Both the position numbers and the translations under genes were made by a program. The notes below the pieces were generated by a model. That model had not been told where the DNA came from. It saw only the letters and a list, made by a program, of their open reading frames with translations, and did not search any database. A stretch of DNA of 64,000 bases from a virus: the IMG/VR virus record IMGVR_UViG_3300020392_000005. One strand, given 5' to 3'. Within the stretch, counting starts at the first letter, position 1, and the number at the start of each line of letters is the position of its first letter. Below, piece by piece: positions 1 to 64,000 of the stretch.

Positions 1-217
1 CTTCTAATTTATTTATTCGTTTTGATAACATAGGAAACTTTTTAATTAACTTTTCCTCTTTTGTCAAAACATCTAAATCATATCTTTTCGCTGCCCAATT
101 ATAACATCTGTCAACTTTCTTATAAAACCATACGCCCATTTTAGTTTTCTTAAACCAAGCGTTAGTTGATTGACCTATAATTGCACCTGCGATTGCTTTT
201 ACTAAAAAGAAATACAT
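1..217 (-). CDS. Hypothetical protein, 3'-truncated by the window edge (MYFFLVKAIAGAIIGQSTNAWFKK...)
   Basis: Hand-translated from ATG at 217; frame stays open to position 1; abuts the stop of 219..701. Confidence 0.7.
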   Translation of the reverse strand, partial: MYFFLVKAIAGAIIGQSTNAWFKKTKMGVWFYKKVDRCYNWAAKRYDLDVLTKEEKLIKKFPMLSKRINKLE

Positions 218-218
218 A

Positions 219-701
219 TTACTTCGTAGGTTTCGCTCCTCTAGGTGCTGATGAGTTTATAGCGAAACGACCAAACAATCTTACACTATAATAAGCGGAC
301 TTAATTTTCCACTTAGGAACAGAAGGTTCAGCGTATTGCATACCTTGTAAGAATATCTTATCCGCTATACTTCTATATATCTCTCTGGCTTTTTTCGTAG
401 GTATAACACCATCTTTAAATGCACCATTTATTTTTTCGTATAATATATCGTGTACTACTGCACCTCTAGCGATATCAAACGGAGCAATAAATGCCCACGC
501 CGCTCTCGGTACACTTGCAAGGTCAGTAATGTATCCTTTAGGTACGGTTACTTCACCTGTGTCTTTTACTGAAACACCACACTCAATTAATTTTGCTTTT
601 TCGTCATCCGATAAGTCTGCTAAAAATGTTAACTTGTTGTTTAACACCCAATTCCTCGGTGGCAAGAATATAGCGTCTAGCAGTCCATTAAATCTACTCA
701 T
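219..701 (-). CDS. DUF1353-family protein
   Basis: VPKGYITDLASVPR and VVHDILY motifs typical of DUF1353. Confidence 0.75.
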   Translation of the reverse strand: MSRFNGLLDAIFLPPRNWVLNNKLTFLADLSDDEKAKLIECGVSVKDTGEVTVPKGYITDLASVPRAAWAFIAPFDIARGAVVHDILYEKINGAFKDGVIPTKKAREIYRSIADKIFLQGMQYAEPSVPKWKIKSAYYSVRLFGRFAINSSAPRGAKPTK

Positions 702-707
702 ATATTT

Positions 708-1769
708 TTATTTACCTTTTTTGTTTTTGTCAATAAAGTTCTGGTAGACTTTACTTGCTTGACCTAAATCCTTTTTCTTTTCAGGATCCTTTGCTCTTTG
801 ACTTGCTACTTTTGCTCTTTGTCCCATTGCAATTGCAGCCTGTATCTTATGAGCGTGTGTCTTGCCAGAATTTTTAATTTTGTTTACAGATTGAGTTGCT
901 TTTTGTTTATCTGTAAAACCTAAACCGTGAATTGTACCTTTAGGATTTTCATCTGTATACAAATCACTATGTTTATCTGACCCAGCTTTCTGACCTTTCT
1001 TTCTAGGTATTCTAGCGTCTGCTTCTCTCGCTACTACTTTTAGATTGTGGTCTTTCTTACTTTGGTCAATGCCGTGTCTAGCATCCTTTTGCGACATTAG
1101 TCCTACACTTCGCATAGTTCTATGTCTTCCTTTAGGTGGTGTATCTCCTAGACTGGCGATTGGGTGCATTGCACCATAACTGCCACCACCTAAACCAATA
1201 CTGCCTAATGGTCCAACACCACCAGCACCGTATTCTTTTAATTTTGCTTTTTCTAAAATCGTTTTCTTTCTAGGTTCTTCAACAAACTCAATTTCTGTTT
1301 TACCATAAGTTTTATTATCAACAATAACATCTAGTCTATCTAACTGGTCTAGTATAGACTTCATCATTGTAGAGTTTGTTTCTTTATTTTCTTTGACGGT
1401 TGTACTAAACTTTTTCATTATAAGTTGTCGTAAAGCTTTCTCAGCTTCATTTTCGTCTTTGTACTTTTTATGTGATTTAGATAATGGGTGCATTCCGTTA
1501 GGGTTCATATCTACACCGCCGTGTGCGACAGCATTTGCTGGGGCGTCTTCTTTGACTACCTTCCAACCCATTTGTAAATAAGTTCTTAATTCAGCATCCC
1601 AAACAAGTCTTTCTTTTCCGTTCTTTGAAATCTTAACTTTCTTTTCAGTTATGTTTTCTTCAGGTACGCAATTAGGCACTTGTTTATTGCCTTTCTTTTT
1701 CATACCTACTTGTTTGTAACCTGTCCAGCAGGCTTCCCATACATCTTTAAATGTTTTAATATCTCGCAT
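708..1769 (-). CDS. Modular, probable internal-head protein (CWxGY...VPNCVP module; KHSDLYTDENPKG module)
   Basis: N-terminal KTFKDVWE leader; short modules separated by x-x-E sites; modules recur in marine T4-like phages. Confidence 0.6.
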   Translation of the reverse strand: MRDIKTFKDVWEACWTGYKQVGMKKKGNKQVPNCVPEENITEKKVKISKNGKERLVWDAELRTYLQMGWKVVKEDAPANAVAHGGVDMNPNGMHPLSKSHKKYKDENEAEKALRQLIMKKFSTTVKENKETNSTMMKSILDQLDRLDVIVDNKTYGKTEIEFVEEPRKKTILEKAKLKEYGAGGVGPLGSIGLGGGSYGAMHPIASLGDTPPKGRHRTMRSVGLMSQKDARHGIDQSKKDHNLKVVAREADARIPRKKGQKAGSDKHSDLYTDENPKGTIHGLGFTDKQKATQSVNKIKNSGKTHAHKIQAAIAMGQRAKVASQRAKDPEKKKDLGQASKVYQNFIDKNKKGK

Positions 1770-2343
1770 TTAAATAATCTCCAGGTATTAATACCTCTCT
1801 ATTATCTGTCTCTAAAGTATATATGTCCATACCGAACGCTGTATTTGTTGGTTTTACTTCGTTCTCTACATCAAAAGGTGTGCCTGCAGGTAAAAACTCT
1901 TCACCATCAAATACACTTTCTTTTAATTGATACAGACCAGGTACTAAAGTTCTATTCTCAAAATACTCTTCGTTTAGTTCCTGTGTATACTTAAACTCGT
2001 CAACAGATTTTAAATACTTAACACAGGTACTCTCTAAATTGTTACCGTGTTCAGTATAGTAATCTTTATCTTCTTTTACTAATAGAGTTAAAGCAGTTGC
2101 AAAACTACCTATACGACCACCTAATCCTACTTTACTTAATATTCTTTTCAGATTGAATACAAATCTATGTAGCATTGTGTAGGCGTTCTTTTCTTTTGTA
2201 GTTTTCAAAGATAAAAATTTCTTTAATACTTTACCTTTCTCATCAATAATACCTAATTTAAAAGCAGGTTGCTTGTTAAAAGGTGTTACCAACATCTTCA
2301 CTACTCTATACGCTATCAATAAATCAATTGCTCTTGTTGCCAT
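1756..2343 (-). CDS. Conserved T4-like marine phage hypothetical protein
   Basis: YRVVKMLVTPF...AFKLGIIDEKG...FVFNLKR signature; overlaps neighbours. Confidence 0.7.
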   Translation of the reverse strand: MATRAIDLLIAYRVVKMLVTPFNKQPAFKLGIIDEKGKVLKKFLSLKTTKEKNAYTMLHRFVFNLKRILSKVGLGGRIGSFATALTLLVKEDKDYYTEHGNNLESTCVKYLKSVDEFKYTQELNEEYFENRTLVPGLYQLKESVFDGEEFLPAGTPFDVENEVKPTNTAFGMDIYTLETDNREVLIPGDYLNARY

Positions 2344-2705
2344 TATAGTTTCTCTAACTCTCTTTTTATTAACTCGTCTTCCGTTAAAGCGATTAACTCT
2401 TTCGGATACAAGTAATCCAAATATGTAAAAACAGACTTTAATATCGGCCAGTATTTTGTGTCATTTTTATATAACAACAATGTAATACAAGCGTCTATAC
2501 CAAATACATTTTGCAACACTACAATATGATTTACAACAAGTCTAATCTTTATAGAACCAGTTGTTTCATATTTTCTGAATAACCTTTTGAGATATTTAAA
2601 TCTCTTTATATCATCCCAAAATTCTTTTTCAGTTTCAAATGTCGGATTGTCGTAATGCTTTTGTGCATACAACAACCAATTATCTTTGGTTATCTGTTTG
2701 AACAT
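2343..2705 (-). CDS. Conserved T4-like hypothetical protein (NWLLYAQKHYDNP family)
   Basis: YA.KHYDNP...EF.DD.KRFKY.KRL...NH motif. Confidence 0.75.
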   Translation of the reverse strand: MFKQITKDNWLLYAQKHYDNPTFETEKEFWDDIKRFKYLKRLFRKYETTGSIKIRLVVNHIVVLQNVFGIDACITLLLYKNDTKYWPILKSVFTYLDYLYPKELIALTEDELIKRELEKL

Positions 2706-2710
2706 CTAAT

Positions 2711-3166
2711 TTACACTAATTTAGCGTAAACCTTTGATGAACCGTTAGACAATGTTTCAAACTTAACCTCTAATTTCAAGTTATCAATTCCAGGACCATT
2801 ATCTACTACCACATCTTCAGGTTTAGTTTCAGTTGTTTTACCATATGTACCACCGAATTGTTTTACTTCAGCAGTAACCGTACCAGCGTCACCTTCTAAT
2901 TTAACAGGACTAATATCTAATCCTATTCTCATTAGATTTTCTCTTAATTTGTCAACTGCGTATTGTGGTTTAATGTATTCCATATCGGCTACACTACCTA
3001 CAAAAGCATTAACTCTTTTAAGAACGCTTGGGTCTTTCAAATTTGCTGTTCCTAATGAACCATCTTCAACTGCATTACTTGTAGAAGTACCAGTTGTAGC
3101 GGCACCATATTTGATAGCATTTGATTTCACATTGCCTTCTTTTAAATGTTCTTTAAAAGTTTTCAT
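2711..3166 (-). CDS. Hypothetical protein with capsid-targeting-like leader MKTFKEHLKE
   Basis: ORF track; GGAG RBS; leader resembles T4 internal-protein CTS. Confidence 0.65.
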   Translation of the reverse strand: MKTFKEHLKEGNVKSNAIKYGAATTGTSTSNAVEDGSLGTANLKDPSVLKRVNAFVGSVADMEYIKPQYAVDKLRENLMRIGLDISPVKLEGDAGTVTAEVKQFGGTYGKTTETKPEDVVVDNGPGIDNLKLEVKFETLSNGSSKVYAKLV

Positions 3167-3175
3167 TTTTTTCTC

Positions 3176-3385
3176 CTACTTATATTTGTCCGACTTTACT
3201 TTAGAACCATCTGCTCTAGGTATCATACCTTTTGCTTTTAGATGAGCCTTATCTGTAAAGCCTGCCTTACCTGCTTTGTATCGCTTCATAGCGTCAGCAG
3301 TATTAGGCGCTTTCTCATTTACTAAATCTTCTTCAAAGTCTTTCAACTCTTCGTCTTCGTTAAACTTTGTGAACGACTTAACCAT
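3176..3385 (-). CDS. Small hypothetical protein with MVKSFTKFNE leader
   Basis: ORF track; coupled to neighbours. Confidence 0.6.
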   Translation of the reverse strand: MVKSFTKFNEDEELKDFEEDLVNEKAPNTADAMKRYKAGKAGFTDKAHLKAKGMIPRADGSKVKSDKYK

Positions 3386-3614
3386 CTTTTTTATCTTCTT
3401 TTTTAAGTTGTTGTTCAGCGCTTCTCAATGTCAAATCGCTTTCTTCTTTTCTCATCAACTTTTCAAGTATCTGTACTGCACCGTGAACGGCGTTTAAACT
3501 TGCTCTGGACTTTGCTAAGTCTTCTTCAAGTCTTTGTACGGATTCTTGTAGTTTTGTTCTTTCGCCAAGAAGTTGATTATATTCTTTCTCAACGACACCT
3601 ATACTTAAACTCAT
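3378..3614 (-). CDS. Small coiled-coil protein
   Basis: Heptad pattern; AGGAG RBS. Confidence 0.65.
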   Translation of the reverse strand: MSLSIGVVEKEYNQLLGERTKLQESVQRLEEDLAKSRASLNAVHGAVQILEKLMRKEESDLTLRSAEQQLKKEDKKDG

Positions 3615-3634
3615 TATGTTCTCCTAATTATAAA

Positions 3635-4084
3635 TTACGCAACTACAAAACCGTGTCCGCCTATTACATTCCATTTAGAATTTTTAAATAAACATACAAC
3701 GGTTTCACCTTCAGCATTAAGAGTGATAGTTGAACCACCTCTTAAATTTGTTGGTGTTATTGTTATCGCATTAGAAGCTGTTCCTGTTGCGATAATTACT
3801 TTTTGTTGTCCATCAGCACCATCTTGTAATGATAATGCAGCTACACCAGCACTTTGGTCAACTTCAGTTATTGCTGAAGATGTATCAATTGCTGTATCTG
3901 TATGTGTTAACGCTTCAGACGCTTGTTTCAAACCTACGAAAGTAGGAATGTTTTCAAAAACATCTTTTGCGGTAACTCTTTTATTGATTGGTGTATTTTG
4001 GACATCATCAACAATATGAAATAAATCTCCACTTGCTAATGATTTACCTAGGTCGTCTAGGGCTGTGATTTTTTTATCTGCCAT
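3635..4084 (-). CDS. Probable virion structural protein
   Basis: MADKKITALD start; T/A/G-rich beta character; late promoter at 4151. Confidence 0.55.
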   Translation of the reverse strand: MADKKITALDDLGKSLASGDLFHIVDDVQNTPINKRVTAKDVFENIPTFVGLKQASEALTHTDTAIDTSSAITEVDQSAGVAALSLQDGADGQQKVIIATGTASNAITITPTNLRGGSTITLNAEGETVVCLFKNSKWNVIGGHGFVVA

Positions 4085-4150
4085 TTTATTCTCCTATAAT
4101 TCCGAGTTAACGGTAAACTACTCATTGCATTATACAATGACCATATACAC

Positions 4151-4158
4151 TATTTATA
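4151..4158 (-). promoter_or_regulatory. T4-type late promoter TATAAATA
   Basis: Exact consensus, intergenic. Confidence 0.8.
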
Positions 4159-4163
4159 CAAAC

Positions 4164-4189
4164 AAAAAGGGGACCACAAAGGATCCCCT
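4164..4189 (-). terminator. Rho-independent terminator
   Basis: GGGGATC-CTTTGT-GGTCCCC-TTTTTG on the minus strand. Confidence 0.7.
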
Positions 4190-4215
4190 AATTATTATAT
4201 TTGAATTTTTACTTA

Positions 4216-4710
4216 TTAAGCGTCTGCAAATTCTGTATCGTCACCTTGGTCACCTGCGATAGATGACATAGCAACTAGTACTTCTGTCTGCACTCTTCCA
4301 CTTCTTCCACCAGAACCGGCTACTCTTCGTACCCAACCAGCGTGTGCTGTTTTTGTAGTACCAACACCTTGTTCAGTAGTGTCAACACCGAATACTTTTG
4401 TCGGGTCTCCTTGAGTACCAGATGAATTGGCACTTTCAGAAGTTGTTACCGATTTAGGTTTTTCGGATAAAGTGTATGCTGTAGCACTTCCTACTGCTGT
4501 TAATGTTGCACCAGGTACACCAGCAACAACCGTTGCTGAAGTATCACTAGCAATAGCAGTAATTAAGTAATCTTCGCTTGCAACTCTAATATAGTCTCCA
4601 ACAGCTGCTTGTGTTGTTAAAGCAGTTGAAGAACCAGTAACCGCACCAGCAGAGCTGATTGCTACCGTTCCTGAAGCTGTTTTAGAGTCCTTGTTTCCCC
4701 ACGCACTCAT
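4216..4710 (-). CDS. Probable virion structural protein (MSAWGNKD...HAGWV...EVLVAM family)
   Basis: S/T/A/G-rich; own late promoter and terminator. Confidence 0.6.
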   Translation of the reverse strand: MSAWGNKDSKTASGTVAISSAGAVTGSSTALTTQAAVGDYIRVASEDYLITAIASDTSATVVAGVPGATLTAVGSATAYTLSEKPKSVTTSESANSSGTQGDPTKVFGVDTTEQGVGTTKTAHAGWVRRVAGSGGRSGRVQTEVLVAMSSIAGDQGDDTEFADA

Positions 4711-4770
4711 AGTTGTTCTCCTATTTCTAAATTAATTTTTAAGCTTAAAGATTAATCTAATCTTCGTTAT

Positions 4771-4778
4771 TATTTATA
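4771..4778 (-). promoter_or_regulatory. T4-type late promoter TATAAATA
   Basis: Exact consensus upstream of 4216..4710. Confidence 0.8.
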
Positions 4779-4779
4779 A

Positions 4780-5364
4780 CTATTTGAAACCTAGTTTTTT
4801 GAGTTGGGATATAGTGTTGGAAGTAGAGGTGTGTAGTATTCCGATACCGCCTCTTGCTTTGAATTGTGATATGTTCTTTGAATAGTCGTCAATCAGTATA
4901 GTAGGCATACCTCCTACTTTAGCAAAGTTTTGTTTCTCTCTTCTTTTTACTAGATTAACTTTTGCACCAGACATACCTAATCTTGTTCTAGCCCATTTAC
5001 TTTTGCCAGGTATACAATTAGGGTCAGTAGTTTGTTCTACGAAAGCAGATAATATGTGTGGGTCATACTTATTAATAAATGACCATAGTCTTTGACCACC
5101 TGGATTCCAAGGTAGATTACTCCAGAAGTTAGGAGTATTCATAATTGGTTTCCACTTATCTCTTATTGTCTTAAATTTTGTTCTAGGTTCTTTTGCCCAT
5201 TGGGACATAGGCATACCAACTGCTCTTTCTGCAGCCTGTTCAAAATTACACAGGACTCCGTCCATATCACAATAAATTCTAGGTAGTTTTTTGTCAACGA
5301 GAGAATACTCGTTTAGGTTTTTTACCTGATAGATAACATCTTGTCTTAATTCTTTAAACTTCAT
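4780..5364 (-). CDS. HAD-family 5'(3')-deoxyribonucleotidase-like phosphatase
   Basis: IYCDMDGVL motif I, ILS motif II, GK, LIDD motif IV; start moved to 5364 behind AAGGAA RBS. Confidence 0.75.
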   Translation of the reverse strand: MKFKELRQDVIYQVKNLNEYSLVDKKLPRIYCDMDGVLCNFEQAAERAVGMPMSQWAKEPRTKFKTIRDKWKPIMNTPNFWSNLPWNPGGQRLWSFINKYDPHILSAFVEQTTDPNCIPGKSKWARTRLGMSGAKVNLVKRREKQNFAKVGGMPTILIDDYSKNISQFKARGGIGILHTSTSNTISQLKKLGFK

Positions 5365-5390
5365 AGTGTTTCCTTGTCTCATTATGCTTT

Positions 5391-5439
5391 ATTATTACAC
5401 ATTTTCTAGCAAAAGTCAAGCAAAAAATGAGCAATTTTT
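5391..5439 (-). promoter_or_regulatory. Sigma70-like promoter with upstream near-palindrome (copy 1)
   Basis: TTGACT-17-AATAAT; plus strand aaaaaatgagcaattttt at 5422-5439. Confidence 0.6.
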
Positions 5440-5744
5440 TACACTTGATAGTCTATTTTAGGGTTTACTTCTACCTTATCTGACTTTGTTTTGTTATCTG
5501 TTAATTTCTTTTCAGGTGCCTTTGATTTAATGTCTAAAGGGTCTTTCTCTACTGCATTTTTAGGTAGAACCGTATCACCAGAATGGTCTTCTTTCTTTGC
5601 TCTTAATTTTGCAAGGTCAGAACCATCTATTTTACCGTTCTTGTTAACATCTAATTTCTTTTGTTTAGGTGTTAACTTTTCATTTACTTTAGAGATTGCG
5701 TCTTCTAACGAACCTGGTTTAATATCTAAATATCTTTTTCCCAT
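5439..5744 (-). CDS. Small protein with EF-hand-like loop (DVNKNGKIDGSD), probable internal-head protein
   Basis: DxNxxGxIDxxD motif after a VNE site. Confidence 0.6.
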   Translation of the reverse strand: MGKRYLDIKPGSLEDAISKVNEKLTPKQKKLDVNKNGKIDGSDLAKLRAKKEDHSGDTVLPKNAVEKDPLDIKSKAPEKKLTDNKTKSDKVEVNPKIDYQV

Positions 5745-7903
5745 TATTTACTTCCTCTAACTTTCTTTGCTAAATCTTTATCTGCACCGCCCCAAGTACC
5801 ACTTGATTTGGTTACAAAAGAGTTTACTCTAGCAAGTGCCCATTGTTGTTGTGTAGCACCTGGTCTATGACCACCTTTCCACGCAGCCATTCCTCTATCA
5901 TAAACTTTCTTTAAAATAGAATACGGCATACCTGTCTTATCAGCTTTGTTTCTTACTGCTTTAATACTTTCATAAGTCATTTTAGCAGGATGATTTTTGT
6001 TTTCTACTTTCATTTTTTTCTTTACCATATTAGTTGCGGTACCGTATCTTACATCATCGCCTTTTTCTTTACCATATCTATCTCTAAATGATTTCTTTGG
6101 TAAGTCATCAGCAACTTTGTGTACCATTTTTATTTGTTTTTTAGATAGGTCAGCTTCAGTTTTAAGTGCCTTCTCTAAATCTTTTGCTTGTTTAGTATGT
6201 GCCTTAACTGCACCTTTCAATTGTTTGATAACATCTTTTACAGCAGGTTTATCTTTACTATCTAAATCTTCTTTCTTCATTTCTTTGTCTCTTAATAATT
6301 TGTTTGCGAGACCTATTGATAATGGTACCTCACCTGTATCTGGATTAGGTTCAGGTTTTACAGCTTTATTCTTTTCTATTTCTAATTTCTGTTTAAGTAA
6401 TGCGACTTGGTCTTTTAGAGCAGCGATACTCTCTTTAGATTTATCTTCTTTCTCTTTAGACTTATCTTCGTCTTTACCTTTTAACATATCTTTTAATTTC
6501 ATTTTTTCCTCTGGTTCTTGTTCTTGTTCAAACATACTACCAAATATTCTAGCGTATGGGTCTCTTGCATATAAGTGACCGCCGTGTGTATCAAATCTAG
6601 TTTTTAACTTATTCATAAAGTCTTTGTTGGTTACATTACCTCTTGCACCTTTGGCAGGAGCATTAACACCAGCAGGTTTAAATAAGTCACCTGTATTCTT
6701 ATCTATGAAAGCGTGTATACTTCTCTTCTGTCCGTTTTCTGTATCGTGTATCTTAATGTATTTAGGACCTACCGTTTTCATTAAATCTCTTTTTTGTTTT
6801 GCATAAAGACCTTTGAAACTAGGATGATTTTTAATCTTGTCTTGTCCTATCTTAATGTAATCATCAACGCCTTTCATTACGGCAGCGTTTTCTGCTACAT
6901 ATTCTTCTTTCTGCATAACTCTTACATCATCGCCAAACTTTGCGACAACTTGTTTGTGTATGTTCTCTATATCTTTTGCACTATCAACTCTTACTTCTGA
7001 ACCAGAAGCTGATAGTTCACCACCACCAATCTTACCTTTAAACATATTGGCAACTTGTTTTGCTTGTGATGAGTTCTTACACATATATTCAATGTATTCT
7101 GCATATTCTTTTAATTCGTTTTCTTCTCTAATTCTTACATAAAATCTATTGTTAAATGGTGATTGATAACCGTCTGCTTTAGCACCTTTGTTTGATTGCA
7201 TATAAGCACTAGCGGCATTTCTTGCCATTGTCATATTAGGATAAACCTTATCTAAAACTTTTGTACCATTTCTTAATTTCATAGTCTCTTCTTTAGTAGG
7301 TTTCATACCTTGTTTTTTTAATCTGTCTATGTCTGCTTCTGACGGAGCGTTCTCATTAGTTTCTGTATTATTATCTTTATAGTCGTCTGTCTTTTTCTTT
7401 TGAATACCTTTAGCGCCGTGGTCACTAGTATGTGTTTCTGTAATCTCTTCCCAAGATTTATTTTCAAAAGCAGATAACTTAACTCCTTTAGGTACTTGAA
7501 TACCTTTCTGTATCATACGACTAGCAGCCATCGCTGAAAGAAAAGGAATGTCTGCTTTGTAAAGTTTAGGTAGTTGTGAATTTGTAATTTTGTCAAAGAT
7601 GTTTCTTAATTGATTAGCTCTTGCAAGTGAAATTCTTGCACCTTTAAGTCCTGAATATTCTTTTTTAAGTTTCTGTATTTGTGCGTCTGTAAACTCCCAC
7701 AACATACTTTCAGGTAAGTCTTCCTCACCTAGTATTGACTTAACCGTAGACAACGGAAGTTTCATCTTCTTTGCTATCTCTTCAGGTGATGAACCACCTG
7801 CGAACATAGTGGCAATTGTTTTCATCTTACCTTCGTCTAGCTGTATATCGTTTGCCCAGACTTCAGCGATTGCTTCTGCCATTGTCTTTTTGTATCTTGT
7901 CAT
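5744..7903 (-). CDS. Large modular protein, C-terminal DUF5824-like domain; probable gp21-processed internal-head polyprotein
   Basis: C-terminal KVYDRGMAAWKGGHRPGATQQQWALARVNSF; many x-x-E boundaries. Confidence 0.6.
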   Translation of the reverse strand: MTRYKKTMAEAIAEVWANDIQLDEGKMKTIATMFAGGSSPEEIAKKMKLPLSTVKSILGEEDLPESMLWEFTDAQIQKLKKEYSGLKGARISLARANQLRNIFDKITNSQLPKLYKADIPFLSAMAASRMIQKGIQVPKGVKLSAFENKSWEEITETHTSDHGAKGIQKKKTDDYKDNNTETNENAPSEADIDRLKKQGMKPTKEETMKLRNGTKVLDKVYPNMTMARNAASAYMQSNKGAKADGYQSPFNNRFYVRIREENELKEYAEYIEYMCKNSSQAKQVANMFKGKIGGGELSASGSEVRVDSAKDIENIHKQVVAKFGDDVRVMQKEEYVAENAAVMKGVDDYIKIGQDKIKNHPSFKGLYAKQKRDLMKTVGPKYIKIHDTENGQKRSIHAFIDKNTGDLFKPAGVNAPAKGARGNVTNKDFMNKLKTRFDTHGGHLYARDPYARIFGSMFEQEQEPEEKMKLKDMLKGKDEDKSKEKEDKSKESIAALKDQVALLKQKLEIEKNKAVKPEPNPDTGEVPLSIGLANKLLRDKEMKKEDLDSKDKPAVKDVIKQLKGAVKAHTKQAKDLEKALKTEADLSKKQIKMVHKVADDLPKKSFRDRYGKEKGDDVRYGTATNMVKKKMKVENKNHPAKMTYESIKAVRNKADKTGMPYSILKKVYDRGMAAWKGGHRPGATQQQWALARVNSFVTKSSGTWGGADKDLAKKVRGSK

Positions 7904-8199
7904 TTTTTTTCCTCGTATTCTTTAATGTCTATTATTAATCTACCTTCACCTTTGTGTAATCTATGATACACCATTTTAGGTATATAATACTCACTACCTA
8001 CTTTTAACTCTTCAGGCAACTGATTATCCATTTGAAGTTTCCAATTAACACCAGAGACAATCTTAATCTTTCTATCTAACTTGTCTCTATGCCAAATTAG
8101 TTCTTTGTCTTCAATGTCATTATTGAAAACTCTCTGGTGTATACCATTTGTTTTAAAATCAGTATACGGTTTACCAAAAGAAGTTTCCACCATTGCCAA
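7900..8199 (-). CDS. Small cupin-like conserved phage protein
   Basis: ELIWHRD...WKLQMDN..P...IPK..YHR..KG pattern; start uncertain. Confidence 0.6.
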   Translation of the reverse strand: MAMVETSFGKPYTDFKTNGIHQRVFNNDIEDKELIWHRDKLDRKIKIVSGVNWKLQMDNQLPEELKVGSEYYIPKMVYHRLHKGEGRLIIDIKEYEEKK

Positions 8200-8707
8200 G
8201 TCCTAAACTCTTTGCATATCTAGGCAAATTACAAGCCCAATATGACGCCTTTGTTTTATCCTTTTGACTAGCACATCTATGTCTAGCTGCAAAGGACTTT
8301 CTAGCTTTGGGGTCGTTTAGTTTCACTTTCAATCCTGTTGTATCTCCCCAAGTCACCTTCTTAATCTTATCGCCGTCTTTGACGAATACATAAAACTTTT
8401 TAGGTCCACCTCTTTTAGGTTTGTTCAAAGGAGGATTCTTTTCCTCTTCTGCAATCGGTATATCTAAAGGCACATTTTGCTCTTCGTATATACCAAACTC
8501 ACCTATATCAGTTGATAGTAATTCTCTATCCCAAGCACTATCTACTTCTAATAGACCTTCATTATACATATCTCTTGCCTCTCTAAACAAGGCATAAAAT
8601 TCTTCACTATGAATACGATAGATGTTATTCGCTAGAGGTATGTTATTCTCTATGTGATAATGCAACGACTTCGTTATCTTTTCTGCGTAATCACTAAATC
8701 TTAACAT
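8171..8707 (-). CDS. DUF6321-like protein
   Basis: LNKPKRGG.KKFYVFV...ARKSFAARHRC...YWAC; MLRFSDYAE leader. Confidence 0.65.
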   Translation of the reverse strand: MLRFSDYAEKITKSLHYHIENNIPLANNIYRIHSEEFYALFREARDMYNEGLLEVDSAWDRELLSTDIGEFGIYEEQNVPLDIPIAEEEKNPPLNKPKRGGPKKFYVFVKDGDKIKKVTWGDTTGLKVKLNDPKARKSFAARHRCASQKDKTKASYWACNLPRYAKSLGLGNGGNFFW

Positions 8708-11636
8708 ACTCTTTAAACGATTGCACTTTCAACCGTTCCTCCATCTTTTTCACAGCTTCGTCAATCTCTTTTTGATACTCTTCGCCGTATCGTTTCTTAT
8801 ATTTATCAATAGTCTCACTTGAAGCAGCCCACTCTTTTATATCTTCTGTGGTAATCTTCTCTGGTGCTTGTTCAGCACGCTTTTTAGTGTCTACTGATTT
8901 CTCATTTGGCGTCTGTCCAGGCGTGATTTCTTTAGTATGATTGGCATAATCAGCACCTATTTCGTATGCTTCTTTGCCGTACATCTGGTTAAATTTCTTT
9001 GTGTGTTTAGATGTTTTAGTCTTTGCACCTTTATCACCTGGGGCAGCTTTGTAATCACTATCTTTGTCTGATTTACTATACTTCTGTTTAGAGAAATGAC
9101 TTGCTCTCTTTTCTTTTTCACCTTTTTTCAAATCTTTATAGTATTTTTTAGGTTGTGTTCCGTCTTTCTTTTTGACATCTTTATCTTGTGGTAACTTCTT
9201 ACCATATGCTTCTTTTAGTTTCATATCTATTTCTTTCTCGGACATAGCTTCAAAACCATAATCTACATTTAAATCGTGTTCGTGTATTCTAACTTCATCT
9301 ACTTGTGGTGTAGGAATACAATCCCATATCCAACATTTGTGTAAGTTAGAATTGTTATCTTCTAATACAATGTAATTTGTTCCTCTTCTTACTACTTTAC
9401 CAGAAACATCTTGTTTTTGGTCTTCAACTATATCGTCTTGTTTAAATAATTGTTCTCTTATGTAAAGGTCTCTTACCTGCCATTGAGTAAAGTTTTCAAT
9501 AGAAGATATAGGTTTCATAGTACCTAATCCGTGAGATTGCATATTCGCTTGTAAGTTCATACCTTTTCTAACTAGACCAAACAACTTCTGTTTGTCTCTA
9601 AATGAAGTAGGTAATCCTCTTTGAAAAGATTTAAAATCATCTTTTGCGGCTGCGTCTCTCATCTTACTTGCACTCATACCTGTTGCACCTTCAGCGTCTG
9701 GGTCTCTTTCGCCAGCACTTACAACATTAATTTTATCGTACTCGTAATCAGTACCTCTTGCCTTTACGCCGTTATATCTGTTTAGTAGTGTTTCAAATTC
9801 TCTTACTCTATCTGAACCAACTACCATTGTTATTTCGTTTGCTTTACCATTTAGTTTATTGATAACTTCAATCGCTGTTCTAGCGCCAGGTATTTGTTTT
9901 ATCTTACTAGCATATCTAGGAAACATTGATTTCATAATTCTAATTTTGTCATCAACTTTTAATGGATTCTTTTTACTATCAAAAGAACCACTAGGTACTA
10001 TAATAAAATCATTTGCACCTACACTCGCAACTTTATTAATAAGTTTTTCGTGTCCTATTGTTGGTGGATTAAATCTACCAAAGGTAAATGCAATATGTTT
10101 TTTAGGTGTACCTGTTGCTTCTTTTAAACTATCTATTTCTCTATCTGTTATATTACCATCATCTAAAATATCTTTACACTTCTTATAGAATTTTAAGTAA
10201 TGGTATTTCTCTAACATTTTATAGATAACATTTTTAGGAAGTTTGTGTTTCTTACCAAACTCTCTAATTTCTTCTGGCGACATATCACTTTGAAATGCAG
10301 CTTGTCTGTCTTGTATAACTTGGTCGCCTGTATCAATGATAGATTGTATACTATCTTCAATCTCATCTAATTTATTTCTTATCATAGATTGTAGATTGTC
10401 AACATCATCATTTGATAATCCTCTTAATTCTTTGTAATCAATTATATCTCTTACTAGTTCGCCTTTGACAACATCTAACTCCATAACTTTCTTACCGAAG
10501 TCGTCCATATATTTGTCTTTGTCAAACTCTTCTTTCTCTGGTCTTCTGACAAACTTATTATTCTCTACATCAAATACGCCATCTGCCATACTATCATTTT
10601 TCTCTTTGACAGCAGGGTCTACTATTACAAAATAATTGATTGGGTGTTTAGTACCTGGTACTAGTTTACCATTTACATCTTTTAAGTTCTTTCTTAATGC
10701 CTCTAACGCAGCTTCTCTTTCTTCTTCTTTGACATCAAACAATATATTAATATCTAAATCTGCGTCTTCTCTATATCTCTTTGTTAAGATAGAACCGATT
10801 AATGAATACTTTTTGATTGGGTGATATTGTGCAAATTGTTTTAGTTGTGCGTCTATCATATCTTTCACAACTTTTTTTAATTTAGGATTGTTTGTTTCTG
10901 CGTCATCAAATACGCCAGGTGCATATCTCTTTCTAGGAATATCTATAATACTTTCCTGAATATTAACCATATTGATTAATTTTTTAGCAATCTTAACACT
11001 TTCCTCGTGGTCAGAAGGATAATGCCAACCTGCAATAACTCTTCCATAACCACACTCGTCAGCAAGTTCAATAAGATTATCTTTATGTTTAGGATATAAT
11101 TTACCATAGTATTCTGCAAGTAATCTACTTTGCAAACTATGACCTGATGGATACGCAGGAGTTTTCATAGTATCAGAAATTAATTCCATACTATCAAACT
11201 TTAAATTCATTGCGTCTGCAAGTTCATATGGTCTAGGTCTTTGAAATTTATTCTTGTAATATCTAACAACACCACTACCTGCTTTTTTAATCTCGCTTAT
11301 ATCACTATCTTTGTATTCTAAATTGTTTTCATCTAGGTATTTTTTTATACCATAAAAAGTTTCTTGGTCGTGGTTCTCTACACTTTTTTCTATATCACTA
11401 TTTCTACTCTTAAATAGTTCTATCATAGTGTTCATTTCATCTTTAGTTTCAGGACTATCGTTCTCTGGTGGCGTCTCTACATCAATATCTTTCCAGTTAC
11501 CATCTATATTCTGTACAGGTTTAGGTTCTACTTTAGGGTGTGTCAAATCATTTAGGTCTTCGTCAACCATCTTCTTTCTTTTAAGAAGTTCTTTCACATA
11601 GTTTCTATAATATGCGTTTTGAAAATTATCTGGCAT
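8694..11636 (-). CDS. Multidomain enzyme: PAP2/haloperoxidase-type phosphatase + pol-beta-type nucleotidyltransferase + HIGH cytidylyltransferase-like domain + basic tail
   Basis: K..FQRPRP / PAYPSGH / GRVIAGWHYPSD; GSILTKRYREDADLDI; FGRFNPPTIGH...VVGSDR...MSASKMR. Confidence 0.75.
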   Translation of the reverse strand: MPDNFQNAYYRNYVKELLKRKKMVDEDLNDLTHPKVEPKPVQNIDGNWKDIDVETPPENDSPETKDEMNTMIELFKSRNSDIEKSVENHDQETFYGIKKYLDENNLEYKDSDISEIKKAGSGVVRYYKNKFQRPRPYELADAMNLKFDSMELISDTMKTPAYPSGHSLQSRLLAEYYGKLYPKHKDNLIELADECGYGRVIAGWHYPSDHEESVKIAKKLINMVNIQESIIDIPRKRYAPGVFDDAETNNPKLKKVVKDMIDAQLKQFAQYHPIKKYSLIGSILTKRYREDADLDINILFDVKEEEREAALEALRKNLKDVNGKLVPGTKHPINYFVIVDPAVKEKNDSMADGVFDVENNKFVRRPEKEEFDKDKYMDDFGKKVMELDVVKGELVRDIIDYKELRGLSNDDVDNLQSMIRNKLDEIEDSIQSIIDTGDQVIQDRQAAFQSDMSPEEIREFGKKHKLPKNVIYKMLEKYHYLKFYKKCKDILDDGNITDREIDSLKEATGTPKKHIAFTFGRFNPPTIGHEKLINKVASVGANDFIIVPSGSFDSKKNPLKVDDKIRIMKSMFPRYASKIKQIPGARTAIEVINKLNGKANEITMVVGSDRVREFETLLNRYNGVKARGTDYEYDKINVVSAGERDPDAEGATGMSASKMRDAAAKDDFKSFQRGLPTSFRDKQKLFGLVRKGMNLQANMQSHGLGTMKPISSIENFTQWQVRDLYIREQLFKQDDIVEDQKQDVSGKVVRRGTNYIVLEDNNSNLHKCWIWDCIPTPQVDEVRIHEHDLNVDYGFEAMSEKEIDMKLKEAYGKKLPQDKDVKKKDGTQPKKYYKDLKKGEKEKRASHFSKQKYSKSDKDSDYKAAPGDKGAKTKTSKHTKKFNQMYGKEAYEIGADYANHTKEITPGQTPNEKSVDTKKRAEQAPEKITTEDIKEWAASSETIDKYKKRYGEEYQKEIDEAVKKMEERLKVQSFKEYVKI

Positions 11637-12303
11637 TGCTTCTCTTTAATTGTAGTTCTTTTTCTATCCACTTTTTCGCTACATAATTTTGTACAGGAAC
11701 ACTAATTAATCTCCTTACTTGTTTAAATACTTTTAATAGTTCATCTTCTTTTGCGTCATTGTTATCAACGACTATCATATTTCTCATACCAAACATATTT
11801 TGAAATCTACCGATATTATTTTGTACGGTTTGCCAACTCTTTCTAGTAATATCTTCTGGCACGCTTCTAGTTCTAATTCTATTTCTTTGTAATGCAACTT
11901 CTAAACTAGTGTTTACAAATATCATATAAGTGTCATAACCTAACATCTGTAGCATACTTCTTTGTTTATTAATTACATTATAATCTCTACCTGTTGCGTC
12001 TATAACTAAACCTAGTCTACCTCTAATGTATCTGTCCATCTGGTCGCCTGTAATCTGTTTTGCTCTTTGTCTCAATGGGTCTCTAGCACTTGCTTCATTA
12101 TCAGGCATTTTCAATGATAGACCTGCTTTCTTTAGATACATTTCAAATCTTGTATCAGAATTAACCATCTTTAAACCTAATCCTAAAGTTGTTCTATTGG
12201 TTACATAAGTCTTACCAGAACCAGGACCACCTGCAAGAAAAAATGCTTTGAATATTCCTGGGTCGTAAACACCTTCTTGTATTATAGATTTAAATTGTTT
12301 CAT
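11626..12303 (-). CDS. P-loop kinase (zeta-toxin/polynucleotide-kinase-like)
   Basis: GGPGSGKT, LVIDATG, ALQRNRIR lid; MKQFKSIIQE leader. Confidence 0.75.
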   Translation of the reverse strand: MKQFKSIIQEGVYDPGIFKAFFLAGGPGSGKTYVTNRTTLGLGLKMVNSDTRFEMYLKKAGLSLKMPDNEASARDPLRQRAKQITGDQMDRYIRGRLGLVIDATGRDYNVINKQRSMLQMLGYDTYMIFVNTSLEVALQRNRIRTRSVPEDITRKSWQTVQNNIGRFQNMFGMRNMIVVDNNDAKEDELLKVFKQVRRLISVPVQNYVAKKWIEKELQLKRSNAR

Positions 12304-12590
12304 ACTTTATATAGAGTATACTTTAAAGTTATCTCTTCTCCTTTTTTAATATCTTTTAATGTTTGCACATAAAACTTACCATCAACTTCTATCTTCTGTA
12401 CATTTGGTTTATCACTATGATTTATGAAACCACCTAGTGGCGTTCTATATAATTCTCTTCCATAGTTCAACCAACCTATACCCAAGTCTGTCCACTTGTC
12501 AATCTTCTTTGTTGCGAAAACTCCGTAACCTTCTATGGGCGATAACTTTAGTGTCAAATTATCAGGCAAAGGTCTATACTTATCTGTCAT
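12300..12590 (-). CDS. Minimal SET-domain protein (putative lysine methyltransferase)
   Basis: GYGVFA...GGFINHSDKPN...IKKGEEITLKY. Confidence 0.8.
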   Translation of the reverse strand: MTDKYRPLPDNLTLKLSPIEGYGVFATKKIDKWTDLGIGWLNYGRELYRTPLGGFINHSDKPNVQKIEVDGKFYVQTLKDIKKGEEITLKYTLYKV

Positions 12591-12894
12591 CTCCGCTACC
12601 GTGTATCTTGTCCTCTTCTAATCGTTTCTGTAATTTAAATATATTAGATTGTGCTACATCATCTAATCGTATATCTAAATCGTTTGCTAATGCACTAACA
12701 TACCATAGTACATCACCTAATTCTTTTTTAATATCTTCTTTTGAGAAAGTGTTACCGTCTCTCATATTCTTTTTAATTTTATCTGCAACTTCGCCAACTT
12801 CTGAACAAAGTCCTATCATAGGATAAGTTATCTTATCTTTTGCAGGATAAACTGCTGATGATATACTTAATGCTTGATAATCATTAAAGTTCAT
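12580..12894 (-). CDS. mazG: MazG-like NTP pyrophosphohydrolase
   Basis: GLCSEVGEV...ELGDVLWY...N..KL..R...GSGDDR. Confidence 0.85.
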   Translation of the reverse strand: MNFNDYQALSISSAVYPAKDKITYPMIGLCSEVGEVADKIKKNMRDGNTFSKEDIKKELGDVLWYVSALANDLDIRLDDVAQSNIFKLQKRLEEDKIHGSGDDR

Positions 12895-13468
12895 TTTGTA
12901 TCTCCTTTATAATATCTTTCGCAATATCACCAGGCTCTTTTCCTTGTGCCTTAATACTAACAAAGCCTGGTTGTCTTTTGAAGTAATCAATCGCTGGACC
13001 TGTTTCTTTTTTATACAAGGCAATTCTATCAGATATAATATCTGGTTTATCATCGGCTCTTCCTCTCTTTGTCAATCTTCTAATTACTTCTTCTTTATCC
13101 ACATCTAAAAATACAACAACATCATAACCTATGCCAAACTTTTCCATATCTCTAACTTGTTGCATATATCTAGGATAACCATCTAGTACATAACCTTTTG
13201 TTGCACTTGCAACTTCTTTTCTAATAAGTTTTAAAACTATATCGTTAGGTGCAAACTTACCTTGGTCTAATAAATTCTTAATCTTCTGACCATCAGGACC
13301 ACCTTTGTCAATTTCTTTTCTCAATAAACCACCTGGGTATATGTGTTTGATACCAAAGTGTCTAATGATGTATTCAGAATAGGTTGACTTACCTGAACCA
13401 GGACCACCCATAATGACTACACGAACCATCTTGGCTTCTTTTAAAAAATTAACAAATGTCTGTACCAT
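12884..13468 (-). CDS. adk: Adenylate kinase (short, LID-less type)
   Basis: GGPGSGKST, G.LLR, LDGYPR, RGRADD. Confidence 0.85.
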   Translation of the reverse strand: MVQTFVNFLKEAKMVRVVIMGGPGSGKSTYSEYIIRHFGIKHIYPGGLLRKEIDKGGPDGQKIKNLLDQGKFAPNDIVLKLIRKEVASATKGYVLDGYPRYMQQVRDMEKFGIGYDVVVFLDVDKEEVIRRLTKRGRADDKPDIISDRIALYKKETGPAIDYFKRQPGFVSIKAQGKEPGDIAKDIIKEIQNEL

Positions 13469-13502
13469 TCTTTCTCCTGTTTCTGTTTCTAAAAAAATCT
13501 TT

Positions 13503-13634
13503 CTATCCTATTAAATACATTATTAAAATACCGATTGCTAATCCTTCTAACCACGCCAGATATACTGACTTCAAAGGATGCTCGTGTATGAAATTAAACT
13601 TCCAGTCTAATATTTCTTTTATAAATTTTTTCAT
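13503..13634 (-). CDS. Small membrane protein, 43 aa (MKKFIKEILDWKFNFIHEHPLKSVYLAWLEGLAIGILIMYLIG)
   Basis: Hand-translated; ATG overlaps upstream TAA; hydrophobic C-terminus. Confidence 0.6.
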   Translation of the reverse strand: MKKFIKEILDWKFNFIHEHPLKSVYLAWLEGLAIGILIMYLIG

Positions 13635-14851
13635 TATCCTTTTACCCAATCTTTTGCGATAGTAAAGTTTGCTCTACTAAACTCTAATCTATCTACTAGT
13701 TTGACTACATTACCTATCTTATCTGTAGCAACAAATCCTTCAGGTGCGGTAACTCTATAACCACTATCAGTTCTAATAAAGTGACCAACACTTTGTATCT
13801 GTGCTAACTTCTGCAATATTGTATTCTTCGCTGTTTGCAAAGTCATATATGTTGCGATAGAAAAATATAGTGCTTGTTTGTTTCTATCAATAAATTTTAA
13901 ATTGTTATCTTTTGCATTTATATATTTCTCTTTACCTCTAGCAGTTTTCTTACTATCTATTTCTGCTTGTATAAAGTTCTCATAGTAATCTCTAAATCTA
14001 TCTTGTAATGTTCTAACACTACCCATACCACCTTTACTATCTCTAATGACAGAATTGAAAAATGTCTTTAGTCTGAAACCAACTGACAACTGGTCATTAC
14101 TATCAAATAGATTTAACAAAGGTCCTGCCTTCTGTAAACTACCTTCTGCCATTCTTAATTGTGCATTAAACTTAGCAACTTCTGCTCTACTCATTGTTGC
14201 ACTACCACTAGTATCTTTGTATTGTGCCGATGGTACGAATACACTAGCAGAATTGATACCTCTTACATAACCGAAACTTGCATTTAAACTATCCATTGCA
14301 TTACCATTATATTGAGTATGAAATACAATACCTAGTCTTGCTCTTGCAACTTTTCTACCAGCGCTACTATCAACTGGTAAAGCATATGTAATTGTGTTAG
14401 GTGTAAAAGAAATCATAGATTGACCATCTATGTTTACTACTTTCTTTTCTTCACTAGTAAATAATAAATCGCCTTGTAAGATACCTCTTATACCTAACTT
14501 TTTTAATTCTCTTAAACAGACTTGAAGTTTAGACGCAACAGGACCACTATGGTTTCTGTTTATGTCTGAAACGGTATAATTGATTTTGGGAGTTCTATTG
14601 AATACAGATTTTGTTCCAACAAAGAATTTGTTGTTTTCAGGATTGATACCACAAACTATGGCAGGTGCACCGTCCCATTTAACGGTTACATTTACTTTCT
14701 TGCTTGAGTTACCTACAAGCATTTTTTGTAAAGACTTTAAAAATGCAATCGCATTTCTACCACCTTTAGCGCCGTCATTTATAATACTATCTTCTAAATG
14801 CTCTAGGTGTGTGTTCGTACCTGAGCTTGAATATCCTTTAAAACTAAACAT
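13634..14851 (-). CDS. DUF6267-family protein, possible ATP-dependent ligase-type nucleotidyltransferase
   Basis: HLEHLED, TVKWDGAP, QGD, PEGFV, VKLVDR. Confidence 0.7.
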   Translation of the reverse strand: MFSFKGYSSSGTNTHLEHLEDSIINDGAKGGRNAIAFLKSLQKMLVGNSSKKVNVTVKWDGAPAIVCGINPENNKFFVGTKSVFNRTPKINYTVSDINRNHSGPVASKLQVCLRELKKLGIRGILQGDLLFTSEEKKVVNIDGQSMISFTPNTITYALPVDSSAGRKVARARLGIVFHTQYNGNAMDSLNASFGYVRGINSASVFVPSAQYKDTSGSATMSRAEVAKFNAQLRMAEGSLQKAGPLLNLFDSNDQLSVGFRLKTFFNSVIRDSKGGMGSVRTLQDRFRDYYENFIQAEIDSKKTARGKEKYINAKDNNLKFIDRNKQALYFSIATYMTLQTAKNTILQKLAQIQSVGHFIRTDSGYRVTAPEGFVATDKIGNVVKLVDRLEFSRANFTIAKDWVKG

Positions 14852-14918
14852 TTTTGTCCTTCATTTTTTCCATATACAAATAAACTATCCATCAATATAA
14901 TACTCACTTCGTCTCTTA

Positions 14919-14926
14919 TATTTATA
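14919..14926 (-). promoter_or_regulatory. T4-type late promoter TATAAATA heading the enzyme block
   Basis: Exact consensus. Confidence 0.8.
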
Positions 14927-14929
14927 AGA

Positions 14930-16348
14930 CTATGACACTTTTACAAAGAAACTAGATAAATCAGTATTACTAGCCGCATATCTGATAATATCAGTAGCGA
15001 TAGCGTTTCTTTGTGCTCCTGTGCCTGACATAAAAGTGTCTAAAAATTGTAGACACATATTCTTTGAGAAGATAAAACCACCTTTGAGTTCTAAACATTT
15101 TGCAATAAATGTCTTTACATCAACAGGATTCTTTGCATATTTTTTATATAAAACATACATATCGTTTAACTTCACTTGATTACTAGGTGTCTCTCGCCAA
15201 CCTTGACCTTTGAGACCACCACCTATACTTCTTCTCATATGTTTCTCACAATAGAAGTTTAGGTTACCACCACCAATCTTACCACCGGCAGCAGCCACAC
15301 CTTTTATTTCACCTTGCCAACTTGAAGTAGAATTAAATGCTCTGAATTGTACCTCACCTGTACCTATCTTAAAGTACATATCAACACTTGAAAAGAAATC
15401 ATTGTTTCTTCCAAAAGTAAAACCTTTAAAGGTATGTGTTATTTCTTTTGTTCTAGTAGGTTCGTTAAACTCTTTTAGAGAAACCGTATTGCCTAGTTTC
15501 TTTAATGAGATTCCTAAAAGAAATGTTTTAGGACTTCCTATACGACCTGCTTTATCTAATACTGCCTGATTAATTACAGACCAATCTTTTGTAAATTCTT
15601 TTAATGGGTCACTTGCAGGTGACATTGTTGTCATCCATATATCACCTGGATTCCATTTATCATCTGAAAACGAACCTGGTGCCTGTGGCATTTTACCATC
15701 TTTTTGTGCTTGTGCTTTATCCATTCTTGCAACTTCTTTTTTAGCACGATATACTTTACTCATAAAATTACTACCTCTATGAAAGTATACTGCACCTTGC
15801 ACTTTGTTTTTATATTTTCTGTATACTGCGTTTGCACTCTTAATAAATGTATCAGATTGTAACCAATCTTCAGGACATCTATCTTTAAATGCTTTGTATG
15901 CTACGGTTGCCTGTACATACTTTGCGGCCTTCTCCATATTCTTATCTGTAATATCAGAAGAAGTTATAGGTCCTCTCTTAACATTAAAGGCAAGTGAACA
16001 ATAATAACATTGACCACTCTCGGTTACTGCGGTTACAGCCGCACCACCACCAGAACCACCACCTCCTCCGAAGAGTGGCGATTTATATATCTTCGTAATA
16101 GGAACAACTTCTGTTTTGTTTCCTGTATCTGATTTACAAACGATTGAGAAAGGATAGGTATTAGGTTTACCTTCTATTGATATACCTGTAAGTTTACGAC
16201 CTGAAGAAGTCTTACCTTCTACAAATCGTTCTTTATTCTTAATCATAAGTTCGCATATGGCAAATCTAGTCTTGCCTGCGTACTTACCATTCTTTGAGAC
16301 ATATGCTTTGCCGTCTCTAATGAAATCGTTTTTTCCTAATGTTGCCAT
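14930..16348 (-). CDS. Hypothetical protein, possible PD-(D/E)xK-like endonuclease
   Basis: TES.Q, DKWNPGDIW, GISLKK motifs; Gly linker after an N-terminal domain. Confidence 0.45.
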   Translation of the reverse strand: MATLGKNDFIRDGKAYVSKNGKYAGKTRFAICELMIKNKERFVEGKTSSGRKLTGISIEGKPNTYPFSIVCKSDTGNKTEVVPITKIYKSPLFGGGGGSGGGAAVTAVTESGQCYYCSLAFNVKRGPITSSDITDKNMEKAAKYVQATVAYKAFKDRCPEDWLQSDTFIKSANAVYRKYKNKVQGAVYFHRGSNFMSKVYRAKKEVARMDKAQAQKDGKMPQAPGSFSDDKWNPGDIWMTTMSPASDPLKEFTKDWSVINQAVLDKAGRIGSPKTFLLGISLKKLGNTVSLKEFNEPTRTKEITHTFKGFTFGRNNDFFSSVDMYFKIGTGEVQFRAFNSTSSWQGEIKGVAAAGGKIGGGNLNFYCEKHMRRSIGGGLKGQGWRETPSNQVKLNDMYVLYKKYAKNPVDVKTFIAKCLELKGGFIFSKNMCLQFLDTFMSGTGAQRNAIATDIIRYAASNTDLSSFFVKVS

Positions 16349-16368
16349 AATAGTTCTCCTTTAAGAGT

Positions 16369-16397
16369 ATACTAGACAATATTTATTCTTATGTCAA
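16369..16397 (-). promoter_or_regulatory. Sigma70-like promoter
   Basis: TTGACA-17-TAGTAT. Confidence 0.55.
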
Positions 16398-16406
16398 GCA
16401 CAAACT

Positions 16407-16483
16407 TGGCGACCTTGGCAGGACTTGAACCTGCAACATCTAGTTTAGAAGACTAGTGCTCTATCCAGTTGAGCTACAAGGCC
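16407..16483 (-). tRNA. tRNA-Arg(UCU)
   Basis: Cloverleaf: GGCCTTG acceptor, CTAGT-CTTCTAA-ACTAG anticodon arm, GGTTCAAGTCC T-arm, encoded CCA. Confidence 0.95.
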
Positions 16484-16493
16484 TTCTTCCAAG

Positions 16494-16757
16494 TTAGTCG
16501 TAATAAGAACAAAGAAAGTGAGGAATACCACCATTGACTTCCCAAACTCTATGTTTGTTTTGAAATCTTACAAGAGCTCTGGCGTCTTTCTCAAAGAAGT
16601 AGTCTTTGATAATAGTACCGGTAGGTTTTTCAGTAACCCTCCAGTATATCTTACCTCTCTTCTTAACCATAGATTTAGTGTAATGTAATTTCTCACCTTC
16701 TTCTAATGGTCGTGTTCCTTCTTGTCTTGTTTTTGTTATATTTTTTTTACGAGGCAT
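16494..16757 (-). CDS. Small basic hypothetical protein
   Basis: Start moved to MPRKK directly after the gene 41 stop. Confidence 0.6.
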   Translation of the reverse strand: MPRKKNITKTRQEGTRPLEEGEKLHYTKSMVKKRGKIYWRVTEKPTGTIIKDYFFEKDARALVRFQNKHRVWEVNGGIPHFLCSYYD

Positions 16758-16758
16758 A

Positions 16759-18123
16759 TTAAACTTTGAAATCAGAAAACTTATCGTATGGGTCAGTTTC
16801 AATCTCTTTCTCCTGATTGGCGTCTACAATGTTTTGTGCTTTTTGCTCTACATCATACAATCTCATCTTACTTCTATCAACGCCGATTATAAAAGAACGA
16901 TTGATTGCTGGGTCGCTATATCTGTTTTTAAGTTGTTTAACTTTCATCTGATTAAGACTATCTAGTTCTTCACTAGTCATTAATGCAAACATAAAATCAG
17001 CAGTAGCAGGTAGACCAAAACTTTCTGAAGTATCTTCTAATCCAATATCAGTAGATACAAAACCACTTCTTGTGGTTTGAGTTGCCGTGAATATAGGTAA
17101 TTTAAATTCAACAGCAAGACCTCGTAATTCTTCTGCGATTGCTTTTATATAGAAATAAGATGATATATTACCACCTTTAAATCTACTAGAGGCACATATA
17201 TTCAAATAGTCAATAAACAATACATCAGGTTTAAAACTCTTCTTTAATGCAAGTTCATTTAACAATGCTTTGAAATGTCCACTATGAGCAGAAGCAGTAG
17301 GATATTCTTTAATGATTAATTTACCAGGCGACTTACTTTTTAATCTTTCAACTCTATCATCAAACATTGTTTTAGGTAGAGCGTGTAAATCATCTGTACT
17401 AACATCTAATAGGTTAGCGTCTATTCTTTCTGCAATTCTTTCCTCAGCCATTTCTAGGGTTACATACAATACATTTTTACCTTCAAGTATACTAGAGGCG
17501 GCGAGGTGACACATAAACAAAGATTTACCAACACCTGTACCTGCAAGACAAACATTTAAAGTCTTCTGCGGAACACCGCCTTTAGTTATCTTATTGAAAT
17601 ATTGTAAGTCAAATGGTAATCTTAATTCAGTTCTATGGTACCAATCAAATCTATCATCTGCGTCATCAATGTAATCGTGCCCAATATGATTATCAAAAGA
17701 CACAGCAAGAGCTTCAGATAAAATTGAAGGAATGGCCTCCGGAGTTCTTTTCTTGTCTTTTCCATCCAAGATTTTAATGCCGTTAAGTACTGCATTGTTT
17801 ACCGCCTTGTCTTTACAGAATTTCTCCGTAGTATCAAACAACCATTGTAATTCGTTCTCTTCGTAAGAAAGTCCGTTTATAGTTTGTTTAATTGCCTTAT
17901 ACTCTTCCTCGGTAATATCTTTTCTATTTCCTAATTCTATAATCAAGGTTTCTTTTGTAGGAAGATTATTATATTTATCTACAAACTGATATATTTGGTC
18001 AAACAAAATTTTATCTGTACGATTAGCAAAGTAATCATCTTTTAGAAAAGGCAAAACTTTTCTACAATAATCTTCATTAAAAATTAAGTTTGTTAGTATT
18101 GTGTCTTCTATTCTATTTGTCAT
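16759..18123 (-). CDS. 41: Replicative DNA helicase (T4 gp41)
   Basis: LAGTGVGKS, TLEMAEE, IDYLN, SESFGLPATAD, QLKNRY. Confidence 0.95.
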   Translation of the reverse strand: MTNRIEDTILTNLIFNEDYCRKVLPFLKDDYFANRTDKILFDQIYQFVDKYNNLPTKETLIIELGNRKDITEEEYKAIKQTINGLSYEENELQWLFDTTEKFCKDKAVNNAVLNGIKILDGKDKKRTPEAIPSILSEALAVSFDNHIGHDYIDDADDRFDWYHRTELRLPFDLQYFNKITKGGVPQKTLNVCLAGTGVGKSLFMCHLAASSILEGKNVLYVTLEMAEERIAERIDANLLDVSTDDLHALPKTMFDDRVERLKSKSPGKLIIKEYPTASAHSGHFKALLNELALKKSFKPDVLFIDYLNICASSRFKGGNISSYFYIKAIAEELRGLAVEFKLPIFTATQTTRSGFVSTDIGLEDTSESFGLPATADFMFALMTSEELDSLNQMKVKQLKNRYSDPAINRSFIIGVDRSKMRLYDVEQKAQNIVDANQEKEIETDPYDKFSDFKV

Positions 18124-18436
18124 CAAGGATTGTACCATTCTTTATTCTTTCATCTAATATTTCAACTAATATATCACCAATATACTTTATAAATGCAGGT
18201 TGGTCAATATCCAAGTCCAGTTCTTCTGGTTTTCTCAATAGAGTCCATTGAAACTGCAAAGGAAGATTGCCGTCAGATTGTTCTTCATTACCAAACTGCA
18301 CCTTGCCGTATTTGTAGATTACATCTTTGTACTTGCCTTCAACGATTTTTATACTACTAAAATCGTCTCCGTCTCTTTGTACATAGACATATCTCTTATT
18401 CGCCGTAGAGGAATTTTCTTTTTGCTTGTTCATCAA
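18113..18436 (-). CDS. Conserved hypothetical protein at the T4 gene 40 position
   Basis: [12 protein letters not shown]...IGDIL; lies between uvsX and 41. Confidence 0.55.
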
Positions 18437-19415
18437 TCTTTTCTAATACTTCTTTTGTAAAATACTTTTCAGGTTCGTTCATTATAGACTTACCGAAGAC
18501 TTTAGTACCATCAGGCATTTCATATCTAGTAGATACCTTTTTGAATACACCACTCTCTTCTGCAAGTTCAATTAAACCATAATGTTTATCTAAACCTTTT
18601 TCGTAAGTTAAAAGTACATCTATCATTGCATTTTCTTTTGTCAACCTTGACTTGTAGTTTTTACAATGAATAATATTACCGACAACTTCTGTGCCGTCTT
18701 TGACTTTTCTCTTACCTAAATAAATGATTGATGAGGCAGCGTATTTAAGACCAGAGCCGCCGCCCATTTCTTTTTGTGGGAACATTGAACCGATTACATC
18801 ATAAGTATGATTGGTCATAATCATAGGTACATTTGCCTTACCTAGTTTCAATGTTAATACTCTAAATGTTGACTTCACAATTTGAGACCTTGTCATATCT
18901 CTAGTCTCTTTACCTTCGGCAGTATCTTCCATTTCTTTTGTAGTAGATAACATACCTAAACTATCTAAAACAAACATAATAGGTTTTCTATCTTTTTCAG
19001 GTTGTTCTAGGTACTTGTCAACGATTTTAATTGATTGTGTTCTAAATTCTTGTACGGTTGCAACAGGAACAACTACAAATCTTTTACTATCAATACCTCT
19101 ATCTTCAATCATATTTTTAGATACTGCACTCTCACTTTCAAAGTAAATGATACCTGCGTCTTTGTCCATATCTAAAAAGTTCTTACAGATAGATAAAGCA
19201 AAAAATGTTTTACCTGTAGCACTTTCACCAGCGATAGCGGTGATTTTATTAGCAGGCATACCGCCATATATACTGCCTGATAATAACGCATTAAGAGAAT
19301 AGCAACCTGTGTCAACAAAGTTGGTCACATCGCCAGCGTCTATGCCTTCACTTGCTAGTGTAGCATATTCATTGCCAGTCTCTTTAATAATGTCTTTAAG
19401 AAAGTCTTTTGTCAT
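18396..19415 (-). CDS. uvsX: RecA-like recombinase UvsX
   Basis: [29 protein letters not shown]. Confidence 0.95.
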
Positions 19416-19424
19416 AATTTCTCC

Positions 19425-19453
19425 ATACTATACTAATTTAACTTATTTGTCAA
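19425..19453 (-). promoter_or_regulatory. Sigma70-like promoter for uvsX
   Basis: TTGACA-17-TAGTAT. Confidence 0.55.
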
Positions 19454-19769
19454 CAGCCTGTTTCGCTCTTAACACAACTTTTCTACCAGTAGAAATGCCT
19501 TCGCCTTCTATCCGATATTGTTCATCTTTGGGAACCCAACTTGCTGGTGGTTCTTCGTACTCTTCTGGTGGTATTCTATCCCAAAGGTGTTGACCAAAGT
19601 CGCTAGGTGCAACCTCACCATATTGAGTATTGAACATACGGCCATCAAACTTATGTGCCATTTCAAATATCTTTTCTTTATTGTATGCAACTTTCCGTTG
19701 ATAATCGTAATAAGGTTTTAAGTCGCTTTCGTATTCTGATTTTTTTATCATTTCTCTCCGTTGTGTCAT
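19443..19769 (-). CDS. Hypothetical protein
   Basis: ORF track; ATGA overlap with upstream gene. Confidence 0.6.
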   Translation of the reverse strand: MTQRREMIKKSEYESDLKPYYDYQRKVAYNKEKIFEMAHKFDGRMFNTQYGEVAPSDFGQHLWDRIPPEEYEEPPASWVPKDEQYRIEGEGISTGRKVVLRAKQAVDK

Positions 19770-21019
19770 AGAAAACTTTCCAATGTCGCTCTTCTGCTTG
19801 AAGAGAAGAAGTCGTAATCTTTAGGACCAAAACACCATACATTTTCAATATACTTCATTGCCATAAATTTATTCAGTTCTTCTTTGGTCTTAAACTTTGC
19901 ATTACCTTGAGGTCTTTGCATAATGACCATACCAATCTGACCTATGAATTTGTCTCTATTACTATTTATTAATTCATCACTTGACCTGTATCGTACATTT
20001 TTGACTTTCGGATCCATTATATTTACTAACATAAATTTAGATTTAGAAAGTGTCTTTTCTGCGACAGGTAAATAGAAGTCATCACGCCATCTTTCATATT
20101 CATTAAATTTAAACCAAGATTGATTTTCTTCTAGTTCACCACCTTTATTATATTCTTCTGTACTAAAATAAGGCGGACTTGTAAACGCACAATCTATATC
20201 TGGTAACTCATCATAAGGTAAATTTTCTGCACCACAATTGTATATCTTAACTTTCTTATTAGGAAAGAATTTACTATACTCTTCAATCTGTTTCATATAT
20301 TGTTTATATGTGTTAGGGTTTGGGTCACAACCATAATATTCAGTTGCATTACTAGCAAAGAAACCTGCAAGTCTATCACCCCAACCACAAGAGGTATCTA
20401 ATACGGTGTTCGCTTTTGTCATATCATATATTGTCTTCGCAACGACAGGTTTAAATTGTGTTGCAATATATGTACCTAATCTAAAGGCACTCATATATGT
20501 ACCTTCTCTTAAATGTCTTTCAGTATTAATGCCACGCCATATAGGACCTAGACAACGCCATACATCTTTTGCGTCACCATTATTCCACACATCAATAGGT
20601 GCTTTGAAACCATAACTACTACAATTCAATCTTAAATGTTGATGAAAGTAATTAGATGATACATTGTATATTGAAGGAGCGTCTATGATACCTAGACCAT
20701 AATCTTTAAAGTTATATTCGTAATCATCATACTTCTCAAATACTTCTTTCTCTATCTGTTCTTTAGGTGTACAGATTTTAGATGTATCAAACTTACTTAA
20801 ATCAATTATATTCTTTCTCATATCTGCATATGATATTTGTTTCAAAGGAAACTTCGGTCTTTCATTTGCGATATATTGAGACAACAAAACTCTAAATTGT
20901 TCTTTGCCTAACTCTTCTGTCCATCTATCAAACTGGATAGTGTCCATTATAGGCAAACCGTTTTCGTCTGCGTAATCTTTAAGATTTAAGGTCGTATTCA
21001 AAGTTATAACTCGTTTCAT
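19766..21019 (-). CDS. Amino (N4-C/N6-A) DNA methyltransferase
   Basis: VLDTSCGWGDRL SAM motif, FTSPPYF catalytic motif. Confidence 0.8.
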   Translation of the reverse strand: MKRVITLNTTLNLKDYADENGLPIMDTIQFDRWTEELGKEQFRVLLSQYIANERPKFPLKQISYADMRKNIIDLSKFDTSKICTPKEQIEKEVFEKYDDYEYNFKDYGLGIIDAPSIYNVSSNYFHQHLRLNCSSYGFKAPIDVWNNGDAKDVWRCLGPIWRGINTERHLREGTYMSAFRLGTYIATQFKPVVAKTIYDMTKANTVLDTSCGWGDRLAGFFASNATEYYGCDPNPNTYKQYMKQIEEYSKFFPNKKVKIYNCGAENLPYDELPDIDCAFTSPPYFSTEEYNKGGELEENQSWFKFNEYERWRDDFYLPVAEKTLSKSKFMLVNIMDPKVKNVRYRSSDELINSNRDKFIGQIGMVIMQRPQGNAKFKTKEELNKFMAMKYIENVWCFGPKDYDFFSSSRRATLESFL

Positions 21020-21461
21020 TATTATTCAATAGAAAGGCACCGTTCTTTATATGAAACTTATATGCCATTTCTGTCAATGGTGATAAAGTCACCAATCTTT
21101 TTATATTAGGATAGTTTTTCAAATCGTCTCGTATTGCAAATATAATATCTCTACCTGCACCTTTACGCCAACCTGTTGACCATACGGTATATGCAACTGC
21201 AATATGACCATCAGGATTAGAAAACCTATCTAGTTCTTCTTCGTTCTTCGGTACTTCTGTACAATATGCTACACAACATATCGCAAGAGGAACATCTACG
21301 AAAGAACCATCTGCTCTACTAATATCACTATTCATAAGACCATATATTTCTCTACCTTTTGAAGTTCTAAACTCAATAGATAGATGAGGTCTTACTGGAT
21401 CCACATCAACTTTTTCAGGATCCAATTCTGTTTGTTTCTGTAAAATATCCAACTTATCCAT
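20979..21461 (-). CDS. GNAT-like conserved phage protein
   Basis: DPVRPH, YTVWS...GAGR, TLSP.T.MA..FH..NGA. Confidence 0.55.
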   Translation of the reverse strand: MDKLDILQKQTELDPEKVDVDPVRPHLSIEFRTSKGREIYGLMNSDISRADGSFVDVPLAICCVAYCTEVPKNEEELDRFSNPDGHIAVAYTVWSTGWRKGAGRDIIFAIRDDLKNYPNIKRLVTLSPLTEMAYKFHIKNGAFLLNNNETSYNFEYDLKS

Positions 21462-21467
21462 AAACTC

Positions 21468-21617
21468 CTAACTTGTATATGCAATCTCTAAAAATTTTAT
21501 TGCACCACAAATAATTAATAGTTGTATAAACGACAATCTAGTCAACGCTAAATTTGCACCTAATCTAAATGCAAATATCAATAAGAACCAGGCGATGATT
21601 ATATCTAGTTGTGTCAT
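21468..21617 (-). CDS. Small two-helix membrane protein, 49 aa (MTQLDIIIAWFLLIFAFRLG...)
   Basis: Hand-translated; ATGA overlap with the gene 43 stop. Confidence 0.6.
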   Translation of the reverse strand: MTQLDIIIAWFLLIFAFRLGANLALTRLSFIQLLIICGAIKFLEIAYTS

Positions 21618-24109
21618 ACAAAAAAACTTTCTAAACTTGCTTTTGGTTCAGCAGTCCAATTAATCGCACCCAATATAAATCTCATTGGGTCTAAAAATGT
21701 TTTCTCAAACTGCAAATCATAATCAACATATTCCTTTAGTTTAAACTCTCTAGGTAAAGTAGAGATATAACTACACACATTGAATTTGAAAGGATTAGGT
21801 TCTTTTAATAATATAAACTTAATCTTGTCACCTTCTTGTATTAAAGGATACTTGTAATCTAAATTTTGATTTTTTAGATGATAATTATATATAAGACTTC
21901 CTTTAATGTGTATCGGCGTACCTTTAATAAAAATGTCGCTAGGTGAGAAATACTTTCTCAAATTATTACAACTTCTAGGAAACGCAATCTGTTCAGGTTC
22001 ATAGTCTTTATATTCTGCTCTAAACTTTGCGATATAATTATGTAAATCAGTTTCTTCTTTATTCATAACTATTTTAATCGCTTCTCTAATCGCAACTCTA
22101 CAAACTTCAGGTGTTGAAGATTTAACTGCCTCAATGCCCATAATCTTTAGTTTAGGTTCTTCGTATCTAAAACCTTCTTCATCTAATACATTTAACATAT
22201 ATCTTTTCTTGGCAGTCCAGATACCTTTGTCTGCGATACACTCTCGTTTCATAACCATCTTTTGTTGAAATGCGTTTGTGTATCTTGCAAGTTCATTGAA
22301 ACACTTATCAATAAAAGGTTCAAGTTTATTCTCTACAACTTTATTGATAAAGTTTATCTTCTGTTCTTTAGTTTTATCTTTACATACTTTGTCAACAAGT
22401 TTATCTAAACACAAATAGATACTATCGGTATCACTTGCAACGATATAATCAACTTGGTCTTTAGTCTGTAATATATCGTTCATATATTTGTTTACTTGTT
22501 GTTCAATATACTGAATAATAAACTGCCCAGCAGTTGTAATCGCTGTCGCCTGGTGAACATTATAAAATCTAAAATACTGATTACCTATTGCACCATAAGC
22601 ACTATTCAATGATATTTTCTTTGCCCATTGTATATTATGACAACGAGATATTTCTTTTTCATATATTGGGTCTTTTGTTTTCTGAAATTCTTTCTTTGCT
22701 TCAAACTCTAATTTCTTAAAATGCACTCGGTCATTATACATCTTTTCCATAAGTTTAGGTAAGAAGCCTTGACTATCTGTTTTAAACATAGCACCATTAG
22801 GCGTAATCGTACACCCCTCCGTTTCCAGATAGTCTAAAGGCGTCTTTTGTTGCAACATTTTATTAACACTAATACCTTGAGGTTTTACACCTATCATTTT
22901 TTCAGGCGATATATTATATTGCATAATCAAATGAGGATATAGTGAGTTAATATCAAATGAAACAATCCATTTGTGTTGACCAACTTGTGGCGTCTTAACA
23001 TATGCGCCAGTATATTTCTCTTCTTTTACATTGTCGCCTCTAGGCGGCAGATGTATATTCTCTTTAAGAAGATGATTATAGATTAATGTATCCCATAGTC
23101 TTACTTCCGAAAAGACATCTTGGTAATTAATCTTTGCCTCATAGGCCATTGTTAAGATAAGTTCAATCAATCTTAACTTGTCTTCAAGTTGGTCAACAAG
23201 TTCAACATCTTTAATATTGTAATCAACAAAACTTTGAAAATCGTTTGTATACCATTCTCTAAATGTATCGTATGGGTTACTATCTTTACCATCGCTACCT
23301 AATTCTACTTTTGCGATATAGTCTAGTTTATAACTCTCTTGTCTAACAGGTATAAACTTCTTATACAAGTCAAGGTAATCTAACATTGTAATACCTTTTA
23401 TATCATAAGCAGTTTGGGCACGACCTCTTACCGTAATTTGTTCGTGTTCTATCAAACCCCAAGGCGATAATTTATTAATTACTTTGTCGCCTACTAGATG
23501 TTTTATTCTATTACATAGATAAGGTAAGTCAAAGAATTTAGTATTCCAACCTGTGATAATATCAGGATAGTTTTTAGTCCAGAATTTAAAAAACTCCATC
23601 AGTAATTGTTTTTCTGATTGACACTCAATATAGGTTACATCTGGACGCTTTGTGAAGAATGGTTTAGTTCCCCAGGTGATTATATTTTTATTTGATTGAT
23701 TTTTGATAGTAAGACATAAAATCTCTTCAATAGGATTTTCAACATCAGGGAAACCTTTTTCAGCGGTCACCTCTATATCTAATGTGAATATCTTAATTAA
23801 GTTTTTATCAAACTGAATATCACCTGGGTAGTTCTTTGCGATATACTGGAAATGATATCTGTCGTTTCCGTATAAGGGAGCAGAAGAATTTGTATAATTT
23901 CTTTTGAAGTCTCGGCACTTGTATATACTATCAAATGAGATAGGTTTTAAATTCTGACCTTGTAATGTTTTGTGATTAGTTTCGTTTTGTGTGATTGCAA
24001 ATAGAGTAGGTCTAAAATTTACCTTCTCTCTAAACTCTTCGCCTTCGTGTACACCTCTAACTAAAAGGTTGCCTTTATATTCTATTACATCTTTGTAAAA
24101 ATTAAACAT
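21614..24109 (-). CDS. 43: Family B DNA polymerase (T4 gp43)
   Basis: DIE exonuclease, SFDINSLYP, KISLNSAYG, SDTDS, KKRY. Confidence 0.97.
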   Translation of the reverse strand: MFNFYKDVIEYKGNLLVRGVHEGEEFREKVNFRPTLFAITQNETNHKTLQGQNLKPISFDSIYKCRDFKRNYTNSSAPLYGNDRYHFQYIAKNYPGDIQFDKNLIKIFTLDIEVTAEKGFPDVENPIEEILCLTIKNQSNKNIITWGTKPFFTKRPDVTYIECQSEKQLLMEFFKFWTKNYPDIITGWNTKFFDLPYLCNRIKHLVGDKVINKLSPWGLIEHEQITVRGRAQTAYDIKGITMLDYLDLYKKFIPVRQESYKLDYIAKVELGSDGKDSNPYDTFREWYTNDFQSFVDYNIKDVELVDQLEDKLRLIELILTMAYEAKINYQDVFSEVRLWDTLIYNHLLKENIHLPPRGDNVKEEKYTGAYVKTPQVGQHKWIVSFDINSLYPHLIMQYNISPEKMIGVKPQGISVNKMLQQKTPLDYLETEGCTITPNGAMFKTDSQGFLPKLMEKMYNDRVHFKKLEFEAKKEFQKTKDPIYEKEISRCHNIQWAKKISLNSAYGAIGNQYFRFYNVHQATAITTAGQFIIQYIEQQVNKYMNDILQTKDQVDYIVASDTDSIYLCLDKLVDKVCKDKTKEQKINFINKVVENKLEPFIDKCFNELARYTNAFQQKMVMKRECIADKGIWTAKKRYMLNVLDEEGFRYEEPKLKIMGIEAVKSSTPEVCRVAIREAIKIVMNKEETDLHNYIAKFRAEYKDYEPEQIAFPRSCNNLRKYFSPSDIFIKGTPIHIKGSLIYNYHLKNQNLDYKYPLIQEGDKIKFILLKEPNPFKFNVCSYISTLPREFKLKEYVDYDLQFEKTFLDPMRFILGAINWTAEPKASLESFFV

Positions 24110-24464
24110 TATTATAGTCTCTCAAATACACTTTCATACCATTATGTTTAGGTCTTAATACGACCTGACACGCTAACCTAGAATACATACGGTCATATTC
24201 AGGTTGTTGTTCTAAAATTTCTGTTTCTAAACTATTATAGTCTGCAATTCCAACTTTGTCAATATCCTCTTTAATATTAATATGACAGGTACCACAACTT
24301 TGATTGCCGCCACAATCTCCTGGTACTTCATCAATAGTAGGTTCTGCATACACACGAGCAGCATCCATCAATGTCATACCTACCGGTACTCTAACATCTT
24401 GCACTTGACCTTGTTTATTAACGAAATGAATTGTTAGAGTTTCTTTATACTCTATACCACTCAT
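24102..24464 (-). CDS. 2Fe-2S ferredoxin (adrenodoxin/putidaredoxin type)
   Basis: CGGNQSCGTCH...SRLACQ. Confidence 0.85.
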   Translation of the reverse strand: MSGIEYKETLTIHFVNKQGQVQDVRVPVGMTLMDAARVYAEPTIDEVPGDCGGNQSCGTCHINIKEDIDKVGIADYNSLETEILEQQPEYDRMYSRLACQVVLRPKHNGMKVYLRDYNNV

Positions 24465-24766
24465 TATGTTATTAATTGAGGTCCTGTTTTCTGTATTATT
24501 TTGCTTACGCTTTGATTATAACTAGCAAGTAAATCTTGTTTAGGTTCAACGATTACTAATATATGTTTCTCGTCAAAAGTAATATCGTCTGTTTCTGCAT
24601 ATGGTATATATGTGAACATACCAAACTTAATTGCCTCACCAGGTTTAGGTTGAGAAGTTGGATATATGATGTAAGGTTTCTTAATGTTTACAACACCAGA
24701 ACCTTCTTTTACTTCACCAATCAAATCTTCACCAGTTGTTAATCTTACTATCTTTATATTTTTCAT
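24464..24766 (-). CDS. Conserved T4-like Sm-fold-like protein
   Basis: IKIVRLTTGEDLIG signature; usual position downstream of regA. Confidence 0.65.
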   Translation of the reverse strand: MKNIKIVRLTTGEDLIGEVKEGSGVVNIKKPYIIYPTSQPKPGEAIKFGMFTYIPYAETDDITFDEKHILVIVEPKQDLLASYNQSVSKIIQKTGPQLIT

Positions 24767-24784
24767 AATATCTCCATACTATCA

Positions 24785-26272
24785 TTATTTTTTCTTTTTG
24801 TCAATAGGTGGTAACCTTTTACTTAATACAAAAGTCCTGTTAGGATTAACAGACGCATTGAACATACGGATAACTTCTCTATTAAGTAATACATCGGACC
24901 TCGCCCTAGGTCTTTGGTCTAGTCCAAATTCTATATCTTTATATGTGAAACCATTAAAGGTTAAATCTAATAGTACGGTAGTTCTTACTTCTGATGGTTC
25001 GTCTCCTTCTGCGTTTGCTCTAAACACTCTGGACTCCCCGTACTTCGGTGCCGAATATTTTTTGCCATTGTAGTTCCAAGTTACCGTTTTACCATTTACT
25101 TTGATATCTTCGGCGTGCATTGAACAAGCGTGAGCACCGTTACCTGTATCCATCTTCGCTCTAATCTTACCTATGTCACCAACTTCAATAGTCTCTAACC
25201 AACCTACCTCTTGTAGTGATTGTCTATCCCAGTTGTCTCTATCTATGACATACTTAACAAAATTCTTAACAAGTTGCTTACCTGATATTGCACCCCCAGG
25301 TGTAGGTCCTTGTAAATCTTTATATAGATAACCTTCGTAATCTGCACCAGTACCTGGCGAACCATTTACTTCTAATAGATAATGTTTACCATCGTGGATT
25401 ATATGGTCAACTCCTACTAGGTATGCTTTACTTACTCTACTTGCTTTTAATACTAATTCAATCTCTTCTTCACTTAACTTATAAGGTTTCGCTTCTGCAC
25501 CTCTATGAGTATTAGTTCTAAAGTCAAATGATGATTGTATTCTTTTTGTACTTGCAAATATCTTATTGTCTACCACGAAAGTTCTTACATCAAACTTAAC
25601 AGGCATAAATTCTTGTATCAACAATTCAGCACCGTGTTTCCATAATGCCTGAATAGTAGATACTAGGGATTCATAACTATCTAATTTTACAACACCAATA
25701 CCTTGCGTTCCTGTTAGAGTTTTTAAGACAACAGGAAACTTATTACCTATTAGTTTCATTGCGTCATCTATATTCTTCTCGTTAGAAACGAAAGCAGTTC
25801 TAGGTGTAGGTATACCAAACTTCTCAAATAATAGAGCAGTTGTCAATTTGTTATTACAAGTTAACATAGCGTTTCTAGTATTACACATAAACGCACCTGA
25901 ATTTTGAAAGGCAGATATAATTGATAATCCACTTTCATCTTCTACTGCACCTGCTCTGGTAACACAAACGGTATCTTTACCTATAAATGTATGTTCAGTA
26001 TCTTTACCATCATAGTTATAGATTGTTAGAGTATTCTTCTCTTCGTCTTTACCTGTAATGATAGCGTGTCTAGTTTCAATAACTACACACTTGATATTTA
26101 ATTCTTCGCAAGTATCGTTAATAAGTTTTACGGTAAGTTCTTTGTCTTCTTTACCACCGACTTTTCTCTTTTTTAAATTAGGATTAGTCTTGGTAACAAC
26201 GGCAATCGTAATTGGTTTGCCTTCTCGTTCAACCTTTTCTGTTATGAAATCTTTAAACTTTGGTACTTGCAT
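24785..26272 (-). CDS. rimK: RimK-type ATP-grasp ligase fused to a C-terminal RimB-like (retropepsin-like) protease
   Basis: GTQGIGV, LLIQEF, DFRTN.HRG, GVD, LEVNGSPG; then VGW.E, AKMDTG, VLLNR. Confidence 0.8.
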   Translation of the reverse strand: MQVPKFKDFITEKVEREGKPITIAVVTKTNPNLKKRKVGGKEDKELTVKLINDTCEELNIKCVVIETRHAIITGKDEEKNTLTIYNYDGKDTEHTFIGKDTVCVTRAGAVEDESGLSIISAFQNSGAFMCNTRNAMLTCNNKLTTALLFEKFGIPTPRTAFVSNEKNIDDAMKLIGNKFPVVLKTLTGTQGIGVVKLDSYESLVSTIQALWKHGAELLIQEFMPVKFDVRTFVVDNKIFASTKRIQSSFDFRTNTHRGAEAKPYKLSEEEIELVLKASRVSKAYLVGVDHIIHDGKHYLLEVNGSPGTGADYEGYLYKDLQGPTPGGAISGKQLVKNFVKYVIDRDNWDRQSLQEVGWLETIEVGDIGKIRAKMDTGNGAHACSMHAEDIKVNGKTVTWNYNGKKYSAPKYGESRVFRANAEGDEPSEVRTTVLLDLTFNGFTYKDIEFGLDQRPRARSDVLLNREVIRMFNASVNPNRTFVLSKRLPPIDKKKK

Positions 26273-26702
26273 CCGAGGTCTCTTCCTTTTTGTCTTCTAG
26301 TTTCTTACCAATATTATATTTAGCACTCAAATTCCATTCTTTCTTTTCTTTAAAAGGTAATACTTTTATCTGACTTAAAGGTGCCTTATCTTCGGCTGCC
26401 TCTTTCTTAACTACTGATATTAAGTTCCAATCTTGTAGTAGTACGGCGATTGTATTTCTTCTTTGAATATCGTTTTGAGTTAATGTTGCTTTCTTACCAT
26501 CTAAAGCAAATAGTTCTTTGAAGTGTACAATGAAGTATTTACCTTGTTTGTGAAGTATATGGCAAGATTGAAATAGTGTCTTGTCTTTACGACTTGCAAC
26601 GCCTATTCTTGTTAATGTCTCTCTTACTTTTAAAAAATCGTCAGGTTGCTTTATTGTTACCTCAAGCATATCTTCTGGCGACCAGTTAACGCTATCTGTC
26701 AT
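26253..26702 (-). CDS. regA: Translational repressor RegA
   Basis: DDFLKVRETLTRIG...CHILHKQG..YFIVHFKELF. Confidence 0.97.
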   Translation of the reverse strand: MTDSVNWSPEDMLEVTIKQPDDFLKVRETLTRIGVASRKDKTLFQSCHILHKQGKYFIVHFKELFALDGKKATLTQNDIQRRNTIAVLLQDWNLISVVKKEAAEDKAPLSQIKVLPFKEKKEWNLSAKYNIGKKLEDKKEETSDASTKV

Positions 26703-27094
26703 TTCTGTTTTCTCCCACCCTTTTGCAAGGATTTTTTTATAAGTTCAATTTGTTGTTTAGTCAATATGCTGAGAGCGGTCTTTGCTTTTTCATTACTATA
26801 ACCATAATACTCTTTTACATACTCTAAATTTGAAAGTTTTTCAACTTTTGCCCAACGAGCAAATCGCTTTTTCTTTCTTACAATATTTAGTAAAAACGAA
26901 TATTGAACCTGATTGGGAAGAAAATGATACCCGTTCATTTCATTTGCAATGGGTAAGGTATCGTGGTGATAAGATAGACAACGATTAACAATATACGCTG
27001 GGTACTTCTTCTCCCAGAATATATCTCCGTCTGCCATCAAGTCCTGTTTAGTGAAGTTAATACTATTCAGGTAATCTTTGAGTTCGTAAGCCAT
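26699..27094 (-). CDS. 62: Clamp loader small subunit (T4 gp62)
   Basis: RKKKRF..W.K, VKEYYGYSNEKA. Confidence 0.9.
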   Translation of the reverse strand: MAYELKDYLNSINFTKQDLMADGDIFWEKKYPAYIVNRCLSYHHDTLPIANEMNGYHFLPNQVQYSFLLNIVRKKKRFARWAKVEKLSNLEYVKEYYGYSNEKAKTALSILTKQQIELIKKSLQKGGRKQK

Positions 27095-28038
27095 TATTTA
27101 AACTTACAATTTGCCATTATCTCGGTTAGACAAGCGACCATATTAATTTCTTGGTCTGCGACAAAAGCCGCCTTGTACTGATAACCTGCAAGAATAAGAA
27201 CAGATTGAGGTATAGATTTAGGGTCTAGTGCTTTATGTAATAACTCATAGATTGCTCTAAACATAGAGACAGGCTCTTTATCTATATTCTGTATAACCCA
27301 TTTACGCATATCATTAAATCTTTTTTCTTTTAATGTTGCGATTAGTTCTTTATTGTTTGCTTCTGATATGGAAAATAGTATCCCGCTATCAATCTTACCT
27401 CTTACTGAATATCTTTGAAGTTCATTGATAGTCCGTCTGAAATCAGGAAAGTGTTTGATAATTAATTCTGCTAATACTTTTTTATCAAAAGGTACCTTCT
27501 CTTCATTTAGAACACTAGTTAATCTTGTTAATAACTGGTCAGCACATTTCTTTCGTTGACCATTTACAACTTTAAAATCAATAACCGTACACCTTGATTG
27601 TAAGGCAGGTATGATTTTACTTTTAAAATTACAAGTAAATATAAATCTACAATTCTTATGAAACTCTTCCATAAAGTTTCTTAACGCAGGTTGCACACTA
27701 TCAGCATTTGTATAGTCTGCCTCGTCTAATATAATAACTTTATGTGGGGAATCTTCTGTAAGACTTACGGTACTCGCAAAGTTTTTGATTGTAGTTCTCA
27801 ATGTATCAATTTGACGACCTTCGTCTGACCCATTGAGGACCATATAATCAACACCTAACTCTTCACACAAAGCACGAGCAACGGTTGTCTTACCTGTGCC
27901 TGCTGTGCCTGATAGAAGTAGGTGACTTATCTGACCTTGTTTTAGAAAGTTTTGAAAAGTAGTTTTGATATCCTCTGGTAGAATACACTCACTAATTTTC
28001 TTGGGACGATATTTCTCAACCCATAAAAAATCTGCCAT
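27094..28038 (-). CDS. 44: Clamp loader large subunit (T4 gp44)
   Basis: LWVEKYRP, GTAGTGKT, DEAD, SRC. Confidence 0.95.
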   Translation of the reverse strand: MADFLWVEKYRPKKISECILPEDIKTTFQNFLKQGQISHLLLSGTAGTGKTTVARALCEELGVDYMVLNGSDEGRQIDTLRTTIKNFASTVSLTEDSPHKVIILDEADYTNADSVQPALRNFMEEFHKNCRFIFTCNFKSKIIPALQSRCTVIDFKVVNGQRKKCADQLLTRLTSVLNEEKVPFDKKVLAELIIKHFPDFRRTINELQRYSVRGKIDSGILFSISEANNKELIATLKEKRFNDMRKWVIQNIDKEPVSMFRAIYELLHKALDPKSIPQSVLILAGYQYKAAFVADQEINMVACLTEIMANCKFK

Positions 28039-28058
28039 AATATATACCTCATCACAAT

Positions 28059-28724
28059 TTAAAATTCACTTTCAGGTTCTAATGCAATCCAGTATTGTAC
28101 TGGTTTTTGTCTTCCAACAAAATGACTTATCTTCTGTTTTGAAACAGAAACATCATAATCATCTTCAATCATTTTAAAGTTTTCTGCCTTGAAGTATGCT
28201 TTGAAAGTCTTATCAGTTGTACCGATATCAATACTAAACTTATTAGACGCTTTGTTTTTTCTGTCATTAGCGACTAACTGAATTGTACTGCCGTTACCTA
28301 TAACTTCAATGTCAGGCAAGTTAAGAGTAACCACACCTTTCATTAATTTTGATAAGTTGTCTTTAGATAATTTAAATGCGATTTCAGTATCAGGCATTGT
28401 TATCGTTTTAGTAGGTGCAACAATAACTGATTTATCAGCGAAAGTATATTTACTAGCAGACTTACCATCTTTGCCAGATATACCTACACTTGTTCCACCA
28501 TTAAACTTCAATGTTGGAGTTTCAAATAAATCTAAAGTTCTCAAAAATTCAGGCAAGTCATATATTGCAAACTCTTGCTCAAAGTTTTCTTTAATACTAG
28601 CAGTTGCCAGTATGTTTTTCATAGTAGAAATTGTATTTAATTTCTCACCAGGTTTAACCAGAATATTCTGATTAATATTCGCAAAGTTTTTTAAGATTGC
28701 GATTGTATCGTTAGATAGGTTCAT
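28059..28724 (-). CDS. 45: Sliding clamp (T4 gp45)
   Basis: LKNFANIN...FAIYDL...YWIALE. Confidence 0.95.
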   Translation of the reverse strand: MNLSNDTIAILKNFANINQNILVKPGEKLNTISTMKNILATASIKENFEQEFAIYDLPEFLRTLDLFETPTLKFNGGTSVGISGKDGKSASKYTFADKSVIVAPTKTITMPDTEIAFKLSKDNLSKLMKGVVTLNLPDIEVIGNGSTIQLVANDRKNKASNKFSIDIGTTDKTFKAYFKAENFKMIEDDYDVSVSKQKISHFVGRQKPVQYWIALEPESEF

Positions 28725-28750
28725 AATAAAGTTTCTCCTTAATTGTTTTC

Positions 28751-28779
28751 ATTATATAATAGTGTGGGTCCTTTGTCAA
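28751..28779 (-). promoter_or_regulatory. Consensus sigma70 promoter for the 45-44-62-regA operon
   Basis: TTGACA-17-TATAAT. Confidence 0.85.
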
Positions 28780-28786
28780 TAGGCGA

Positions 28787-29326
28787 CTAATTATTTCGTA
28801 AATAGTCAATAACATTTTTAGGTGTACTCTCAAAGTAAGGGTCATCATCTAATCCTTCGTTATTAATTCCAGGTTCTTGCCACCATTTCTCAATAACTCC
28901 GTCATTGATAACAGCCATATATCTCCAAGAACGATTACCGAAACCTAGATGGTTCTTACCTACAAGCATACCCATAAATCGTGTAAAGTTTCCTGAGCCA
29001 TCAGGTATCATTTTGACATTATCAATACCTAAACTCTTTGCCCAAGCGTTCATAACGAAACTATCGTTTACTGAAACGCAATAGACATCATCTACAGCTA
29101 GAAGTTTAATCTGACCATACTCTTTTTCAAAGCCTGGTAGTTGTTGTGAGGAACAAGTAGGCGTAAATGCACCTGGGAGAGAGAAAAGAACAACACGCTT
29201 ACCTTTAAAGTAATCGTCTGTCGTCATATTCTTCCACTCACCACCGATTGCACACCCGCCGTCTGTTGGAACCTCGTCACCAGTTCTAACTCTAAATGTA
29301 ACCTTTGGGATTTTCATACCTTGCAT
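28787..29326 (-). CDS. Peroxiredoxin (Prx5/redoxin type)
   Basis: LPGAFTPTCS, SVND.FVM.AW, RSWRY. Confidence 0.9.
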   Translation of the reverse strand: MQGMKIPKVTFRVRTGDEVPTDGGCAIGGEWKNMTTDDYFKGKRVVLFSLPGAFTPTCSSQQLPGFEKEYGQIKLLAVDDVYCVSVNDSFVMNAWAKSLGIDNVKMIPDGSGNFTRFMGMLVGKNHLGFGNRSWRYMAVINDGVIEKWWQEPGINNEGLDDDPYFESTPKNVIDYLRNN

Positions 29327-29365
29327 ATAGTTTACTCCATATTATAATTAACAAATCAATTCACT

Positions 29366-29394
29366 AATATATCAAATTGAGGTGGGATTGTCAA
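29366..29394 (-). promoter_or_regulatory. Sigma70-like promoter for peroxiredoxin
   Basis: TTGACA-17-TATATT with extended TG. Confidence 0.7.
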
Positions 29395-29420
29395 TAGCCT
29401 GGCCCGAAGGCCAGACTATC
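29394..29420 (-). terminator. UUCG hairpin after hsp20
   Basis: TAGTCTGGCC-TTCG-GGCCAGGCTA; short U tail. Confidence 0.65.
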
Positions 29421-29428
29421 TATTAATA

Positions 29429-29869
29429 TTACTTAATCGCAATATTTCTTGGTTTCTTATGGTCAGGTATAATTCTTTCCATAGATACCTTTAAAAGACC
29501 GTCTTTCAACTCGGCACCTTTGACTTCTACATCATCAGCGATTGTGAAAGATTTAGAAAAATACCTTTTAGCGATACCTTTATGGATTACTTCGCCATCT
29601 TTAGTTTCTTCTTTGTCTTCTTTTTTAGATTTAATTGATAGTACACCTTCTTCTAGGTTTACTTCAATGTCTTTTTTTGAATAACCAGCAAGAGCGATTT
29701 CTATATCGTACTTGTTCTTATCAGTTTTCACAATATTGTAATGTGGAAAACTAGGCATACTTGATAACATATCGCCTTCAAACATTTGTTCAAAATGGTC
29801 AAAGACATTATCAAATCCTACTGATACTGGTCTTAATTGATTGAAAATAGATAGTGCTTTATGTGTCAT
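29429..29869 (-). CDS. Small heat-shock protein Hsp20
   Basis: P.YNI, IEIALAG, HKGIA.R.F...F, A.LKDGLL. Confidence 0.95.
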   Translation of the reverse strand: MTHKALSIFNQLRPVSVGFDNVFDHFEQMFEGDMLSSMPSFPHYNIVKTDKNKYDIEIALAGYSKKDIEVNLEEGVLSIKSKKEDKEETKDGEVIHKGIAKRYFSKSFTIADDVEVKGAELKDGLLKVSMERIIPDHKKPRNIAIK

Positions 29870-29937
29870 TTCTAACCTCCTTTATTAAGCAAAGTTATTT
29901 TCTTTATATTACGACACCCTATTAGGCGTGTCATTAT

Positions 29938-29945
29938 TATTTATA
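29938..29945 (-). promoter_or_regulatory. Late promoter TATAAATA for hsp20
   Basis: Exact consensus followed by a leader hairpin. Confidence 0.75.
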
Positions 29946-29970
29946 TAATCATTATTATATAAAATTCAAG

Positions 29971-30164
29971 TGGCTGTTTCTTTAAAGAGTATACAGCCAA
30001 AACTCTAGCGCTTTAGGTTCTTTTTTTAGATGTTGAACCACAGGGACACCCCAAACAAACATCAGCGACACCGCATTTGATTTTTGAAATCTGGTAGCGG
30101 CAACCTTTTACGCCTCAACTAGGACTTACGAACAGCCTAGCATATTATATATATCGGCGTAAAA
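29971..30164 (-). ncRNA. Putative structured ncRNA with two tandem H-type pseudoknots
   Basis: Multiple perfect helices in a non-coding gap; see findings. Confidence 0.6.
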
Positions 30165-30167
30165 CCC

Positions 30168-30377
30168 TTAATAACCTCTTTGAGCTTTTAATTTCTTCTG
30201 CTTCTTAATCCAAGCTCTAGTCATTTCTTTCTTTTTACGATTTCTTTTATCGCAAGGCTTTTCATAATATTGCCTTTGTCTCAACTCTTTAACAATACCT
30301 GCTTTCTGTACCTTCTTTTTAAGTACTCGCATTGCTTGTTCCAAGTTGTTATTTCTTACAACGACCGTTATACTCAC
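30168..30377 (-). CDS. rpsU: Ribosomal protein bS21
   Basis: V.VRNNN.EQA.R.LKKK...G...E...R.YYEKP; GGAGG RBS, GTG start. Confidence 0.9.
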   Translation of the reverse strand: MSITVVVRNNNLEQAMRVLKKKVQKAGIVKELRQRQYYEKPCDKRNRKKKEMTRAWIKKQKKLKAQRGY

Positions 30378-30390
30378 TTACATTACCTCC

Positions 30391-31041
30391 TTATCCATAG
30401 TAAACTCCTCCGTCAGTACCATTTAAATATGTATCTGGAACCTCGTTAGGTTTGTTATAACTAATTTGTAAATCCCATTTGGCATAAACATCACCACTTG
30501 ATATAACCTCTTCAACACCTTCGTGTGATAAGAAGTATCTCTTAACAATCTCTTCGCCGATGGTACCTTTCTTACCCATAACATTTGTATCGTTCTTTTT
30601 GTTTTTTGAATAAGTTGTATAACCATTATAAGTTCGCCACTTACCATTACCCATATGTCTTAAATGTTCTAGGTCGTCTTTATTCGTTATCTTACCCATT
30701 ACTTTCAACCAATCTTTAGTTGCCTTATGTCCTATAGGTATATTAAACCAGGGGTCATTGTAACCTTTAGGATATACAATCATACGATTTTGAAAGTGTA
30801 AACTTTGTTCTTTAGTTAACCAGTTGTGTAATGCAGGACCACTTGCCCTAACAATCTCACCTTCTCTAGGATGATTTATTGTCTGTGGTAACTTATAATC
30901 ACCACAACCTAGAAAGTAAACATACCTGACACCAAGTAAACTTTCAACTTGACTACCTTTGGCAGGATGTGCTACGATATCAAAACCGTGGTTTCTAGTG
31001 TATCGTAATGTTTGTGTTTTTATACTCACTTTAAATTTCAT
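30391..31041 (-). CDS. Hypothetical protein
   Basis: ORF track; tightly packed. Confidence 0.6.
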   Translation of the reverse strand: MKFKVSIKTQTLRYTRNHGFDIVAHPAKGSQVESLLGVRYVYFLGCGDYKLPQTINHPREGEIVRASGPALHNWLTKEQSLHFQNRMIVYPKGYNDPWFNIPIGHKATKDWLKVMGKITNKDDLEHLRHMGNGKWRTYNGYTTYSKNKKNDTNVMGKKGTIGEEIVKRYFLSHEGVEEVISSGDVYAKWDLQISYNKPNEVPDTYLNGTDGGVYYG

Positions 31042-31043
31042 AA

Positions 31044-31352
31044 TTAACTCCCGTTAAAAGCGTCTACATCAATACCCATATCAGGTTTTTCATTAGACTT
31101 GTTTTCACTATCTAATAACAATACTATGTAATGTATCGCCTTAAATAAATCCATTTTATTTCTGCCTGACTTCTTACCATATCTACATAGGTATTTAATC
31201 GCATTTGATTGACAGAAATCTTTATCAATATTTAAATGTCTTAACATATCTTGGACTTGAAATCCATCTTTAGTAGATGAATAATGTTGCCCATATGTTT
31301 TTTCAATATAACTTTTAATTTCGTCTAGTATTTTATCTTCATTGTATTTCAT
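31044..31352 (-). CDS. DUF3310-like conserved T4-like protein
   Basis: TY.QHY, F...NAIKYL.RYGKK.G....DL.KAIHY. Confidence 0.75.
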   Translation of the reverse strand: MKYNEDKILDEIKSYIEKTYGQHYSSTKDGFQVQDMLRHLNIDKDFCQSNAIKYLCRYGKKSGRNKMDLFKAIHYIVLLLDSENKSNEKPDMGIDVDAFNGS

Positions 31353-31377
31353 ATAGTCCTCATAGTTAGAGTGTGAT

Positions 31378-31408
31378 AAAAAGGAGAGGCGCCACTACAC
31401 GCCTCTCC
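31378..31408 (-). terminator. Rho-independent terminator after cobS
   Basis: GGAGAGGCG-TGTAGTGG-CGCCTCTCC-TTTTT. Confidence 0.85.
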
Positions 31409-31436
31409 AAGGACCACACTATGGATAGATTTTAAA

Positions 31437-32687
31437 TTAGACAAGGTCTTCCTCGTCTTCTTCGTCCTCACTATCATTGGACTCCATTTGTTGAGCTTTC
31501 AAGGCTTCAGCCTTTTGTTCTTCAGCGATACTTTCGGCAGTTGCCCCAGCATCCACTTTAGTGTACAAGTCAACAAAAGAAGCTTTTGTATCGTCATCAA
31601 ATCTATTCGTACACAATTCAATTGCCTTCATCTTATTACCGAAGATTGAATATGCTTGTACGATATGGACAAGTCTTCTAGTTGATATAATCTCATCAAC
31701 CCCACCATCAAAGTAGGTTTTTCTGATTACATCAGCCCAAGTTGATAACTTCTCAACATACTTTTCGTCTCTTTTGCCAGCGGCAGCAAGAGTGTTGTTA
31801 AGAATTTTCTGCTCTGTTTTTACAGCAGGATATTTCTGTTCAAAGGTTACTGGAAATCTTTCTAGGAACGCTTCGTTCAATATGTTAGTACCGATAAACT
31901 TGCCGTCTTCACTACCTTGACCTTTAGTGTTAGCAGTTGCAACAACATTGAAACCTTGAGCAGGTTTAACAAACTTGTTTATCTTTTTAACATAGACACC
32001 ATTACCTTCTAGGATTGGTTGTAAACACATTATCTTATTAGAAGCAAGGTCAATCTCATCAAGGAGCAATATTGCACCTCTCTCCATTGCCTCAATAACA
32101 GGACCATTTTGCCATACGGTCTGACCATCTTTAAGTCTGTAACCGCCGAGTAAATCGTCCTCGTCTGTTTCAATAGTAATGTTTACCCTAATCATTTCTC
32201 TCTTACTCTCGGCACAAGCCTGAACAACAGAAAAAGTCTTACCGTTACCAGAAAGACCAGTAATGAATATCGGATAAAATCTTTTTGATTTAACGATACT
32301 TCTTACATCTGGATGATTACCAAATGATACGAAGCCATCATCTTTTTGTGGAACGATATCGCCTTGTAAAGATGAAATCACATAAGCAGCTTCTGATACT
32401 TTTTCAGAAACAACTTCTTTTTTAGTTTCAACTTTAGGTGAAGAATTTGTATCAGACAATACCTTGTCATTAGATACAGGTTCAACGGCAGGGATACCGT
32501 CTAAAGGCAATTTGTATTCGCCTCTACCAACTCTCAATTCAGGATTTCTTACCAACCATTGTGGTTTGAAATTCATTCCAAGAGACTTGGATACTTTCAA
32601 TAACTCATCATTATTCAAAGTAGGTTTGTTGTACATCTTTTGGGCAGCGTCAACAAACTCTTTTTGTTTAGTGTTCAAAGTTAACAT
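31437..32687 (-). CDS. cobS: CobS-like MoxR-type AAA+ ATPase
   Basis: GLSGNGKT, LLLDEID, TANTKG.G, NEAFLERF, ISTRRL. Confidence 0.9.
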   Translation of the reverse strand: MLTLNTKQKEFVDAAQKMYNKPTLNNDELLKVSKSLGMNFKPQWLVRNPELRVGRGEYKLPLDGIPAVEPVSNDKVLSDTNSSPKVETKKEVVSEKVSEAAYVISSLQGDIVPQKDDGFVSFGNHPDVRSIVKSKRFYPIFITGLSGNGKTFSVVQACAESKREMIRVNITIETDEDDLLGGYRLKDGQTVWQNGPVIEAMERGAILLLDEIDLASNKIMCLQPILEGNGVYVKKINKFVKPAQGFNVVATANTKGQGSEDGKFIGTNILNEAFLERFPVTFEQKYPAVKTEQKILNNTLAAAGKRDEKYVEKLSTWADVIRKTYFDGGVDEIISTRRLVHIVQAYSIFGNKMKAIELCTNRFDDDTKASFVDLYTKVDAGATAESIAEEQKAEALKAQQMESNDSEDEEDEEDLV

Positions 32688-32720
32688 AATGTAGTTCTCC
32701 TTTTTTTAGTTTATGTATAT

Positions 32721-32769
32721 ATGCTACCATATTTTGATACATATGTCAAGCAAAAAATGAGCATTTTTT
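32721..32769 (-). promoter_or_regulatory. Sigma70-like early promoter with upstream palindrome (copy 2)
   Basis: TTGACA-17-TAGCAT; aaaaaatg-ag-catttttt at 32752-32769. Confidence 0.7.
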
Positions 32770-32809
32770 CAACTTTTTTTGTCATATATATCAACGCTTT
32801 TTGCATATA

Positions 32810-35125
32810 CTAGGCGACCTGTCTGATAAATTTGTTTAGTAATACTCTGGAAACGGTTCTTTGTTTCATTGATTTACTAAACACTCTTCTAATATCGCCT
32901 TTTTTAGCGTCTTCTTTTAACTCATCAAGGTTGGCATTTTGTACTACCATATCTTTACCATTGATTAGATAAAATTCGTTATACCCATATGCTTCAACTG
33001 AAGCAGCTTTGTGTTTATTATATTCTTGTCTGACCTTCATTTTAATTTGGTCTTGTAAATCCCAAGTCAATTTTTGTTGTCTTTGAGATAAAGCGTATCT
33101 ATCAAACTCCCATCTTCTAGCAGACTTTAGAATAAAGAAACCGATAGTAGTAATACCAAACTTCTTTTTAAGTCCTTGTAGTAATAAACCGGTTGTACCG
33201 CCTTGACTTTTAATTTCTTTACCTTTAGATAATTTTAAGATACCTTGCGAACCATAACCTCTTTCAGGCAATTCTACTAGTCTACCATCAACGGTTGCAA
33301 AGTTTCCTTTATTGTTATTATTACTATGACCATCTGTCAAAGTAATTAAAGAAAGTTTTGACACTTGATACTTTGTTTTAAACAAAGGAATTACTTTATA
33401 CATAGTAGCAAGTGCCTCGTTCAAAGGAGTAGAAGAAAGATGAAACTCACTAGGCGGATATAATCTCTCAATATATTCACCATCAAATCTTCTTCTATAT
33501 GAATAATGGTCATTATAATACTTACCATAAGCATATAAGTAAAATAATGATTGGTCTAATTTTTGTTTTTTCAAAGTATGATTAGCAATCTCAACTAGAT
33601 TGTATGCTTCAAATCTACTATCACCTGCTTTGAAATTATAACAAGATTTCTTATTCTCTTTGGCGTCAAATCTTCTCTCATTCCAAGTGGCGTCTGATAT
33701 TCTATCTGAAAAGAAATATACTTTGAAAGGTATATTAATTTGTTTACAGAACCAAACTAATTGTAATAACTGGTCAACCGTCTTGCCAATACAATTTGAC
33801 ATACTACCTGACCAATCAAGTAATAAAATCATTCCGTGGTTTTTAGCGTCAGGTATAACTGATAGTCTTTTAAATATGTCTTCTGATATTTTGTATTTGT
33901 GTAATTTAAGTGGGTCAATAATTCCAGTCTTGTCAGTAGTCTGCCTCTTGTAACCTTCAGCAGATTTCTTCATTTCAAACTCTTTAACAAGGTATGAAAT
34001 AGTTGCCTTACTATCTCTTTTGAATTTTTTGTATTCTTCAAAGTTAGATTGAATATGTACTTTACTATGGTGTTGGTTCATATAATCATTATTAACTTGT
34101 AACCAATTCTTGTTAGAGTAAATAATGTTATCTAAATTGGCGTCTGGTATTTGAAAGTAATTGTAACCTCTACTTTCACTATCTACATATCTCTTCTGAA
34201 TTGAATTGTCAATATTGTTTTGAGTAATAGATTTCATAGGCATATTAATCTTAACATCTTTACCACCGGCACCGTCAGGATTACCAGTTTGATTTTTTAT
34301 GCTTTCAGATTTATCTTTTTCTTTTCCGTCTTCACTCTCTTTTGAACCGTCGCCGTTTTCGTTTGAGGCGTCTTCTGATTTAACAGGTTCGTTTTGACTA
34401 TCGGATTCACTTTTCTCCTGTTCGTTATTCTGGTCAGATGATTGAGAAGTTGAATTTGATTGTGAATTATCATTGTCGTCCTCTTCTGATTTTTCTTGTT
34501 CACCATACATCTTTGTTAGTGGGTGACTATCAAAGTCTGGTAACTTTTTAAGATTTTCATTTTGTTTCTTCTGCCAATCAGATAATTTTTTTGCAGCCTC
34601 AACAACATCAGCAAATGTTTTACAACTATCTACTAGGTCTACAAATAACTTATCTTCGTTAGAGAAGTTAATCTCATCTAATTGTTTTGAAGATTTAAAG
34701 TATAAGTTGATTTTATCAATCAACATCAATTCTGTATTTAAGTTCTTATTTCTAACATTGAAGAAATCATCATTCCAAAGAATATTGAAACCATCTTTAT
34801 AATCTTGTACAACACCAGGATATTTCTTTTGAATTAATTTGTCAATTCTAACATCTTCAATTACATTTATATAGTCTTTAATTTCTAATAGACCTTCATC
34901 TAAACATTTTTTCCACTCATCAGCAGGAGTATGTAAAGCGTGTGAAACTTCGTGTGCAATTAACATATCGTAAACAGCACCTTTAGGATTTTTGAAAACT
35001 GGAATAGTAAGTACCCTGTCTTCTAAATTAAAAGAAGCAGTCTGTACATTGTTATGTTGAATAGTAATATTTTCTGTAGCAAGTAATTTTGCTAGTTGTG
35101 ATTTGGAATCAATGTTGATGTTCAT
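32810..35125 (-). CDS. CobT-like protein: HExxH metallopeptidase-like domain + acidic linker + VWA domain
   Basis: LAKLLATE, AHEVSHAL, NVIEDVRI, LDWSGSM, TPLNEA, LTDG; start at 35125 behind AAGGA. Confidence 0.85.
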   Translation of the reverse strand: MNINIDSKSQLAKLLATENITIQHNNVQTASFNLEDRVLTIPVFKNPKGAVYDMLIAHEVSHALHTPADEWKKCLDEGLLEIKDYINVIEDVRIDKLIQKKYPGVVQDYKDGFNILWNDDFFNVRNKNLNTELMLIDKINLYFKSSKQLDEINFSNEDKLFVDLVDSCKTFADVVEAAKKLSDWQKKQNENLKKLPDFDSHPLTKMYGEQEKSEEDDNDNSQSNSTSQSSDQNNEQEKSESDSQNEPVKSEDASNENGDGSKESEDGKEKDKSESIKNQTGNPDGAGGKDVKINMPMKSITQNNIDNSIQKRYVDSESRGYNYFQIPDANLDNIIYSNKNWLQVNNDYMNQHHSKVHIQSNFEEYKKFKRDSKATISYLVKEFEMKKSAEGYKRQTTDKTGIIDPLKLHKYKISEDIFKRLSVIPDAKNHGMILLLDWSGSMSNCIGKTVDQLLQLVWFCKQINIPFKVYFFSDRISDATWNERRFDAKENKKSCYNFKAGDSRFEAYNLVEIANHTLKKQKLDQSLFYLYAYGKYYNDHYSYRRRFDGEYIERLYPPSEFHLSSTPLNEALATMYKVIPLFKTKYQVSKLSLITLTDGHSNNNNKGNFATVDGRLVELPERGYGSQGILKLSKGKEIKSQGGTTGLLLQGLKKKFGITTIGFFILKSARRWEFDRYALSQRQQKLTWDLQDQIKMKVRQEYNKHKAASVEAYGYNEFYLINGKDMVVQNANLDELKEDAKKGDIRRVFSKSMKQRTVSRVLLNKFIRQVA

Positions 35126-35159
35126 AGTGTTGTGTCCTTTTTTAATCATTTATATACAT

Positions 35160-35208
35160 ACGCTACCATACTTTTAAACATATGTCAAGCAAAAAATGAG
35201 CATTTTTT
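35160..35208 (-). promoter_or_regulatory. Sigma70-like early promoter with upstream palindrome (copy 3)
   Basis: TTGACA-17-TAGCGT; aaaaaatg-ag-catttttt at 35191-35208. Confidence 0.7.
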
Positions 35209-35288
35209 AACTTTTTTTTAGCGTTGATTTATAAGGGTTTTATATAATATAGTCTTATTGACCCTTAAATCGTAGGTTTTCGGCGGGT

Positions 35289-35308
35289 CTGGAGGGCGCT
35301 GGAGGGCG
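35289..35308. repeat. GC-rich 10-bp tandem direct repeat CTGGAGGGCG x2
   Basis: Seen directly in an intergenic region. Confidence 0.8.
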
Positions 35309-35345
35309 ATTGTGAGTGTCCCACGATAGATTGTATCTAGGGATT

Positions 35346-36494
35346 TTAGGGTTTTCTGAATATAAACACAGGCTCATATTTCGCACCACTCTCCTGACTA
35401 CTCAACTGCAACTTGTATGTATCAGTATGTTCAAAACCTTCTTCAACTGCTAGTCTTACGGTGTCGTCTTCAAATGTCTTATGTGATTTAATGTTCGCTA
35501 CATTAAGACCCATATACTTACCTGACTTCAAACCGACTTTAACATTTTGTATAGTCTTTCGTAAGAAGCCTTCGTTCCAGTCTTCGTTAGTAGAAAACTG
35601 ATTAAATGATTGTGCCTCGTCTTCTGAATATTGTTCCCAATTAAAATATGGTGGACTTGTAAATGCGAAATCTAAACTATTCGCTTTAGGTACAAATGTT
35701 TCACTACCTTGTTTATTTAAGAAGTAATGATTATCTGGATTAGCGTGGTCTTCTTTAATCTCTTTTAAACCTTTAAATGTTAGTGTCGCTGGGTCAGTAC
35801 CTACATAATTAACACCTGATATAATCGCACCTAATATACGACCACCATAACCCATAGACATATCCCAGACTAGTTCGCCTGGTTTCATAAAGTTTTGATA
35901 TAAACAAGCAGCTGCTGTAGGTCTAAAGTTAGATACACATTGAGTTCCTGTATATCTTCTTAATAGACTTCTCATTGTGCTTTCTGCTTTGTGTTTACTT
36001 TCGGCAGAAGAATATGTCTCTTCGCCATATAGATTATATGCAATAGGTTTTAAATCGTCTACTTTGTATTTGCCAAAGAAAGAACCAGTTAATAGTTTTC
36101 TGATACCTTTCTTAAAGTGTTCTTCACTCTCAAATATCTCCATAGGTGTCTTCATCTTACCACATCTAATACCAAAACTATGTGGCATATAAGACCACGC
36201 CAATGATAAACCTTCTTGGTGTGGTTTAATAACTTTATCTTTAGTCAATAGATTTTTGCAATCAACTGCTCTTAACTTAGCCATCTTCTCTTGTCGCCAA
36301 GTTTTATCTGTACTATAATAAGGAAAACCTTTTGTTTGCCAGAAAGTATAAACTTCGTCTATGTTCTTTTCTAGTTCAGTTTCATCAACCTTCTCGCCTT
36401 TTAGATTACCTTTACTAGTGATTAAGTCTTCACCTTGTATATCTACAAAAGCTGCTAAACTAGCACTACCTTTTATGTCTGTTAACTTTTTCAT
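35346..36494 (-). CDS. Amino DNA methyltransferase, same family as 19766..21019
   Basis: NFRPTAA, WDMSMGYGGR, FTSPPYF. Confidence 0.8.
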   Translation of the reverse strand: MKKLTDIKGSASLAAFVDIQGEDLITSKGNLKGEKVDETELEKNIDEVYTFWQTKGFPYYSTDKTWRQEKMAKLRAVDCKNLLTKDKVIKPHQEGLSLAWSYMPHSFGIRCGKMKTPMEIFESEEHFKKGIRKLLTGSFFGKYKVDDLKPIAYNLYGEETYSSAESKHKAESTMRSLLRRYTGTQCVSNFRPTAAACLYQNFMKPGELVWDMSMGYGGRILGAIISGVNYVGTDPATLTFKGLKEIKEDHANPDNHYFLNKQGSETFVPKANSLDFAFTSPPYFNWEQYSEDEAQSFNQFSTNEDWNEGFLRKTIQNVKVGLKSGKYMGLNVANIKSHKTFEDDTVRLAVEEGFEHTDTYKLQLSSQESGAKYEPVFIFRKP

Positions 36495-36808
36495 TATTCC
36501 TCGTCTGGTCTAAACTTCGCTCTCATCTTTAATAATTTAGGTAAGTATACTACAACGAATACTATAATCCAGAAACCTAATACTAATCCTAGAAAGAACC
36601 ATCTGTATTCTGAAAATATAATACCTATTGAAACAAACGATACCCATACTATATCCATTGCACTATGAAATATCTGCCACTTCTTGCCATATTTCTTAAT
36701 TAGTTTTTCTCTTTTCTTTGCCATCTTTTTAGATAGATGACGCAATATAACAAAGCCTTCATTTAAGACCATTGTCAAATAACCTAATATAAAAATTAAT
36801 GTAATCAT
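36494..36808 (-). CDS. Membrane protein
   Basis: Three hydrophobic segments. Confidence 0.6.
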   Translation of the reverse strand: MITLIFILGYLTMVLNEGFVILRHLSKKMAKKREKLIKKYGKKWQIFHSAMDIVWVSFVSIGIIFSEYRWFFLGLVLGFWIIVFVVVYLPKLLKMRAKFRPDEE

Positions 36809-37083
36809 TGTCCTTGACTATCTGCCTTTCCTGTACCTCTACTATTTGTTGGTACTTTATCAGAATAGGTAACCGTGTTGCCGTCTCTTGCCTCTTGTTT
36901 TCTTATACTTGTTAAGTCAGGCATAGGTGCTGTTCCTTTATCTTTGCCACTTTCTACTTCGTATTTGTTAAATCTAGGTTTCTTTGATTTATCTAAACTA
37001 CCTACATCTAAAGGATAACCAGGTCTGCATTTAGTAACCTTGCCACCTCTTTTTAAAAACTCTTCTATTGTTTCTTTCTTCAT
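36805..37083 (-). CDS. Hypothetical protein (IEEFLKRGGKVTKC motif)
   Basis: Start at MKKET, overlapping the upstream stop. Confidence 0.6.
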   Translation of the reverse strand: MKKETIEEFLKRGGKVTKCRPGYPLDVGSLDKSKKPRFNKYEVESGKDKGTAPMPDLTSIRKQEARDGNTVTYSDKVPTNSRGTGKADSQGQ

Positions 37084-37244
37084 AGATATTTCTTTTTGTA
37101 CCAACTATAAAATTTCTTATCATTAAAGTATTGTGCAATATGATTAGCAGGCACTTGGTCACTTCTAATACAATCTGCGATATCCTGATAATCTGTAATA
37201 TCAACTTTAATTTGTTTGTCTTGTTTTATTTTACTTAATGCCAT
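37080..37244 (-). CDS. Small hypothetical protein (ADCIRSDQVPA family)
   Basis: Start moved to MALSK to avoid overlap with 37231..37401. Confidence 0.55.
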   Translation of the reverse strand: MALSKIKQDKQIKVDITDYQDIADCIRSDQVPANHIAQYFNDKKFYSWYKKKYL

Positions 37245-37401
37245 TAATGTTCTTTTTCCGTTTTCGCTCTTGTAATATTCTGCCATAATTAGGCCAACCG
37301 AAATCATCAGGATGCTCGTCTGTATATCTCCAACGAATAACTCCTGTACTTGGGTTCCTCTCGTATATCTTTTGTCTTACTTGTTTTGTTCTTTTCGCCA
37401 T
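37231..37401 (-). CDS. Small hypothetical protein, 56 aa (MAKRTKQVRQKIYERNPSTGVIRWRYTDEHPDDFGWPNYGRIL...)
   Basis: Hand-translated; fills an otherwise empty gap. Confidence 0.6.
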   Translation of the reverse strand: MAKRTKQVRQKIYERNPSTGVIRWRYTDEHPDDFGWPNYGRILQERKRKKNINGIK

Positions 37402-37574
37402 TTATTATATCCTTCTAACCACTCTTCTTGTGGAGTATCTTTCGCTTCTCTTGCTTTGTCTTCATACTTCAATATTAAATTTGATAGTTGTTGAAATGGA
37501 TAGTTTCTAGCAACCATATCGTTTCTGTGCTTTTTCAAGTCTTCTAATAATTCTTCAAATAACATAATACTCAT
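37377..37574 (-). CDS. Small hypothetical protein
   Basis: ORF track. Confidence 0.55.
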   Translation of the reverse strand: MSIMLFEELLEDLKKHRNDMVARNYPFQQLSNLILKYEDKAREAKDTPQEEWLEGYNKWRKEQNK

Positions 37575-37580
37575 ACGCTA

Positions 37581-38273
37581 TCATACTTTCCCGAACCTGT
37601 CAAGCAGGTCTAATCTTTTAAAGTACGATTTCTCATATACCTCTTTATCTAGTTCAATACCTATATATTGTCTTCTCATTTCTTTTGCAATCCAAGGCAC
37701 AACACCTGAACCTGCAAATGGGTCAGATACTATATCTTGTTCTTTTGATAGGTATTCTATTATTAATTTAATGAAGTTGTCGTTCCACACATATAGGTTG
37801 AAAGGACCTTTTACATTACCTAGTCTTTTCGTATCATACACTAATATGTTCTTTAACCAATCACCACTTCTTTTGATTGTGCCTTTCTTTGTAAATACTA
37901 AACAATGTTGATAATTGAAATAGTACATATCTCTTTTATCTACTGGATAGTTTCTGACCATTATCTTATAGTCTTTTAGACAATATCCGTTTCTTAACAT
38001 TGCATTGTAATATGTAATATGATTAGGTAGTATCTCACCATTTATCTTTCTATCTGTTTGTGATATAACTACGAAACCATCATCTTTAGTTGTTCTCGCC
38101 ATTTCATCACACGCTTGATTTTGTAATACTTGATACTTCTTAACATCTTTACCATAAGGCGTTTGTGATATATCTGGTAAACTAGTAAATGTTAAGTTAA
38201 CACTCTGGTCTGGCATTTGTTTAAATACATCAAAGGCGTCTCCGTGTATAAACTGATTAATTATATTCTTCAT
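37581..38273 (-). CDS. Beta-class amino-methyltransferase-like protein with atypical catalytic motif
   Basis: IHGDAF, FTSLPD in place of SPPY, DPFAGSG, YIGIELD. Confidence 0.7.
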   Translation of the reverse strand: MKNIINQFIHGDAFDVFKQMPDQSVNLTFTSLPDISQTPYGKDVKKYQVLQNQACDEMARTTKDDGFVVISQTDRKINGEILPNHITYYNAMLRNGYCLKDYKIMVRNYPVDKRDMYYFNYQHCLVFTKKGTIKRSGDWLKNILVYDTKRLGNVKGPFNLYVWNDNFIKLIIEYLSKEQDIVSDPFAGSGVVPWIAKEMRRQYIGIELDKEVYEKSYFKRLDLLDRFGKV

Positions 38274-38727
38274 ATTCTTTCCACTTCTTTCTCATTTTTA
38301 CATATGTCAAGTCATTACAAACTCTATCTCTTATATTCTTAAATATTCTAGCACTCTTTGCCTTATCACTATACAATGCGTCTTTCTCTTGTGGTAATAC
38401 TTTACCATTACTATCATACTTTCTTCCGTCTTTATGATTAGCGTATCTTCTCGCTCTAGTGAAACCCATTTCTAAAAACTTTCTACACATATCCATACCG
38501 ACAAAATCATCTTTCAATCTGTAATCACAATACAAATCATATATCTTGTTTGCTGATTGTGTTGCAATATCTGGTGTTTTAAATCGCCAGTATTTACATA
38601 TATCATTTGTGTATGGTCTAACTAATAATACGCCTTGTTCACCACGACCTATTCTGTATAGTTTTCTAATATCTTGTTTTGTAAAATCTAGTTTCTTGTA
38701 ATCTAATTTATAATCAAACTTTTTCAT
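38257..38727 (-). CDS. DUF4385-family protein
   Basis: YRIGRGEQGVL..PY...WRFKT...DFVGMDM.RKFL.MG.TRARRYANH. Confidence 0.85.
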   Translation of the reverse strand: MKKFDYKLDYKKLDFTKQDIRKLYRIGRGEQGVLLVRPYTNDICKYWRFKTPDIATQSANKIYDLYCDYRLKDDFVGMDMCRKFLEMGFTRARRYANHKDGRKYDSNGKVLPQEKDALYSDKAKSARIFKNIRDRVCNDLTYVKMRKKWKEYEEYN

Positions 38728-39100
38728 TAATATATCTCTTCAATTCTTTATCTTTGACATCTTTAGGTATATCATTTAGATAGAATATTCTATAACTATC
38801 ACTACCATATTTACCTATGCCGTGTAAATCTTTTGCGTCTTTATAATCCCAAGTTAGAAAGTCAACACTCATTTGTTTCAATCTCATCAATCTTATATTA
38901 ACCATACCTAGAGGTTCTAACATCTTCTTTTGTGTATTACTATTACCTCTAATAAATTTTATAGGTGTAGGATATCTCTTAAATAATTTAGGCAACACTC
39001 GTTTTACTTGTACTCTATTTGTAAGATTTAAACATATGACACCTACCATATGTTGCCATACTGATTTAACTTGTTGTTGTACCATCAATTCTTTTTTCAT
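38714..39100 (-). CDS. MBD4-like HhH DNA glycosylase catalytic domain
   Basis: I.LN.T, F.RYP, L.PLG, LHGIGKYGSDSYRIF, DKEL. Confidence 0.75.
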   Translation of the reverse strand: MKKELMVQQQVKSVWQHMVGVICLNLTNRVQVKRVLPKLFKRYPTPIKFIRGNSNTQKKMLEPLGMVNIRLMRLKQMSVDFLTWDYKDAKDLHGIGKYGSDSYRIFYLNDIPKDVKDKELKRYINEKV

Positions 39101-39303
39101 TATTTAGGTCTCTTACTTCTCTTAAATAGATATTCAGCGACTTTGTATATTCTATGTAAATTAGTCACCTCATCTTTCCAATGTTTTGCCATTAGTGGTT
39201 CTGCAATTCGTCTTATTGCTTTGTGTTCTTTAGATTGTTTTACGCCTCTTTCAAAAACAGCGCCACCTGATAACTTCTCTTCTTTTTCAAACTCATTTAT
39301 CAT
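39100..39303 (-). CDS. Small hypothetical protein
   Basis: Start at MINEFE overlapping the upstream stop. Confidence 0.55.
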   Translation of the reverse strand: MINEFEKEEKLSGGAVFERGVKQSKEHKAIRRIAEPLMAKHWKDEVTNLHRIYKVAEYLFKRSKRPK

Positions 39304-39712
39304 ATTGATATTTACATAATATAACTTTAATAGAACCTGCACCTCTTGTACTATATCTATTGAAGACATTTATATCGTTAAATAATACTGCCTCTTTCTG
39401 TTTACAAACTATTCTACATCTATCTACTTTGTTTACTACTTCAATAAAGTTTTCCATTTCAGGTAATACTTCTTCCAGATATACTACAACATTTATATTT
39501 CTATCTCGTAAGATATCTTCGTTATTACCGATATAAACAACTGGTCTTTCTAAACACTTACCTTCTGTTATAGTATCAAGTTGTTTTACTATCTTATCTA
39601 TTTCTGCGTTTGCTCTATCTGACTTTTCATTGTGAAATGCTGATACATCAAAATCTAGTTCGTGTATATCAAAGCCACTTTCTTTAAATAATTTTTCGTC
39701 TATGTATTTCAT
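39293..39712 (-). CDS. Hypothetical protein
   Basis: ORF track. Confidence 0.55.
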   Translation of the reverse strand: MKYIDEKLFKESGFDIHELDFDVSAFHNEKSDRANAEIDKIVKQLDTITEGKCLERPVVYIGNNEDILRDRNINVVVYLEEVLPEMENFIEVVNKVDRCRIVCKQKEAVLFNDINVFNRYSTRGAGSIKVILCKYQYDK

Positions 39713-40206
39713 TTTTTTATCTCTGGTATATAATATGCAAAGTGTATTACTCGTCTAATACCTTTACCATTGTTTGCTCTATGAAAGAAACCAGGTGCCT
39801 GATTTAACCACATATATTCTCCTACTTCAGGATAAATTCTATGTGGAGCACTATTAGTTTCTTTTACTTCTATATAGTTATCGTTTTCTTCTGTACCTTT
39901 ATCTAGGTAGACTAATATATTTGAATTAAATTTATCACCATAAACATAGTCATTATGAAACTCGTTGTTTTCTTTGGTTACATTTTGCCATAGTCCTGGT
40001 CTTTCAGTTAACTCATAGTTATCAAAAGTCTGTACAATTTTATTCTCTAATTGACCTTGTATATGTCCTAGTGTTCTTTGTTGATACTCACTTAAATTTA
40101 AATCATTTGTTTCATAATCTATTTCAGGAAAGTTTATGTTGTCAAATGCTTTGTAATCAAAGTCAACTTTGCCTTTATAGTATCCGTGTATAAAGAAACT
40201 CATCAT
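39709..40206 (-). CDS. 2OG-Fe(II) oxygenase-like protein
   Basis: FHND...LVYL...FHRA....RR. Confidence 0.6.
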   Translation of the reverse strand: MMSFFIHGYYKGKVDFDYKAFDNINFPEIDYETNDLNLSEYQQRTLGHIQGQLENKIVQTFDNYELTERPGLWQNVTKENNEFHNDYVYGDKFNSNILVYLDKGTEENDNYIEVKETNSAPHRIYPEVGEYMWLNQAPGFFHRANNGKGIRRVIHFAYYIPEIKK

Positions 40207-41099
40207 TGTATACCACCTGTAATAGTATGTACTTCGTCATTAGATAATCTTCTGCCTACACACCAGAATACATTAGTACCTGTGCCTGTGTCAACATTTT
40301 CAAGCATCCATTTATATGCTTTCGCTTCGTATAAGTCGTCTAGTTTAAATGATGATTGTTCTGGTTGATACTCTTTCTCATCATACATAGGTGTATCAAT
40401 AGTAATATTGAGAGGAGTACTATAACTTGTTTTGGGAGTGTAAAATTCAAAGTCATAATCGCCACTTTCTAAACCAAAATAACTTCTTATGTTTTTAGTT
40501 CTATCTGGTCCTACACCGACACCGATTATTCGTTTGACTTTCTTATTGTATTTCTTAATACCATACATAACGGCAGACATCTGAATACCTACACCACAAC
40601 TCATAACTAAAGTATCCATTTCATCTGGTAAATTCTTTGCTTGTTCACCATTAGTCTCTAACATTAATTCAGGTTCTTGCATAATCCATTTATCAAAAGA
40701 TGTATAGAAATAATTGTTTTGTTCTATTATATCTCTAGTTCTTTTTGCAAGTACACTATTGATACCGTGACCTGCAACTATTCTAATCTCACCACCATAA
40801 TATTGTGCAAGTTGTATTATGTGGCGTTTCTGTAAAGTTTCAGGTTTAGTACCACCAACTGCAAAAATTGAATTGAAACCATACTCTTTTGCAACCCTAC
40901 TGATAACACTAGCGGTAGGACTATGTACTGAAACAGATTGTATAACTCCGTTATTGTGTTCATTTTTTATCTTATCTTTATACTTTTCAAACAAGGCGAT
41001 TGTCTGTCTCATCTTACCACCATTAACATCGCCGTATGGTGCAAACTTATCGTCTCGTTTAAAGTATATATTATTGTACTTTTCTATGGGCGTCAGCAT
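40203..41099 (-). CDS. PLP-dependent enzyme (ACC deaminase/D-Cys desulfhydrase-like, fold type II)
   Basis: LTPIE, FKRDD, NGGKMR, SCGVG, LD.LYEAKA. Confidence 0.75.
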   Translation of the reverse strand: MLTPIEKYNNIYFKRDDKFAPYGDVNGGKMRQTIALFEKYKDKIKNEHNNGVIQSVSVHSPTASVISRVAKEYGFNSIFAVGGTKPETLQKRHIIQLAQYYGGEIRIVAGHGINSVLAKRTRDIIEQNNYFYTSFDKWIMQEPELMLETNGEQAKNLPDEMDTLVMSCGVGIQMSAVMYGIKKYNKKVKRIIGVGVGPDRTKNIRSYFGLESGDYDFEFYTPKTSYSTPLNITIDTPMYDEKEYQPEQSSFKLDDLYEAKAYKWMLENVDTGTGTNVFWCVGRRLSNDEVHTITGGIQ

Positions 41100-42267
41100 T
41101 AAATAAACTTCTCACTTGTTCGTTGGCAACTACATCTATAACTAAATGTGTTCTCCAATCATTACCATTATTAATCGCCATATGTGGTTTTCTAATATCT
41201 AGGTACCAACAATGACCTTCTTCCATATTTACTTTAACTTTAGAACCTGTCGTTGACCAACTTGTAAACTCTACATTAGGATTAGTCTTAATAGGAATAT
41301 GTATTCTCATTAACTTACCATCTTGTATACCGACATCTGGATCCACTTGGTCTGTATGTCGTTCTAGTTCACCACCACCAGGTTTTAGTTTCATAAATCT
41401 AACTCTATGTATTTCTGTTTCAAATACATCTAATATCTTTTCTACTAATGGAAACTTCTTACGCCAATCTGTATCTTGCATTTCAAAGTGTTCGTTCTCA
41501 TTTTCTTTCTGCCACTTCTTATTCATTTCAACAGGTTTAGTAATAAATCTGTAATCGTTCTTGTAACCTCTTAATGAGATAGCAGACCAAGACTTTGCCT
41601 TATTGTAATTAGAATAATGGTTTGTGTATTCTATATCCATTTCTTCTAATTGTTTTGCAAGTTGTTTTGTAATATCTGTAAATGACACTTGTAAAGGTTT
41701 CAATGTATACTTCTCATATACAGGTACTTCTCTATGTTGTCTATCTTCTAATACTTGTCCTGCATTTCTAAAATACACACCTATAATATCTGCAACTGAA
41801 TTGTATTTGACACCGACTTTTTCAAAGTATGCTTCACTTGCGATTGATTTATCAGGACCACTCTCTTCGTTAATCAATAACCATACATTAGAGTTTGTGT
41901 AGTATGCGTCATCTGTTAATGCTGTTATAATATTTCGTCTATCAAACTCATCTGAATAACCTAGATGTTTAATCTCTATATCGCCAGGTAGTTTCTCACC
42001 TATGACTACACCAGGAAACATATTGATTTTAGTTTTGACTTTTACTTTAGTTTGATGAATAAGACCTTTACCTAGAAGTTGTATCTGGTCTTTTGATAAT
42101 GCTTCTGCAATATTATTCTTCTTAAATTTTGATAATTCGTGTTGGGCGTATTCGTTATAACTATTAAATCTCTTTTCTAGTTCTTTTAAATAGTCTAACT
42201 CAAAACCTTTTTGCCAAGGCTTTATTTCTTTTGTTGTGCTTTCAACGCCTTCTGATATCGTTTCCAC
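41071..42267 (-). CDS. Two-domain protein with C-terminal aspartyl/asparaginyl beta-hydroxylase-type 2OG oxygenase
   Basis: RVRFMKL.PGG...HTD, RIHIPI.TN, PH.AIN...R.HLVID. Confidence 0.75.
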   Translation of the reverse strand: METISEGVESTTKEIKPWQKGFELDYLKELEKRFNSYNEYAQHELSKFKKNNIAEALSKDQIQLLGKGLIHQTKVKVKTKINMFPGVVIGEKLPGDIEIKHLGYSDEFDRRNIITALTDDAYYTNSNVWLLINEESGPDKSIASEAYFEKVGVKYNSVADIIGVYFRNAGQVLEDRQHREVPVYEKYTLKPLQVSFTDITKQLAKQLEEMDIEYTNHYSNYNKAKSWSAISLRGYKNDYRFITKPVEMNKKWQKENENEHFEMQDTDWRKKFPLVEKILDVFETEIHRVRFMKLKPGGGELERHTDQVDPDVGIQDGKLMRIHIPIKTNPNVEFTSWSTTGSKVKVNMEEGHCWYLDIRKPHMAINNGNDWRTHLVIDVVANEQVRSLFNADAHRKVQ

Positions 42268-42890
42268 TTATCCATCTCCTTTTCTGCTTTTTTATATGCC
42301 ATATCAAGTTTTAGTTTACTTACTTTTTGCACCATTAGAATACCTGCCTGATGGTCATATTCGTGTTGACAAACTCTACTCATCATACCATCTAATTGTG
42401 CCTCTTTTAAATCACCTTTCTCATCTTCGTACTTCATCAAGCACTTACGAGGTCTCTTAATGCTAACAAATAAGAAAGGAAAAGTCAAGCATCCTTCTTT
42501 CATTAAAACCTCTTCTTTACTTGAAGACATTATTACAGGATTAAACATTGCAAGTTTTAGACCATTTTCTACTGATTTATGGTCTCCTGCAACAAACATA
42601 TTGAAAGGTAACCCTACCTGTATTGCACTCAAACCTATACCACCATATTTGTGCATAAGTTCAAACATACCTGATACTAATTCTTTTCTATCTTTGATAC
42701 CATATTCTTCTAACATATGGTCTTTGAAAGGTGCAACTGGCACTCTAACTCTCGGGTCGTTAGGTGGTAACAATTCATAATGAAATGTTTTAGGATTTAC
42801 ACCTTTTCTTATTTCTGCTGTTTCTTCTACAGCAGGTGCTACTTCTGCTTTTGTATCTTCTTTGGTCACTTCTATTTTATCAGACATCAA
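42222..42890 (-). CDS. def: Peptide deformylase
   Basis: GIGLSA.QVG, EGCLT, QHEYDH. Confidence 0.92.
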   Translation of the reverse strand: MMSDKIEVTKEDTKAEVAPAVEETAEIRKGVNPKTFHYELLPPNDPRVRVPVAPFKDHMLEEYGIKDRKELVSGMFELMHKYGGIGLSAIQVGLPFNMFVAGDHKSVENGLKLAMFNPVIMSSSKEEVLMKEGCLTFPFLFVSIKRPRKCLMKYEDEKGDLKEAQLDGMMSRVCQHEYDHQAGILMVQKVSKLKLDMAYKKAEKEMDKWKRYQKALKAQQKK

Positions 42891-44595
42891 CTATCCTCGT
42901 AAAGTTTTGGTATTTCTCAAATTTAATTATGTTAGTAAACTTATCAAACATTATATCACCTTTGTGAGATATAATATAGATGTTTTCTTTTGTAAGTGTT
43001 TTGACAATCTTAAAGAAGTCATCTGTTCCTTGACCATCTAAACTACTATCAAATATCTCATCTAATATTAATAAGTTCGTGTTGACACTATTTTTCATCT
43101 TTGCGATACTTCGCCAAGTAAATAATAATGACAAGTCTATTCTCATCTTCTCACCTTCACTAAAGTTATTATAGTTAAAGGTGTCCATATGTCTACTTCG
43201 TACCGTCTCTTTAAACTCTTCGTCTAAATGAAATGATACAAAGAAGTCCATAGATTGTAAGTATTGATTAATTAACTTGTTCATAACAGGTAGATACTTC
43301 TTAATAATCTGTGCTCTAGCACCACTATCATCTACTATCTGTCTCAACACATCAATATACTTTTTCTCATCAACAACATTGTCTCTATCTTGTTTTGTTT
43401 TGACAAGTTCTTGTTTTAATCTTACTATCTCTTCTTTTATATTTAGGCCTGAGGTATCTTCTATTCTTAATTTTTCTATCTCATCTTCAAGTCTATCTGA
43501 ATATCTTTTTAACTCATCAATAGAAGTGTTAAGTTTTGCAACATTAGTTTCTATACTTCTAATTCTTTCTGATACCTTATCAAAGTTAGATATCTTTTCT
43601 TCTTGTTTTGTTATCTCACTTAATAGTTGTTTGTAACCATCTTGTAATTTAACTACTGCTCTTCGTTCTTCATCTATCTTATCTTGTCTAAACTCTTCTT
43701 TGATATCCTGTGTACAGGTAGGACAATTCTTATTCTCTTCAAAAAACTTCAATGCCTTTTTATGTGTCTTTAAATTCTGGTCTATCTTCGCTTCTAGTTT
43801 TTGTAGTTGTGTCATCTTTTCTGACACTTTAACTTTGTCTGCTATCTGTAATTGATTTTGCACTATCTCTTTATTCAGACTTTCTATTCTGAACATATAA
43901 TCTCTTTTATCGTTTTGTGCTTTTGTAATATCTTTTTGTTTTACATCTATCTGGTCTGTATCTCTTTTAGATAGTTCATTGTAATGTTGTTCTTGTAGAT
44001 TAACTTTGTTCTCAATCAAGTCTACACTATGTCTCAATGTAGTAATATCTTTTGTAAGTTCTTGTTGTTTACTTCTTAATAACAAGTTCATACTTGCAAA
44101 GACTTTGATATCTAATATCTCTTCAATAACATCACGCCTATAACTTGCTCTCATCTTCATAAATGGTTCATAAGAAGATGAACCTAGTATTACGACTTGA
44201 CAAAATGACCTGTAATTTAGTTTTAAGATATTTGTTTCTAGGTACTTCTGATAATCTACACCACTTGCATTTTGATTTAGAAGTTCGCCGTCTTGGTATA
44301 TTTCAAATATGTTAGGTTTGATACCTCGTCTTACTTTGTATGCCTTAGGACCTATACTAAAATAAACTTCAACAATACTATCTGCATTATTGATAGTATT
44401 AATCATCTGGTCTTTCTTAATAATTCTGTAAGGTTTGTTGAACAAGGCAAAACATAAGGCGTCTAATATAGTTGACTTACCTGAACCGTTTTTACCTATG
44501 ATAAGAGTAGTAGGACTTTCTCTTAAATTTATTTCTATCGGTGTATTACCTGTACTTAAAAAGTTTCGCCAAGTTATCTTATGAAATATAACCAT
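42880..44595 (-). CDS. 46: Recombination endonuclease ATPase subunit (T4 gp46, Rad50-like)
   Basis: GKNGSGKS, CPTC hook, FSEGEK, LDEIFDSSLD. Confidence 0.95.
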   Translation of the reverse strand: MVIFHKITWRNFLSTGNTPIEINLRESPTTLIIGKNGSGKSTILDALCFALFNKPYRIIKKDQMINTINNADSIVEVYFSIGPKAYKVRRGIKPNIFEIYQDGELLNQNASGVDYQKYLETNILKLNYRSFCQVVILGSSSYEPFMKMRASYRRDVIEEILDIKVFASMNLLLRSKQQELTKDITTLRHSVDLIENKVNLQEQHYNELSKRDTDQIDVKQKDITKAQNDKRDYMFRIESLNKEIVQNQLQIADKVKVSEKMTQLQKLEAKIDQNLKTHKKALKFFEENKNCPTCTQDIKEEFRQDKIDEERRAVVKLQDGYKQLLSEITKQEEKISNFDKVSERIRSIETNVAKLNTSIDELKRYSDRLEDEIEKLRIEDTSGLNIKEEIVRLKQELVKTKQDRDNVVDEKKYIDVLRQIVDDSGARAQIIKKYLPVMNKLINQYLQSMDFFVSFHLDEEFKETVRSRHMDTFNYNNFSEGEKMRIDLSLLFTWRSIAKMKNSVNTNLLILDEIFDSSLDGQGTDDFFKIVKTLTKENIYIISHKGDIMFDKFTNIIKFEKYQNFTRIVDV

Positions 44596-45656
44596 TAATT
44601 ATCATTTACCTCATTATAAAATTCTTTTGTAATATCTTTCATACGACCTTTGTCTAGTTCAGTATCTAAACTATCAATGTAATTGTGTAAGAAAGTTAGT
44701 GTATCTTCACCTTGGTCTACAACATTGACATCTGCACTCGCATTAATATTAAAACTATCTTCTATGATATTAACTTCGTGTGTATCTATCTCGTTGTGTA
44801 GTCTATCAATAAATTCACCAAACATATTAGTGTCTGTCTTCTCTTCTACAATAACTTTTAAATGACAATCTTTATATTCAGATATATCTTTTGTTAAGTA
44901 ATTCTCTTTTGTATCATTGTAAAATATCTTCTTAAATATATTGATAGGATTAGGCACTCTAGTTAGTTCTCTAGTTTGTGTATCAAATATATGAAAACCT
45001 TTAGGGCAGTTATAATCTGACCAAGTTATCTCGTATTGAGTACCTAGATAATATATCGTTCCGTTATCTGACTTTCTATGAAAGTGTCCTGATAATACTT
45101 TTTCAAATCTATTGAATTGTGCCATTTCTAAACCGTGTTCGTTTATATGGCCTTTGTGCATTTCAAAACCTTTGACTTCTAAATGACCCATTGCAATCTG
45201 AGCCGTTGAGTTGTCTATTGCATAGATACTTTCTTCTTCAATATCAGGTGCAATCCAAGGTAAGAACAATATATCTAAACCATCAAAGTTAACCGTCTTC
45301 GGTTTCTCATAGATAAAAGGTTCGTTAACACCATCGTGGGAAGTGATTAATTGTTGCATAGCATTAATATCATTTGTATTCTTATAATAGGTATCGTGGT
45401 TACCTAGTATAATATGAGTATCAATCTTCATATCCCAAAGTCTCTTCCAAAACTTATGTTGAAAGTTATGTGCCGTGTTATAATTAATAAACTTTCGTCT
45501 ATCAACTACATCGCCTAAATGAATAAGTGTCGTAATGTTATGTTCTTGCAAATAAGGAAAAAATATCTCATCATAGAAACGATTGAAATACTTTATAAAT
45601 GCAGGACTATCATTACGAGCACCAAAATGTGTGTCGTTAAGTAGTGCTATCTTCAT
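44595..45656 (-). CDS. 47: Recombination endonuclease nuclease subunit (T4 gp47, Mre11-like)
   Basis: DTHFG, LGD, GNHD, SGHFH. Confidence 0.95.
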   Translation of the reverse strand: MKIALLNDTHFGARNDSPAFIKYFNRFYDEIFFPYLQEHNITTLIHLGDVVDRRKFINYNTAHNFQHKFWKRLWDMKIDTHIILGNHDTYYKNTNDINAMQQLITSHDGVNEPFIYEKPKTVNFDGLDILFLPWIAPDIEEESIYAIDNSTAQIAMGHLEVKGFEMHKGHINEHGLEMAQFNRFEKVLSGHFHRKSDNGTIYYLGTQYEITWSDYNCPKGFHIFDTQTRELTRVPNPINIFKKIFYNDTKENYLTKDISEYKDCHLKVIVEEKTDTNMFGEFIDRLHNEIDTHEVNIIEDSFNINASADVNVVDQGEDTLTFLHNYIDSLDTELDKGRMKDITKEFYNEVNDN

Positions 45657-45832
45657 TATAATACATCATCAGGAGGCCACTTCGTAGCCTTCAATTTGTC
45701 CTTTGCTCGTAATTTAAGTTTCTTCAAATTCTTTAAATCAAACCAAGACTTCCAACCTCGGTCTGTTTTTCTTTCCATTTCTTTAGTTAATACTAGTTTC
45801 TTTAAGTCTTTGTGTTTCTCTTTTGCTGTCAT
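45656..45832 (-). CDS. Small basic protein, 58 aa, DUF465/YdcH-like
   Basis: Hand-translated MTAKEKHKDLKK...LKKLKLRAKDKL; overlaps the 55 stop and 47 start. Confidence 0.6.
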   Translation of the reverse strand: MTAKEKHKDLKKLVLTKEMERKTDRGWKSWFDLKNLKKLKLRAKDKLKATKWPPDDVL

Positions 45833-46398
45833 AAAAAATCTTCAAGGTTTGCCTTTGCCTTTCTAACTCTTTTCTTTGTTGCACCTTTAGTAGTCTTCTT
45901 AATAGGTTCGCTAGTCTTCTCTTCTGTTGGTAAATTCTTTTGTAGAAATTCTGTAAATTGATTTTTAAACTCTCTATCATCACCAGGTTGTAAAGTCATA
46001 TCATCATAGTTTGCTTCTTGTATCAACTTATGTTTGATAGTAGTTTGTTTCTTTTCTTTCTGTATTCGTCTCACAAAAGCATAATAGATTATCTGCGTAA
46101 AATACGCAAACGGATTCTTACTTTTAGCAGGATTAAAATTATCCAGATATTGTAAGCAGTTCTCTATGCCATCTGATATCATATCGTCTCTAAATGTATA
46201 ATTGATAAAGTTAGGTCTATAAGACAAATGGTTTGCGATTTTTAAAAAACACTCACCAATATAATTGGTTACTGGTGGGTTCTTTCTTCCTCGTTTCTTT
46301 GCCTTATTACACTTATCCTTGTATTCAATCATAGCAGCTAGAAACTCTTTGTTATCAACATAATGTTCTTTTTTTGTTGTACTTCGTGTTCTTGCCAT
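45829..46398 (-). CDS. 55: Late-transcription sigma factor (T4 gp55)
   Basis: HYVDNKEF, RPNFINY, NPFAYFTQI...AF.RRI.KEK. Confidence 0.95.
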   Translation of the reverse strand: MARTRSTTKKEHYVDNKEFLAAMIEYKDKCNKAKKRGRKNPPVTNYIGECFLKIANHLSYRPNFINYTFRDDMISDGIENCLQYLDNFNPAKSKNPFAYFTQIIYYAFVRRIQKEKKQTTIKHKLIQEANYDDMTLQPGDDREFKNQFTEFLQKNLPTEEKTSEPIKKTTKGATKKRVRKAKANLEDFL

Positions 46399-46407
46399 AA
46401 TTATCTC

Positions 46408-46436
46408 ACTATACTATATTTTGTTGTTAAGGTCAA
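46408..46436 (-). promoter_or_regulatory. Sigma70-like promoter for gene 55
   Basis: TTGACC-17-TATAGT. Confidence 0.7.
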
Positions 46437-46473
46437 GCACCTAACAATTTTTGCCGTCCCATATGATAGGTGC

Positions 46474-46502
46474 TTGACAAGGTGATTTTTTGGTGTTATA
46501 TT
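46474..46502 (+). promoter_or_regulatory. Plus-strand (antisense) sigma70-like promoter
   Basis: TTGACA-17-TATATT with extended TG. Confidence 0.6.
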
Positions 46503-46548
46503 CAGCGTGTCGCTGGTTGCTAGAGAATATATAGAGTAAGAGATACTA

Positions 46549-47019
46549 TTAATGTATCGTCTTATCTTTCTTTTTAAGGTCGTCAAAGTCATCAAATATT
46601 TCCTCAAACTCTTCTCGTTCGGACGGCGACATAACTTCTCGGTCCATTAACTTACGAGTTCTTTCATTTTCTTCTCGTCTTACGAGTTTATCATAATTGT
46701 TATAATCTACGATAACACTTCTATAACTTTTAATCATTTCACTACTTGCATTTGTTATCGTCAATATCTTATCTTTTGGTATGGTAACCAATTTATCGTT
46801 AGTGTAGCCTGCCCATTTAACTAGAGCAATATAATCTTTGATACCTATGTTTGTTATTTGAGGTACATACTTTACTTCTAATGGTTTGTCTAGTGTAAGT
46901 AAAGGTTTGTTTTGTTCAGCGTGAGCAATCTCGCATACAATATCTGTACCATTAATTAACTTAATGATTTTGATTTTAGTAGTGCCGTCTGGTTTGATTT
47001 CGTTTGGATTCTGTGGCAT
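46549..47019 (-). CDS. Conserved T4-like hypothetical protein between uvsW and 55
   Basis: IIKLING.DIV...W; C-terminal TIH. Confidence 0.7.
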   Translation of the reverse strand: MPQNPNEIKPDGTTKIKIIKLINGTDIVCEIAHAEQNKPLLTLDKPLEVKYVPQITNIGIKDYIALVKWAGYTNDKLVTIPKDKILTITNASSEMIKSYRSVIVDYNNYDKLVRREENERTRKLMDREVMSPSEREEFEEIFDDFDDLKKKDKTIH

Positions 47020-47022
47020 AGA

Positions 47023-48501
47023 TTACTCCTTTAGTTCTACATTATGAATTTCATAATCAAAACTTTCCTCATTGTAAATATTTATTCTTTCTCGGAAGTG
47101 CTGAAGAGTATAATTTTCTTTTTCTCCATATGATACATCATCGGCTATATCATATAAAGTTGCATTTGTCTTGTTATCTCCTAGTCTTAAACCTCTTCCT
47201 ATTGATTGCAAGTTTCTTATCCTACTCTTACTAGGACTAGAAAAAATAATATTATGTAAGTTTCGTATATTGATACCAGTTGAAAATGTACCATAACTTG
47301 CGACAATAATCGCATTATCCGATTTTTCTGTAATCGCTCTAATTTCTTCTCTTTCATCTGCATTAACTCCTCCGTATACAAAGAACACTTTTCTTTCAGG
47401 ATCCTTCTGTCTTATAAGTTCTTCTAATACTTTTCCGTGTTTCTCTACATATTGAAATAAACAAAGTGAATTACCTTGTAGACCAACACATAGATTTTTT
47501 ATGTAATTGTTTCTTGCTTTACTAGCACACAAAAAGTCCATTTCTTCTTGGTATGTCTTATCTCTTAAAAAGTCTCTACTATTCTTTCCGTGTTGCAATA
47601 TCAAACAATGTATCTTAAACTTCGCTAGTTGTTTCTTTTCTATCAAGTCTGTCGTTTGTGCAACCTTATTTACTGCACCAAACAATCCTTCTAATACTAG
47701 TTTATGTGTTTTAGAACCATCTAAAGTACCTGTCATACCTATTCTGTATTTACAATTAGTCATCTTTGTCATTATAGTTGTTAGGGACTGGGATTTAAAT
47801 AAGTGTGCCTCGTCACCAATAACAACACCGAAGTCTGCAAACCACTTTTTAGGTAGTTTATATACAGATTGCCAAGTAGATATAACAACTCTTTTAGTTG
47901 TTTCTTTTTCGTGTCCTTGATATATTCTATGAATATGTTTTACATTATATCCATAATCTCTAAAATCTTTATACAATTGTTCTACTAGTGAAGTCGTAGG
48001 TACAATTATTAATACTTTGTTTGCTTTCTTTTCTTTCAATCGTAATAGTTGAAATCTTAATATTAGATACGCAATCAATGACTTACCACTAGCAGTTGGC
48101 GATAGTAGTAAACATCTATCCTCTTGTATTGCGTGATAGAAAGCATTGAATTGATAGTCTCTAATCTGTAAAGGTATATTTAATGCCTTACAAAATTTAG
48201 CACACTCTATCTTATCTAATGGTTTATTCTTCTCTTTTATCTTTGTGATTACTTGTATATTATTATCTTCACAAAACTTTTTTACATATGGCAATAGACC
48301 ATAGTATATCTCACCTTTTGCATATTTAAATAATCTTATCTTGCCGTCCCAATATCTATTTCTATATTGTGGCATAAACTTATAACCAGGTACTTCAAAA
48401 GTAAAAAACTCACTTAACTCTCTACGAATATCGCTCTCAGCGTCTATCGTTAGATACACCTCGTCTTTCTTCTCAATTATAATATAACGATTTTCTACCA
48501 T
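47023..48501 (-). CDS. uvsW: UvsW helicase
   Basis: WDGKIRL, SPTASGKS, DEAH, QSIGR.LR. Confidence 0.95.
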   Translation of the reverse strand: MVENRYIIIEKKDEVYLTIDAESDIRRELSEFFTFEVPGYKFMPQYRNRYWDGKIRLFKYAKGEIYYGLLPYVKKFCEDNNIQVITKIKEKNKPLDKIECAKFCKALNIPLQIRDYQFNAFYHAIQEDRCLLLSPTASGKSLIAYLILRFQLLRLKEKKANKVLIIVPTTSLVEQLYKDFRDYGYNVKHIHRIYQGHEKETTKRVVISTWQSVYKLPKKWFADFGVVIGDEAHLFKSQSLTTIMTKMTNCKYRIGMTGTLDGSKTHKLVLEGLFGAVNKVAQTTDLIEKKQLAKFKIHCLILQHGKNSRDFLRDKTYQEEMDFLCASKARNNYIKNLCVGLQGNSLCLFQYVEKHGKVLEELIRQKDPERKVFFVYGGVNADEREEIRAITEKSDNAIIVASYGTFSTGINIRNLHNIIFSSPSKSRIRNLQSIGRGLRLGDNKTNATLYDIADDVSYGEKENYTLQHFRERINIYNEESFDYEIHNVELKE

Positions 48502-48502
48502 T

Positions 48503-49075
48503 TTATTGAAACCTAGTACCTAATGTCCAACCTACTAGTGATTTTCTGAAACCTGTTTTTACAGGTAATACTCTATGCCATAAACCAGAATAGAATATAA
48601 TAATTGTTCCTGGTGTAATTTTATCAAACTTATGAAATGTTGTCTTCTTCGGGTCTGGGTGTGGTACACATATCTCTAACTCACCACCAGTATACTCATC
48701 ATTTAAACATAATGTAAAACTTACCTTTCGTACCGTTAAGTCTCTATAAGCGTGAGTATGTGTATCTTGGTGCCAACCATAATGATGACCTACTCCGTAA
48801 GTTGTATATTGGAAGTCTTCAAACTTCTTTAGTTTAAAGTGCCACATACACTCCTCGTTTGCTTGATTGATTGCAGGAGTTATATTGTCTATAAGATACT
48901 TGTCATTTATGAAACAGCCTTTGCTATCTCTTACCGTACTCATACCTTCTTTGCCGTGAATTTTTAAGTCAACGATTTTTTTCTGTTTTGCTATCTCGTC
49001 AACTCTTTGTAGGAAGTCTTTATTAAAGGCGTTATCTCTACGCCAATATATCTTGTCGCCTATGTAGTGTGCCAT
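48503..49075 (-). CDS. PKHD-type 2OG-Fe(II) oxygenase
   Basis: Y.WHQD, RKVS, YTGGEL, HRV.PV..G.RKSLV.W. Confidence 0.85.
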   Translation of the reverse strand: MAHYIGDKIYWRRDNAFNKDFLQRVDEIAKQKKIVDLKIHGKEGMSTVRDSKGCFINDKYLIDNITPAINQANEECMWHFKLKKFEDFQYTTYGVGHHYGWHQDTHTHAYRDLTVRKVSFTLCLNDEYTGGELEICVPHPDPKKTTFHKFDKITPGTIIIFYSGLWHRVLPVKTGFRKSLVGWTLGTRFQ

Positions 49076-49503
49076 TAAATCGCTCCGCTAGTAAACTTAC
49101 GCCACTCAATCGCATCCTTTATTAAGAAACCTCTATTTTGTATTTGTCTGATTGTTCTATCTAGGAAGTCAACAATAGTTTCCAAGTAATCTACTTTCTG
49201 TTTTATCTTCTGATAATCTTCGTCTGCTTCAATATACTTGTCTACATCTTGTTTTAGAATTTTAAGATTGAATGGTTTTTGTTGATAGACCATAGGGTCT
49301 GCTTTACCTGTATAATATTCCCATTTATGTAATTTGATTGTTGCAAGTTCAGCGCTTGCTTTAGTTCTCATTAACTTAAACTTATTGTAATGTTTCAAAA
49401 ATTCATTATGTAATTGTGGTGTTTTAAGAGCTTCTAAATCCAACTCCGTATCATTAATCTTTAATTTTTTCTCAACGATATCTTGTAATTCTTCAAGTGT
49501 CAT
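49075..49503 (-). CDS. uvsY: Recombination mediator UvsY
   Basis: P.LH, WEYYTGKA, R.F.IK.AIEW.KF. Confidence 0.9.
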   Translation of the reverse strand: MTLEELQDIVEKKLKINDTELDLEALKTPQLHNEFLKHYNKFKLMRTKASAELATIKLHKWEYYTGKADPMVYQQKPFNLKILKQDVDKYIEADEDYQKIKQKVDYLETIVDFLDRTIRQIQNRGFLIKDAIEWRKFTSGAI

Positions 49504-49532
49504 ATTATTTTTTCACCTTTGTTAGCCTTATA

Positions 49533-49561
49533 ATAGTATACTATTTCTAGTCGTTTGTCAA
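49533..49561 (-). promoter_or_regulatory. Sigma70-like promoter for uvsY
   Basis: TTGACA-17-TACTAT. Confidence 0.6.
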
Positions 49562-49565
49562 GCTT

Positions 49566-50186
49566 TTAAGTGTTTGTAAGTGTGGATTTCTTACCTGGTT
49601 CTGCAAAGTCGTATAGTGTATATTTGAAAGCAACCGTTGAAGTTAAGTATTGTACATCTGTCGCTTGTGTTGAAAATCCTACACCAGATAAACCTGTAGG
49701 AAATATGTCTGTAAATCTTACTTCTTTAATTACATTGTTTTTCGCTGATAGTATTGATAGTGTAGCGTCTGATAATACTGAACCTTGACTTACGGCAGTA
49801 CCTTCTTTACCTGCGTTTCTATTTAATCTATCTTTCCCCTGGGCAGGAAACCTATCTCTACCTGCTTGTACTAAATTTGCATATTCAGTATGGTCAGCAG
49901 GAAAACCTAGACCTCTTAACCAAGTGTATATCTCTTCAAAGTTCTCAAACTTTTCATCTACTAAAAATGTTAAGTTTAAATCACCAAACTCTAGTTTAGT
50001 GCCAGGTAGAGGTATATCTCTTAATGTAGTTAGTTGTGTAGCGTTACCTAGATTGATACCAGGTATATTAACTTCTGTACAGAAAAACTCCACTTTAGGT
50101 AGTTTTGCAATACTGAATTTAAATTGACTAGGACTAGCATAGTCTTGTTGAGTAGGTTGTCTACTTATAGCGTTTGTAGTTGTCAT
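49566..50186 (-). CDS. 3: Tail tube terminator / tail completion protein (T4 gp3)
   Basis: P.VEFFC..VNIPG, FLVDE...N, SDATL, F..IFP..LS. Confidence 0.85.
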   Translation of the reverse strand: MTTTNAISRQPTQQDYASPSQFKFSIAKLPKVEFFCTEVNIPGINLGNATQLTTLRDIPLPGTKLEFGDLNLTFLVDEKFENFEEIYTWLRGLGFPADHTEYANLVQAGRDRFPAQGKDRLNRNAGKEGTAVSQGSVLSDATLSILSAKNNVIKEVRFTDIFPTGLSGVGFSTQATDVQYLTSTVAFKYTLYDFAEPGKKSTLTNT

Positions 50187-50191
50187 ACTAC

Positions 50192-50199
50192 TATTTATA
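50192..50199 (-). promoter_or_regulatory. Late promoter TATAAATA for gene 3
   Basis: Exact consensus a few nt from the ATG (near-leaderless). Confidence 0.8.
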
Positions 50200-50205
50200 C
50201 GACCT

Positions 50206-50232
50206 AATAATCCCCTAGTAAAAACTAGGGGA
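50206..50232 (-). terminator. Terminator hairpin after the alkB-like gene
   Basis: TCCCCTAG-TTTTTA-CTAGGGGA-TTATT. Confidence 0.7.
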
Positions 50233-50238
50233 CCGATA

Positions 50239-51303
50239 TTAGACTAGTTGTTTTGCGATTTCTTGTTCTTCTTTACTTGCATAATCTCTATCCCATTTGT
50301 CTAAATGTTTCTTCATAAACTTTCTAAACAATGGTGGTATTAATGCAATTGTAAATAGAGTGAAATATCCAACACCTGTATTAGGAGCGCCAACATCATC
50401 AAGTTCCCAGAAGTGAGTTTCCCCTCTATCGTGGTGGTCTGCTTGTCTTCCGATTTCAATAAAGAACCAAGAAGTAAACAATGTTGAATTGTCCCAATTG
50501 TGTCTGTAATCAATAGGTTGAGATTTTACTCTTATCAAACCATAATGTTCCAGATAGTTCAAAGCTTCTAATTCAAAGTTTGAAATTACCCACATTACAG
50601 CGAGACAAGTAATACCTACCCAACCACCTGCCATAAAGAAAAGTGCTACGGTAGGTACGGACATTAGATAACCTCTAATCCATCTGTTATCAAAACTGAT
50701 AAAAGATTTATCTAGTCTTTGTAATCTTGCTTTCTCCATTTCAAAAAGAAACTTTGATTGACCAAGATATGAAAGTAGATAATGTCCATAGATTGTACGA
50801 CCACGAGGAGCAGTCGCTGGGTCGTCTTCTGTCGCAAGTTCTAAATGATGATTATAACAATGAGCATAACAGAAATGTGCTGACCCACTTAACGCCATCA
50901 TCCATCTACTAATAACAAAAGCAAAACCTTTTGTATGCGATAGTTCGTGTCCGTAGATGATACCGATACCTAAAAAGATACCAGCTGATAAGGTAGTGCC
51001 TACAAGTTCTAGTCCTGTGATACCGCTAAAAATTTTGTATGCGACAGCACATTGTAGAAATATAAACACAGGTAACATAAGATACATAACCGTGTTTTGC
51101 AACCAAGCAATACCTAGTGTTTCTCCGTTTTCATCAACGGCACCTTTCGTCTGCTTTGTGATTAATGTATCTAGTATTATTCCAACACCTAATAACGCAA
51201 CGCCAGTCCACGCAAATAGACCGCCATACAATATTGATATTGCTGTTGTGATTATTAATACTGGTGCAATGAAATAACGGACATTAGTTAATAACTTTAA
51301 CAT
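50239..51303 (-). CDS. alkB: AlkB/XylM-family membrane di-iron monooxygenase (auxiliary metabolic gene)
   Basis: HELSH, HCYNHH, NYLEHYG, RQADHH boxes; D.ATA.RG; multiple TM helices; start at 51303 behind GGAGG. Confidence 0.85.
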   Translation of the reverse strand: MLKLLTNVRYFIAPVLIITTAISILYGGLFAWTGVALLGVGIILDTLITKQTKGAVDENGETLGIAWLQNTVMYLMLPVFIFLQCAVAYKIFSGITGLELVGTTLSAGIFLGIGIIYGHELSHTKGFAFVISRWMMALSGSAHFCYAHCYNHHLELATEDDPATAPRGRTIYGHYLLSYLGQSKFLFEMEKARLQRLDKSFISFDNRWIRGYLMSVPTVALFFMAGGWVGITCLAVMWVISNFELEALNYLEHYGLIRVKSQPIDYRHNWDNSTLFTSWFFIEIGRQADHHDRGETHFWELDDVGAPNTGVGYFTLFTIALIPPLFRKFMKKHLDKWDRDYASKEEQEIAKQLV

Positions 51304-51362
51304 AATGCCTCCTGTCCTTTCAGACATTAATTGCAAAGATAACTCGTTTATCTTATTAATAT

Positions 51363-51393
51363 TATTTATAACATAAGTGGTTTTATTTGTCAA
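51363..51393 (-). promoter_or_regulatory. Overlapping sigma70 and late promoter for the alkB-like gene
   Basis: TTGACA-17-TATAAA whose -10 extends to TATAAATA. Confidence 0.7.
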
Positions 51394-51430
51394 GCTTTTG
51401 ACACATATAAGAAAATCTGAATATTCTAAT

Positions 51431-51745
51431 TTACTTCTTAAAATATTTTTCGTATTTGTTAGGTTCGTCTTTTAGTTTATCACCAAAAGGACTTTCTTTA
51501 TTTTCTGTAATGTTAGGCCATATCCTAGAGTATTCATCATTTACTTTTTTCATAAGACCACTTGCTTCGTTTTCAGGAACGATTGCGTCTATCGGACACT
51601 CGGGTTGACATACGCCACAATCAATACACTCGTCTGGATTTATAACTAACATATTAGGTCCTTCGTAGAAACAATCTACAGGACAAACATCAACGCAATC
51701 CATCAGTTTACATTGTATACATTTCTCATTAACAACATATGTCAT
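51431..51745 (-). CDS. fdxA: FdxA-type 7Fe/8Fe ferredoxin
   Basis: MTYVV...[16 protein letters not shown]...[18 protein letters not shown]. Confidence 0.9.
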
Positions 51746-51766
51746 AGGTATATTTATGGGAAGGCC

Positions 51767-51798
51767 AAAAAAAAGGCGACCCGAAAGTCGCCTTTTTT
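51767..51798 (-). terminator. Rho-independent terminator after gene 23
   Basis: GGCGAC-TTTCGG-GTCGCC-T8. Confidence 0.9.
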
Positions 51799-51819
51799 CG
51801 TTTTCAGTATAAACTGATA

Positions 51820-53157
51820 TTACGCCAAGTTAACTACTTGTACTTTTCTGTAATATCTGTTTGAGTTAGCAGCACCAGAACCGTCAATAACAGCGTCAGA
51901 CGAAGCACTAGCTTCAGCAAATGGGTTTGCTTGTAAGCCGTATCTTGTCTTAAATCCGATTTTCGGTTGGAAAGTGTCCTGACCAACTGCTCTAACCATT
52001 TGTAATGGTACATAAGGGCAGTAGAACATACCAGCGTCATAAGGAGAAGTTCCTTTATAACCTACTACATAGAATTGTTTTGTAGCAGCGTTTGCTGAAT
52101 ATGGGTCAATGTATACTTTAAATCTGCCGTTTAATACACCAGCAAATGTGTTTCCTGTGTCATCAACATTTAGGTTGTTGTTTAACGCAGGTGTGTAATC
52201 AAGTATACCAGCCATTTGTAATGCACTAGCAACATCAGAAGAACAGATAAGGATATTTCCTTTTCCTCTTCTTGTTCTTTGTGCGATTACATTAGCGTCT
52301 CTTTCTAATTGGAACATTAAACCTTTAAATCTTTCAACAGACCATCTACCGTTGGAATCAGTATCTAAATCAAAGATTCCTGCGTTAGTTGTATCAGTTT
52401 GAGCACCTTTTTCTGAATTGATATAGATTGTTCTTACGACTTCTCTATTGATTTCAGCAAGGATTTCAGCAGAAAGAATATTAGCAAGTTCAGTTTCAGC
52501 GTCTAAGCCGTGAATTGCTTTAAGGTCTTGTGCTAATTCCATTGTGTACTCAGCTTTAAGAGCTCTTGACTTAGCAGTTACCGTTGATTTCTCAATTGAG
52601 AAAGCCATTTCAGCAAATGCGTTACCAGAAGAGTCCCCTAGGGCTTCAGCAGAAGCTGTTGCCATTCCAGTTCCAGTAGTATAAGTACCAGCTGGGGAAT
52701 CGTTAAGTACAGATGGGTTGTTTTGTGCAGGCGAATTTGTTGAAGTTCCAGCAGATCCAGGAATGTTTGCGTTAGCAGCGTTTCCAGAAAATTTACTTTC
52801 TGCTTCATCAAATAGCGCTTCAGTTCCGCCTTGAGTTTTATATCTGCTTCTCATTGCAAATATAAGTCCAGTCGGTCCGCTCATAGGTTGAACGCCAGCG
52901 ATATCGTATGCGATAAGGTTTGGCATTGCTCTTCTTACAAGACTAATTAGGATTGGATCCCAGTTAGCAATGTTAGAACCTGTAGCGTTAGTTGGAGCAG
53001 CTTCCGATAAGAAAGCAGCATCCTCTTTCAGCGCTCTTTCTTGGTTTTCCAAGATAACGCTGGTTACAGCTCGTTTATAGCTATCCGTAACCTTTGGAAG
53101 GTCAGGATGGTCTAATACTGGCTGCCATTTTTTTTGGTAAGTTTCAGATAAGTACAT
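51820..53157 (-). CDS. 23: Major capsid protein (T4 gp23)
   Basis: [42 protein letters not shown]. Confidence 0.98.
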
Positions 53158-53180
53158 ATCTTTTTCCTCTCTCCTATTAA

Positions 53181-54371
53181 TTACGACAACTTAATGTCTT
53201 TAGTTTTACTAATAGCGGTAGTATAAGCAGCCATTGCATTAGACAAATCTTCTGTATTTACTACATTGGAATTATCCGCTACCGCATTATCTACTTCGCT
53301 GTCAGAATTAGCTTCTTTTTTGTTTCCGAAATATGATTCCTTAATAGTCTCACATTTCTTCTTAAAGTCATCAGCGTTAGAATACTCAACTTCTTCTGTT
53401 AATTTAGCAAACTTCTCTTTTGAAGTGTCTGCTAAGTCAGAAGCAACTTCTGCAATAATGTCAGTTCTTTTCAAAGAAGAATTTTCTTTGTTCATTTCAA
53501 CATTGTTTGCAATCTGTTCGTTAAGTTTCTTCTCTAACTCTTCAATCTTTGAAGCTTGGTCTTCTAACACATCATATTTTTCATCAGGAACATCAATATA
53601 GTGGTCTTCAAAAAGTTTTTTCAGACCATTGATAAAGTCCTCAGCAATCTCTCCCTTGATACCTCTTTCAATAGCAAGTTCGTTTTCTTTCATCCACTCG
53701 TTGACAACATAGTTCATATATGCGTCTACCTTCTCAACAAGGTCTGTTTTTGCTTTAGATACTTCTTCGTCAAATTTCTTATTGTAATCTGCTTCCATTT
53801 CTTCTGCAATTTCTTTTACTTTAGAAGTAATCGCAGCTTCAAAAATCGTAGCAGCTTTTTGTTTAAACTCTTCAGACAAGTCGGACTCTCCAGAGGTTAA
53901 AGCGTCAATGTGTTCCTTTACATCAACATCTTTTGCTTTCTGGTCGTCTTCACTTTTCTCGGACTTCATCATCTTCTCTTTATCTTTAGAAGCTTTCATA
54001 TATCCTTCTTCCTTCTTCATTTCTTTTTCTTTATCAGAAGTTTCGGATTTTTCTTTCTTTTTGTCCAAGTATTTTTTCAGACCGTCTGGCATTTCTCCTT
54101 CGGATATCTTCTCGCCTTCAGCTTCGTCAGCTTCTTCCTTCTTTACAGAAGGCATTGGGTCAGCCGCACCTTGATTTTTTTGTTGTGCGTCACCTGAAAC
54201 TGGCTTAACTTTTTTCGTTGCGTCAGGATTACTATCTGTTGGTTTAACAACAGCAGCACCTAAATCTTCGGCGTCATTTTTTAACGGCGAAGTTTCAGCA
54301 GCTACAGCGTTCTTTTTAGGAGCGTCTGGAGCTGTCGCTTCAACAACTTTATTAGTTTCTGTCTCGGCCAT
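53181..54371 (-). CDS. 22: Prohead core scaffold (T4 gp22)
   Basis: LSEEFK.KA.TIFEAA, Y..YVV.EW..EN, LFEDHYIDVP. Confidence 0.92.
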   Translation of the reverse strand: MAETETNKVVEATAPDAPKKNAVAAETSPLKNDAEDLGAAVVKPTDSNPDATKKVKPVSGDAQQKNQGAADPMPSVKKEEADEAEGEKISEGEMPDGLKKYLDKKKEKSETSDKEKEMKKEEGYMKASKDKEKMMKSEKSEDDQKAKDVDVKEHIDALTSGESDLSEEFKQKAATIFEAAITSKVKEIAEEMEADYNKKFDEEVSKAKTDLVEKVDAYMNYVVNEWMKENELAIERGIKGEIAEDFINGLKKLFEDHYIDVPDEKYDVLEDQASKIEELEKKLNEQIANNVEMNKENSSLKRTDIIAEVASDLADTSKEKFAKLTEEVEYSNADDFKKKCETIKESYFGNKKEANSDSEVDNAVADNSNVVNTEDLSNAMAAYTTAISKTKDIKLS

Positions 54372-54420
54372 TTGAAGTTCTCCTTAATTTAAAAAAATAA
54401 TTATTTTTTTCGTTATAATA

Positions 54421-54428
54421 TATTTATA
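54421..54428 (-). promoter_or_regulatory. Late promoter TATAAATA for genes 22-23
   Basis: Exact consensus. Confidence 0.85.
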
Positions 54429-54452
54429 AAATTGCGTTCTTTTGTACGCAAA

Positions 54453-55100
54453 TTATAGTTTTTTTAAGAAATCTTTGAATACATTTGCCTTAGCTTCTGC
54501 AATTTTCAGTCGTTTTGCTTGTGCTATATACTCTTTATACTCTTCAATCTCTCTTTCTTTTATAACGCCATTGTCCCAAACCCACTCTTTATTCTCCATA
54601 ATACCTTCTACGAAAGCGTCTGGAGCGCTTGGGTCTGCAACTATATCAGCAGCTGTTGCCAAATAGAAGTCTTTTCCGACTACTGCTTGACCACCTCTAC
54701 CTCTTTCTAATGAACCCATACCACGACTTGATACGCCTAATTTAGCGCCCTCATCTATAAGATTTTTTACTATCTTACCGTATGGAGTGTCCATTATCTT
54801 CGCCTCACCAATAAAATTGTTTCCATCTTCGTGTATATCTGTTATCATATGAGATACACGCTCAAGGTTTACCGTAGGTCCGTCAGGATGTCCTAACTCG
54901 CCGAACGCTCTTTTTTGGTTGACAAATTCTCTATTATATCTACTAACTTCTTTTGCTAGAGTTTCTTTAGGATAAACTCGTCCATTTCTATTTTTGATTT
55001 CTGATTGTAAGAAGACACCACGGATTTTGTAATTCTTTTTTCCGCCTACATCTTCGCATATGTACTCAACATTTTCAACTTGTTCAGTAATTAGTTTCAT
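54453..55100 (-). CDS. 21: Prohead protease (T4 gp21)
   Basis: NRNGRVYP, GELGHP, GVSSRG.GS, DIVADPSAPDA. Confidence 0.97.
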   Translation of the reverse strand: MKLITEQVENVEYICEDVGGKKNYKIRGVFLQSEIKNRNGRVYPKETLAKEVSRYNREFVNQKRAFGELGHPDGPTVNLERVSHMITDIHEDGNNFIGEAKIMDTPYGKIVKNLIDEGAKLGVSSRGMGSLERGRGGQAVVGKDFYLATAADIVADPSAPDAFVEGIMENKEWVWDNGVIKEREIEEYKEYIAQAKRLKIAEAKANVFKDFLKKL

Positions 55101-55124
55101 ATGAATTATCCCTCTCTTTCCTAA

Positions 55125-55132
55125 TATTTATA
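55125..55132 (-). promoter_or_regulatory. Late promoter TATAAATA for gene 21
   Basis: Exact consensus. Confidence 0.85.
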
Positions 55133-55139
55133 ATATTTT

Positions 55140-55535
55140 TTATCTAAATTCAACAACTAAAGTATAGTTATCGCCTAACGCAAAGTTTTTAGTTGATAGA
55201 TGTACTTTTCCGTTAGGTGTTGTTGCATTATTAGGAATATCGTTACCAGCAGTTCTAAAATCTAGGTATCCGTTACCACTTAATAAAAGTGTAGTAGTGT
55301 TCTCCGTTGCACCTCCCCAGGCTAACTCAACTGCTGATTTTGAGTTTGCAACATTTATAGAGTACCAGACTTTTGATATTGATTTAGTACCATCAGCGGT
55401 CATAAAATTTGAAGTCGCTGGGTCTACTAATACACTATCAGTTTCGCCTGTACCATCACTATGGTTTGTTCTCTTTACAACAAATTTAACACCTGCTGTA
55501 TCGGCTACTACCTGCGTTGTAATTGCGTCTGCCAT
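55140..55535 (-). CDS. Hypothetical head-cluster protein
   Basis: ORF track; resembles adjacent 55535..55882. Confidence 0.6.
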   Translation of the reverse strand: MADAITTQVVADTAGVKFVVKRTNHSDGTGETDSVLVDPATSNFMTADGTKSISKVWYSINVANSKSAVELAWGGATENTTTLLLSGNGYLDFRTAGNDIPNNATTPNGKVHLSTKNFALGDNYTLVVEFR

Positions 55536-55882
55536 TATCCTGGATACCTCTCCGTTTCTTTATGCAGTTCTACTGCCATATTAAATTTACTTACATTAGC
55601 ATCCGTAGTAATTTTTAACTCGGTTGCTGTATTAAGTTCTTGTTGAGGTACTAATCTGGCCTCGCCATTTTTTAAACCCCAATTACCAAAACCTGTAAGT
55701 TCTAATGTATCACTTCCTATTGTTAGAGTAGCAGTTCCTGTTCCTCTAATCTCATAATATACATTAGCTAGTGAAACGCTTTTATCGGAACTATACAAAG
55801 TTCCACTTTCGTTATCAGCGCCACTAGCATTAACAATTGCTTTAGTAGCGTCATCTGTTTTAGAGACAACACTTAAAGTCAT
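55535..55882 (-). CDS. Hypothetical head-cluster protein
   Basis: ORF track. Confidence 0.6.
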   Translation of the reverse strand: MTLSVVSKTDDATKAIVNASGADNESGTLYSSDKSVSLANVYYEIRGTGTATLTIGSDTLELTGFGNWGLKNGEARLVPQQELNTATELKITTDANVSKFNMAVELHKETERYPG

Positions 55883-55884
55883 TT

Positions 55885-56121
55885 TTATTCCTCAAAGTAT
55901 GCTTTAATGTCGTCAGCAGATATACCACTTGCAGCTGCAACTTCATCAACTTTAGTTTCAATTATGCTTACTAAATCTTGTGGTTCTGACCAATCAATAC
56001 CATCTAGTCCTTCAATCAATCCTTTGATAGCGTCTTTTGTTGCAGGCGCCAAAGCATTGTATCTGTCGTTTCCTAGAAATCCTGATACATTACCAACTAT
56101 ACTTGATACCGTTAATGCCAT
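55885..56121 (-). CDS. Small acidic head-cluster protein
   Basis: ORF track; GGAG RBS. Confidence 0.6.
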   Translation of the reverse strand: MALTVSSIVGNVSGFLGNDRYNALAPATKDAIKGLIEGLDGIDWSEPQDLVSIIETKVDEVAAASGISADDIKAYFEE

Positions 56122-56123
56122 TT

Positions 56124-56480
56124 TTATTCTCCTGTTTTAACTTCTGTTTCTGTACTTGTTTCAGGATTATGTGCAGCTTGCACTTCGTCCTGTGTAGCTT
56201 GTGCCGTAAACGGTTCCGCAACTTCTGGTTTTGGATCCGAGTGAGGTTGTGCTGTATCTACTGCTACTTCAGTTGCACCATCAGACGGAGTTCCAGTCAT
56301 AACATCTCTAGCGGCATTGAAAAGATTACTTGCATATTCTTTTCTACCTGTATCTAAAGCGTCACCAACTTTATCTCTCATTGCGTCTTTAAATGCTTCA
56401 CCAGCACCTGTATTATCTCCACTTGCAAGTTTATCAACAAATGTTTCTACATTACTTGGTTGTTTTTCATTATCAGCCAT
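56124..56480 (-). CDS. Probable prohead core protein (gp67-like position)
   Basis: Acidic; A...FKDAM..KV..ALD; directly after gene 20. Confidence 0.55.
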   Translation of the reverse strand: MADNEKQPSNVETFVDKLASGDNTGAGEAFKDAMRDKVGDALDTGRKEYASNLFNAARDVMTGTPSDGATEVAVDTAQPHSDPKPEVAEPFTAQATQDEVQAAHNPETSTETEVKTGE

Positions 56481-56490
56481 ATTATTTCTC

Positions 56491-58017
56491 CTATATTATT
56501 TCGTCTGGTTCATTGCCTGACACACTAGTTTGTGGACTTGCAATAATACCATCATCAATTTCTCTTTTGATTTCGTTATCAATGTCAGATATTTCTCTTT
56601 CAGATTGTTTCAATATGTTTTTTCTAACATAGTTGACTGAAAAATATTTACCAACATAGTCTCTTACATCATTAGCAAGAGCAATTCTTTCTCTTAATAA
56701 CTCAGCGTTTTTAAGTTCGCTGAAATGACCATCGGCAAGAAAATCATATTTGATTTTCTCTTTCATATCTATCCAATCGTCATCATTGATTATTGATTTA
56801 AGAACCAATTGAGTTCTTAATAAATCATTAAACAATTCTGTAAATTTCTTTCTTAATCTTTGTACAAACTTTGTAAATTTAAGTTCGTCTCTAGTTATCT
56901 CGGTACTTCTACCTAGATTGAAACCTTGACTACTTTCTAATCTACTAATAGGTACATTTAGAGAACGATATAGTTTTCTTTGGAAGTATTCTATATCTGC
57001 AACTTCACCTAGGTTTTGACCACCAGGTAATGTAGATATATCAGTTCCTCTACCACCTTCTCTACTAGGTAACCAAAAGTCTTCAAGCATAGACATATAG
57101 TTTCTATCGTCTCTAATCTCTCCTGTACTTGCGTCATAGACAAGTTTGTTTCTGTATCTTGCCATAACATCACGGAGATATTGCTCTGCTTTTACTTTAG
57201 GTAAGTTACCTACATCAATCTTAAATATTCTTCTTTCAGGTGCTCTTGCAATTCTGTAAATAACAACAGCGTCTTCAATCATACGCAATTGATTTACAGG
57301 TTTGATTGCCTTATGTAAATAAGACATAACCATATTTTTGTTCAAGTCTACTAAACCACTTGGACAAAAAGATATAGCGTCTGGTGCAATCTTAATACCA
57401 CCACTTGCCATACCAGGTCCTGCAACACCTTTTTCATTGTATAAAAAGTATTCGTTATAGTCGTGTACCACTTGTATGTTTGCCATAGCAACTGGACGAC
57501 CTTTTTTAATTTCTCTTAACTTCTTAATCTTTCTAGGGTCTATGTATCGTAATTCAGTAATACCCTTAACTGGACTTTCTCTATCAATAATCTTATGATA
57601 GTATATTCTTCCGTCTACATACCATCTACGAAAGATATCGTGTCCTCTTGTAGAAAAATTAAGTAGTCTTAATATTTCTTTAAATTCATCTTCAATTTTT
57701 CGTTTAATTGCACTTGAAAGTGTTGTATCAGATAAGTCAACTCTAACTGGATCCTTATCAATTTCATTTGCCACTATGGCTTCGTTTACGATATCCTCTA
57801 TGGCCATATCGCACTCTGGATGAATTGATACCTCTCTATATCTCCTAATTAAGTCTTGCTCAGTTTTCGCCGTACCTTCCATATCAAGGTACTGACCAAA
57901 ATAACCTCCAGCGGCGACGGTTTGTGTACCGTCATCCGCTTTAGGTTGAGTAAAACTTTGTTTAGGGTCTACTTTAGGTTTAGTTCTAGTTATCTGAAAA
58001 CCGAAAAGCTCTGCCAT
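56491..58017 (-). CDS. 20: Portal protein (T4 gp20)
   Basis: WYVDGR, YRIARAPERR.F.IDVGNLP, EDFWLP.REGGRGT. Confidence 0.97.
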   Translation of the reverse strand: MAELFGFQITRTKPKVDPKQSFTQPKADDGTQTVAAGGYFGQYLDMEGTAKTEQDLIRRYREVSIHPECDMAIEDIVNEAIVANEIDKDPVRVDLSDTTLSSAIKRKIEDEFKEILRLLNFSTRGHDIFRRWYVDGRIYYHKIIDRESPVKGITELRYIDPRKIKKLREIKKGRPVAMANIQVVHDYNEYFLYNEKGVAGPGMASGGIKIAPDAISFCPSGLVDLNKNMVMSYLHKAIKPVNQLRMIEDAVVIYRIARAPERRIFKIDVGNLPKVKAEQYLRDVMARYRNKLVYDASTGEIRDDRNYMSMLEDFWLPSREGGRGTDISTLPGGQNLGEVADIEYFQRKLYRSLNVPISRLESSQGFNLGRSTEITRDELKFTKFVQRLRKKFTELFNDLLRTQLVLKSIINDDDWIDMKEKIKYDFLADGHFSELKNAELLRERIALANDVRDYVGKYFSVNYVRKNILKQSEREISDIDNEIKREIDDGIIASPQTSVSGNEPDEII

Positions 58018-58056
58018 TTTATATCCTCAAAGTTTTATTATATATTTAGTCTACTA

Positions 58057-58584
58057 TTAAGTAGTTGTTCTTGCTTCAAAGAACAAGTATCTAAACGATA
58101 CTTCAAAAGTTTCAACTGCTTCTGTCGGTTCCATAGACAAGTCTATCGCACCAATAGATACTGGAAAGCATCCTCTTAATGTGTAAGACTTAATCGTGCC
58201 ACCATTTCTGTCAAGGTGGTCAATAAAAGCGTCAACTTGATAGTCTGCTGGATTTACTAATCCTTCGTTATCAGACATATTGTTGATACCATTTTGCCAT
58301 CTTTCAAAAGCGTCTCTTAATTTAAAGTTTGTATCGTTAAGTACCGTTATGTTCCAAGGTTCAAAAGTTCTATCAGCTGCAAGATATATTGGTCTACCAC
58401 GGAAGTTAACCGTTGTTGTACCGATACTCATAGCAGGAATAGAAGTTGCATTACATAAGAACGCTAACTCTTCTGTTTCTCCACCAACTTGGGCGTAACC
58501 AGGAAAAGGCATTGTAACCTTAAACTGATTGGCTCTTGCGCCGCCGCCAGTAAGTTTAGTTTTGAAGTCATTAATGTTTGCCAT
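58057..58584 (-). CDS. 19: Tail tube protein (T4 gp19)
   Basis: GGAR.NQF, FRGR....DRTF..W..TV.ND. Confidence 0.93.
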   Translation of the reverse strand: MANINDFKTKLTGGGARANQFKVTMPFPGYAQVGGETEELAFLCNATSIPAMSIGTTTVNFRGRPIYLAADRTFEPWNITVLNDTNFKLRDAFERWQNGINNMSDNEGLVNPADYQVDAFIDHLDRNGGTIKSYTLRGCFPVSIGAIDLSMEPTEAVETFEVSFRYLFFEARTTT

Positions 58585-58605
58585 TGTTTATTTTCCTCTC
58601 TACTA

Positions 58606-60540
58606 TTAACCTGCTATCTCTTCAAAAGAGACACCAGTTCTGGTTGCAACGAAAGATAAAGTGATAAAGTTGATACTTCTTGCTGGTTTTACAAAAATCT
58701 CAGCAATAAATTCGTTTCTATCAATTACTTCGCCTGTGTTGTTTGTTTCATCACACACTACTAAAAAGTCTGTGATACCTCGTCTACCTTGTACTTCTCT
58801 TAGGAAAGGTTCTACTAGGTTTCTAAAGTTCGCTCTTGTAAACTCGTCATTAAATTCAAAGAGTTGGAATTTAGAAGCTGTCGCAATCGCCTTTTCTAAA
58901 ACGATAAACAATCTTCTTACATTTATTCTATCAAACGCAGAAGGTTTTGCCAATCCAGTTTTGTCTCCGAAAAGAACAATACCTTGACCTGGGAATGAAA
59001 CAACTGGGTTTATTCTCGCTCTGTATAGTTCGTCTCTTTGAGTTTTATTTGGATTGTAAGCAAGTTTACTAGCACCTCTAATAATACCTCTGTTTAATCC
59101 TGCAGGACTAAACCAAGCGTCATTAGTTAAATCAGTTCTAGCAGCCAAGCCAGCCATATCTCCGTTTAGCGGAACATATCTGAATACATCATTGTATCTG
59201 TCGTACATATATTTGTAACCACTATCAAATATTACATATGAAGATGATTGTATTGCATTGAAGAAAGCAAGTACATTGTTTGTTTGATTGATAGCTGATG
59301 TAATACCTACTACATCGCTTCTTTGTGGACTTGCAAATACAACAGCGTCTTTTCTTGTTTCAGCGATTGTAATTAAATCACCGATTAAAGTTGCTGAAGC
59401 GTTACCAGCCATTATCAAACTAACATCTACGGATTCACTATCTTGGAATAATTCAAACGCAGACTTTCTAACACCGTCAGTTGCCGTACCATCATCACCA
59501 CCTGCGAAAGATAATGCGATAGGAGCGGTAACATCTGTAAATGTTTTACCTGCTTTTGCGTCTCCCCAATTTGTTCCGTTAGAGTTGTGGTCTCCCCAAT
59601 AAATCATACCAGATTTTCTGTATATGACTTCTGGATAGAAGTTGTTATTTCCACTTGCGTCTTTAGCGTCTTTAGCTTTTGAAACACCTTCAAAAACTTC
59701 TAACACTTCGCCTTTTGTTCCGTTTATAGTACCATCGGCGTCTACTACGATAATGTGCATTTCGTCATTAGAACCACCAGCAGCAGATACATCTGGAGAA
59801 GTTCCTGGAGCACCAGACACTTGGTCATAGTACTTCCATCTTCTTCTTACATTTGCACCGTTTGTGATAACTCTACTTAATCCGCCAGTACCAACACTTT
59901 TCTTTAATGTGATATCGTTAGAAGAAACTTGCGTTACCTCGTACTCAACACCATCATCATAGTCGTTAGTTCCTGCAGAAGTTGAAAAAGCGATAATATC
60001 GCCTACACCTATATTAGTTCCACTTGTAACCGTAATTGTAGTGTCACCCACAGAAACAGCACTATCGTTAACGGTTGTTACCGCAACGGCTTCATATGCT
60101 GTAGCTGAAGGACAAACAGAAACTTCTAAACTATTTCCGTATGCACCAGCAAATCTTGCTACAAATTCTACGCCAGAGATACCAGTATACGCACCACTAG
60201 CTAAATAACTAGTGTTATAATCATTTGTATTTCTCACCAATAAAGCTGTACCAGAGTTGGTAACAGCGTTCTTAATACCTGTATTTTCAGTTCGTACAAC
60301 TTTTAAGGCGTTTGAGTATTGCAGAAAAGATGAAGCAGTAAAATACTCTTCAAAATTATCTGTTGTCGGTTTACCAAACAAACTTACTAGGTCTTGTTCA
60401 TTAGAGATTAATGTAATCTCTCCAACTGGTCCTCTTTTAGCACTAAAAGCGTATGCGCCAATGCTAGTAGAAACAGCAGGAACTATGTTAGTAAGGTCCT
60501 TTTCTTGTACGAGAACCCCAGGTGATACTTGAAATGCCAT
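58606..60540 (-). CDS. 18: Tail sheath protein (T4 gp18)
   Basis: SPGV...E.DLT, WFSPAG..RG, FDRINVRRLF, KPARSINFI. Confidence 0.97.
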   Translation of the reverse strand: MAFQVSPGVLVQEKDLTNIVPAVSTSIGAYAFSAKRGPVGEITLISNEQDLVSLFGKPTTDNFEEYFTASSFLQYSNALKVVRTENTGIKNAVTNSGTALLVRNTNDYNTSYLASGAYTGISGVEFVARFAGAYGNSLEVSVCPSATAYEAVAVTTVNDSAVSVGDTTITVTSGTNIGVGDIIAFSTSAGTNDYDDGVEYEVTQVSSNDITLKKSVGTGGLSRVITNGANVRRRWKYYDQVSGAPGTSPDVSAAGGSNDEMHIIVVDADGTINGTKGEVLEVFEGVSKAKDAKDASGNNNFYPEVIYRKSGMIYWGDHNSNGTNWGDAKAGKTFTDVTAPIALSFAGGDDGTATDGVRKSAFELFQDSESVDVSLIMAGNASATLIGDLITIAETRKDAVVFASPQRSDVVGITSAINQTNNVLAFFNAIQSSSYVIFDSGYKYMYDRYNDVFRYVPLNGDMAGLAARTDLTNDAWFSPAGLNRGIIRGASKLAYNPNKTQRDELYRARINPVVSFPGQGIVLFGDKTGLAKPSAFDRINVRRLFIVLEKAIATASKFQLFEFNDEFTRANFRNLVEPFLREVQGRRGITDFLVVCDETNNTGEVIDRNEFIAEIFVKPARSINFITLSFVATRTGVSFEEIAG

Positions 60541-60651
60541 TAGGTTTCTCCTCTATTTGTTATTTGTATTTAAATTTAAATACATAATGTTTCCTTTTAG
60601 TTCAAAATTCGTATTATTCATACGCCCATTGCAAATTTTCTCAATCAATAC

Positions 60652-60659
60652 TATTTATT
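60652..60659 (-). promoter_or_regulatory. Late promoter variant AATAAATA for gene 18
   Basis: One mismatch to consensus; intergenic. Confidence 0.65.
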
Positions 60660-60675
60660 ATATGCCATTCCTACA

Positions 60676-62313
60676 CTAGTTACCTTTGCGTACAACAGGA
60701 TGCCAGACCGTTCCATACTCATCAACGGTGGGTTTTTCCTCTTCAGGAGTGCCATCATCTACGAATCCAAAAGGTGCCATATCCTGCTCTATGAGTTTTT
60801 CCTGTTCTCTATACATTTCTGCTCGTATATTTCTATCGGTCATTTCTTTAAAGTATCTTTGATTGACTAACCAACCGAATATTACGAGACAGGTCATAAG
60901 GTCATCATTACAACCTTCTTCTGCTTGCCAAGATTGATTTTTTCTGACAAAGGTTGACATTTCTTCTATAATTTTAAAATCATTGATAACAAGTTTATCT
61001 GCTTCAATGATTGCTTTGATATTTGCAGTTCCCATTTTCTTAATCTGTTTAGTCATACGAACACCTAGTTGTGAACCTCTTTGACTAAACATTGCACCTA
61101 GTATCTGACCTGCTCTACCTTTTTGAGTAGTCATTAATATATTATCATACTCTATCTCAAAGTGTAGACCATCAGATATCTGAGCGCCAATATCATTTAC
61201 TTCAACAAGTATATGTGCCTTGTTATATTGACTACATACTTTCGCAATCATTTCAGGAAACAATATTGGTTTTAATTCATTATCTCTAAATGTTGCAACT
61301 ACTCTATAAGGTAGTTGGGTTACATCATAGATTATAAACGCTGAATAATCTTTTAATGTACCACGAGCAACATCAACACAAGCAACATAAGTGTTACCTT
61401 TTATTGGTTTCTCAAAGATACTTAATCGTCCATTTGTTTGTAATGGTGTTATATACGGTGTCGCTTTAATCTTCGCAGGACTGATTAATGTATCTACTGA
61501 ACCTAAAAACTCACACTCAAATTCACTTGCGAATTGAGTAGCACTTGTATTTCTTATTGTTTCTTCTTTCCACTTTTCGTCTCTACCTGGTACTTCTGAC
61601 CAATGTACTTCCATAGGTACATAGTCATTGTTTTTATTTTCAGCGTCTACCCATAGTTTGTAAAACTGGTTCATACCATAAGGAGTAGAAACGATAATAA
61701 CTTTTGTTTTCTGACCTGAAGTAATCGTAGGATAAACAGACGAGAAAAACTGCTCAGCGATTGTAGTAGGTACGAAAGCAAACTCATCTAAAAATATTAT
61801 GTTGTATGAACCTCCTCGTATCGCACTTGAAGAAGTTGCGGCTGCAACAATTTTAGATTTGTTTTCTAATTCTATATTACCTTTGTTCCAGTTGATTACA
61901 CCTTGTTGTAACCATTTAGGTAAGTTCTCATATGCAAGTTGTAGTCTACCTAGTATATCTCTAGCAGTTGAAGACTTGTTGGCAAGTATCGCTATGTTAG
62001 AGTTAGGATTAAATATTGCATAATGTAATAAGTAAGATATGATAGTTGTAGACTTACCACTTTGTCTAGGCAACTTGTAAATAGTAAATCTATTTTTGTG
62101 CATATTAGTAATCATCTTGTCCTGAAACTTATATGTCTTAAATGGTATAAGTCCTTCGTCAAGTGAAACTATCTGTACATAGTTCTTAATAAAATATAAA
62201 GGGTCTTCTTCACACCTTTTAAATTCTACAATCTGCTCTTCTGTAAATTCAATAGGTGTATTGACTTTCTTTAAATTAGGATTACCTAGATATGCGTCTG
62301 AAAAATTATTCAT
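60676..62313 (-). CDS. 17: Terminase large subunit (T4 gp17)
   Basis: YLGNPNLK, PRQSGKST, LDEFAF, STP.G, DVARG, DDL. Confidence 0.97.
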   Translation of the reverse strand: MNNFSDAYLGNPNLKKVNTPIEFTEEQIVEFKRCEEDPLYFIKNYVQIVSLDEGLIPFKTYKFQDKMITNMHKNRFTIYKLPRQSGKSTTIISYLLHYAIFNPNSNIAILANKSSTARDILGRLQLAYENLPKWLQQGVINWNKGNIELENKSKIVAAATSSSAIRGGSYNIIFLDEFAFVPTTIAEQFFSSVYPTITSGQKTKVIIVSTPYGMNQFYKLWVDAENKNNDYVPMEVHWSEVPGRDEKWKEETIRNTSATQFASEFECEFLGSVDTLISPAKIKATPYITPLQTNGRLSIFEKPIKGNTYVACVDVARGTLKDYSAFIIYDVTQLPYRVVATFRDNELKPILFPEMIAKVCSQYNKAHILVEVNDIGAQISDGLHFEIEYDNILMTTQKGRAGQILGAMFSQRGSQLGVRMTKQIKKMGTANIKAIIEADKLVINDFKIIEEMSTFVRKNQSWQAEEGCNDDLMTCLVIFGWLVNQRYFKEMTDRNIRAEMYREQEKLIEQDMAPFGFVDDGTPEEEKPTVDEYGTVWHPVVRKGN

Positions 62314-62761
62314 CTTTTTTCTTCTCTGGTGTAATATCTTTTATATCTTTATCTTTTATCATCTTTTGTAATTCAGTCGTACTACCTACAAATAATGCGT
62401 TCTTAATTTGAGGACTTGCACTTTTAGGTAGTTCTTTCAAGTCTTTTAATTTCTTATTTAAATCTTGTAGTTTGTCAACGGTGTCTGCTACATTTTTGAT
62501 ACCTGCTAATGCAACTTCATATGCTCTAGGGTGTTGACCTTCTTTTGCAACATCAAGTATACCTTGTATCGCCTCTTGTCCTTTTTCAATTAGATTATAA
62601 TAGTATTCTCTACTATTCTTATGGTCATTATCCACATCTTGCTTTTCTTTATCTTCTTCTCTAGCAACAGGTGGTTTAAATTCTTTTTGTTGCATAAGTT
62701 CAGCGTTAGGTTTACTTTCTACACCTAATATTTCGTTTACTCTATCTTCTAGTTTGCCCAT
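62306..62761 (-). CDS. 16: Terminase small subunit (T4 gp16)
   Basis: HPRAYEVA, NALFVGST.ELQK. Confidence 0.92.
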   Translation of the reverse strand: MGKLEDRVNEILGVESKPNAELMQQKEFKPPVAREEDKEKQDVDNDHKNSREYYYNLIEKGQEAIQGILDVAKEGQHPRAYEVALAGIKNVADTVDKLQDLNKKLKDLKELPKSASPQIKNALFVGSTTELQKMIKDKDIKDITPEKKKDE

Positions 62762-62762
62762 T

Positions 62763-63380
62763 TTATCTTACCGTAAAGTTTGCGTTTAATACTATTCTCC
62801 AGTTTGAGTGAATTGGTAATGATGAAGTGTGAAATATATTACCTTTAAACATAACAGCAGTATTGTTTTTAGGTGCCACTTTTTCTCTTATTGTAAGTTG
62901 TCTATCTTTTACAAACTTACCATCAAACTTCTCATTAAAAAATACCGTATCACCATCGCTATCTTCAGGATAGTAAATTAAATTCCATTGATTATCTTCT
63001 AATCCCCATTTAGTATCATCAATATGAGGTACATTATATTGACCTTCTCTAAATCTAGGATGTGGCATTAGTAAATTAAATTTTAATCTTAATACATCAT
63101 CAACTTCGTAACCACATTTTTGAACCATAACTTTTAGAGACCTATATACACTATCATATGCAGGAGACATAGGTGTTTGTTGAATTGTTTTATTTAAAAT
63201 TAAATGTGTGAATTGCATAGTTCTAAAACTATTCTTATCGTCAACTACGCCAGGGTTGTCTCTAAACTGCTCATCATAAATGTCCTTCGCAATAAACCAA
63301 CCACAATTAAATATATTTTGTTTATACTCTATATCTAAATCATCTGGTAAAGCATTGTCTATCTTTATTATATCGTTCAT
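62763..63380 (-). CDS. 2OG-Fe(II) oxygenase
   Basis: R.K.NL, PHID, IYY..DSDGDT.FF, H.SS.P....RIVLN.N. Confidence 0.8.
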   Translation of the reverse strand: MNDIIKIDNALPDDLDIEYKQNIFNCGWFIAKDIYDEQFRDNPGVVDDKNSFRTMQFTHLILNKTIQQTPMSPAYDSVYRSLKVMVQKCGYEVDDVLRLKFNLLMPHPRFREGQYNVPHIDDTKWGLEDNQWNLIYYPEDSDGDTVFFNEKFDGKFVKDRQLTIREKVAPKNNTAVMFKGNIFHTSSLPIHSNWRIVLNANFTVR

Positions 63381-63395
63381 CTTTTCCTCTCATAA

Positions 63396-64000
63396 TTATT
63401 CATCGCTTCCTGTTGAAGGATTATATCTCTTTATATCAGTAAAGAAATCAATAGAAGTTGTGAAACCAAAATCATCACCAGGTTTTGCACTTGCAGGATT
63501 AGGTGTGATTACTATTCTTTCATTTCTTGCTAAAGGTTCATCTGTACTAGAACCTAAATCTGTTTGTACTTTTCTTACAACACCTTGACTTGTTTGTGGA
63601 CCATATAGATAAGTCTTTGCTGTAAATGACATAGTATATATAACTGCTCTTCGTGTGTTAAAATCACCATCATAATTATCTTCGTAATTTATATCACCTA
63701 ATACAATAGGTACATCACGCTTGATATTCATTTTAGGTATCATATTAATTGTAACCGTATAATCAGGTTGAAAGAACGGAACAATCTGTTCAACTATTTG
63801 TAAACCATTTTCAGCAGTTGCTGTAAATATATAAAGTTGATATGTGATATTATAAGGCACAGGATTATAACTAAAGACCATCTTATTAGTCTGGTCACTA
63901 GAAGAACCATCTGTCTTTTGTGTTCTAATTCTTTCTATCTTATTTAATTTCCTACTTGCGTCATATTCTAAATTCGTAATCTGAAAACCCATACGAGGTA
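63396..64000 (-). CDS. 15: Tail sheath stabilizer/completion protein (T4 gp15), 5'-truncated
   Basis: PVPYN, QIVEQI.PFFQP, F.AKTYLYGP, DDFGF. Confidence 0.9.
   Translation of the reverse strand, partial: PRMGFQITNLEYDASRKLNKIERIRTQKTDGSSSDQTNKMVFSYNPVPYNITYQLYIFTATAENGLQIVEQIVPFFQPDYTVTINMIPKMNIKRDVPIVLGDINYEDNYDGDFNTRRAVIYTMSFTAKTYLYGPQTSQGVVRKVQTDLGSSTDEPLARNERIVITPNPASAKPGDDFGFTTSIDFFTDIKRYNPSTGSDE

Follow-up and report, generated by a model that had tools for sequence, protein, structure and literature searches.

The window analyzed here, a 64,000-nucleotide stretch of viral DNA (IMG/VR record IMGVR_UViG_3300020392_000005), carries a run of genes, all on the minus strand, bounded by the stop codon of a 980-aa ORF at 8694 and the ATG of a DUF6267 ORF at 14851, exactly the span over which the initial annotation had placed a possible operon for RNA repair and nucleotide rescue. 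Start and stop codons overlap throughout the run. All the domains that had been named in it were recovered with Pfam profiles, but the gene list needs amendment: the PAP2 phosphatase, the pol-beta-type nucleotidyltransferase (NTase) and the HIGH-motif NTase are parts of a single ORF rather than three genes, and two members of the run, a 96-aa SET-domain gene and a 43-aa membrane ORF, had been missed.

The first gene codes for the 405-aa DUF6267 protein (13634..14851), a predicted divergent covalent nucleotidyltransferase of the ligase superfamily. Its stop codon overlaps the ATG of the 43-aa ORF (TAATG; 13503..13634), which has a hydrophobic C-terminus, occupies the seeming gap before the next gene and has counterparts in two related loci. 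It is followed by an adenylate kinase (Adk; 12884..13468; Pfam ADK, 2.6e-37), a 104-aa MazG-type NTP pyrophosphohydrolase (12580..12894; Pfam MazG, 6.1e-14), the minimal SET-domain protein with its NHS motif (12300..12590), a 225-aa P-loop kinase (11626..12303) and the multidomain 980-aa protein. A 178-aa protein (phrog_7595; 8171..8707, minus strand), which has no match among PDB sequences, accompanies the set in 18 of 44 related loci, and a 719-aa DUF7717/DUF5824 protein (5744..7903, minus strand; 23/44 loci) probably closes the same late unit.

That DUF6267 heads the operon is borne out by a T4-type late promoter, TATAAATA (14919..14926, minus strand), 68 nt upstream of its ATG. This motif occurs eight times in the window, each time on the coding strand, including before gp21 and gp22. 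It is also found 44-163 nt upstream of DUF6267 in 33 of 75 related loci, its frequency in background windows being 2.8%; in no related locus does it precede gp41, the kinase, Adk or PolB. The stretch from 14926 down to at least 8171 may be read as a single late transcription unit of a marine T4-like phage of the pelagimyophage type. A megablast search of the region against deposited phages gave no match, PADLOC reported nothing relevant, and no tie of the set to host defence was found.

DUF6267 combines ligase motifs with a predicted helical insert

The DUF6267 profile covers the 405-aa ORF with an E-value of 1.9e-122. The ordered nucleotidyltransferase motifs proposed for it in the initial annotation were all located: K58-W-D-G61 (motif I), Q126-G-D128 (III), I175-V-F-H178 (IIIa), E371-G-F-V374 (IV) and V383-K-L-V386 (V). 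In an alignment of 73 sequences (34-85% identity) the residues K58, D60, G61, D128, G174, H178, T179, E371, G372 and K384 are invariant and, because of this, the motifs represent the conserved core of the family rather than chance strings; in particular, motif I presents the KxDG signature with a lysine at the nucleophile position in all 73 members. In the structure model (pLDDT 89) the motif residues map to strands, with D128 on 124-132, F177/H178 on 173-182, E371-G372 on 372-376 and K384 on 382-386. Whether motif IIIa is IVFH or the strand with the invariant Y156 depends on a residue-level superposition.

Two of the 73 members reach PF09511 at 6e-4, while in the scan of the 73 members (E up to 10) PF01068 (DNA_ligase_A_M) is not among the 25 most-matched families and PF09414 is not matched. 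Alignment with hhalign of the family profile to single Rnl1, Rnl2 and gp30 sequences (Vibrio phage EniLVp02) gave probabilities below 1%, phmmer and profile searches against PDB sequences returned chance coiled-coil matches only, and a protein atlas search recovered only unnamed viral clusters.

Fold searching, suggested earlier as the check on a ligase fold with Rnl1 and Rnl2 as references, matched the model to ligases only, with RNA ligases first and DNA ligases lower. A Foldseek search of the model against the PDB had no row at E <= 0.001, the ligase signal coming solely from VIA-align and the viral library. In the second fold search, the 50 best rows were all ligases, with Z-scores of 8.2-5.6, a Z of 8 being just at the level that VIA-align rates trustworthy: Naegleria NgrRnl (Rnl5) was matched at Z 8.2 over 184 aa, followed by REL1 (7.4), Rnl1 (7.3), Trl1 (7.1) and Rnl2 (6.5), with DNA ligases at 5.6-6.2. 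An independent whole-library search gave the same ranking, and in the viral library the first annotated matches outside the family were RNA ligases, with no DNA ligase among the matches. A ligase-superfamily fold for DUF6267, closest to that of the RNA ligases, is supported by these matches of the predicted structure.

The nick-sealing ATP-dependent RNA ligases NgrRnl, trypanosome REL1 and T4 Rnl2, among the best structural matches (over 167-193 residues), share with DUF6267 the KxDG lysine nucleophile and the order in which motifs III, IV and V follow it. Like them, DUF6267 lacks both the OB domain with motif VI, ending about 20 residues past motif V, and the arginine that DNA ligases carry in motif I (KxDGxR). 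However, it shows no detectable sequence similarity to these enzymes and differs from them in three further respects. First, a helical module of ~130 residues (about aa 222-350) is inserted between motifs IIIa and IV, whereas the accessory module of those RNA ligases lies at the N- or C-terminus. Second, motif V has one lysine (VKLVDR), where they have KxK. Third, a His/Asp-rich N-terminal element, HLEHLED (H15, H18, E20, D21), is invariant upstream of motif I.

Companion enzymes of the run

The P-loop kinase had been described as PNK- or zeta-like. A zeta/AAA_33-type kinase is indeed present (AAA_33, 6e-13; Zeta_toxin, 1.4e-9), but the polynucleotide kinase part of the description fares worse: phrog_505 'polynucleotide kinase' scores 3e-7 as against 2e-45 for phrog_12810, and a zeta toxin is the sole PDB match.

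The 980-aa protein begins with a PAP2 phosphatase domain (aa about 60-228; 10953..11459; Pfam PAP2, 3.4e-8), followed by a pol-beta-type minimal NTase with a helical region (aa 241-506; 10119..10916; NTP_transf_2, 2.1e-5; Polbeta, 3e-4), a HIGH-motif adenylyltransferase domain (aa 507-715; 9492..10118; CTP_transf_like, 5.2e-8), and lastly a small conserved beta-rich domain (aa 716-809) and a Lys-rich tail (aa 810-980) with a weak match to DUF5824 (together 8694..9491). The catalytic motifs of all three enzymatic domains are intact: Kx6RP (128-136), PSGH (163-166) and GRx5Hx3D (198-209; G for S in the third motif) in PAP2, GS-x10-DLD (281-295) in the pol-beta NTase, and TIGH (526-529) and SASKMR (655-660) in the HIGH domain. 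No 3'-phosphatase domain of the HAD type (DxDxT) was found in the unit, leaving PAP2 as its only phosphatase. The profile of the pol-beta NTase domain gave chance helical matches only against PDB sequences, which does not separate a PolX-like from a minimal-NTase-like affinity.

In fold searches the HIGH domain has Z-scores of 12.5 to NMNAT and 12.4 to PPAT; archaeal NMNAT, NaMNAT, PPAT and NadM span a range of just 12.5-12.1, and NadR is also among the closest matches. NMNAT, NaMNAT and PPAT score alike in each of the two fold searches, so the fold singles out no substrate and does not bear out the NAD+ rescue suggested in the initial annotation. The domain shares its fold and the TIGH and SASKMR motifs with these enzymes and with the cyanophage 'cytidyltransferase' T4-GC190, and it is the pelagiphage counterpart of that cyanophage core gene. 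It differs from all of them in being embedded in a protein with PAP2 and pol-beta NTase domains and in the additional beta-rich domain and Lys-rich tail.

Conservation, gene fusions and phyletic spread

Of the set, DUF6267 and the HIGH NTase alone form a conserved pair. A HIGH NTase is encoded on the same strand within 5 kb of DUF6267 in 40 of 44 related loci, and the two are repeatedly fused, in either order; a complex prediction for the pair gave no verdict, with a score of 0.00. Adk, MazG, SET and PAP2 are variable accessories: Adk and MazG are absent from most relatives, in cyanophages MazG is found upstream instead, and PAP2 is present in only about 4 related loci. The kinase, found in 19 of the 44 loci, is tied to DUF6267 both by synteny and by one kinase-DUF6267 fusion (P0236), whose kinase is 50% identical to that of the window. 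In another protein (P0209), a domain related to the 178-aa protein is fused N-terminally to DUF6267.

DUF6267 lies just downstream of gp43-UvsX-gp41 in 39 of 42 loci. The family comprises 2,673 representatives at 50% identity clustering, has matches in 466 deposited phage genomes and was not mentioned in the literature searched; the DUF6267-HIGH NTase pair occurs in almost all marine T4-like phages. Among these, cyano- and pelagimyophages are considered to lack a ligase. Strict complementarity in distribution between DUF6267 and the gp30 ligase was considered and rejected: Stenotrophomonas phage DLP6 carries a gp30-type ligase alongside the full DUF6267-HIGH NTase pair (PMC5349666), and thus the two are not interchangeable in that phage.

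Capsid-targeting-like leaders

The initial annotation raised the possibility that the enzymes are delivered with the DNA, and several features of the window and its relatives agree with it. Leaders of 10-14 residues with the pattern MxxFxx[FY][LI]xE occur in about 40 of the 73 DUF6267 proteins, in stand-alone HIGH NTases and in the Adk and kinase of the window, although the pattern is not specific, as 5 of 87 window ORFs match in a control, UvsX among them. The Adk has an 11-13-residue N-terminal extension ending in FLKE|AK, with the cut-type site at FLKE11, and the extension is seen in 12 of 14 orthologues. The kinase leader (MKQFKSIIQE|G, with the site at IQE10) is likewise recurrent, [LI]xE|G preceding the conserved core in 23 of 24 orthologues. 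In the 980-aa protein, comparable [LI]xE|A sites mark the borders between domains, with predicted cuts after E228, E506 and E809, and the gp23 of the window has the same type of site (LSE|AA) at the expected maturation position. The gp21 protease and gp22 scaffold are both encoded in the window. The window's own DUF6267, starting MFSFKGYSSSGT, has no [LI]xE site and its own packaging is therefore doubtful.

The closest parallel is with the T4 internal proteins and Alt, which are packaged in the head, injected and equipped with a capsid-targeting sequence cleaved by gp21. The leaders were compared with that of T4, MKTYQEFIAE. The two situations are alike in the leaders, the late promoter and the presence of gp21, gp22 and gp23. 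They differ in that the predicted cargo here, a set of enzymes acting on nucleotides and nucleic acids, has no known counterpart in T4 heads, and in the missing cleavage site of the window's own DUF6267. Published virion proteomes include T4-GC190, the HIGH NTase homologue of cyanophages (PMC3037559, PMC10665884).

A predicted injected system for healing and sealing nucleic-acid ends

We consider it plausible, and give it about an even chance, that the unit encodes a nucleic-acid heal-and-seal kit injected by a marine T4-like phage, in which DUF6267 would be a polynucleotide ligase of the RNA-ligase lineage. According to this proposal, the enzymes would be packaged in the capsid and delivered to the cell along with the DNA. 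Lys58 of DUF6267 would take AMP from ATP and transfer it to a 5'-phosphate end, whereupon attack by a 3'-OH would seal the break, with the helical insert possibly replacing the usual C-terminal nucleic-acid-binding domain. The HIGH adenylyltransferase (NMNAT/PPAT-like) would be its obligatory partner across the family, to which further enzymes would have been added in this phage lineage: the P-loop kinase might phosphorylate 5'-OH ends, the pol-beta-type NTase might add nucleotides at 3' ends, PAP2, in this phage only, might strip 3'-phosphates, and Adk might recycle AMP. Together they are predicted to mend and rejoin broken nucleic-acid ends at the onset of infection. RNA, or nicks containing RNA, is somewhat favored over DNA as the likely substrate.

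Precedents for such a combination are T4 Pnk plus Rnl1, fungal Trl1 and bacterial Pnkp/Hen1, where a ligase-fold enzyme is likewise genetically tied to a P-loop kinase, in Trl1 and Pnkp through a fusion comparable to the one found here. A phosphatase is also present in this phage, and the fold searches matched DUF6267 to both Rnl1 and Trl1. However, the phosphatase is PAP2 rather than HAD (T4 Pnk), 2H/CPD (Trl1) or calcineurin-type (Pnkp), the kinase is of the zeta/AAA_33 type and matches PNK profiles weakly, and the conserved HIGH adenylyltransferase partner has no counterpart in any of these systems. Further, the present set is late-expressed and apparently head-packaged, whereas the products of T4 pnk and rnlA are not known to enter the head.

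Certain observations sit uneasily with this proposal. The usual substrates of PAP2 enzymes are lipids or small phosphate esters, and for the kinase the likeness to zeta toxin, which phosphorylates small molecules, is at least as good as that to PNK; both count against the kit. The scheme also leaves the role of the HIGH NTase, the most conserved partner, without explanation.

The same fold and genes could instead be read in terms of DNA. DUF6267 would then be the DNA ligase 'missing' from marine T4-like phages, sealing nicks left in phage DNA by replication or packaging, or virion-DNA breaks incurred in sunlit water or from host nucleases, with the kinase, phosphatase and pol-beta NTase as a PNKP/PolX-like end-processing set for DNA. 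Cyanomyoviruses are said to lack gp30 in a review (PMC2984593); PF01068 was not found in the Kyanoviridae genomes HTVC008M, S-PM2 and P-TIM40, nor PF01653 in the first two, and DUF6267 is hence the only ligase-superfamily gene there. The location behind gp43-UvsX-gp41 and the adjacency of head-packaged proteins to DNA also speak for this reading, as does the presence of DNA ligases among the fold matches, but RNA ligases outscore them in three fold searches and are unaccompanied by DNA ligases among the viral-library matches. The missing OB domain and motif I arginine, the co-occurrence with a gp30-type ligase in DLP6, and the late promoter, early or middle expression being the expectation for a replicative ligase, likewise argue against it, and we regard a DNA ligase as unlikely.

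Yet another interpretation dispenses with nucleic-acid repair and sees a nucleotide and cofactor kit. Synthesis of NAD+ (or dephospho-CoA) would fall to the HIGH NTase and, as in NadR, phosphorylation of a nucleoside or of a cofactor precursor to the kinase, while Adk and MazG would adjust the nucleotide supply. DUF6267 would use or sense the product, e.g. as an adenylyltransferase that consumes NAD+ and relies on its fused partner to recycle the NMN released. NadR-type proteins pair a HIGH NMNAT with a P-loop kinase, which counts in its favor, together with the affinity of the HIGH domain to NMNAT/NaMNAT/NadM/NadR and PPAT. DUF6267-HIGH fusions in both orders would fit substrate channelling, and the presence of Adk and MazG in the unit and the invariant His/Asp-rich element ahead of motif I point the same way. 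However, NMNAT and PPAT are tied as matches, Adk and MazG are accessories that most relatives lack, neither NAMPT nor another NAD-salvage gene is present among the scanned genes of the window (itself part of a genome), and the kinase-ligase fusion and best fold matches indicate polynucleotide ends. A cofactor role is on this evidence quite improbable.

Equally improbable is that the genes have no joint function and are late or auxiliary genes gained one by one in a variable stretch downstream of gp41, with DUF6267 a ligase-fold protein of another role (e.g. in adenylylating proteins or small molecules, or as a structural part of the head), for while only DUF6267 and the HIGH NTase are conserved, the rest differing from locus to locus with MazG displaced upstream in cyanophages and adk treated as an auxiliary metabolic gene in a pelagimyophage survey (PMC7029224), this is countered by the repeated fusions of DUF6267 to the HIGH NTase, kinase and p178-like domains, the overlapping start and stop codons behind one common late promoter, the leaders common to members and the strictly invariant catalytic residues.

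Implications for marine T4-like phages

In its most far-reaching form, the proposal of an injected heal-and-seal kit would make DUF6267 the ligase long looked for in cyano- and pelagimyophages, the dominant T4-like phages of the ocean, with a new architecture and packed in the head along with an adenylyltransferase and end-healing enzymes, mending breaks in the incoming genome or in nucleic acids that host nucleases have cut, before phage gene expression; as a whole, this scenario is doubtful. If the ligase-superfamily identity of DUF6267 is recognized, a testable function would become available for a core gene of viruses that rank among the most abundant on the planet, and the view that these phages lack a ligase would be reopened. 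The ligase superfamily would also be extended by a new domain architecture, and T4-like heads would seem able to bring in an entire set of enzymes and not just single internal proteins.

Genomic context and late promoter

The window derives from a marine T4-like myovirus. All its long ORFs lie on the minus strand, and it encodes replication proteins (gp43 polymerase, UvsX, gp41 helicase) together with head and tail components (gp17, gp18, gp20, gp21 protease, gp22 scaffold and gp23 capsid protein). No near-identical relative was found among deposited phages; the best protein relative of its DUF6267 is that of Pelagibacter phage HTVC008M (54% identity), followed by those of hundreds of cyanomyoviruses. 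In the gp43-UvsX interval, a 417-aa ORF (19766-21019, minus strand) shows a weak N6_N4 DNA methylase match (3e-4).

Six genes are tightly packed between 8694 and 14851, and their start and stop codons overlap. The first codes for DUF6267 (405 aa, 13634-14851, minus strand); a 43-aa membrane ORF, whose own ATG overlaps the DUF6267 stop, occupies an apparent 165-nt gap past it. There follow Adk, MazG (12580-12894, minus strand), a 96-aa SET-domain protein (12300-12590, minus strand; Pfam SET 4.3e-12, with an NHS motif), an AAA_33/zeta-like kinase and a 980-aa protein joining PAP2, a pol-beta-type NTase and a HIGH-motif NTase in a single chain. The enzymes listed in the initial annotation are thus all present, the last three as one polypeptide; it had passed over the gene for the SET-domain protein and the 43-aa ORF. 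The DUF6267 start is preceded at 68 nt by a T4 late-promoter motif, TATAAATA. Eight copies of this motif lie in the window, all on the coding strand, some of them in front of gp21 and gp22. Across related loci the motif occurs 44-163 nt upstream of DUF6267 in 33 of 75, as against 2.8% of background windows; none of them has it in front of gp41, the kinase, Adk or the pol-beta NTase. By the position of this motif in the window and the relatives, DUF6267 does head a late unit, which includes the SET gene, and the earlier proposal of an operon headed by DUF6267 is supported.

The 980-aa protein retains the catalytic motifs of its enzyme domains: all three are intact in PAP2, GS...DLD is present in the pol-beta NTase, and TIGH and SASKMR in the HIGH domain. 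The model of the latter (pLDDT 74 overall, ~90 in the core) gives tied fold matches to archaeal NMNAT (Z 12.5), NaMNAT (12.4), PPAT (12.4) and NadM (12.1); its earlier label of NMNAT-like is therefore fair, with NMNAT not separable from the other three. The kinase scores best as AAA_33/zeta toxin, with weak PHROG matches to polynucleotide kinases and RNA ligases.

Fold and architecture of DUF6267

With 2,673 representatives when clustered at 50%, DUF6267 is a very large family, and the ligase-like motifs form its conserved core: in an alignment of 73 sequences (34-85% identity), K58, D60, G61, D128, G174, H178, T179, E371, G372 and K384, among others, are invariant. The motifs lie where the initial annotation had placed them. 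Sequence methods by themselves gave no demonstration of a ligase fold, the lone signal being a match to the Pfam family of T4 Rnl1, at 6e-4, in two of the 73 members. A Foldseek search of PDB with the confident AlphaFold model (pLDDT 89, pTM 0.85) returned no significant match. In an exhaustive VIA-align search, the first 16 non-helical rows were all ligases (NgrRnl Z 8.0, REL1 7.2, Trl1 7.1, Rnl2 6.4, Rnl3 6.1, Rnl1 6.0; DNA ligases <=5.9), among them the Rnl1 and Rnl2 folds originally suggested for comparison. A second look over Foldseek's top 1000 yielded only ligases in its best 50 rows, with RNA ligases at ranks 1-22 and DNA ligases from Z 6.2 down. In a viral predicted-structure library, the first annotated matches outside the family were phage and giant-virus RNA ligases, and no DNA ligase was among the matches. 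Every ligase-like motif of the model lies on a beta strand. Taken together, the fold searches and motif placement make it very probable that DUF6267 belongs to the covalent nucleotidyltransferase superfamily.

Its architecture is unusual: motifs IV and V lie right at the C-terminal end, five helices forming a module of ~130 residues (222-350) are inserted between motifs IIIa and IV, an OB domain is absent, and an invariant HLEHLED element lies N-terminal to motif I. A 360-aa hypothetical protein directly past gp41 in Vibrio phage EniLVp02 (Straboviridae; 5959-7041), which also encodes gp30, Rnl1 and Rnl2, weakly resembles DUF6267 over the latter's N-terminal half (25.8%, aa 32-180) and may represent a distant branch of the family.

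Conserved partners and fusions

We collected 80 related loci from IMG/VR, searched them with the window proteins, and counted neighbors in those with enough flank. A HIGH NTase is encoded on the same strand <=5 kb downstream of DUF6267 in 40/44 loci, its C-terminal beta-rich domain being present in 36/44, and gp41 lies upstream in 39/42. Lower counts were obtained for the pol-beta NTase (22/44), the kinase (19/44), the 178-aa protein encoded at 8171-8707 (18/44), Adk (11/44), SET (2/44) and PAP2 (1/44; ~4 loci overall). Fusions between DUF6267 and the HIGH NTase occur in many representatives, in both orders; there is one fusion to a kinase (50% identical to that of the window) and one to a domain like the 178-aa protein. 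Given the locus counts and fusions, DUF6267 and the HIGH NTase make up the conserved system. The kinase and the pol-beta NTase were added to this pair at the level of lineages, and Adk, MazG, SET and PAP2 are accessories of the window phage and a few relatives.

In HTVC008M the order is DUF6267, a 170-aa protein, the kinase and a HIGH NTase with DUF5824, and in cyanophages MazG, DUF6267 and a 'cytidyltransferase'. A survey of pelagimyophages reports that mazG is absent from them and names adk solely as an auxiliary metabolic gene (PMC7029224). With MazG present and downstream of DUF6267, the gene order of the window phage is atypical for both groups.

Several further architectures were observed. 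A 719-aa DUF7717/DUF5824 protein (5744-7903, minus strand; leader MTRYKKTMAEAIAE|V) accompanies the set in 23/44 loci, a Lys-rich DUF5824-like tail recurs at the C-terminal end of HIGH NTase proteins, and the C-terminal half of the 178-aa protein (minus strand) is basic. Among the matches to the DUF6267 model in the viral structure library is a 971-aa 'SET domain-containing protein' from an uncultured virus (E 8e-3, probability 0.97); hence, SET may in some cases be part of such polyproteins. For S-PM2 (NC_006820, 6013-7792), RefSeq divides DUF6267 between two ORFs, p141 with the N-terminal half and p142 with the C-terminal half and the cytidyltransferase. The structure library has one S-PM2 protein of 591 aa that covers the model over its full length (TM 0.93). 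Faulty annotation or sequencing, or an unannotated intervening element, probably accounts for the division.

Proposed head packaging

A leader of 10-11 residues, MxxFxx[FY][LI]xE, forms the N-terminus of ~40 of the 73 DUF6267 family members, and the same type is seen in stand-alone HIGH NTases and in the orthologues of Adk (12/14) and of the kinase (23/24); in the window, those of Adk and the kinase end in FLKE|AK and IQE|G. The T4 capsid-targeting sequence MKTYQEFIAE fits this form. The strict pattern is unspecific, as UvsX and two other window ORFs also match it. In the 980-aa protein, an [LI]xE before a small residue marks the domain borders at 226-228, 504-506 and 807-809, the 504-506 site being kept in fused relatives. 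In the gp23 of the window, LSE|AA stands where the maturation cut is expected, and the gp21 protease gene lies within the window. Published virion proteomes include the cyanophage HIGH NTase (T4-GC190) (PMC3037559), and kinases and cytidyltransferases are often detected in cyanophage virions (PMC10665884). The proposed delivery with the DNA thus gains support from the leaders, putative cleavage sites at the domain borders, gp21 and virion proteomes. The DUF6267 of the window and those nearest to it lack the cleavage site.

Two other window ORFs have comparable starts. A 151-aa ORF without Pfam match (2711-3166, minus strand) begins MKTFKEHLKE|G, the window leader nearest to that of T4 internal proteins, and is a candidate injected internal protein. 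Directly downstream of gp43, a 495-aa ORF (24785-26272, minus strand) in which a RimK-like ATP-grasp ligase is fused to a Zn_protease domain has the leader-like start MQVPKFKDFITE.

Substrate and interpretation

We lean towards RNA or RNA-containing nicks as the substrate of DUF6267, at somewhat better than even chances; action on DNA is a less probable but substantial alternative, with a small remainder for something else. A role on DNA draws on the DUF6267 gene adjoining replication genes, on DNA being the travelling companion of head-packaged enzymes, and on the Kyanoviridae genomes tested having no other ligase of any kind, the absence of gp30 being on record as unexplained in a review (PMC2984593). 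RNA is favoured by phage DLP6, which carries DUF6267 alongside a gp30-type DNA ligase (PMC5349666), by the fold-match order, in which RNA ligases precede DNA ligases, by the missing OB domain and the lack of an Arg past motif I, and by the single kinase fusion, which recalls the kinase-ligase arrangement of Trl1 and Pnkp.

The earlier interpretation is supported in part: its ligase fold, its operon, the logic of end healing and a delivery together with the DNA are strengthened, and roles in counter-defence, tRNA repair, NAD rescue and alarmone destruction are speculative. Its heal-and-seal scheme leaves unexplained the role of the HIGH adenylyltransferase, the one universally conserved partner. 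No mention of DUF6267 (PF19782) was found in the literature searched; within the ligase superfamily the family appears to be new both in its architecture and in its setting, that of a putatively packaged protein.

Follow-up and report, generated by a model that had tools for sequence, protein, structure and literature searches.

The gap between rpsU and hsp20 in the genome of a marine T4-like phage encodes a real, conserved folded RNA made up of a hairpin and pseudoknots. The sequence at issue, positions 29971–30164 (minus strand) of a 64,000-nt stretch of viral DNA (IMG/VR record IMGVR_UViG_3300020392_000005; hereafter, the window), had been presented in a preliminary description as a free-standing noncoding RNA. 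That it is an RNA stands; the scope drawn for it proved too narrow, as the structured region extends past 29971 through a promoter and then two more conserved hairpins up to the hsp20 start codon. The designation as a functional RNA is backed by helix covariation and by conservation over more than 160 phage contigs. We give about even odds to the reading in which this pseudoknot-rich stretch forms the distal module of a long, cis-acting leader RNA belonging to the hsp20 locus in marine T4-like phages of heterotrophs. Most likely the module serves as a stabilizing or regulatory part of that leader, acting in cis, a function that we infer.

The window belongs to a T4-like marine phage of the SAR11 type, and its hsp20 region matches the Pelagibacter phages HTVC008M (71%) and Mosig (74%), both of the family Kyanoviridae. 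The spacer between rpsU, the upstream neighbor, and hsp20, the downstream gene, measures 298 nt on the minus strand. A peroxiredoxin gene and a sliding-clamp gene lie 3′ of hsp20; a DUF3310 gene, an ORF of 216 aa and a cobS-like ATPase gene lie 5′ of rpsU. In agreement with the earlier statement that no started ORF spans the stretch, the sole ORF within it is a 29-codon GTG frame (30071–29982) that is not conserved: a close relative (L003) carries an in-frame TAG, and indels of 1, 2 and 4 bases occur among relatives. The elements of the locus, in the direction of transcription, are the following.

30168–30377, minus strand: rpsU, encoding phage ribosomal protein bS21 (69-aa ORF; Pfam Ribosomal_S21, E = 2e-19)
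30106–30164, minus strand: module M1, the outer stem enclosing the AT box and hairpin H1 (pairs verified; the stem covaries)
30164–30156 with 30114–30106, minus strand: outer stem TTTTACGCC/GGCGTAAAA, 9 bp, standard pairs
30144–30153, minus strand: AT box TATATATAAT, −10-like, candidate promoter P1, just 5′ of H1; near-invariant TATATATA(T/A) in relatives
30119–30140, minus strand: hairpin H1, with the covarying stem CTAGG/CCTAG (30140–30136 with 30123–30119)
30070–30101, minus strand: module M2, arm GCCGC/GCGGT (30101–30097 with 30074–30070) with one G-U pair, enclosing a GATTT/AAATC hairpin
30065–30071, minus strand: linker GUGUCGC, conserved in alignments; its CGCU closes pseudoknot 1
30016–30063, minus strand: pseudoknot 1, with S1, an inner hairpin GGG/CCC, S2 and an A7 loop 3
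29971–30006, minus strand: pseudoknot 2, the canonical unit of the family, with S1, a loop 1 of UU(U), S2 and an A-rich loop 3
29938–29969, minus strand: internal promoter P2, TTGAAT (29969–29964), an 18-nt spacer and TATAAA; TTGACA...TATAAATA is conserved in relatives
29913–29932, minus strand: hairpin H3, GACAC-G-CC/GG-GTGTC, with a conserved bulged G
29873–29897, minus strand: ROSE-like hairpin H4, UAACUUU-G-CUU/AAG-GAGGUUA, present in the minimum-free-energy fold, where it sequesters the SD AAGGAGG
29429–29869, minus strand: hsp20, encoding an IbpA-like small heat-shock protein (Pfam HSP20, E = 1e-17)

Folded as a single sequence, the stretch is mildly better than its shuffles (z = −1.77) and the antisense strand scores better; the case therefore rests on comparison. 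The comparison set consisted of the window and six relatives chosen by blastn similarity alone. Over 12 helices, 89.8% of cells are paired in these seven sequences, against 38–48% when the 3′ partners are slid, although taking the structure from one of the seven inflates this paired share (it does not inflate double changes). In the covariation check on relatives' rpsU–hsp20 spacers that the preliminary description had proposed, double changes exceed those of shuffles, with 17 of 54 pairs changed on both sides against 8.9 ± 1.8, and none of 500 shuffles as high; the covariation score is 0.272 against 0.04–0.09. An independent RNAalifold run recovers H1, the M2 arm with its inner hairpin, the CGCT/AGCG pairing and S2 of both pseudoknots. 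Because G-U pairs outnumber A-C pairs in the helices by 131 to 55, the folded strand is the sense strand of rpsU and hsp20.

Support for the canonical pseudoknot unit extends to a broader sample. In 75 units from relatives, which were picked by a scanner that required pairing, S2 is 91% paired and six of its seven pairs are changed on both sides; at least one unit occurs in 105 of 119 distinct leaders. For stem 1, a rough test across the whole family, based on the longest contiguous helix (4.52 bp, against 4.39 shuffled), does not separate it from shuffles, so that its support comes from covariation within subfamilies.

The helices drawn in the preliminary description are all present on the minus strand at the positions it assigned to them, as a base-by-base check of the pairs confirms. 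The outer stem is 79% paired in 32 sequences, with four pairs changed on both sides, and covarying versions in relatives include TTCTATGCC/GGTATAGA, TTTTGCG/CGCAAAA and TTTCGCTTA/TAAGCGAAA; as it includes sequence 5′ of the P1 −10 box, it can form only in transcripts from rpsU. The H1 stem is 97% paired, with both sides changed in three of five pairs, and carries a near-invariant loop, GGC-NN-UYCRUAAG-N-CC. M2 shows double changes of C-G to U-A and of G-C to A-U, with the variants GGGTAG/CTACCC and CCGA/TCGG in relatives; it is a pseudoknot in some lineages and a plain hairpin in others, followed by GUGUCGC.

In pseudoknot 1, S1 is GATGTT (30063–30058)/AACATC (30034–30029), with both sides changed in four pairs, and it is crossed by S2, GGTTC (30039–30035)/GAACC (30020–30016), the helix that RNAalifold predicts; loop 3, A7, occupies 30027–30021. 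Two relatives (L008 and L009) have TGTTC...GAACA at S2, with the outer pair kept as U-A, a change that is gapped and hence unscored in the alignment. The pseudoknot is closed by CGCT (30067–30064) pairing with AGCG (30012–30009); CGCU/AGCG is invariant in the seven-sequence set, and covariation neither supports nor contradicts this pairing. In pseudoknot 2, S1 is AGAGT (30006–30002)/ACTCT (29990–29986), crossed by S2, TGGCTGT (29999–29993)/ACAGCCA (29977–29971), and its helices are 100% paired in the seven-sequence set, with four pairs changed on both sides.

Among relatives these elements belong to a longer leader, which runs from the promoter-like TATATATA box through H1, one to at least four H-type pseudoknots and the bulged-G hairpin H3 to the ROSE-like hairpin. 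The pseudoknots share a design of stem 1, a loop 1 of U3–5, an S2 starting with G, a short loop 2, an A-rich loop 3, the return strand and CUU. The window has two of them and relatives such as L010 have four, and the RNA measures anywhere from about 100 nt to over 400 nt.

At the hsp20-proximal end, 29873–29932 form a ROSE-like leader core and a predicted thermometer. H3 is 89% paired in 82 sequences, with 98 cells changed on both sides. In H4 the bulged G lies at 29890, and the SD is held by U-G, U-A and U-G pairs and a C-G pair. ROSE-like thermometers have U(U/C)GCU imperfectly paired with the SD and a bulged G flanked by a U-G wobble and a C-G pair (PMC11342760). Here UUGCU or UCGCU stands opposite GGAG in 82 of 82 distinct leaders, and the H4 template (C-G, bulged G, U-G and at least three pairs on GGAG) holds in the same number; the stem extension covaries as well, its runs averaging 5.41 pairs where shuffles give 4.58 ± 0.10. 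The leader thus shows a position in the 5′ UTR of a small heat-shock gene, the U(U/C)GCU–SD pairing and the bulged G. Since the Rfam ROSE_3 model scores H4 at 14.6 bits against a cut-off of 43, short of the gathering score, H4 is called ROSE-like and not a family member. The stretch 29971–30164 lies outside this thermometer core: it holds pseudoknots and a conserved-loop hairpin, with a promoter between the two parts. A pairing of GUAAG in the H1 loop with CUUGC of the anti-SD box is conceivable, and both segments are invariant.

A survey of relatives shows where the leader occurs. With Hsp20 as probe, 80 IMG/VR loci were collected, rpsU lying mostly 220–540 nt 5′ of hsp20, and the box-plus-H1 pattern is present in at least 118 further IMG/VR contigs. 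Among the matches listed, hsp20 lies downstream on the same strand in 152 of 163 loci with the H1 pattern; 122 of the 163 also have rpsU upstream, the module starting about 20 nt past its stop, and 30 are without rpsU. The cultured phages HTVC008M, Mosig and Melnitz carry the module too. Where rpsU-less loci were translated, the upstream gene was cobS in 11 of 12.

In compact loci, the cobS stop is followed by a TTGACT-bearing hairpin, 17 nt, TATATA, about 7 nt, H1, one pseudoknot, H3, the SD hairpin and ATG, and only 105–141 nt separate H1 from hsp20. No conserved promoter was found between pseudoknot and hsp20 in compact loci, and the module there is therefore the 5′ part of the hsp20 leader, with the AT box as the −10 element. 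One promoter candidate, in the compact form L090 (TTTAAA, 18 nt, TAGAAT; 9 of 12 positions matching), was rejected: it overlaps the 5′ arm of H3 and is not conserved.

Other arrangements vary the plan. Melnitz, a phage of Methylophilales (OM43), has the same leader without rpsU, and one annotated ORF lies inside it. In HTVC008M an ORF stands between rpsU and the module, which still adjoins hsp20, and an ORF likewise separates rpsU from the module in L032. In Mosig a module of about 400 nt follows rpsU directly, and it is separated from hsp20 by a TTGACA promoter and a 1-kb gene. Two loci (L131 and L176) are missing hsp20 and keep the module ahead of the peroxiredoxin gene; in L131 it stays with rpsU. 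The module thus stands as an autonomous unit whose usual place is the hsp20 position, and its survival in these last three cases speaks against a pure hsp20-leader reading. The leader is also modular, since just H3 and the ROSE-like hairpin remain in the cyanophages S-RIM8 and Syn1. What the module is tied to is the hsp20 locus rather than rpsU itself. Three features set the window lineage apart: rpsU lies directly upstream, the module is enlarged by a second arm and two pseudoknots, and P2 is inserted after the last pseudoknot.

Searches with models of the module agree with this placement. A covariance model of the pseudoknot unit, run on 82 loci (509 kb), gave 55 matches; every one is on the hsp20 strand, and the matches that were compared with the hsp20 start fall within the leader. 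Its single match in the 64-kb window is pseudoknot 2 (E = 0.005), and no second copy of the H1 loop pattern or of the pseudoknot unit was found there. A blastn search with the compact leader against cultured phages gave no match. The box-plus-H1 pattern picked out 25 stretches in 185,579 prokaryote genomes, of which three (L218, L219 and L223) are real: marine MAG contigs with the phage-type leader, hsp20 being confirmed in two. The remaining stretches are without the stem and hsp20, and no evidence of a host origin of the module was found in this genome set.

Two candidate promoters bear on how the module would be transcribed. The TATATATA box lies 17 nt after TTGACT in rpsU-less contigs, as in a sigma-70-type promoter, and many relatives have TTTACG or TTTACA 17 nt 5′ of the AT box, a sequence that is at once the 5′ strand of the outer stem. 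For P1 in the window, even the best −35 is weak (TTAAGG, a spacer of 16, then TATAAT). Judged from these sequence elements, P1 would start transcription. P2 sits after the last pseudoknot and before H3, splitting the leader of the window lineage; its TATAAA overlaps, at 29945–29938, a T4-type late box, TATAAATA, which we take to be the T4 late-promoter consensus. The region is covered by contigs of four marine RNA libraries, drawn from three studies, as a record of presence only; gaps in coverage and unequal depth carry no evidential weight. In two of the studies, contig ends fall at 29935 and 29932, the place at which a late transcript should begin, which is a weak hint. Observations that count against the preferred reading of the stretch as part of a long hsp20 leader include these: P2 gives the hsp20 of the window a short leader of its own, near the start of which these RNA contigs end; the depth of the distal module is lower than that of hsp20 in three of four runs, although contig depth is a poor measure; and P1 has a poor −35 in the window, the outer stem being restricted to rpsU-derived transcripts.

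The fold itself, how well it is conserved, which strand carries it and where it lies with respect to promoters and genes are all directly observed; from these a mechanism can be envisioned in which the module would protect RNA from decay and bind a protein. The minimal form, found in contigs without rpsU, comprises a sigma-70-type promoter with TATATATA as its −10, H1, one pseudoknot, H3, the ROSE-like hairpin and hsp20, and the module would act in cis on transcripts entering the hsp20 locus from upstream. H1 would serve as a 5′-terminal cap hairpin; in transcripts reading through from rpsU, the outer stem would clasp the AT box and H1. Together, H1 and the compact pseudoknots would form a nuclease-resistant, autonomously folding block that protects the message and insulates the downstream switch, and in read-through transcripts the block may also shield the 3′ end of the rpsU message. 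Nuclease blocking by the stretch, one of the functions suggested in the preliminary description, is possible. That the H1 loop hardly varies and that one pseudoknot design recurs suggests a protein partner. The module is probably a repeated docking surface for a protein regulator, with Hsp20 the leading candidate, working together with the ROSE-like translational switch.

For E. coli IbpA to bind the structured 5′ UTR of its own mRNA, Arg93 and the aromatic residue at position 34 are required (PMC10474464). The window Hsp20 has 36% identity to E. coli IbpA and phage Hsp20s have 30–42%; since phage Hsp20s keep Arg93 and the position-34 aromatic residue, self-regulation by Hsp20 is an attractive hypothesis. 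Of two further basic residues (97 and 98), the window Hsp20 retains only one. By this comparison the module is possibly a docking site for the IbpA-like Hsp20. A further-reaching proposal, speculative and rather unlikely, is that the chain constitutes a multivalent platform read by oligomeric phage Hsp20 or another conserved factor, or else a stable decoy RNA. Were the platform real, the phage would tie expression of the genes that follow the module to how proteins fold or aggregate in the cell it infects, and pseudoknot number, from one to at least four, would tune the response; platform or decoy would represent a new class of phage regulatory RNA, abundant among T4-like phages of ocean and lake.

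The alternative that best withstands the data, although we consider it unlikely, is that of a free-standing, trans-acting small RNA, which would be transcribed from the TATATATA/NATAAATA box, begin at H1, stop past the last pseudoknot and bind or titrate a protein of host or phage, such as ribosomal protein S1, an RNase or a toxin. Such an RNA could be kept without hsp20, as in L131 and L176, or separated from it by a promoter and a gene, as in Mosig; it would sit comfortably with the separate promoter found right after the last pseudoknot in most rpsU-linked lineages, and variation in pseudoknot number from one to at least four is what a multivalent decoy would be expected to show. In compact loci, however, there is no conserved promoter before hsp20, so that the module is in the hsp20 mRNA. 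No terminator-like site was found, and there is no known partner. The module is, moreover, not more abundant than hsp20 in RNA-library contigs, as far as contig depth, a poor measure, can indicate.

An element of the 3′ UTR of the rpsU (bS21) mRNA, whether a processing or stabilizing structure or an autoregulatory site bound by bS21, appears improbable. It would explain why the module begins so close behind rpsU in those 122 of the 163 loci among the matches listed, why the covarying outer stem is possible only in rpsU-derived transcripts, and why the module goes with rpsU and not hsp20 in Mosig and L131. Against it stand the 30 loci without rpsU (among the matches listed) and Melnitz, as well as the ORFs that intervene after rpsU in HTVC008M and L032; no 16S-like sequence was identified. 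To our knowledge, ribosomal-protein operators sit in 5′ leaders. A bS21 operator would be expected in a leader and in obligatory linkage with rpsU, whereas this element is 3′ of rpsU. The same position, the presence of the element without rpsU in about 30 contigs and Melnitz, and its location behind an inserted ORF in HTVC008M speak against the earlier suggestion of a bS21 ligand. Known mRNA pseudoknots of this type, in the S15 rpsO leader and the S4 alpha-operon leader, overlap the start site of the regulated gene. The phage RNA is like these operators in being a pseudoknotted mRNA structure beside a ribosomal-protein gene, and unlike them in lying 3′ of rpsU and in also occurring without it.

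Searches for catalogued RNAs weigh on the remaining readings. At the gathering score, Rfam has no relevant family on the window or 12 relatives; with E up to 10 there is nothing relevant on 29800–30300 or on the compact form L090, nor with E up to 5 on the long form L056. The Rfam cmscan search that the preliminary description had advised thus matched no catalogued family, and no strong match stands against novelty. Its suggestion of a divergent relative of the manA motif (RF01745) found no Rfam match in the window at the gathering score, on 29800–30300 at E up to 10, or in relatives. ARAGORN finds only a tRNA-Arg at 16407–16483 in the window, with no tmRNA or tRNA in the stretch, and the Rfam tmRNA models are silent. 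Because the Rfam, ARAGORN, tandem-repeat and defense searches came back empty, the manA, tmRNA, known-riboswitch and type III readings are unsupported.

It is very improbable that the stretch is a riboswitch or tandem aptamer in which A-tailed H-type pseudoknots bind a metabolite and control the downstream gene. Small pseudoknot aptamers such as preQ1-I, SAM-II/V and guanidine-III are similar in size and topology, and the tandem arrangement and the 5′ UTR position in compact loci would suit such a role. Yet no Rfam riboswitch family was matched at E up to 10, including the known pseudoknot riboswitches preQ1-I/II/III, SAM-II/V, fluoride and guanidine-III (E up to 5 for the long form). Beyond the U and A runs, nothing in the pseudoknot sequence is fixed; no expression platform adjoins the pseudoknots, a promoter or H3 intervening; and a metabolite logic for hsp20 is not obvious.

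A pseudo-ToxI, mimicking a type III antitoxin RNA so as to neutralize a host abortive-infection nuclease, is extremely improbable. In its favor, small pseudoknots occur here in an array that differs in copy number from one related phage to another, and expansion of pseudo-ToxI repeats is a known route by which phages escape ToxIN. Against it, the units covary independently and are no near-identical direct repeats, Tandem Repeats Finder reports no repeats in 29850–30200, no ToxN-like, nuclease-like or other defense gene is nearby, PADLOC matches none of the neighbors (rpsU, hsp20, peroxiredoxin, the DUF3310 protein and the 216-aa protein), and the strict linkage to H1 and the hsp20 locus would be left unexplained. 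The antitoxin mimicry raised in the preliminary description is not supported.

The closest known things to the leader are the T4 gene 32 leader pseudoknot, ROSE-like leaders and IbpA autoregulation; the pseudoknot chain has no described counterpart. In T4, the gene 32 leader contains an H-type pseudoknot that lies upstream of an A/U-rich tract, belongs to an autogenous translational operator and is thought to nucleate protein binding. The phage leader is likewise an mRNA 5′ leader of a T4-like phage with an H-type pseudoknot upstream of the ribosome-binding site. It differs in having hsp20 downstream, no sequence similarity, and several pseudoknots plus a conserved hairpin, and compact loci have no unstructured tract after the pseudoknot; the downstream gene is hsp20, peroxiredoxin or of unknown function, never gene 32. 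Serial small H-type pseudoknots are also found in tmRNA (PK2–PK4) and in the upstream domains of plant-virus 3′ UTRs. As in those arrays, pseudoknot number varies among relatives, but the phage RNA is without a tRNA-like domain, a tag reading frame or a CCA end. ToxI RNAs and the manA motif are similar in being small pseudoknots in phage-related RNA; unlike ToxI, the phage RNA has neither identical tandem repeats nor a toxin gene.

The ROSE thermometers of ibpA and hspA (RF02523; PMC11342760, PMC3669281) share with the phage leader a multi-hairpin plan of the IbpA type in which the last hairpin pairs with the SD, the sensing-type hairpin of the phage leader being preceded by upstream hairpins. 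Where ROSE descriptions have plain upstream hairpins, however, the phage stretch has pseudoknots and a conserved-loop hairpin; the carrier is a phage, and a promoter splits the leader in the window lineage. The self-repression of E. coli IbpA (PMC10474464; bioRxiv 10.1101/2020.04.20.050740) offers a parallel in its combination of an IbpA-like protein with a highly structured ROSE-like leader, although the E. coli ibpA UTR has no pseudoknots.

In the literature searched on pelagiphage or HTVC008M noncoding RNA and on phage hsp20 thermometers, no relevant report was found, nor any of a ROSE-like element on a phage hsp20 gene. A conserved, uncatalogued and pseudoknot-rich RNA would constitute a new family of structured phage RNA, carried by pelagimyophages and relatives whose hosts, SAR11 and OM43, rank with the most abundant marine bacteria. 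Particular questions include how phages may exert post-transcriptional control over a chaperone gene, what role serial pseudoknots play in bacterial mRNAs, and whether small heat-shock proteins act as RNA-binding regulators beyond enterobacteria. With HTVC008M, Mosig and Melnitz in culture, the system is a tractable one. The leader also calls for a correction of annotation: small ORFs called in Mosig and Melnitz lie inside the leader RNA.

Directly ahead of hsp20 in the window, a ROSE-like hairpin with a UUGCU motif, a bulged G at 29890 and U-G wobbles sequesters the ribosome-binding site, and a conserved bulged-G hairpin stands 5' of it. Cyanophages S-RIM8 and Syn1 have the same pair of hairpins in front of their hsp20 genes.

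29429-29869, minus strand: hsp20
29873-29932, minus strand: ROSE-like hairpin and preceding bulged-G hairpin

E. coli IbpA requires Arg93 and an aromatic residue at position 34 for binding its own mRNA (PMC10474464); both are conserved in the window Hsp20 and its relatives. IbpB is without the corresponding arginine.

One phage lineage (contigs L131 and L176) has lost hsp20 entirely, yet rpsU is still there, as are the pseudoknot module and the peroxiredoxin gene. A metatranscriptome contig fuses 30390 to 31044, skipping the entire 216-aa ORF (of unknown family), and therefore represents a close relative without that gene.

30391-31041: 216-aa ORF region missing from the metatranscriptome contig
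L131:1303-2315 and L176:7777-8793: hsp20-less locus

Leaders of relatives also carry extra pieces. A hairpin insert of ~57 nt, TATAGATATTCACTAGG...CCTAGTGAATTTCTATAAG, lies after the last pseudoknot and before the next promoter in L041, L077 and L131; it is identical across these leaders, which differ from one another outside it, and resembles a small mobile element. Long leaders contain an additional conserved module of ~110 nt, CTGGTCCATTGGCC ... GGGTGAGGCCTACCACTACCAG, which matches nothing in Rfam and is apparently also pseudoknotted.

L016, L017, L045, L052, L054, L056, L057, L063 (long leaders) and L002:3290-3370: ~110-nt module
L002:3204-3452: Mosig_00014 and Mosig_00015, small annotated ORFs
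L198:711-815: Melnitz_221, small annotated ORF

These three ORFs, from the cultured phages Mosig (L002) and Melnitz (L198), lie inside the structured leader RNA and are probably not genes.
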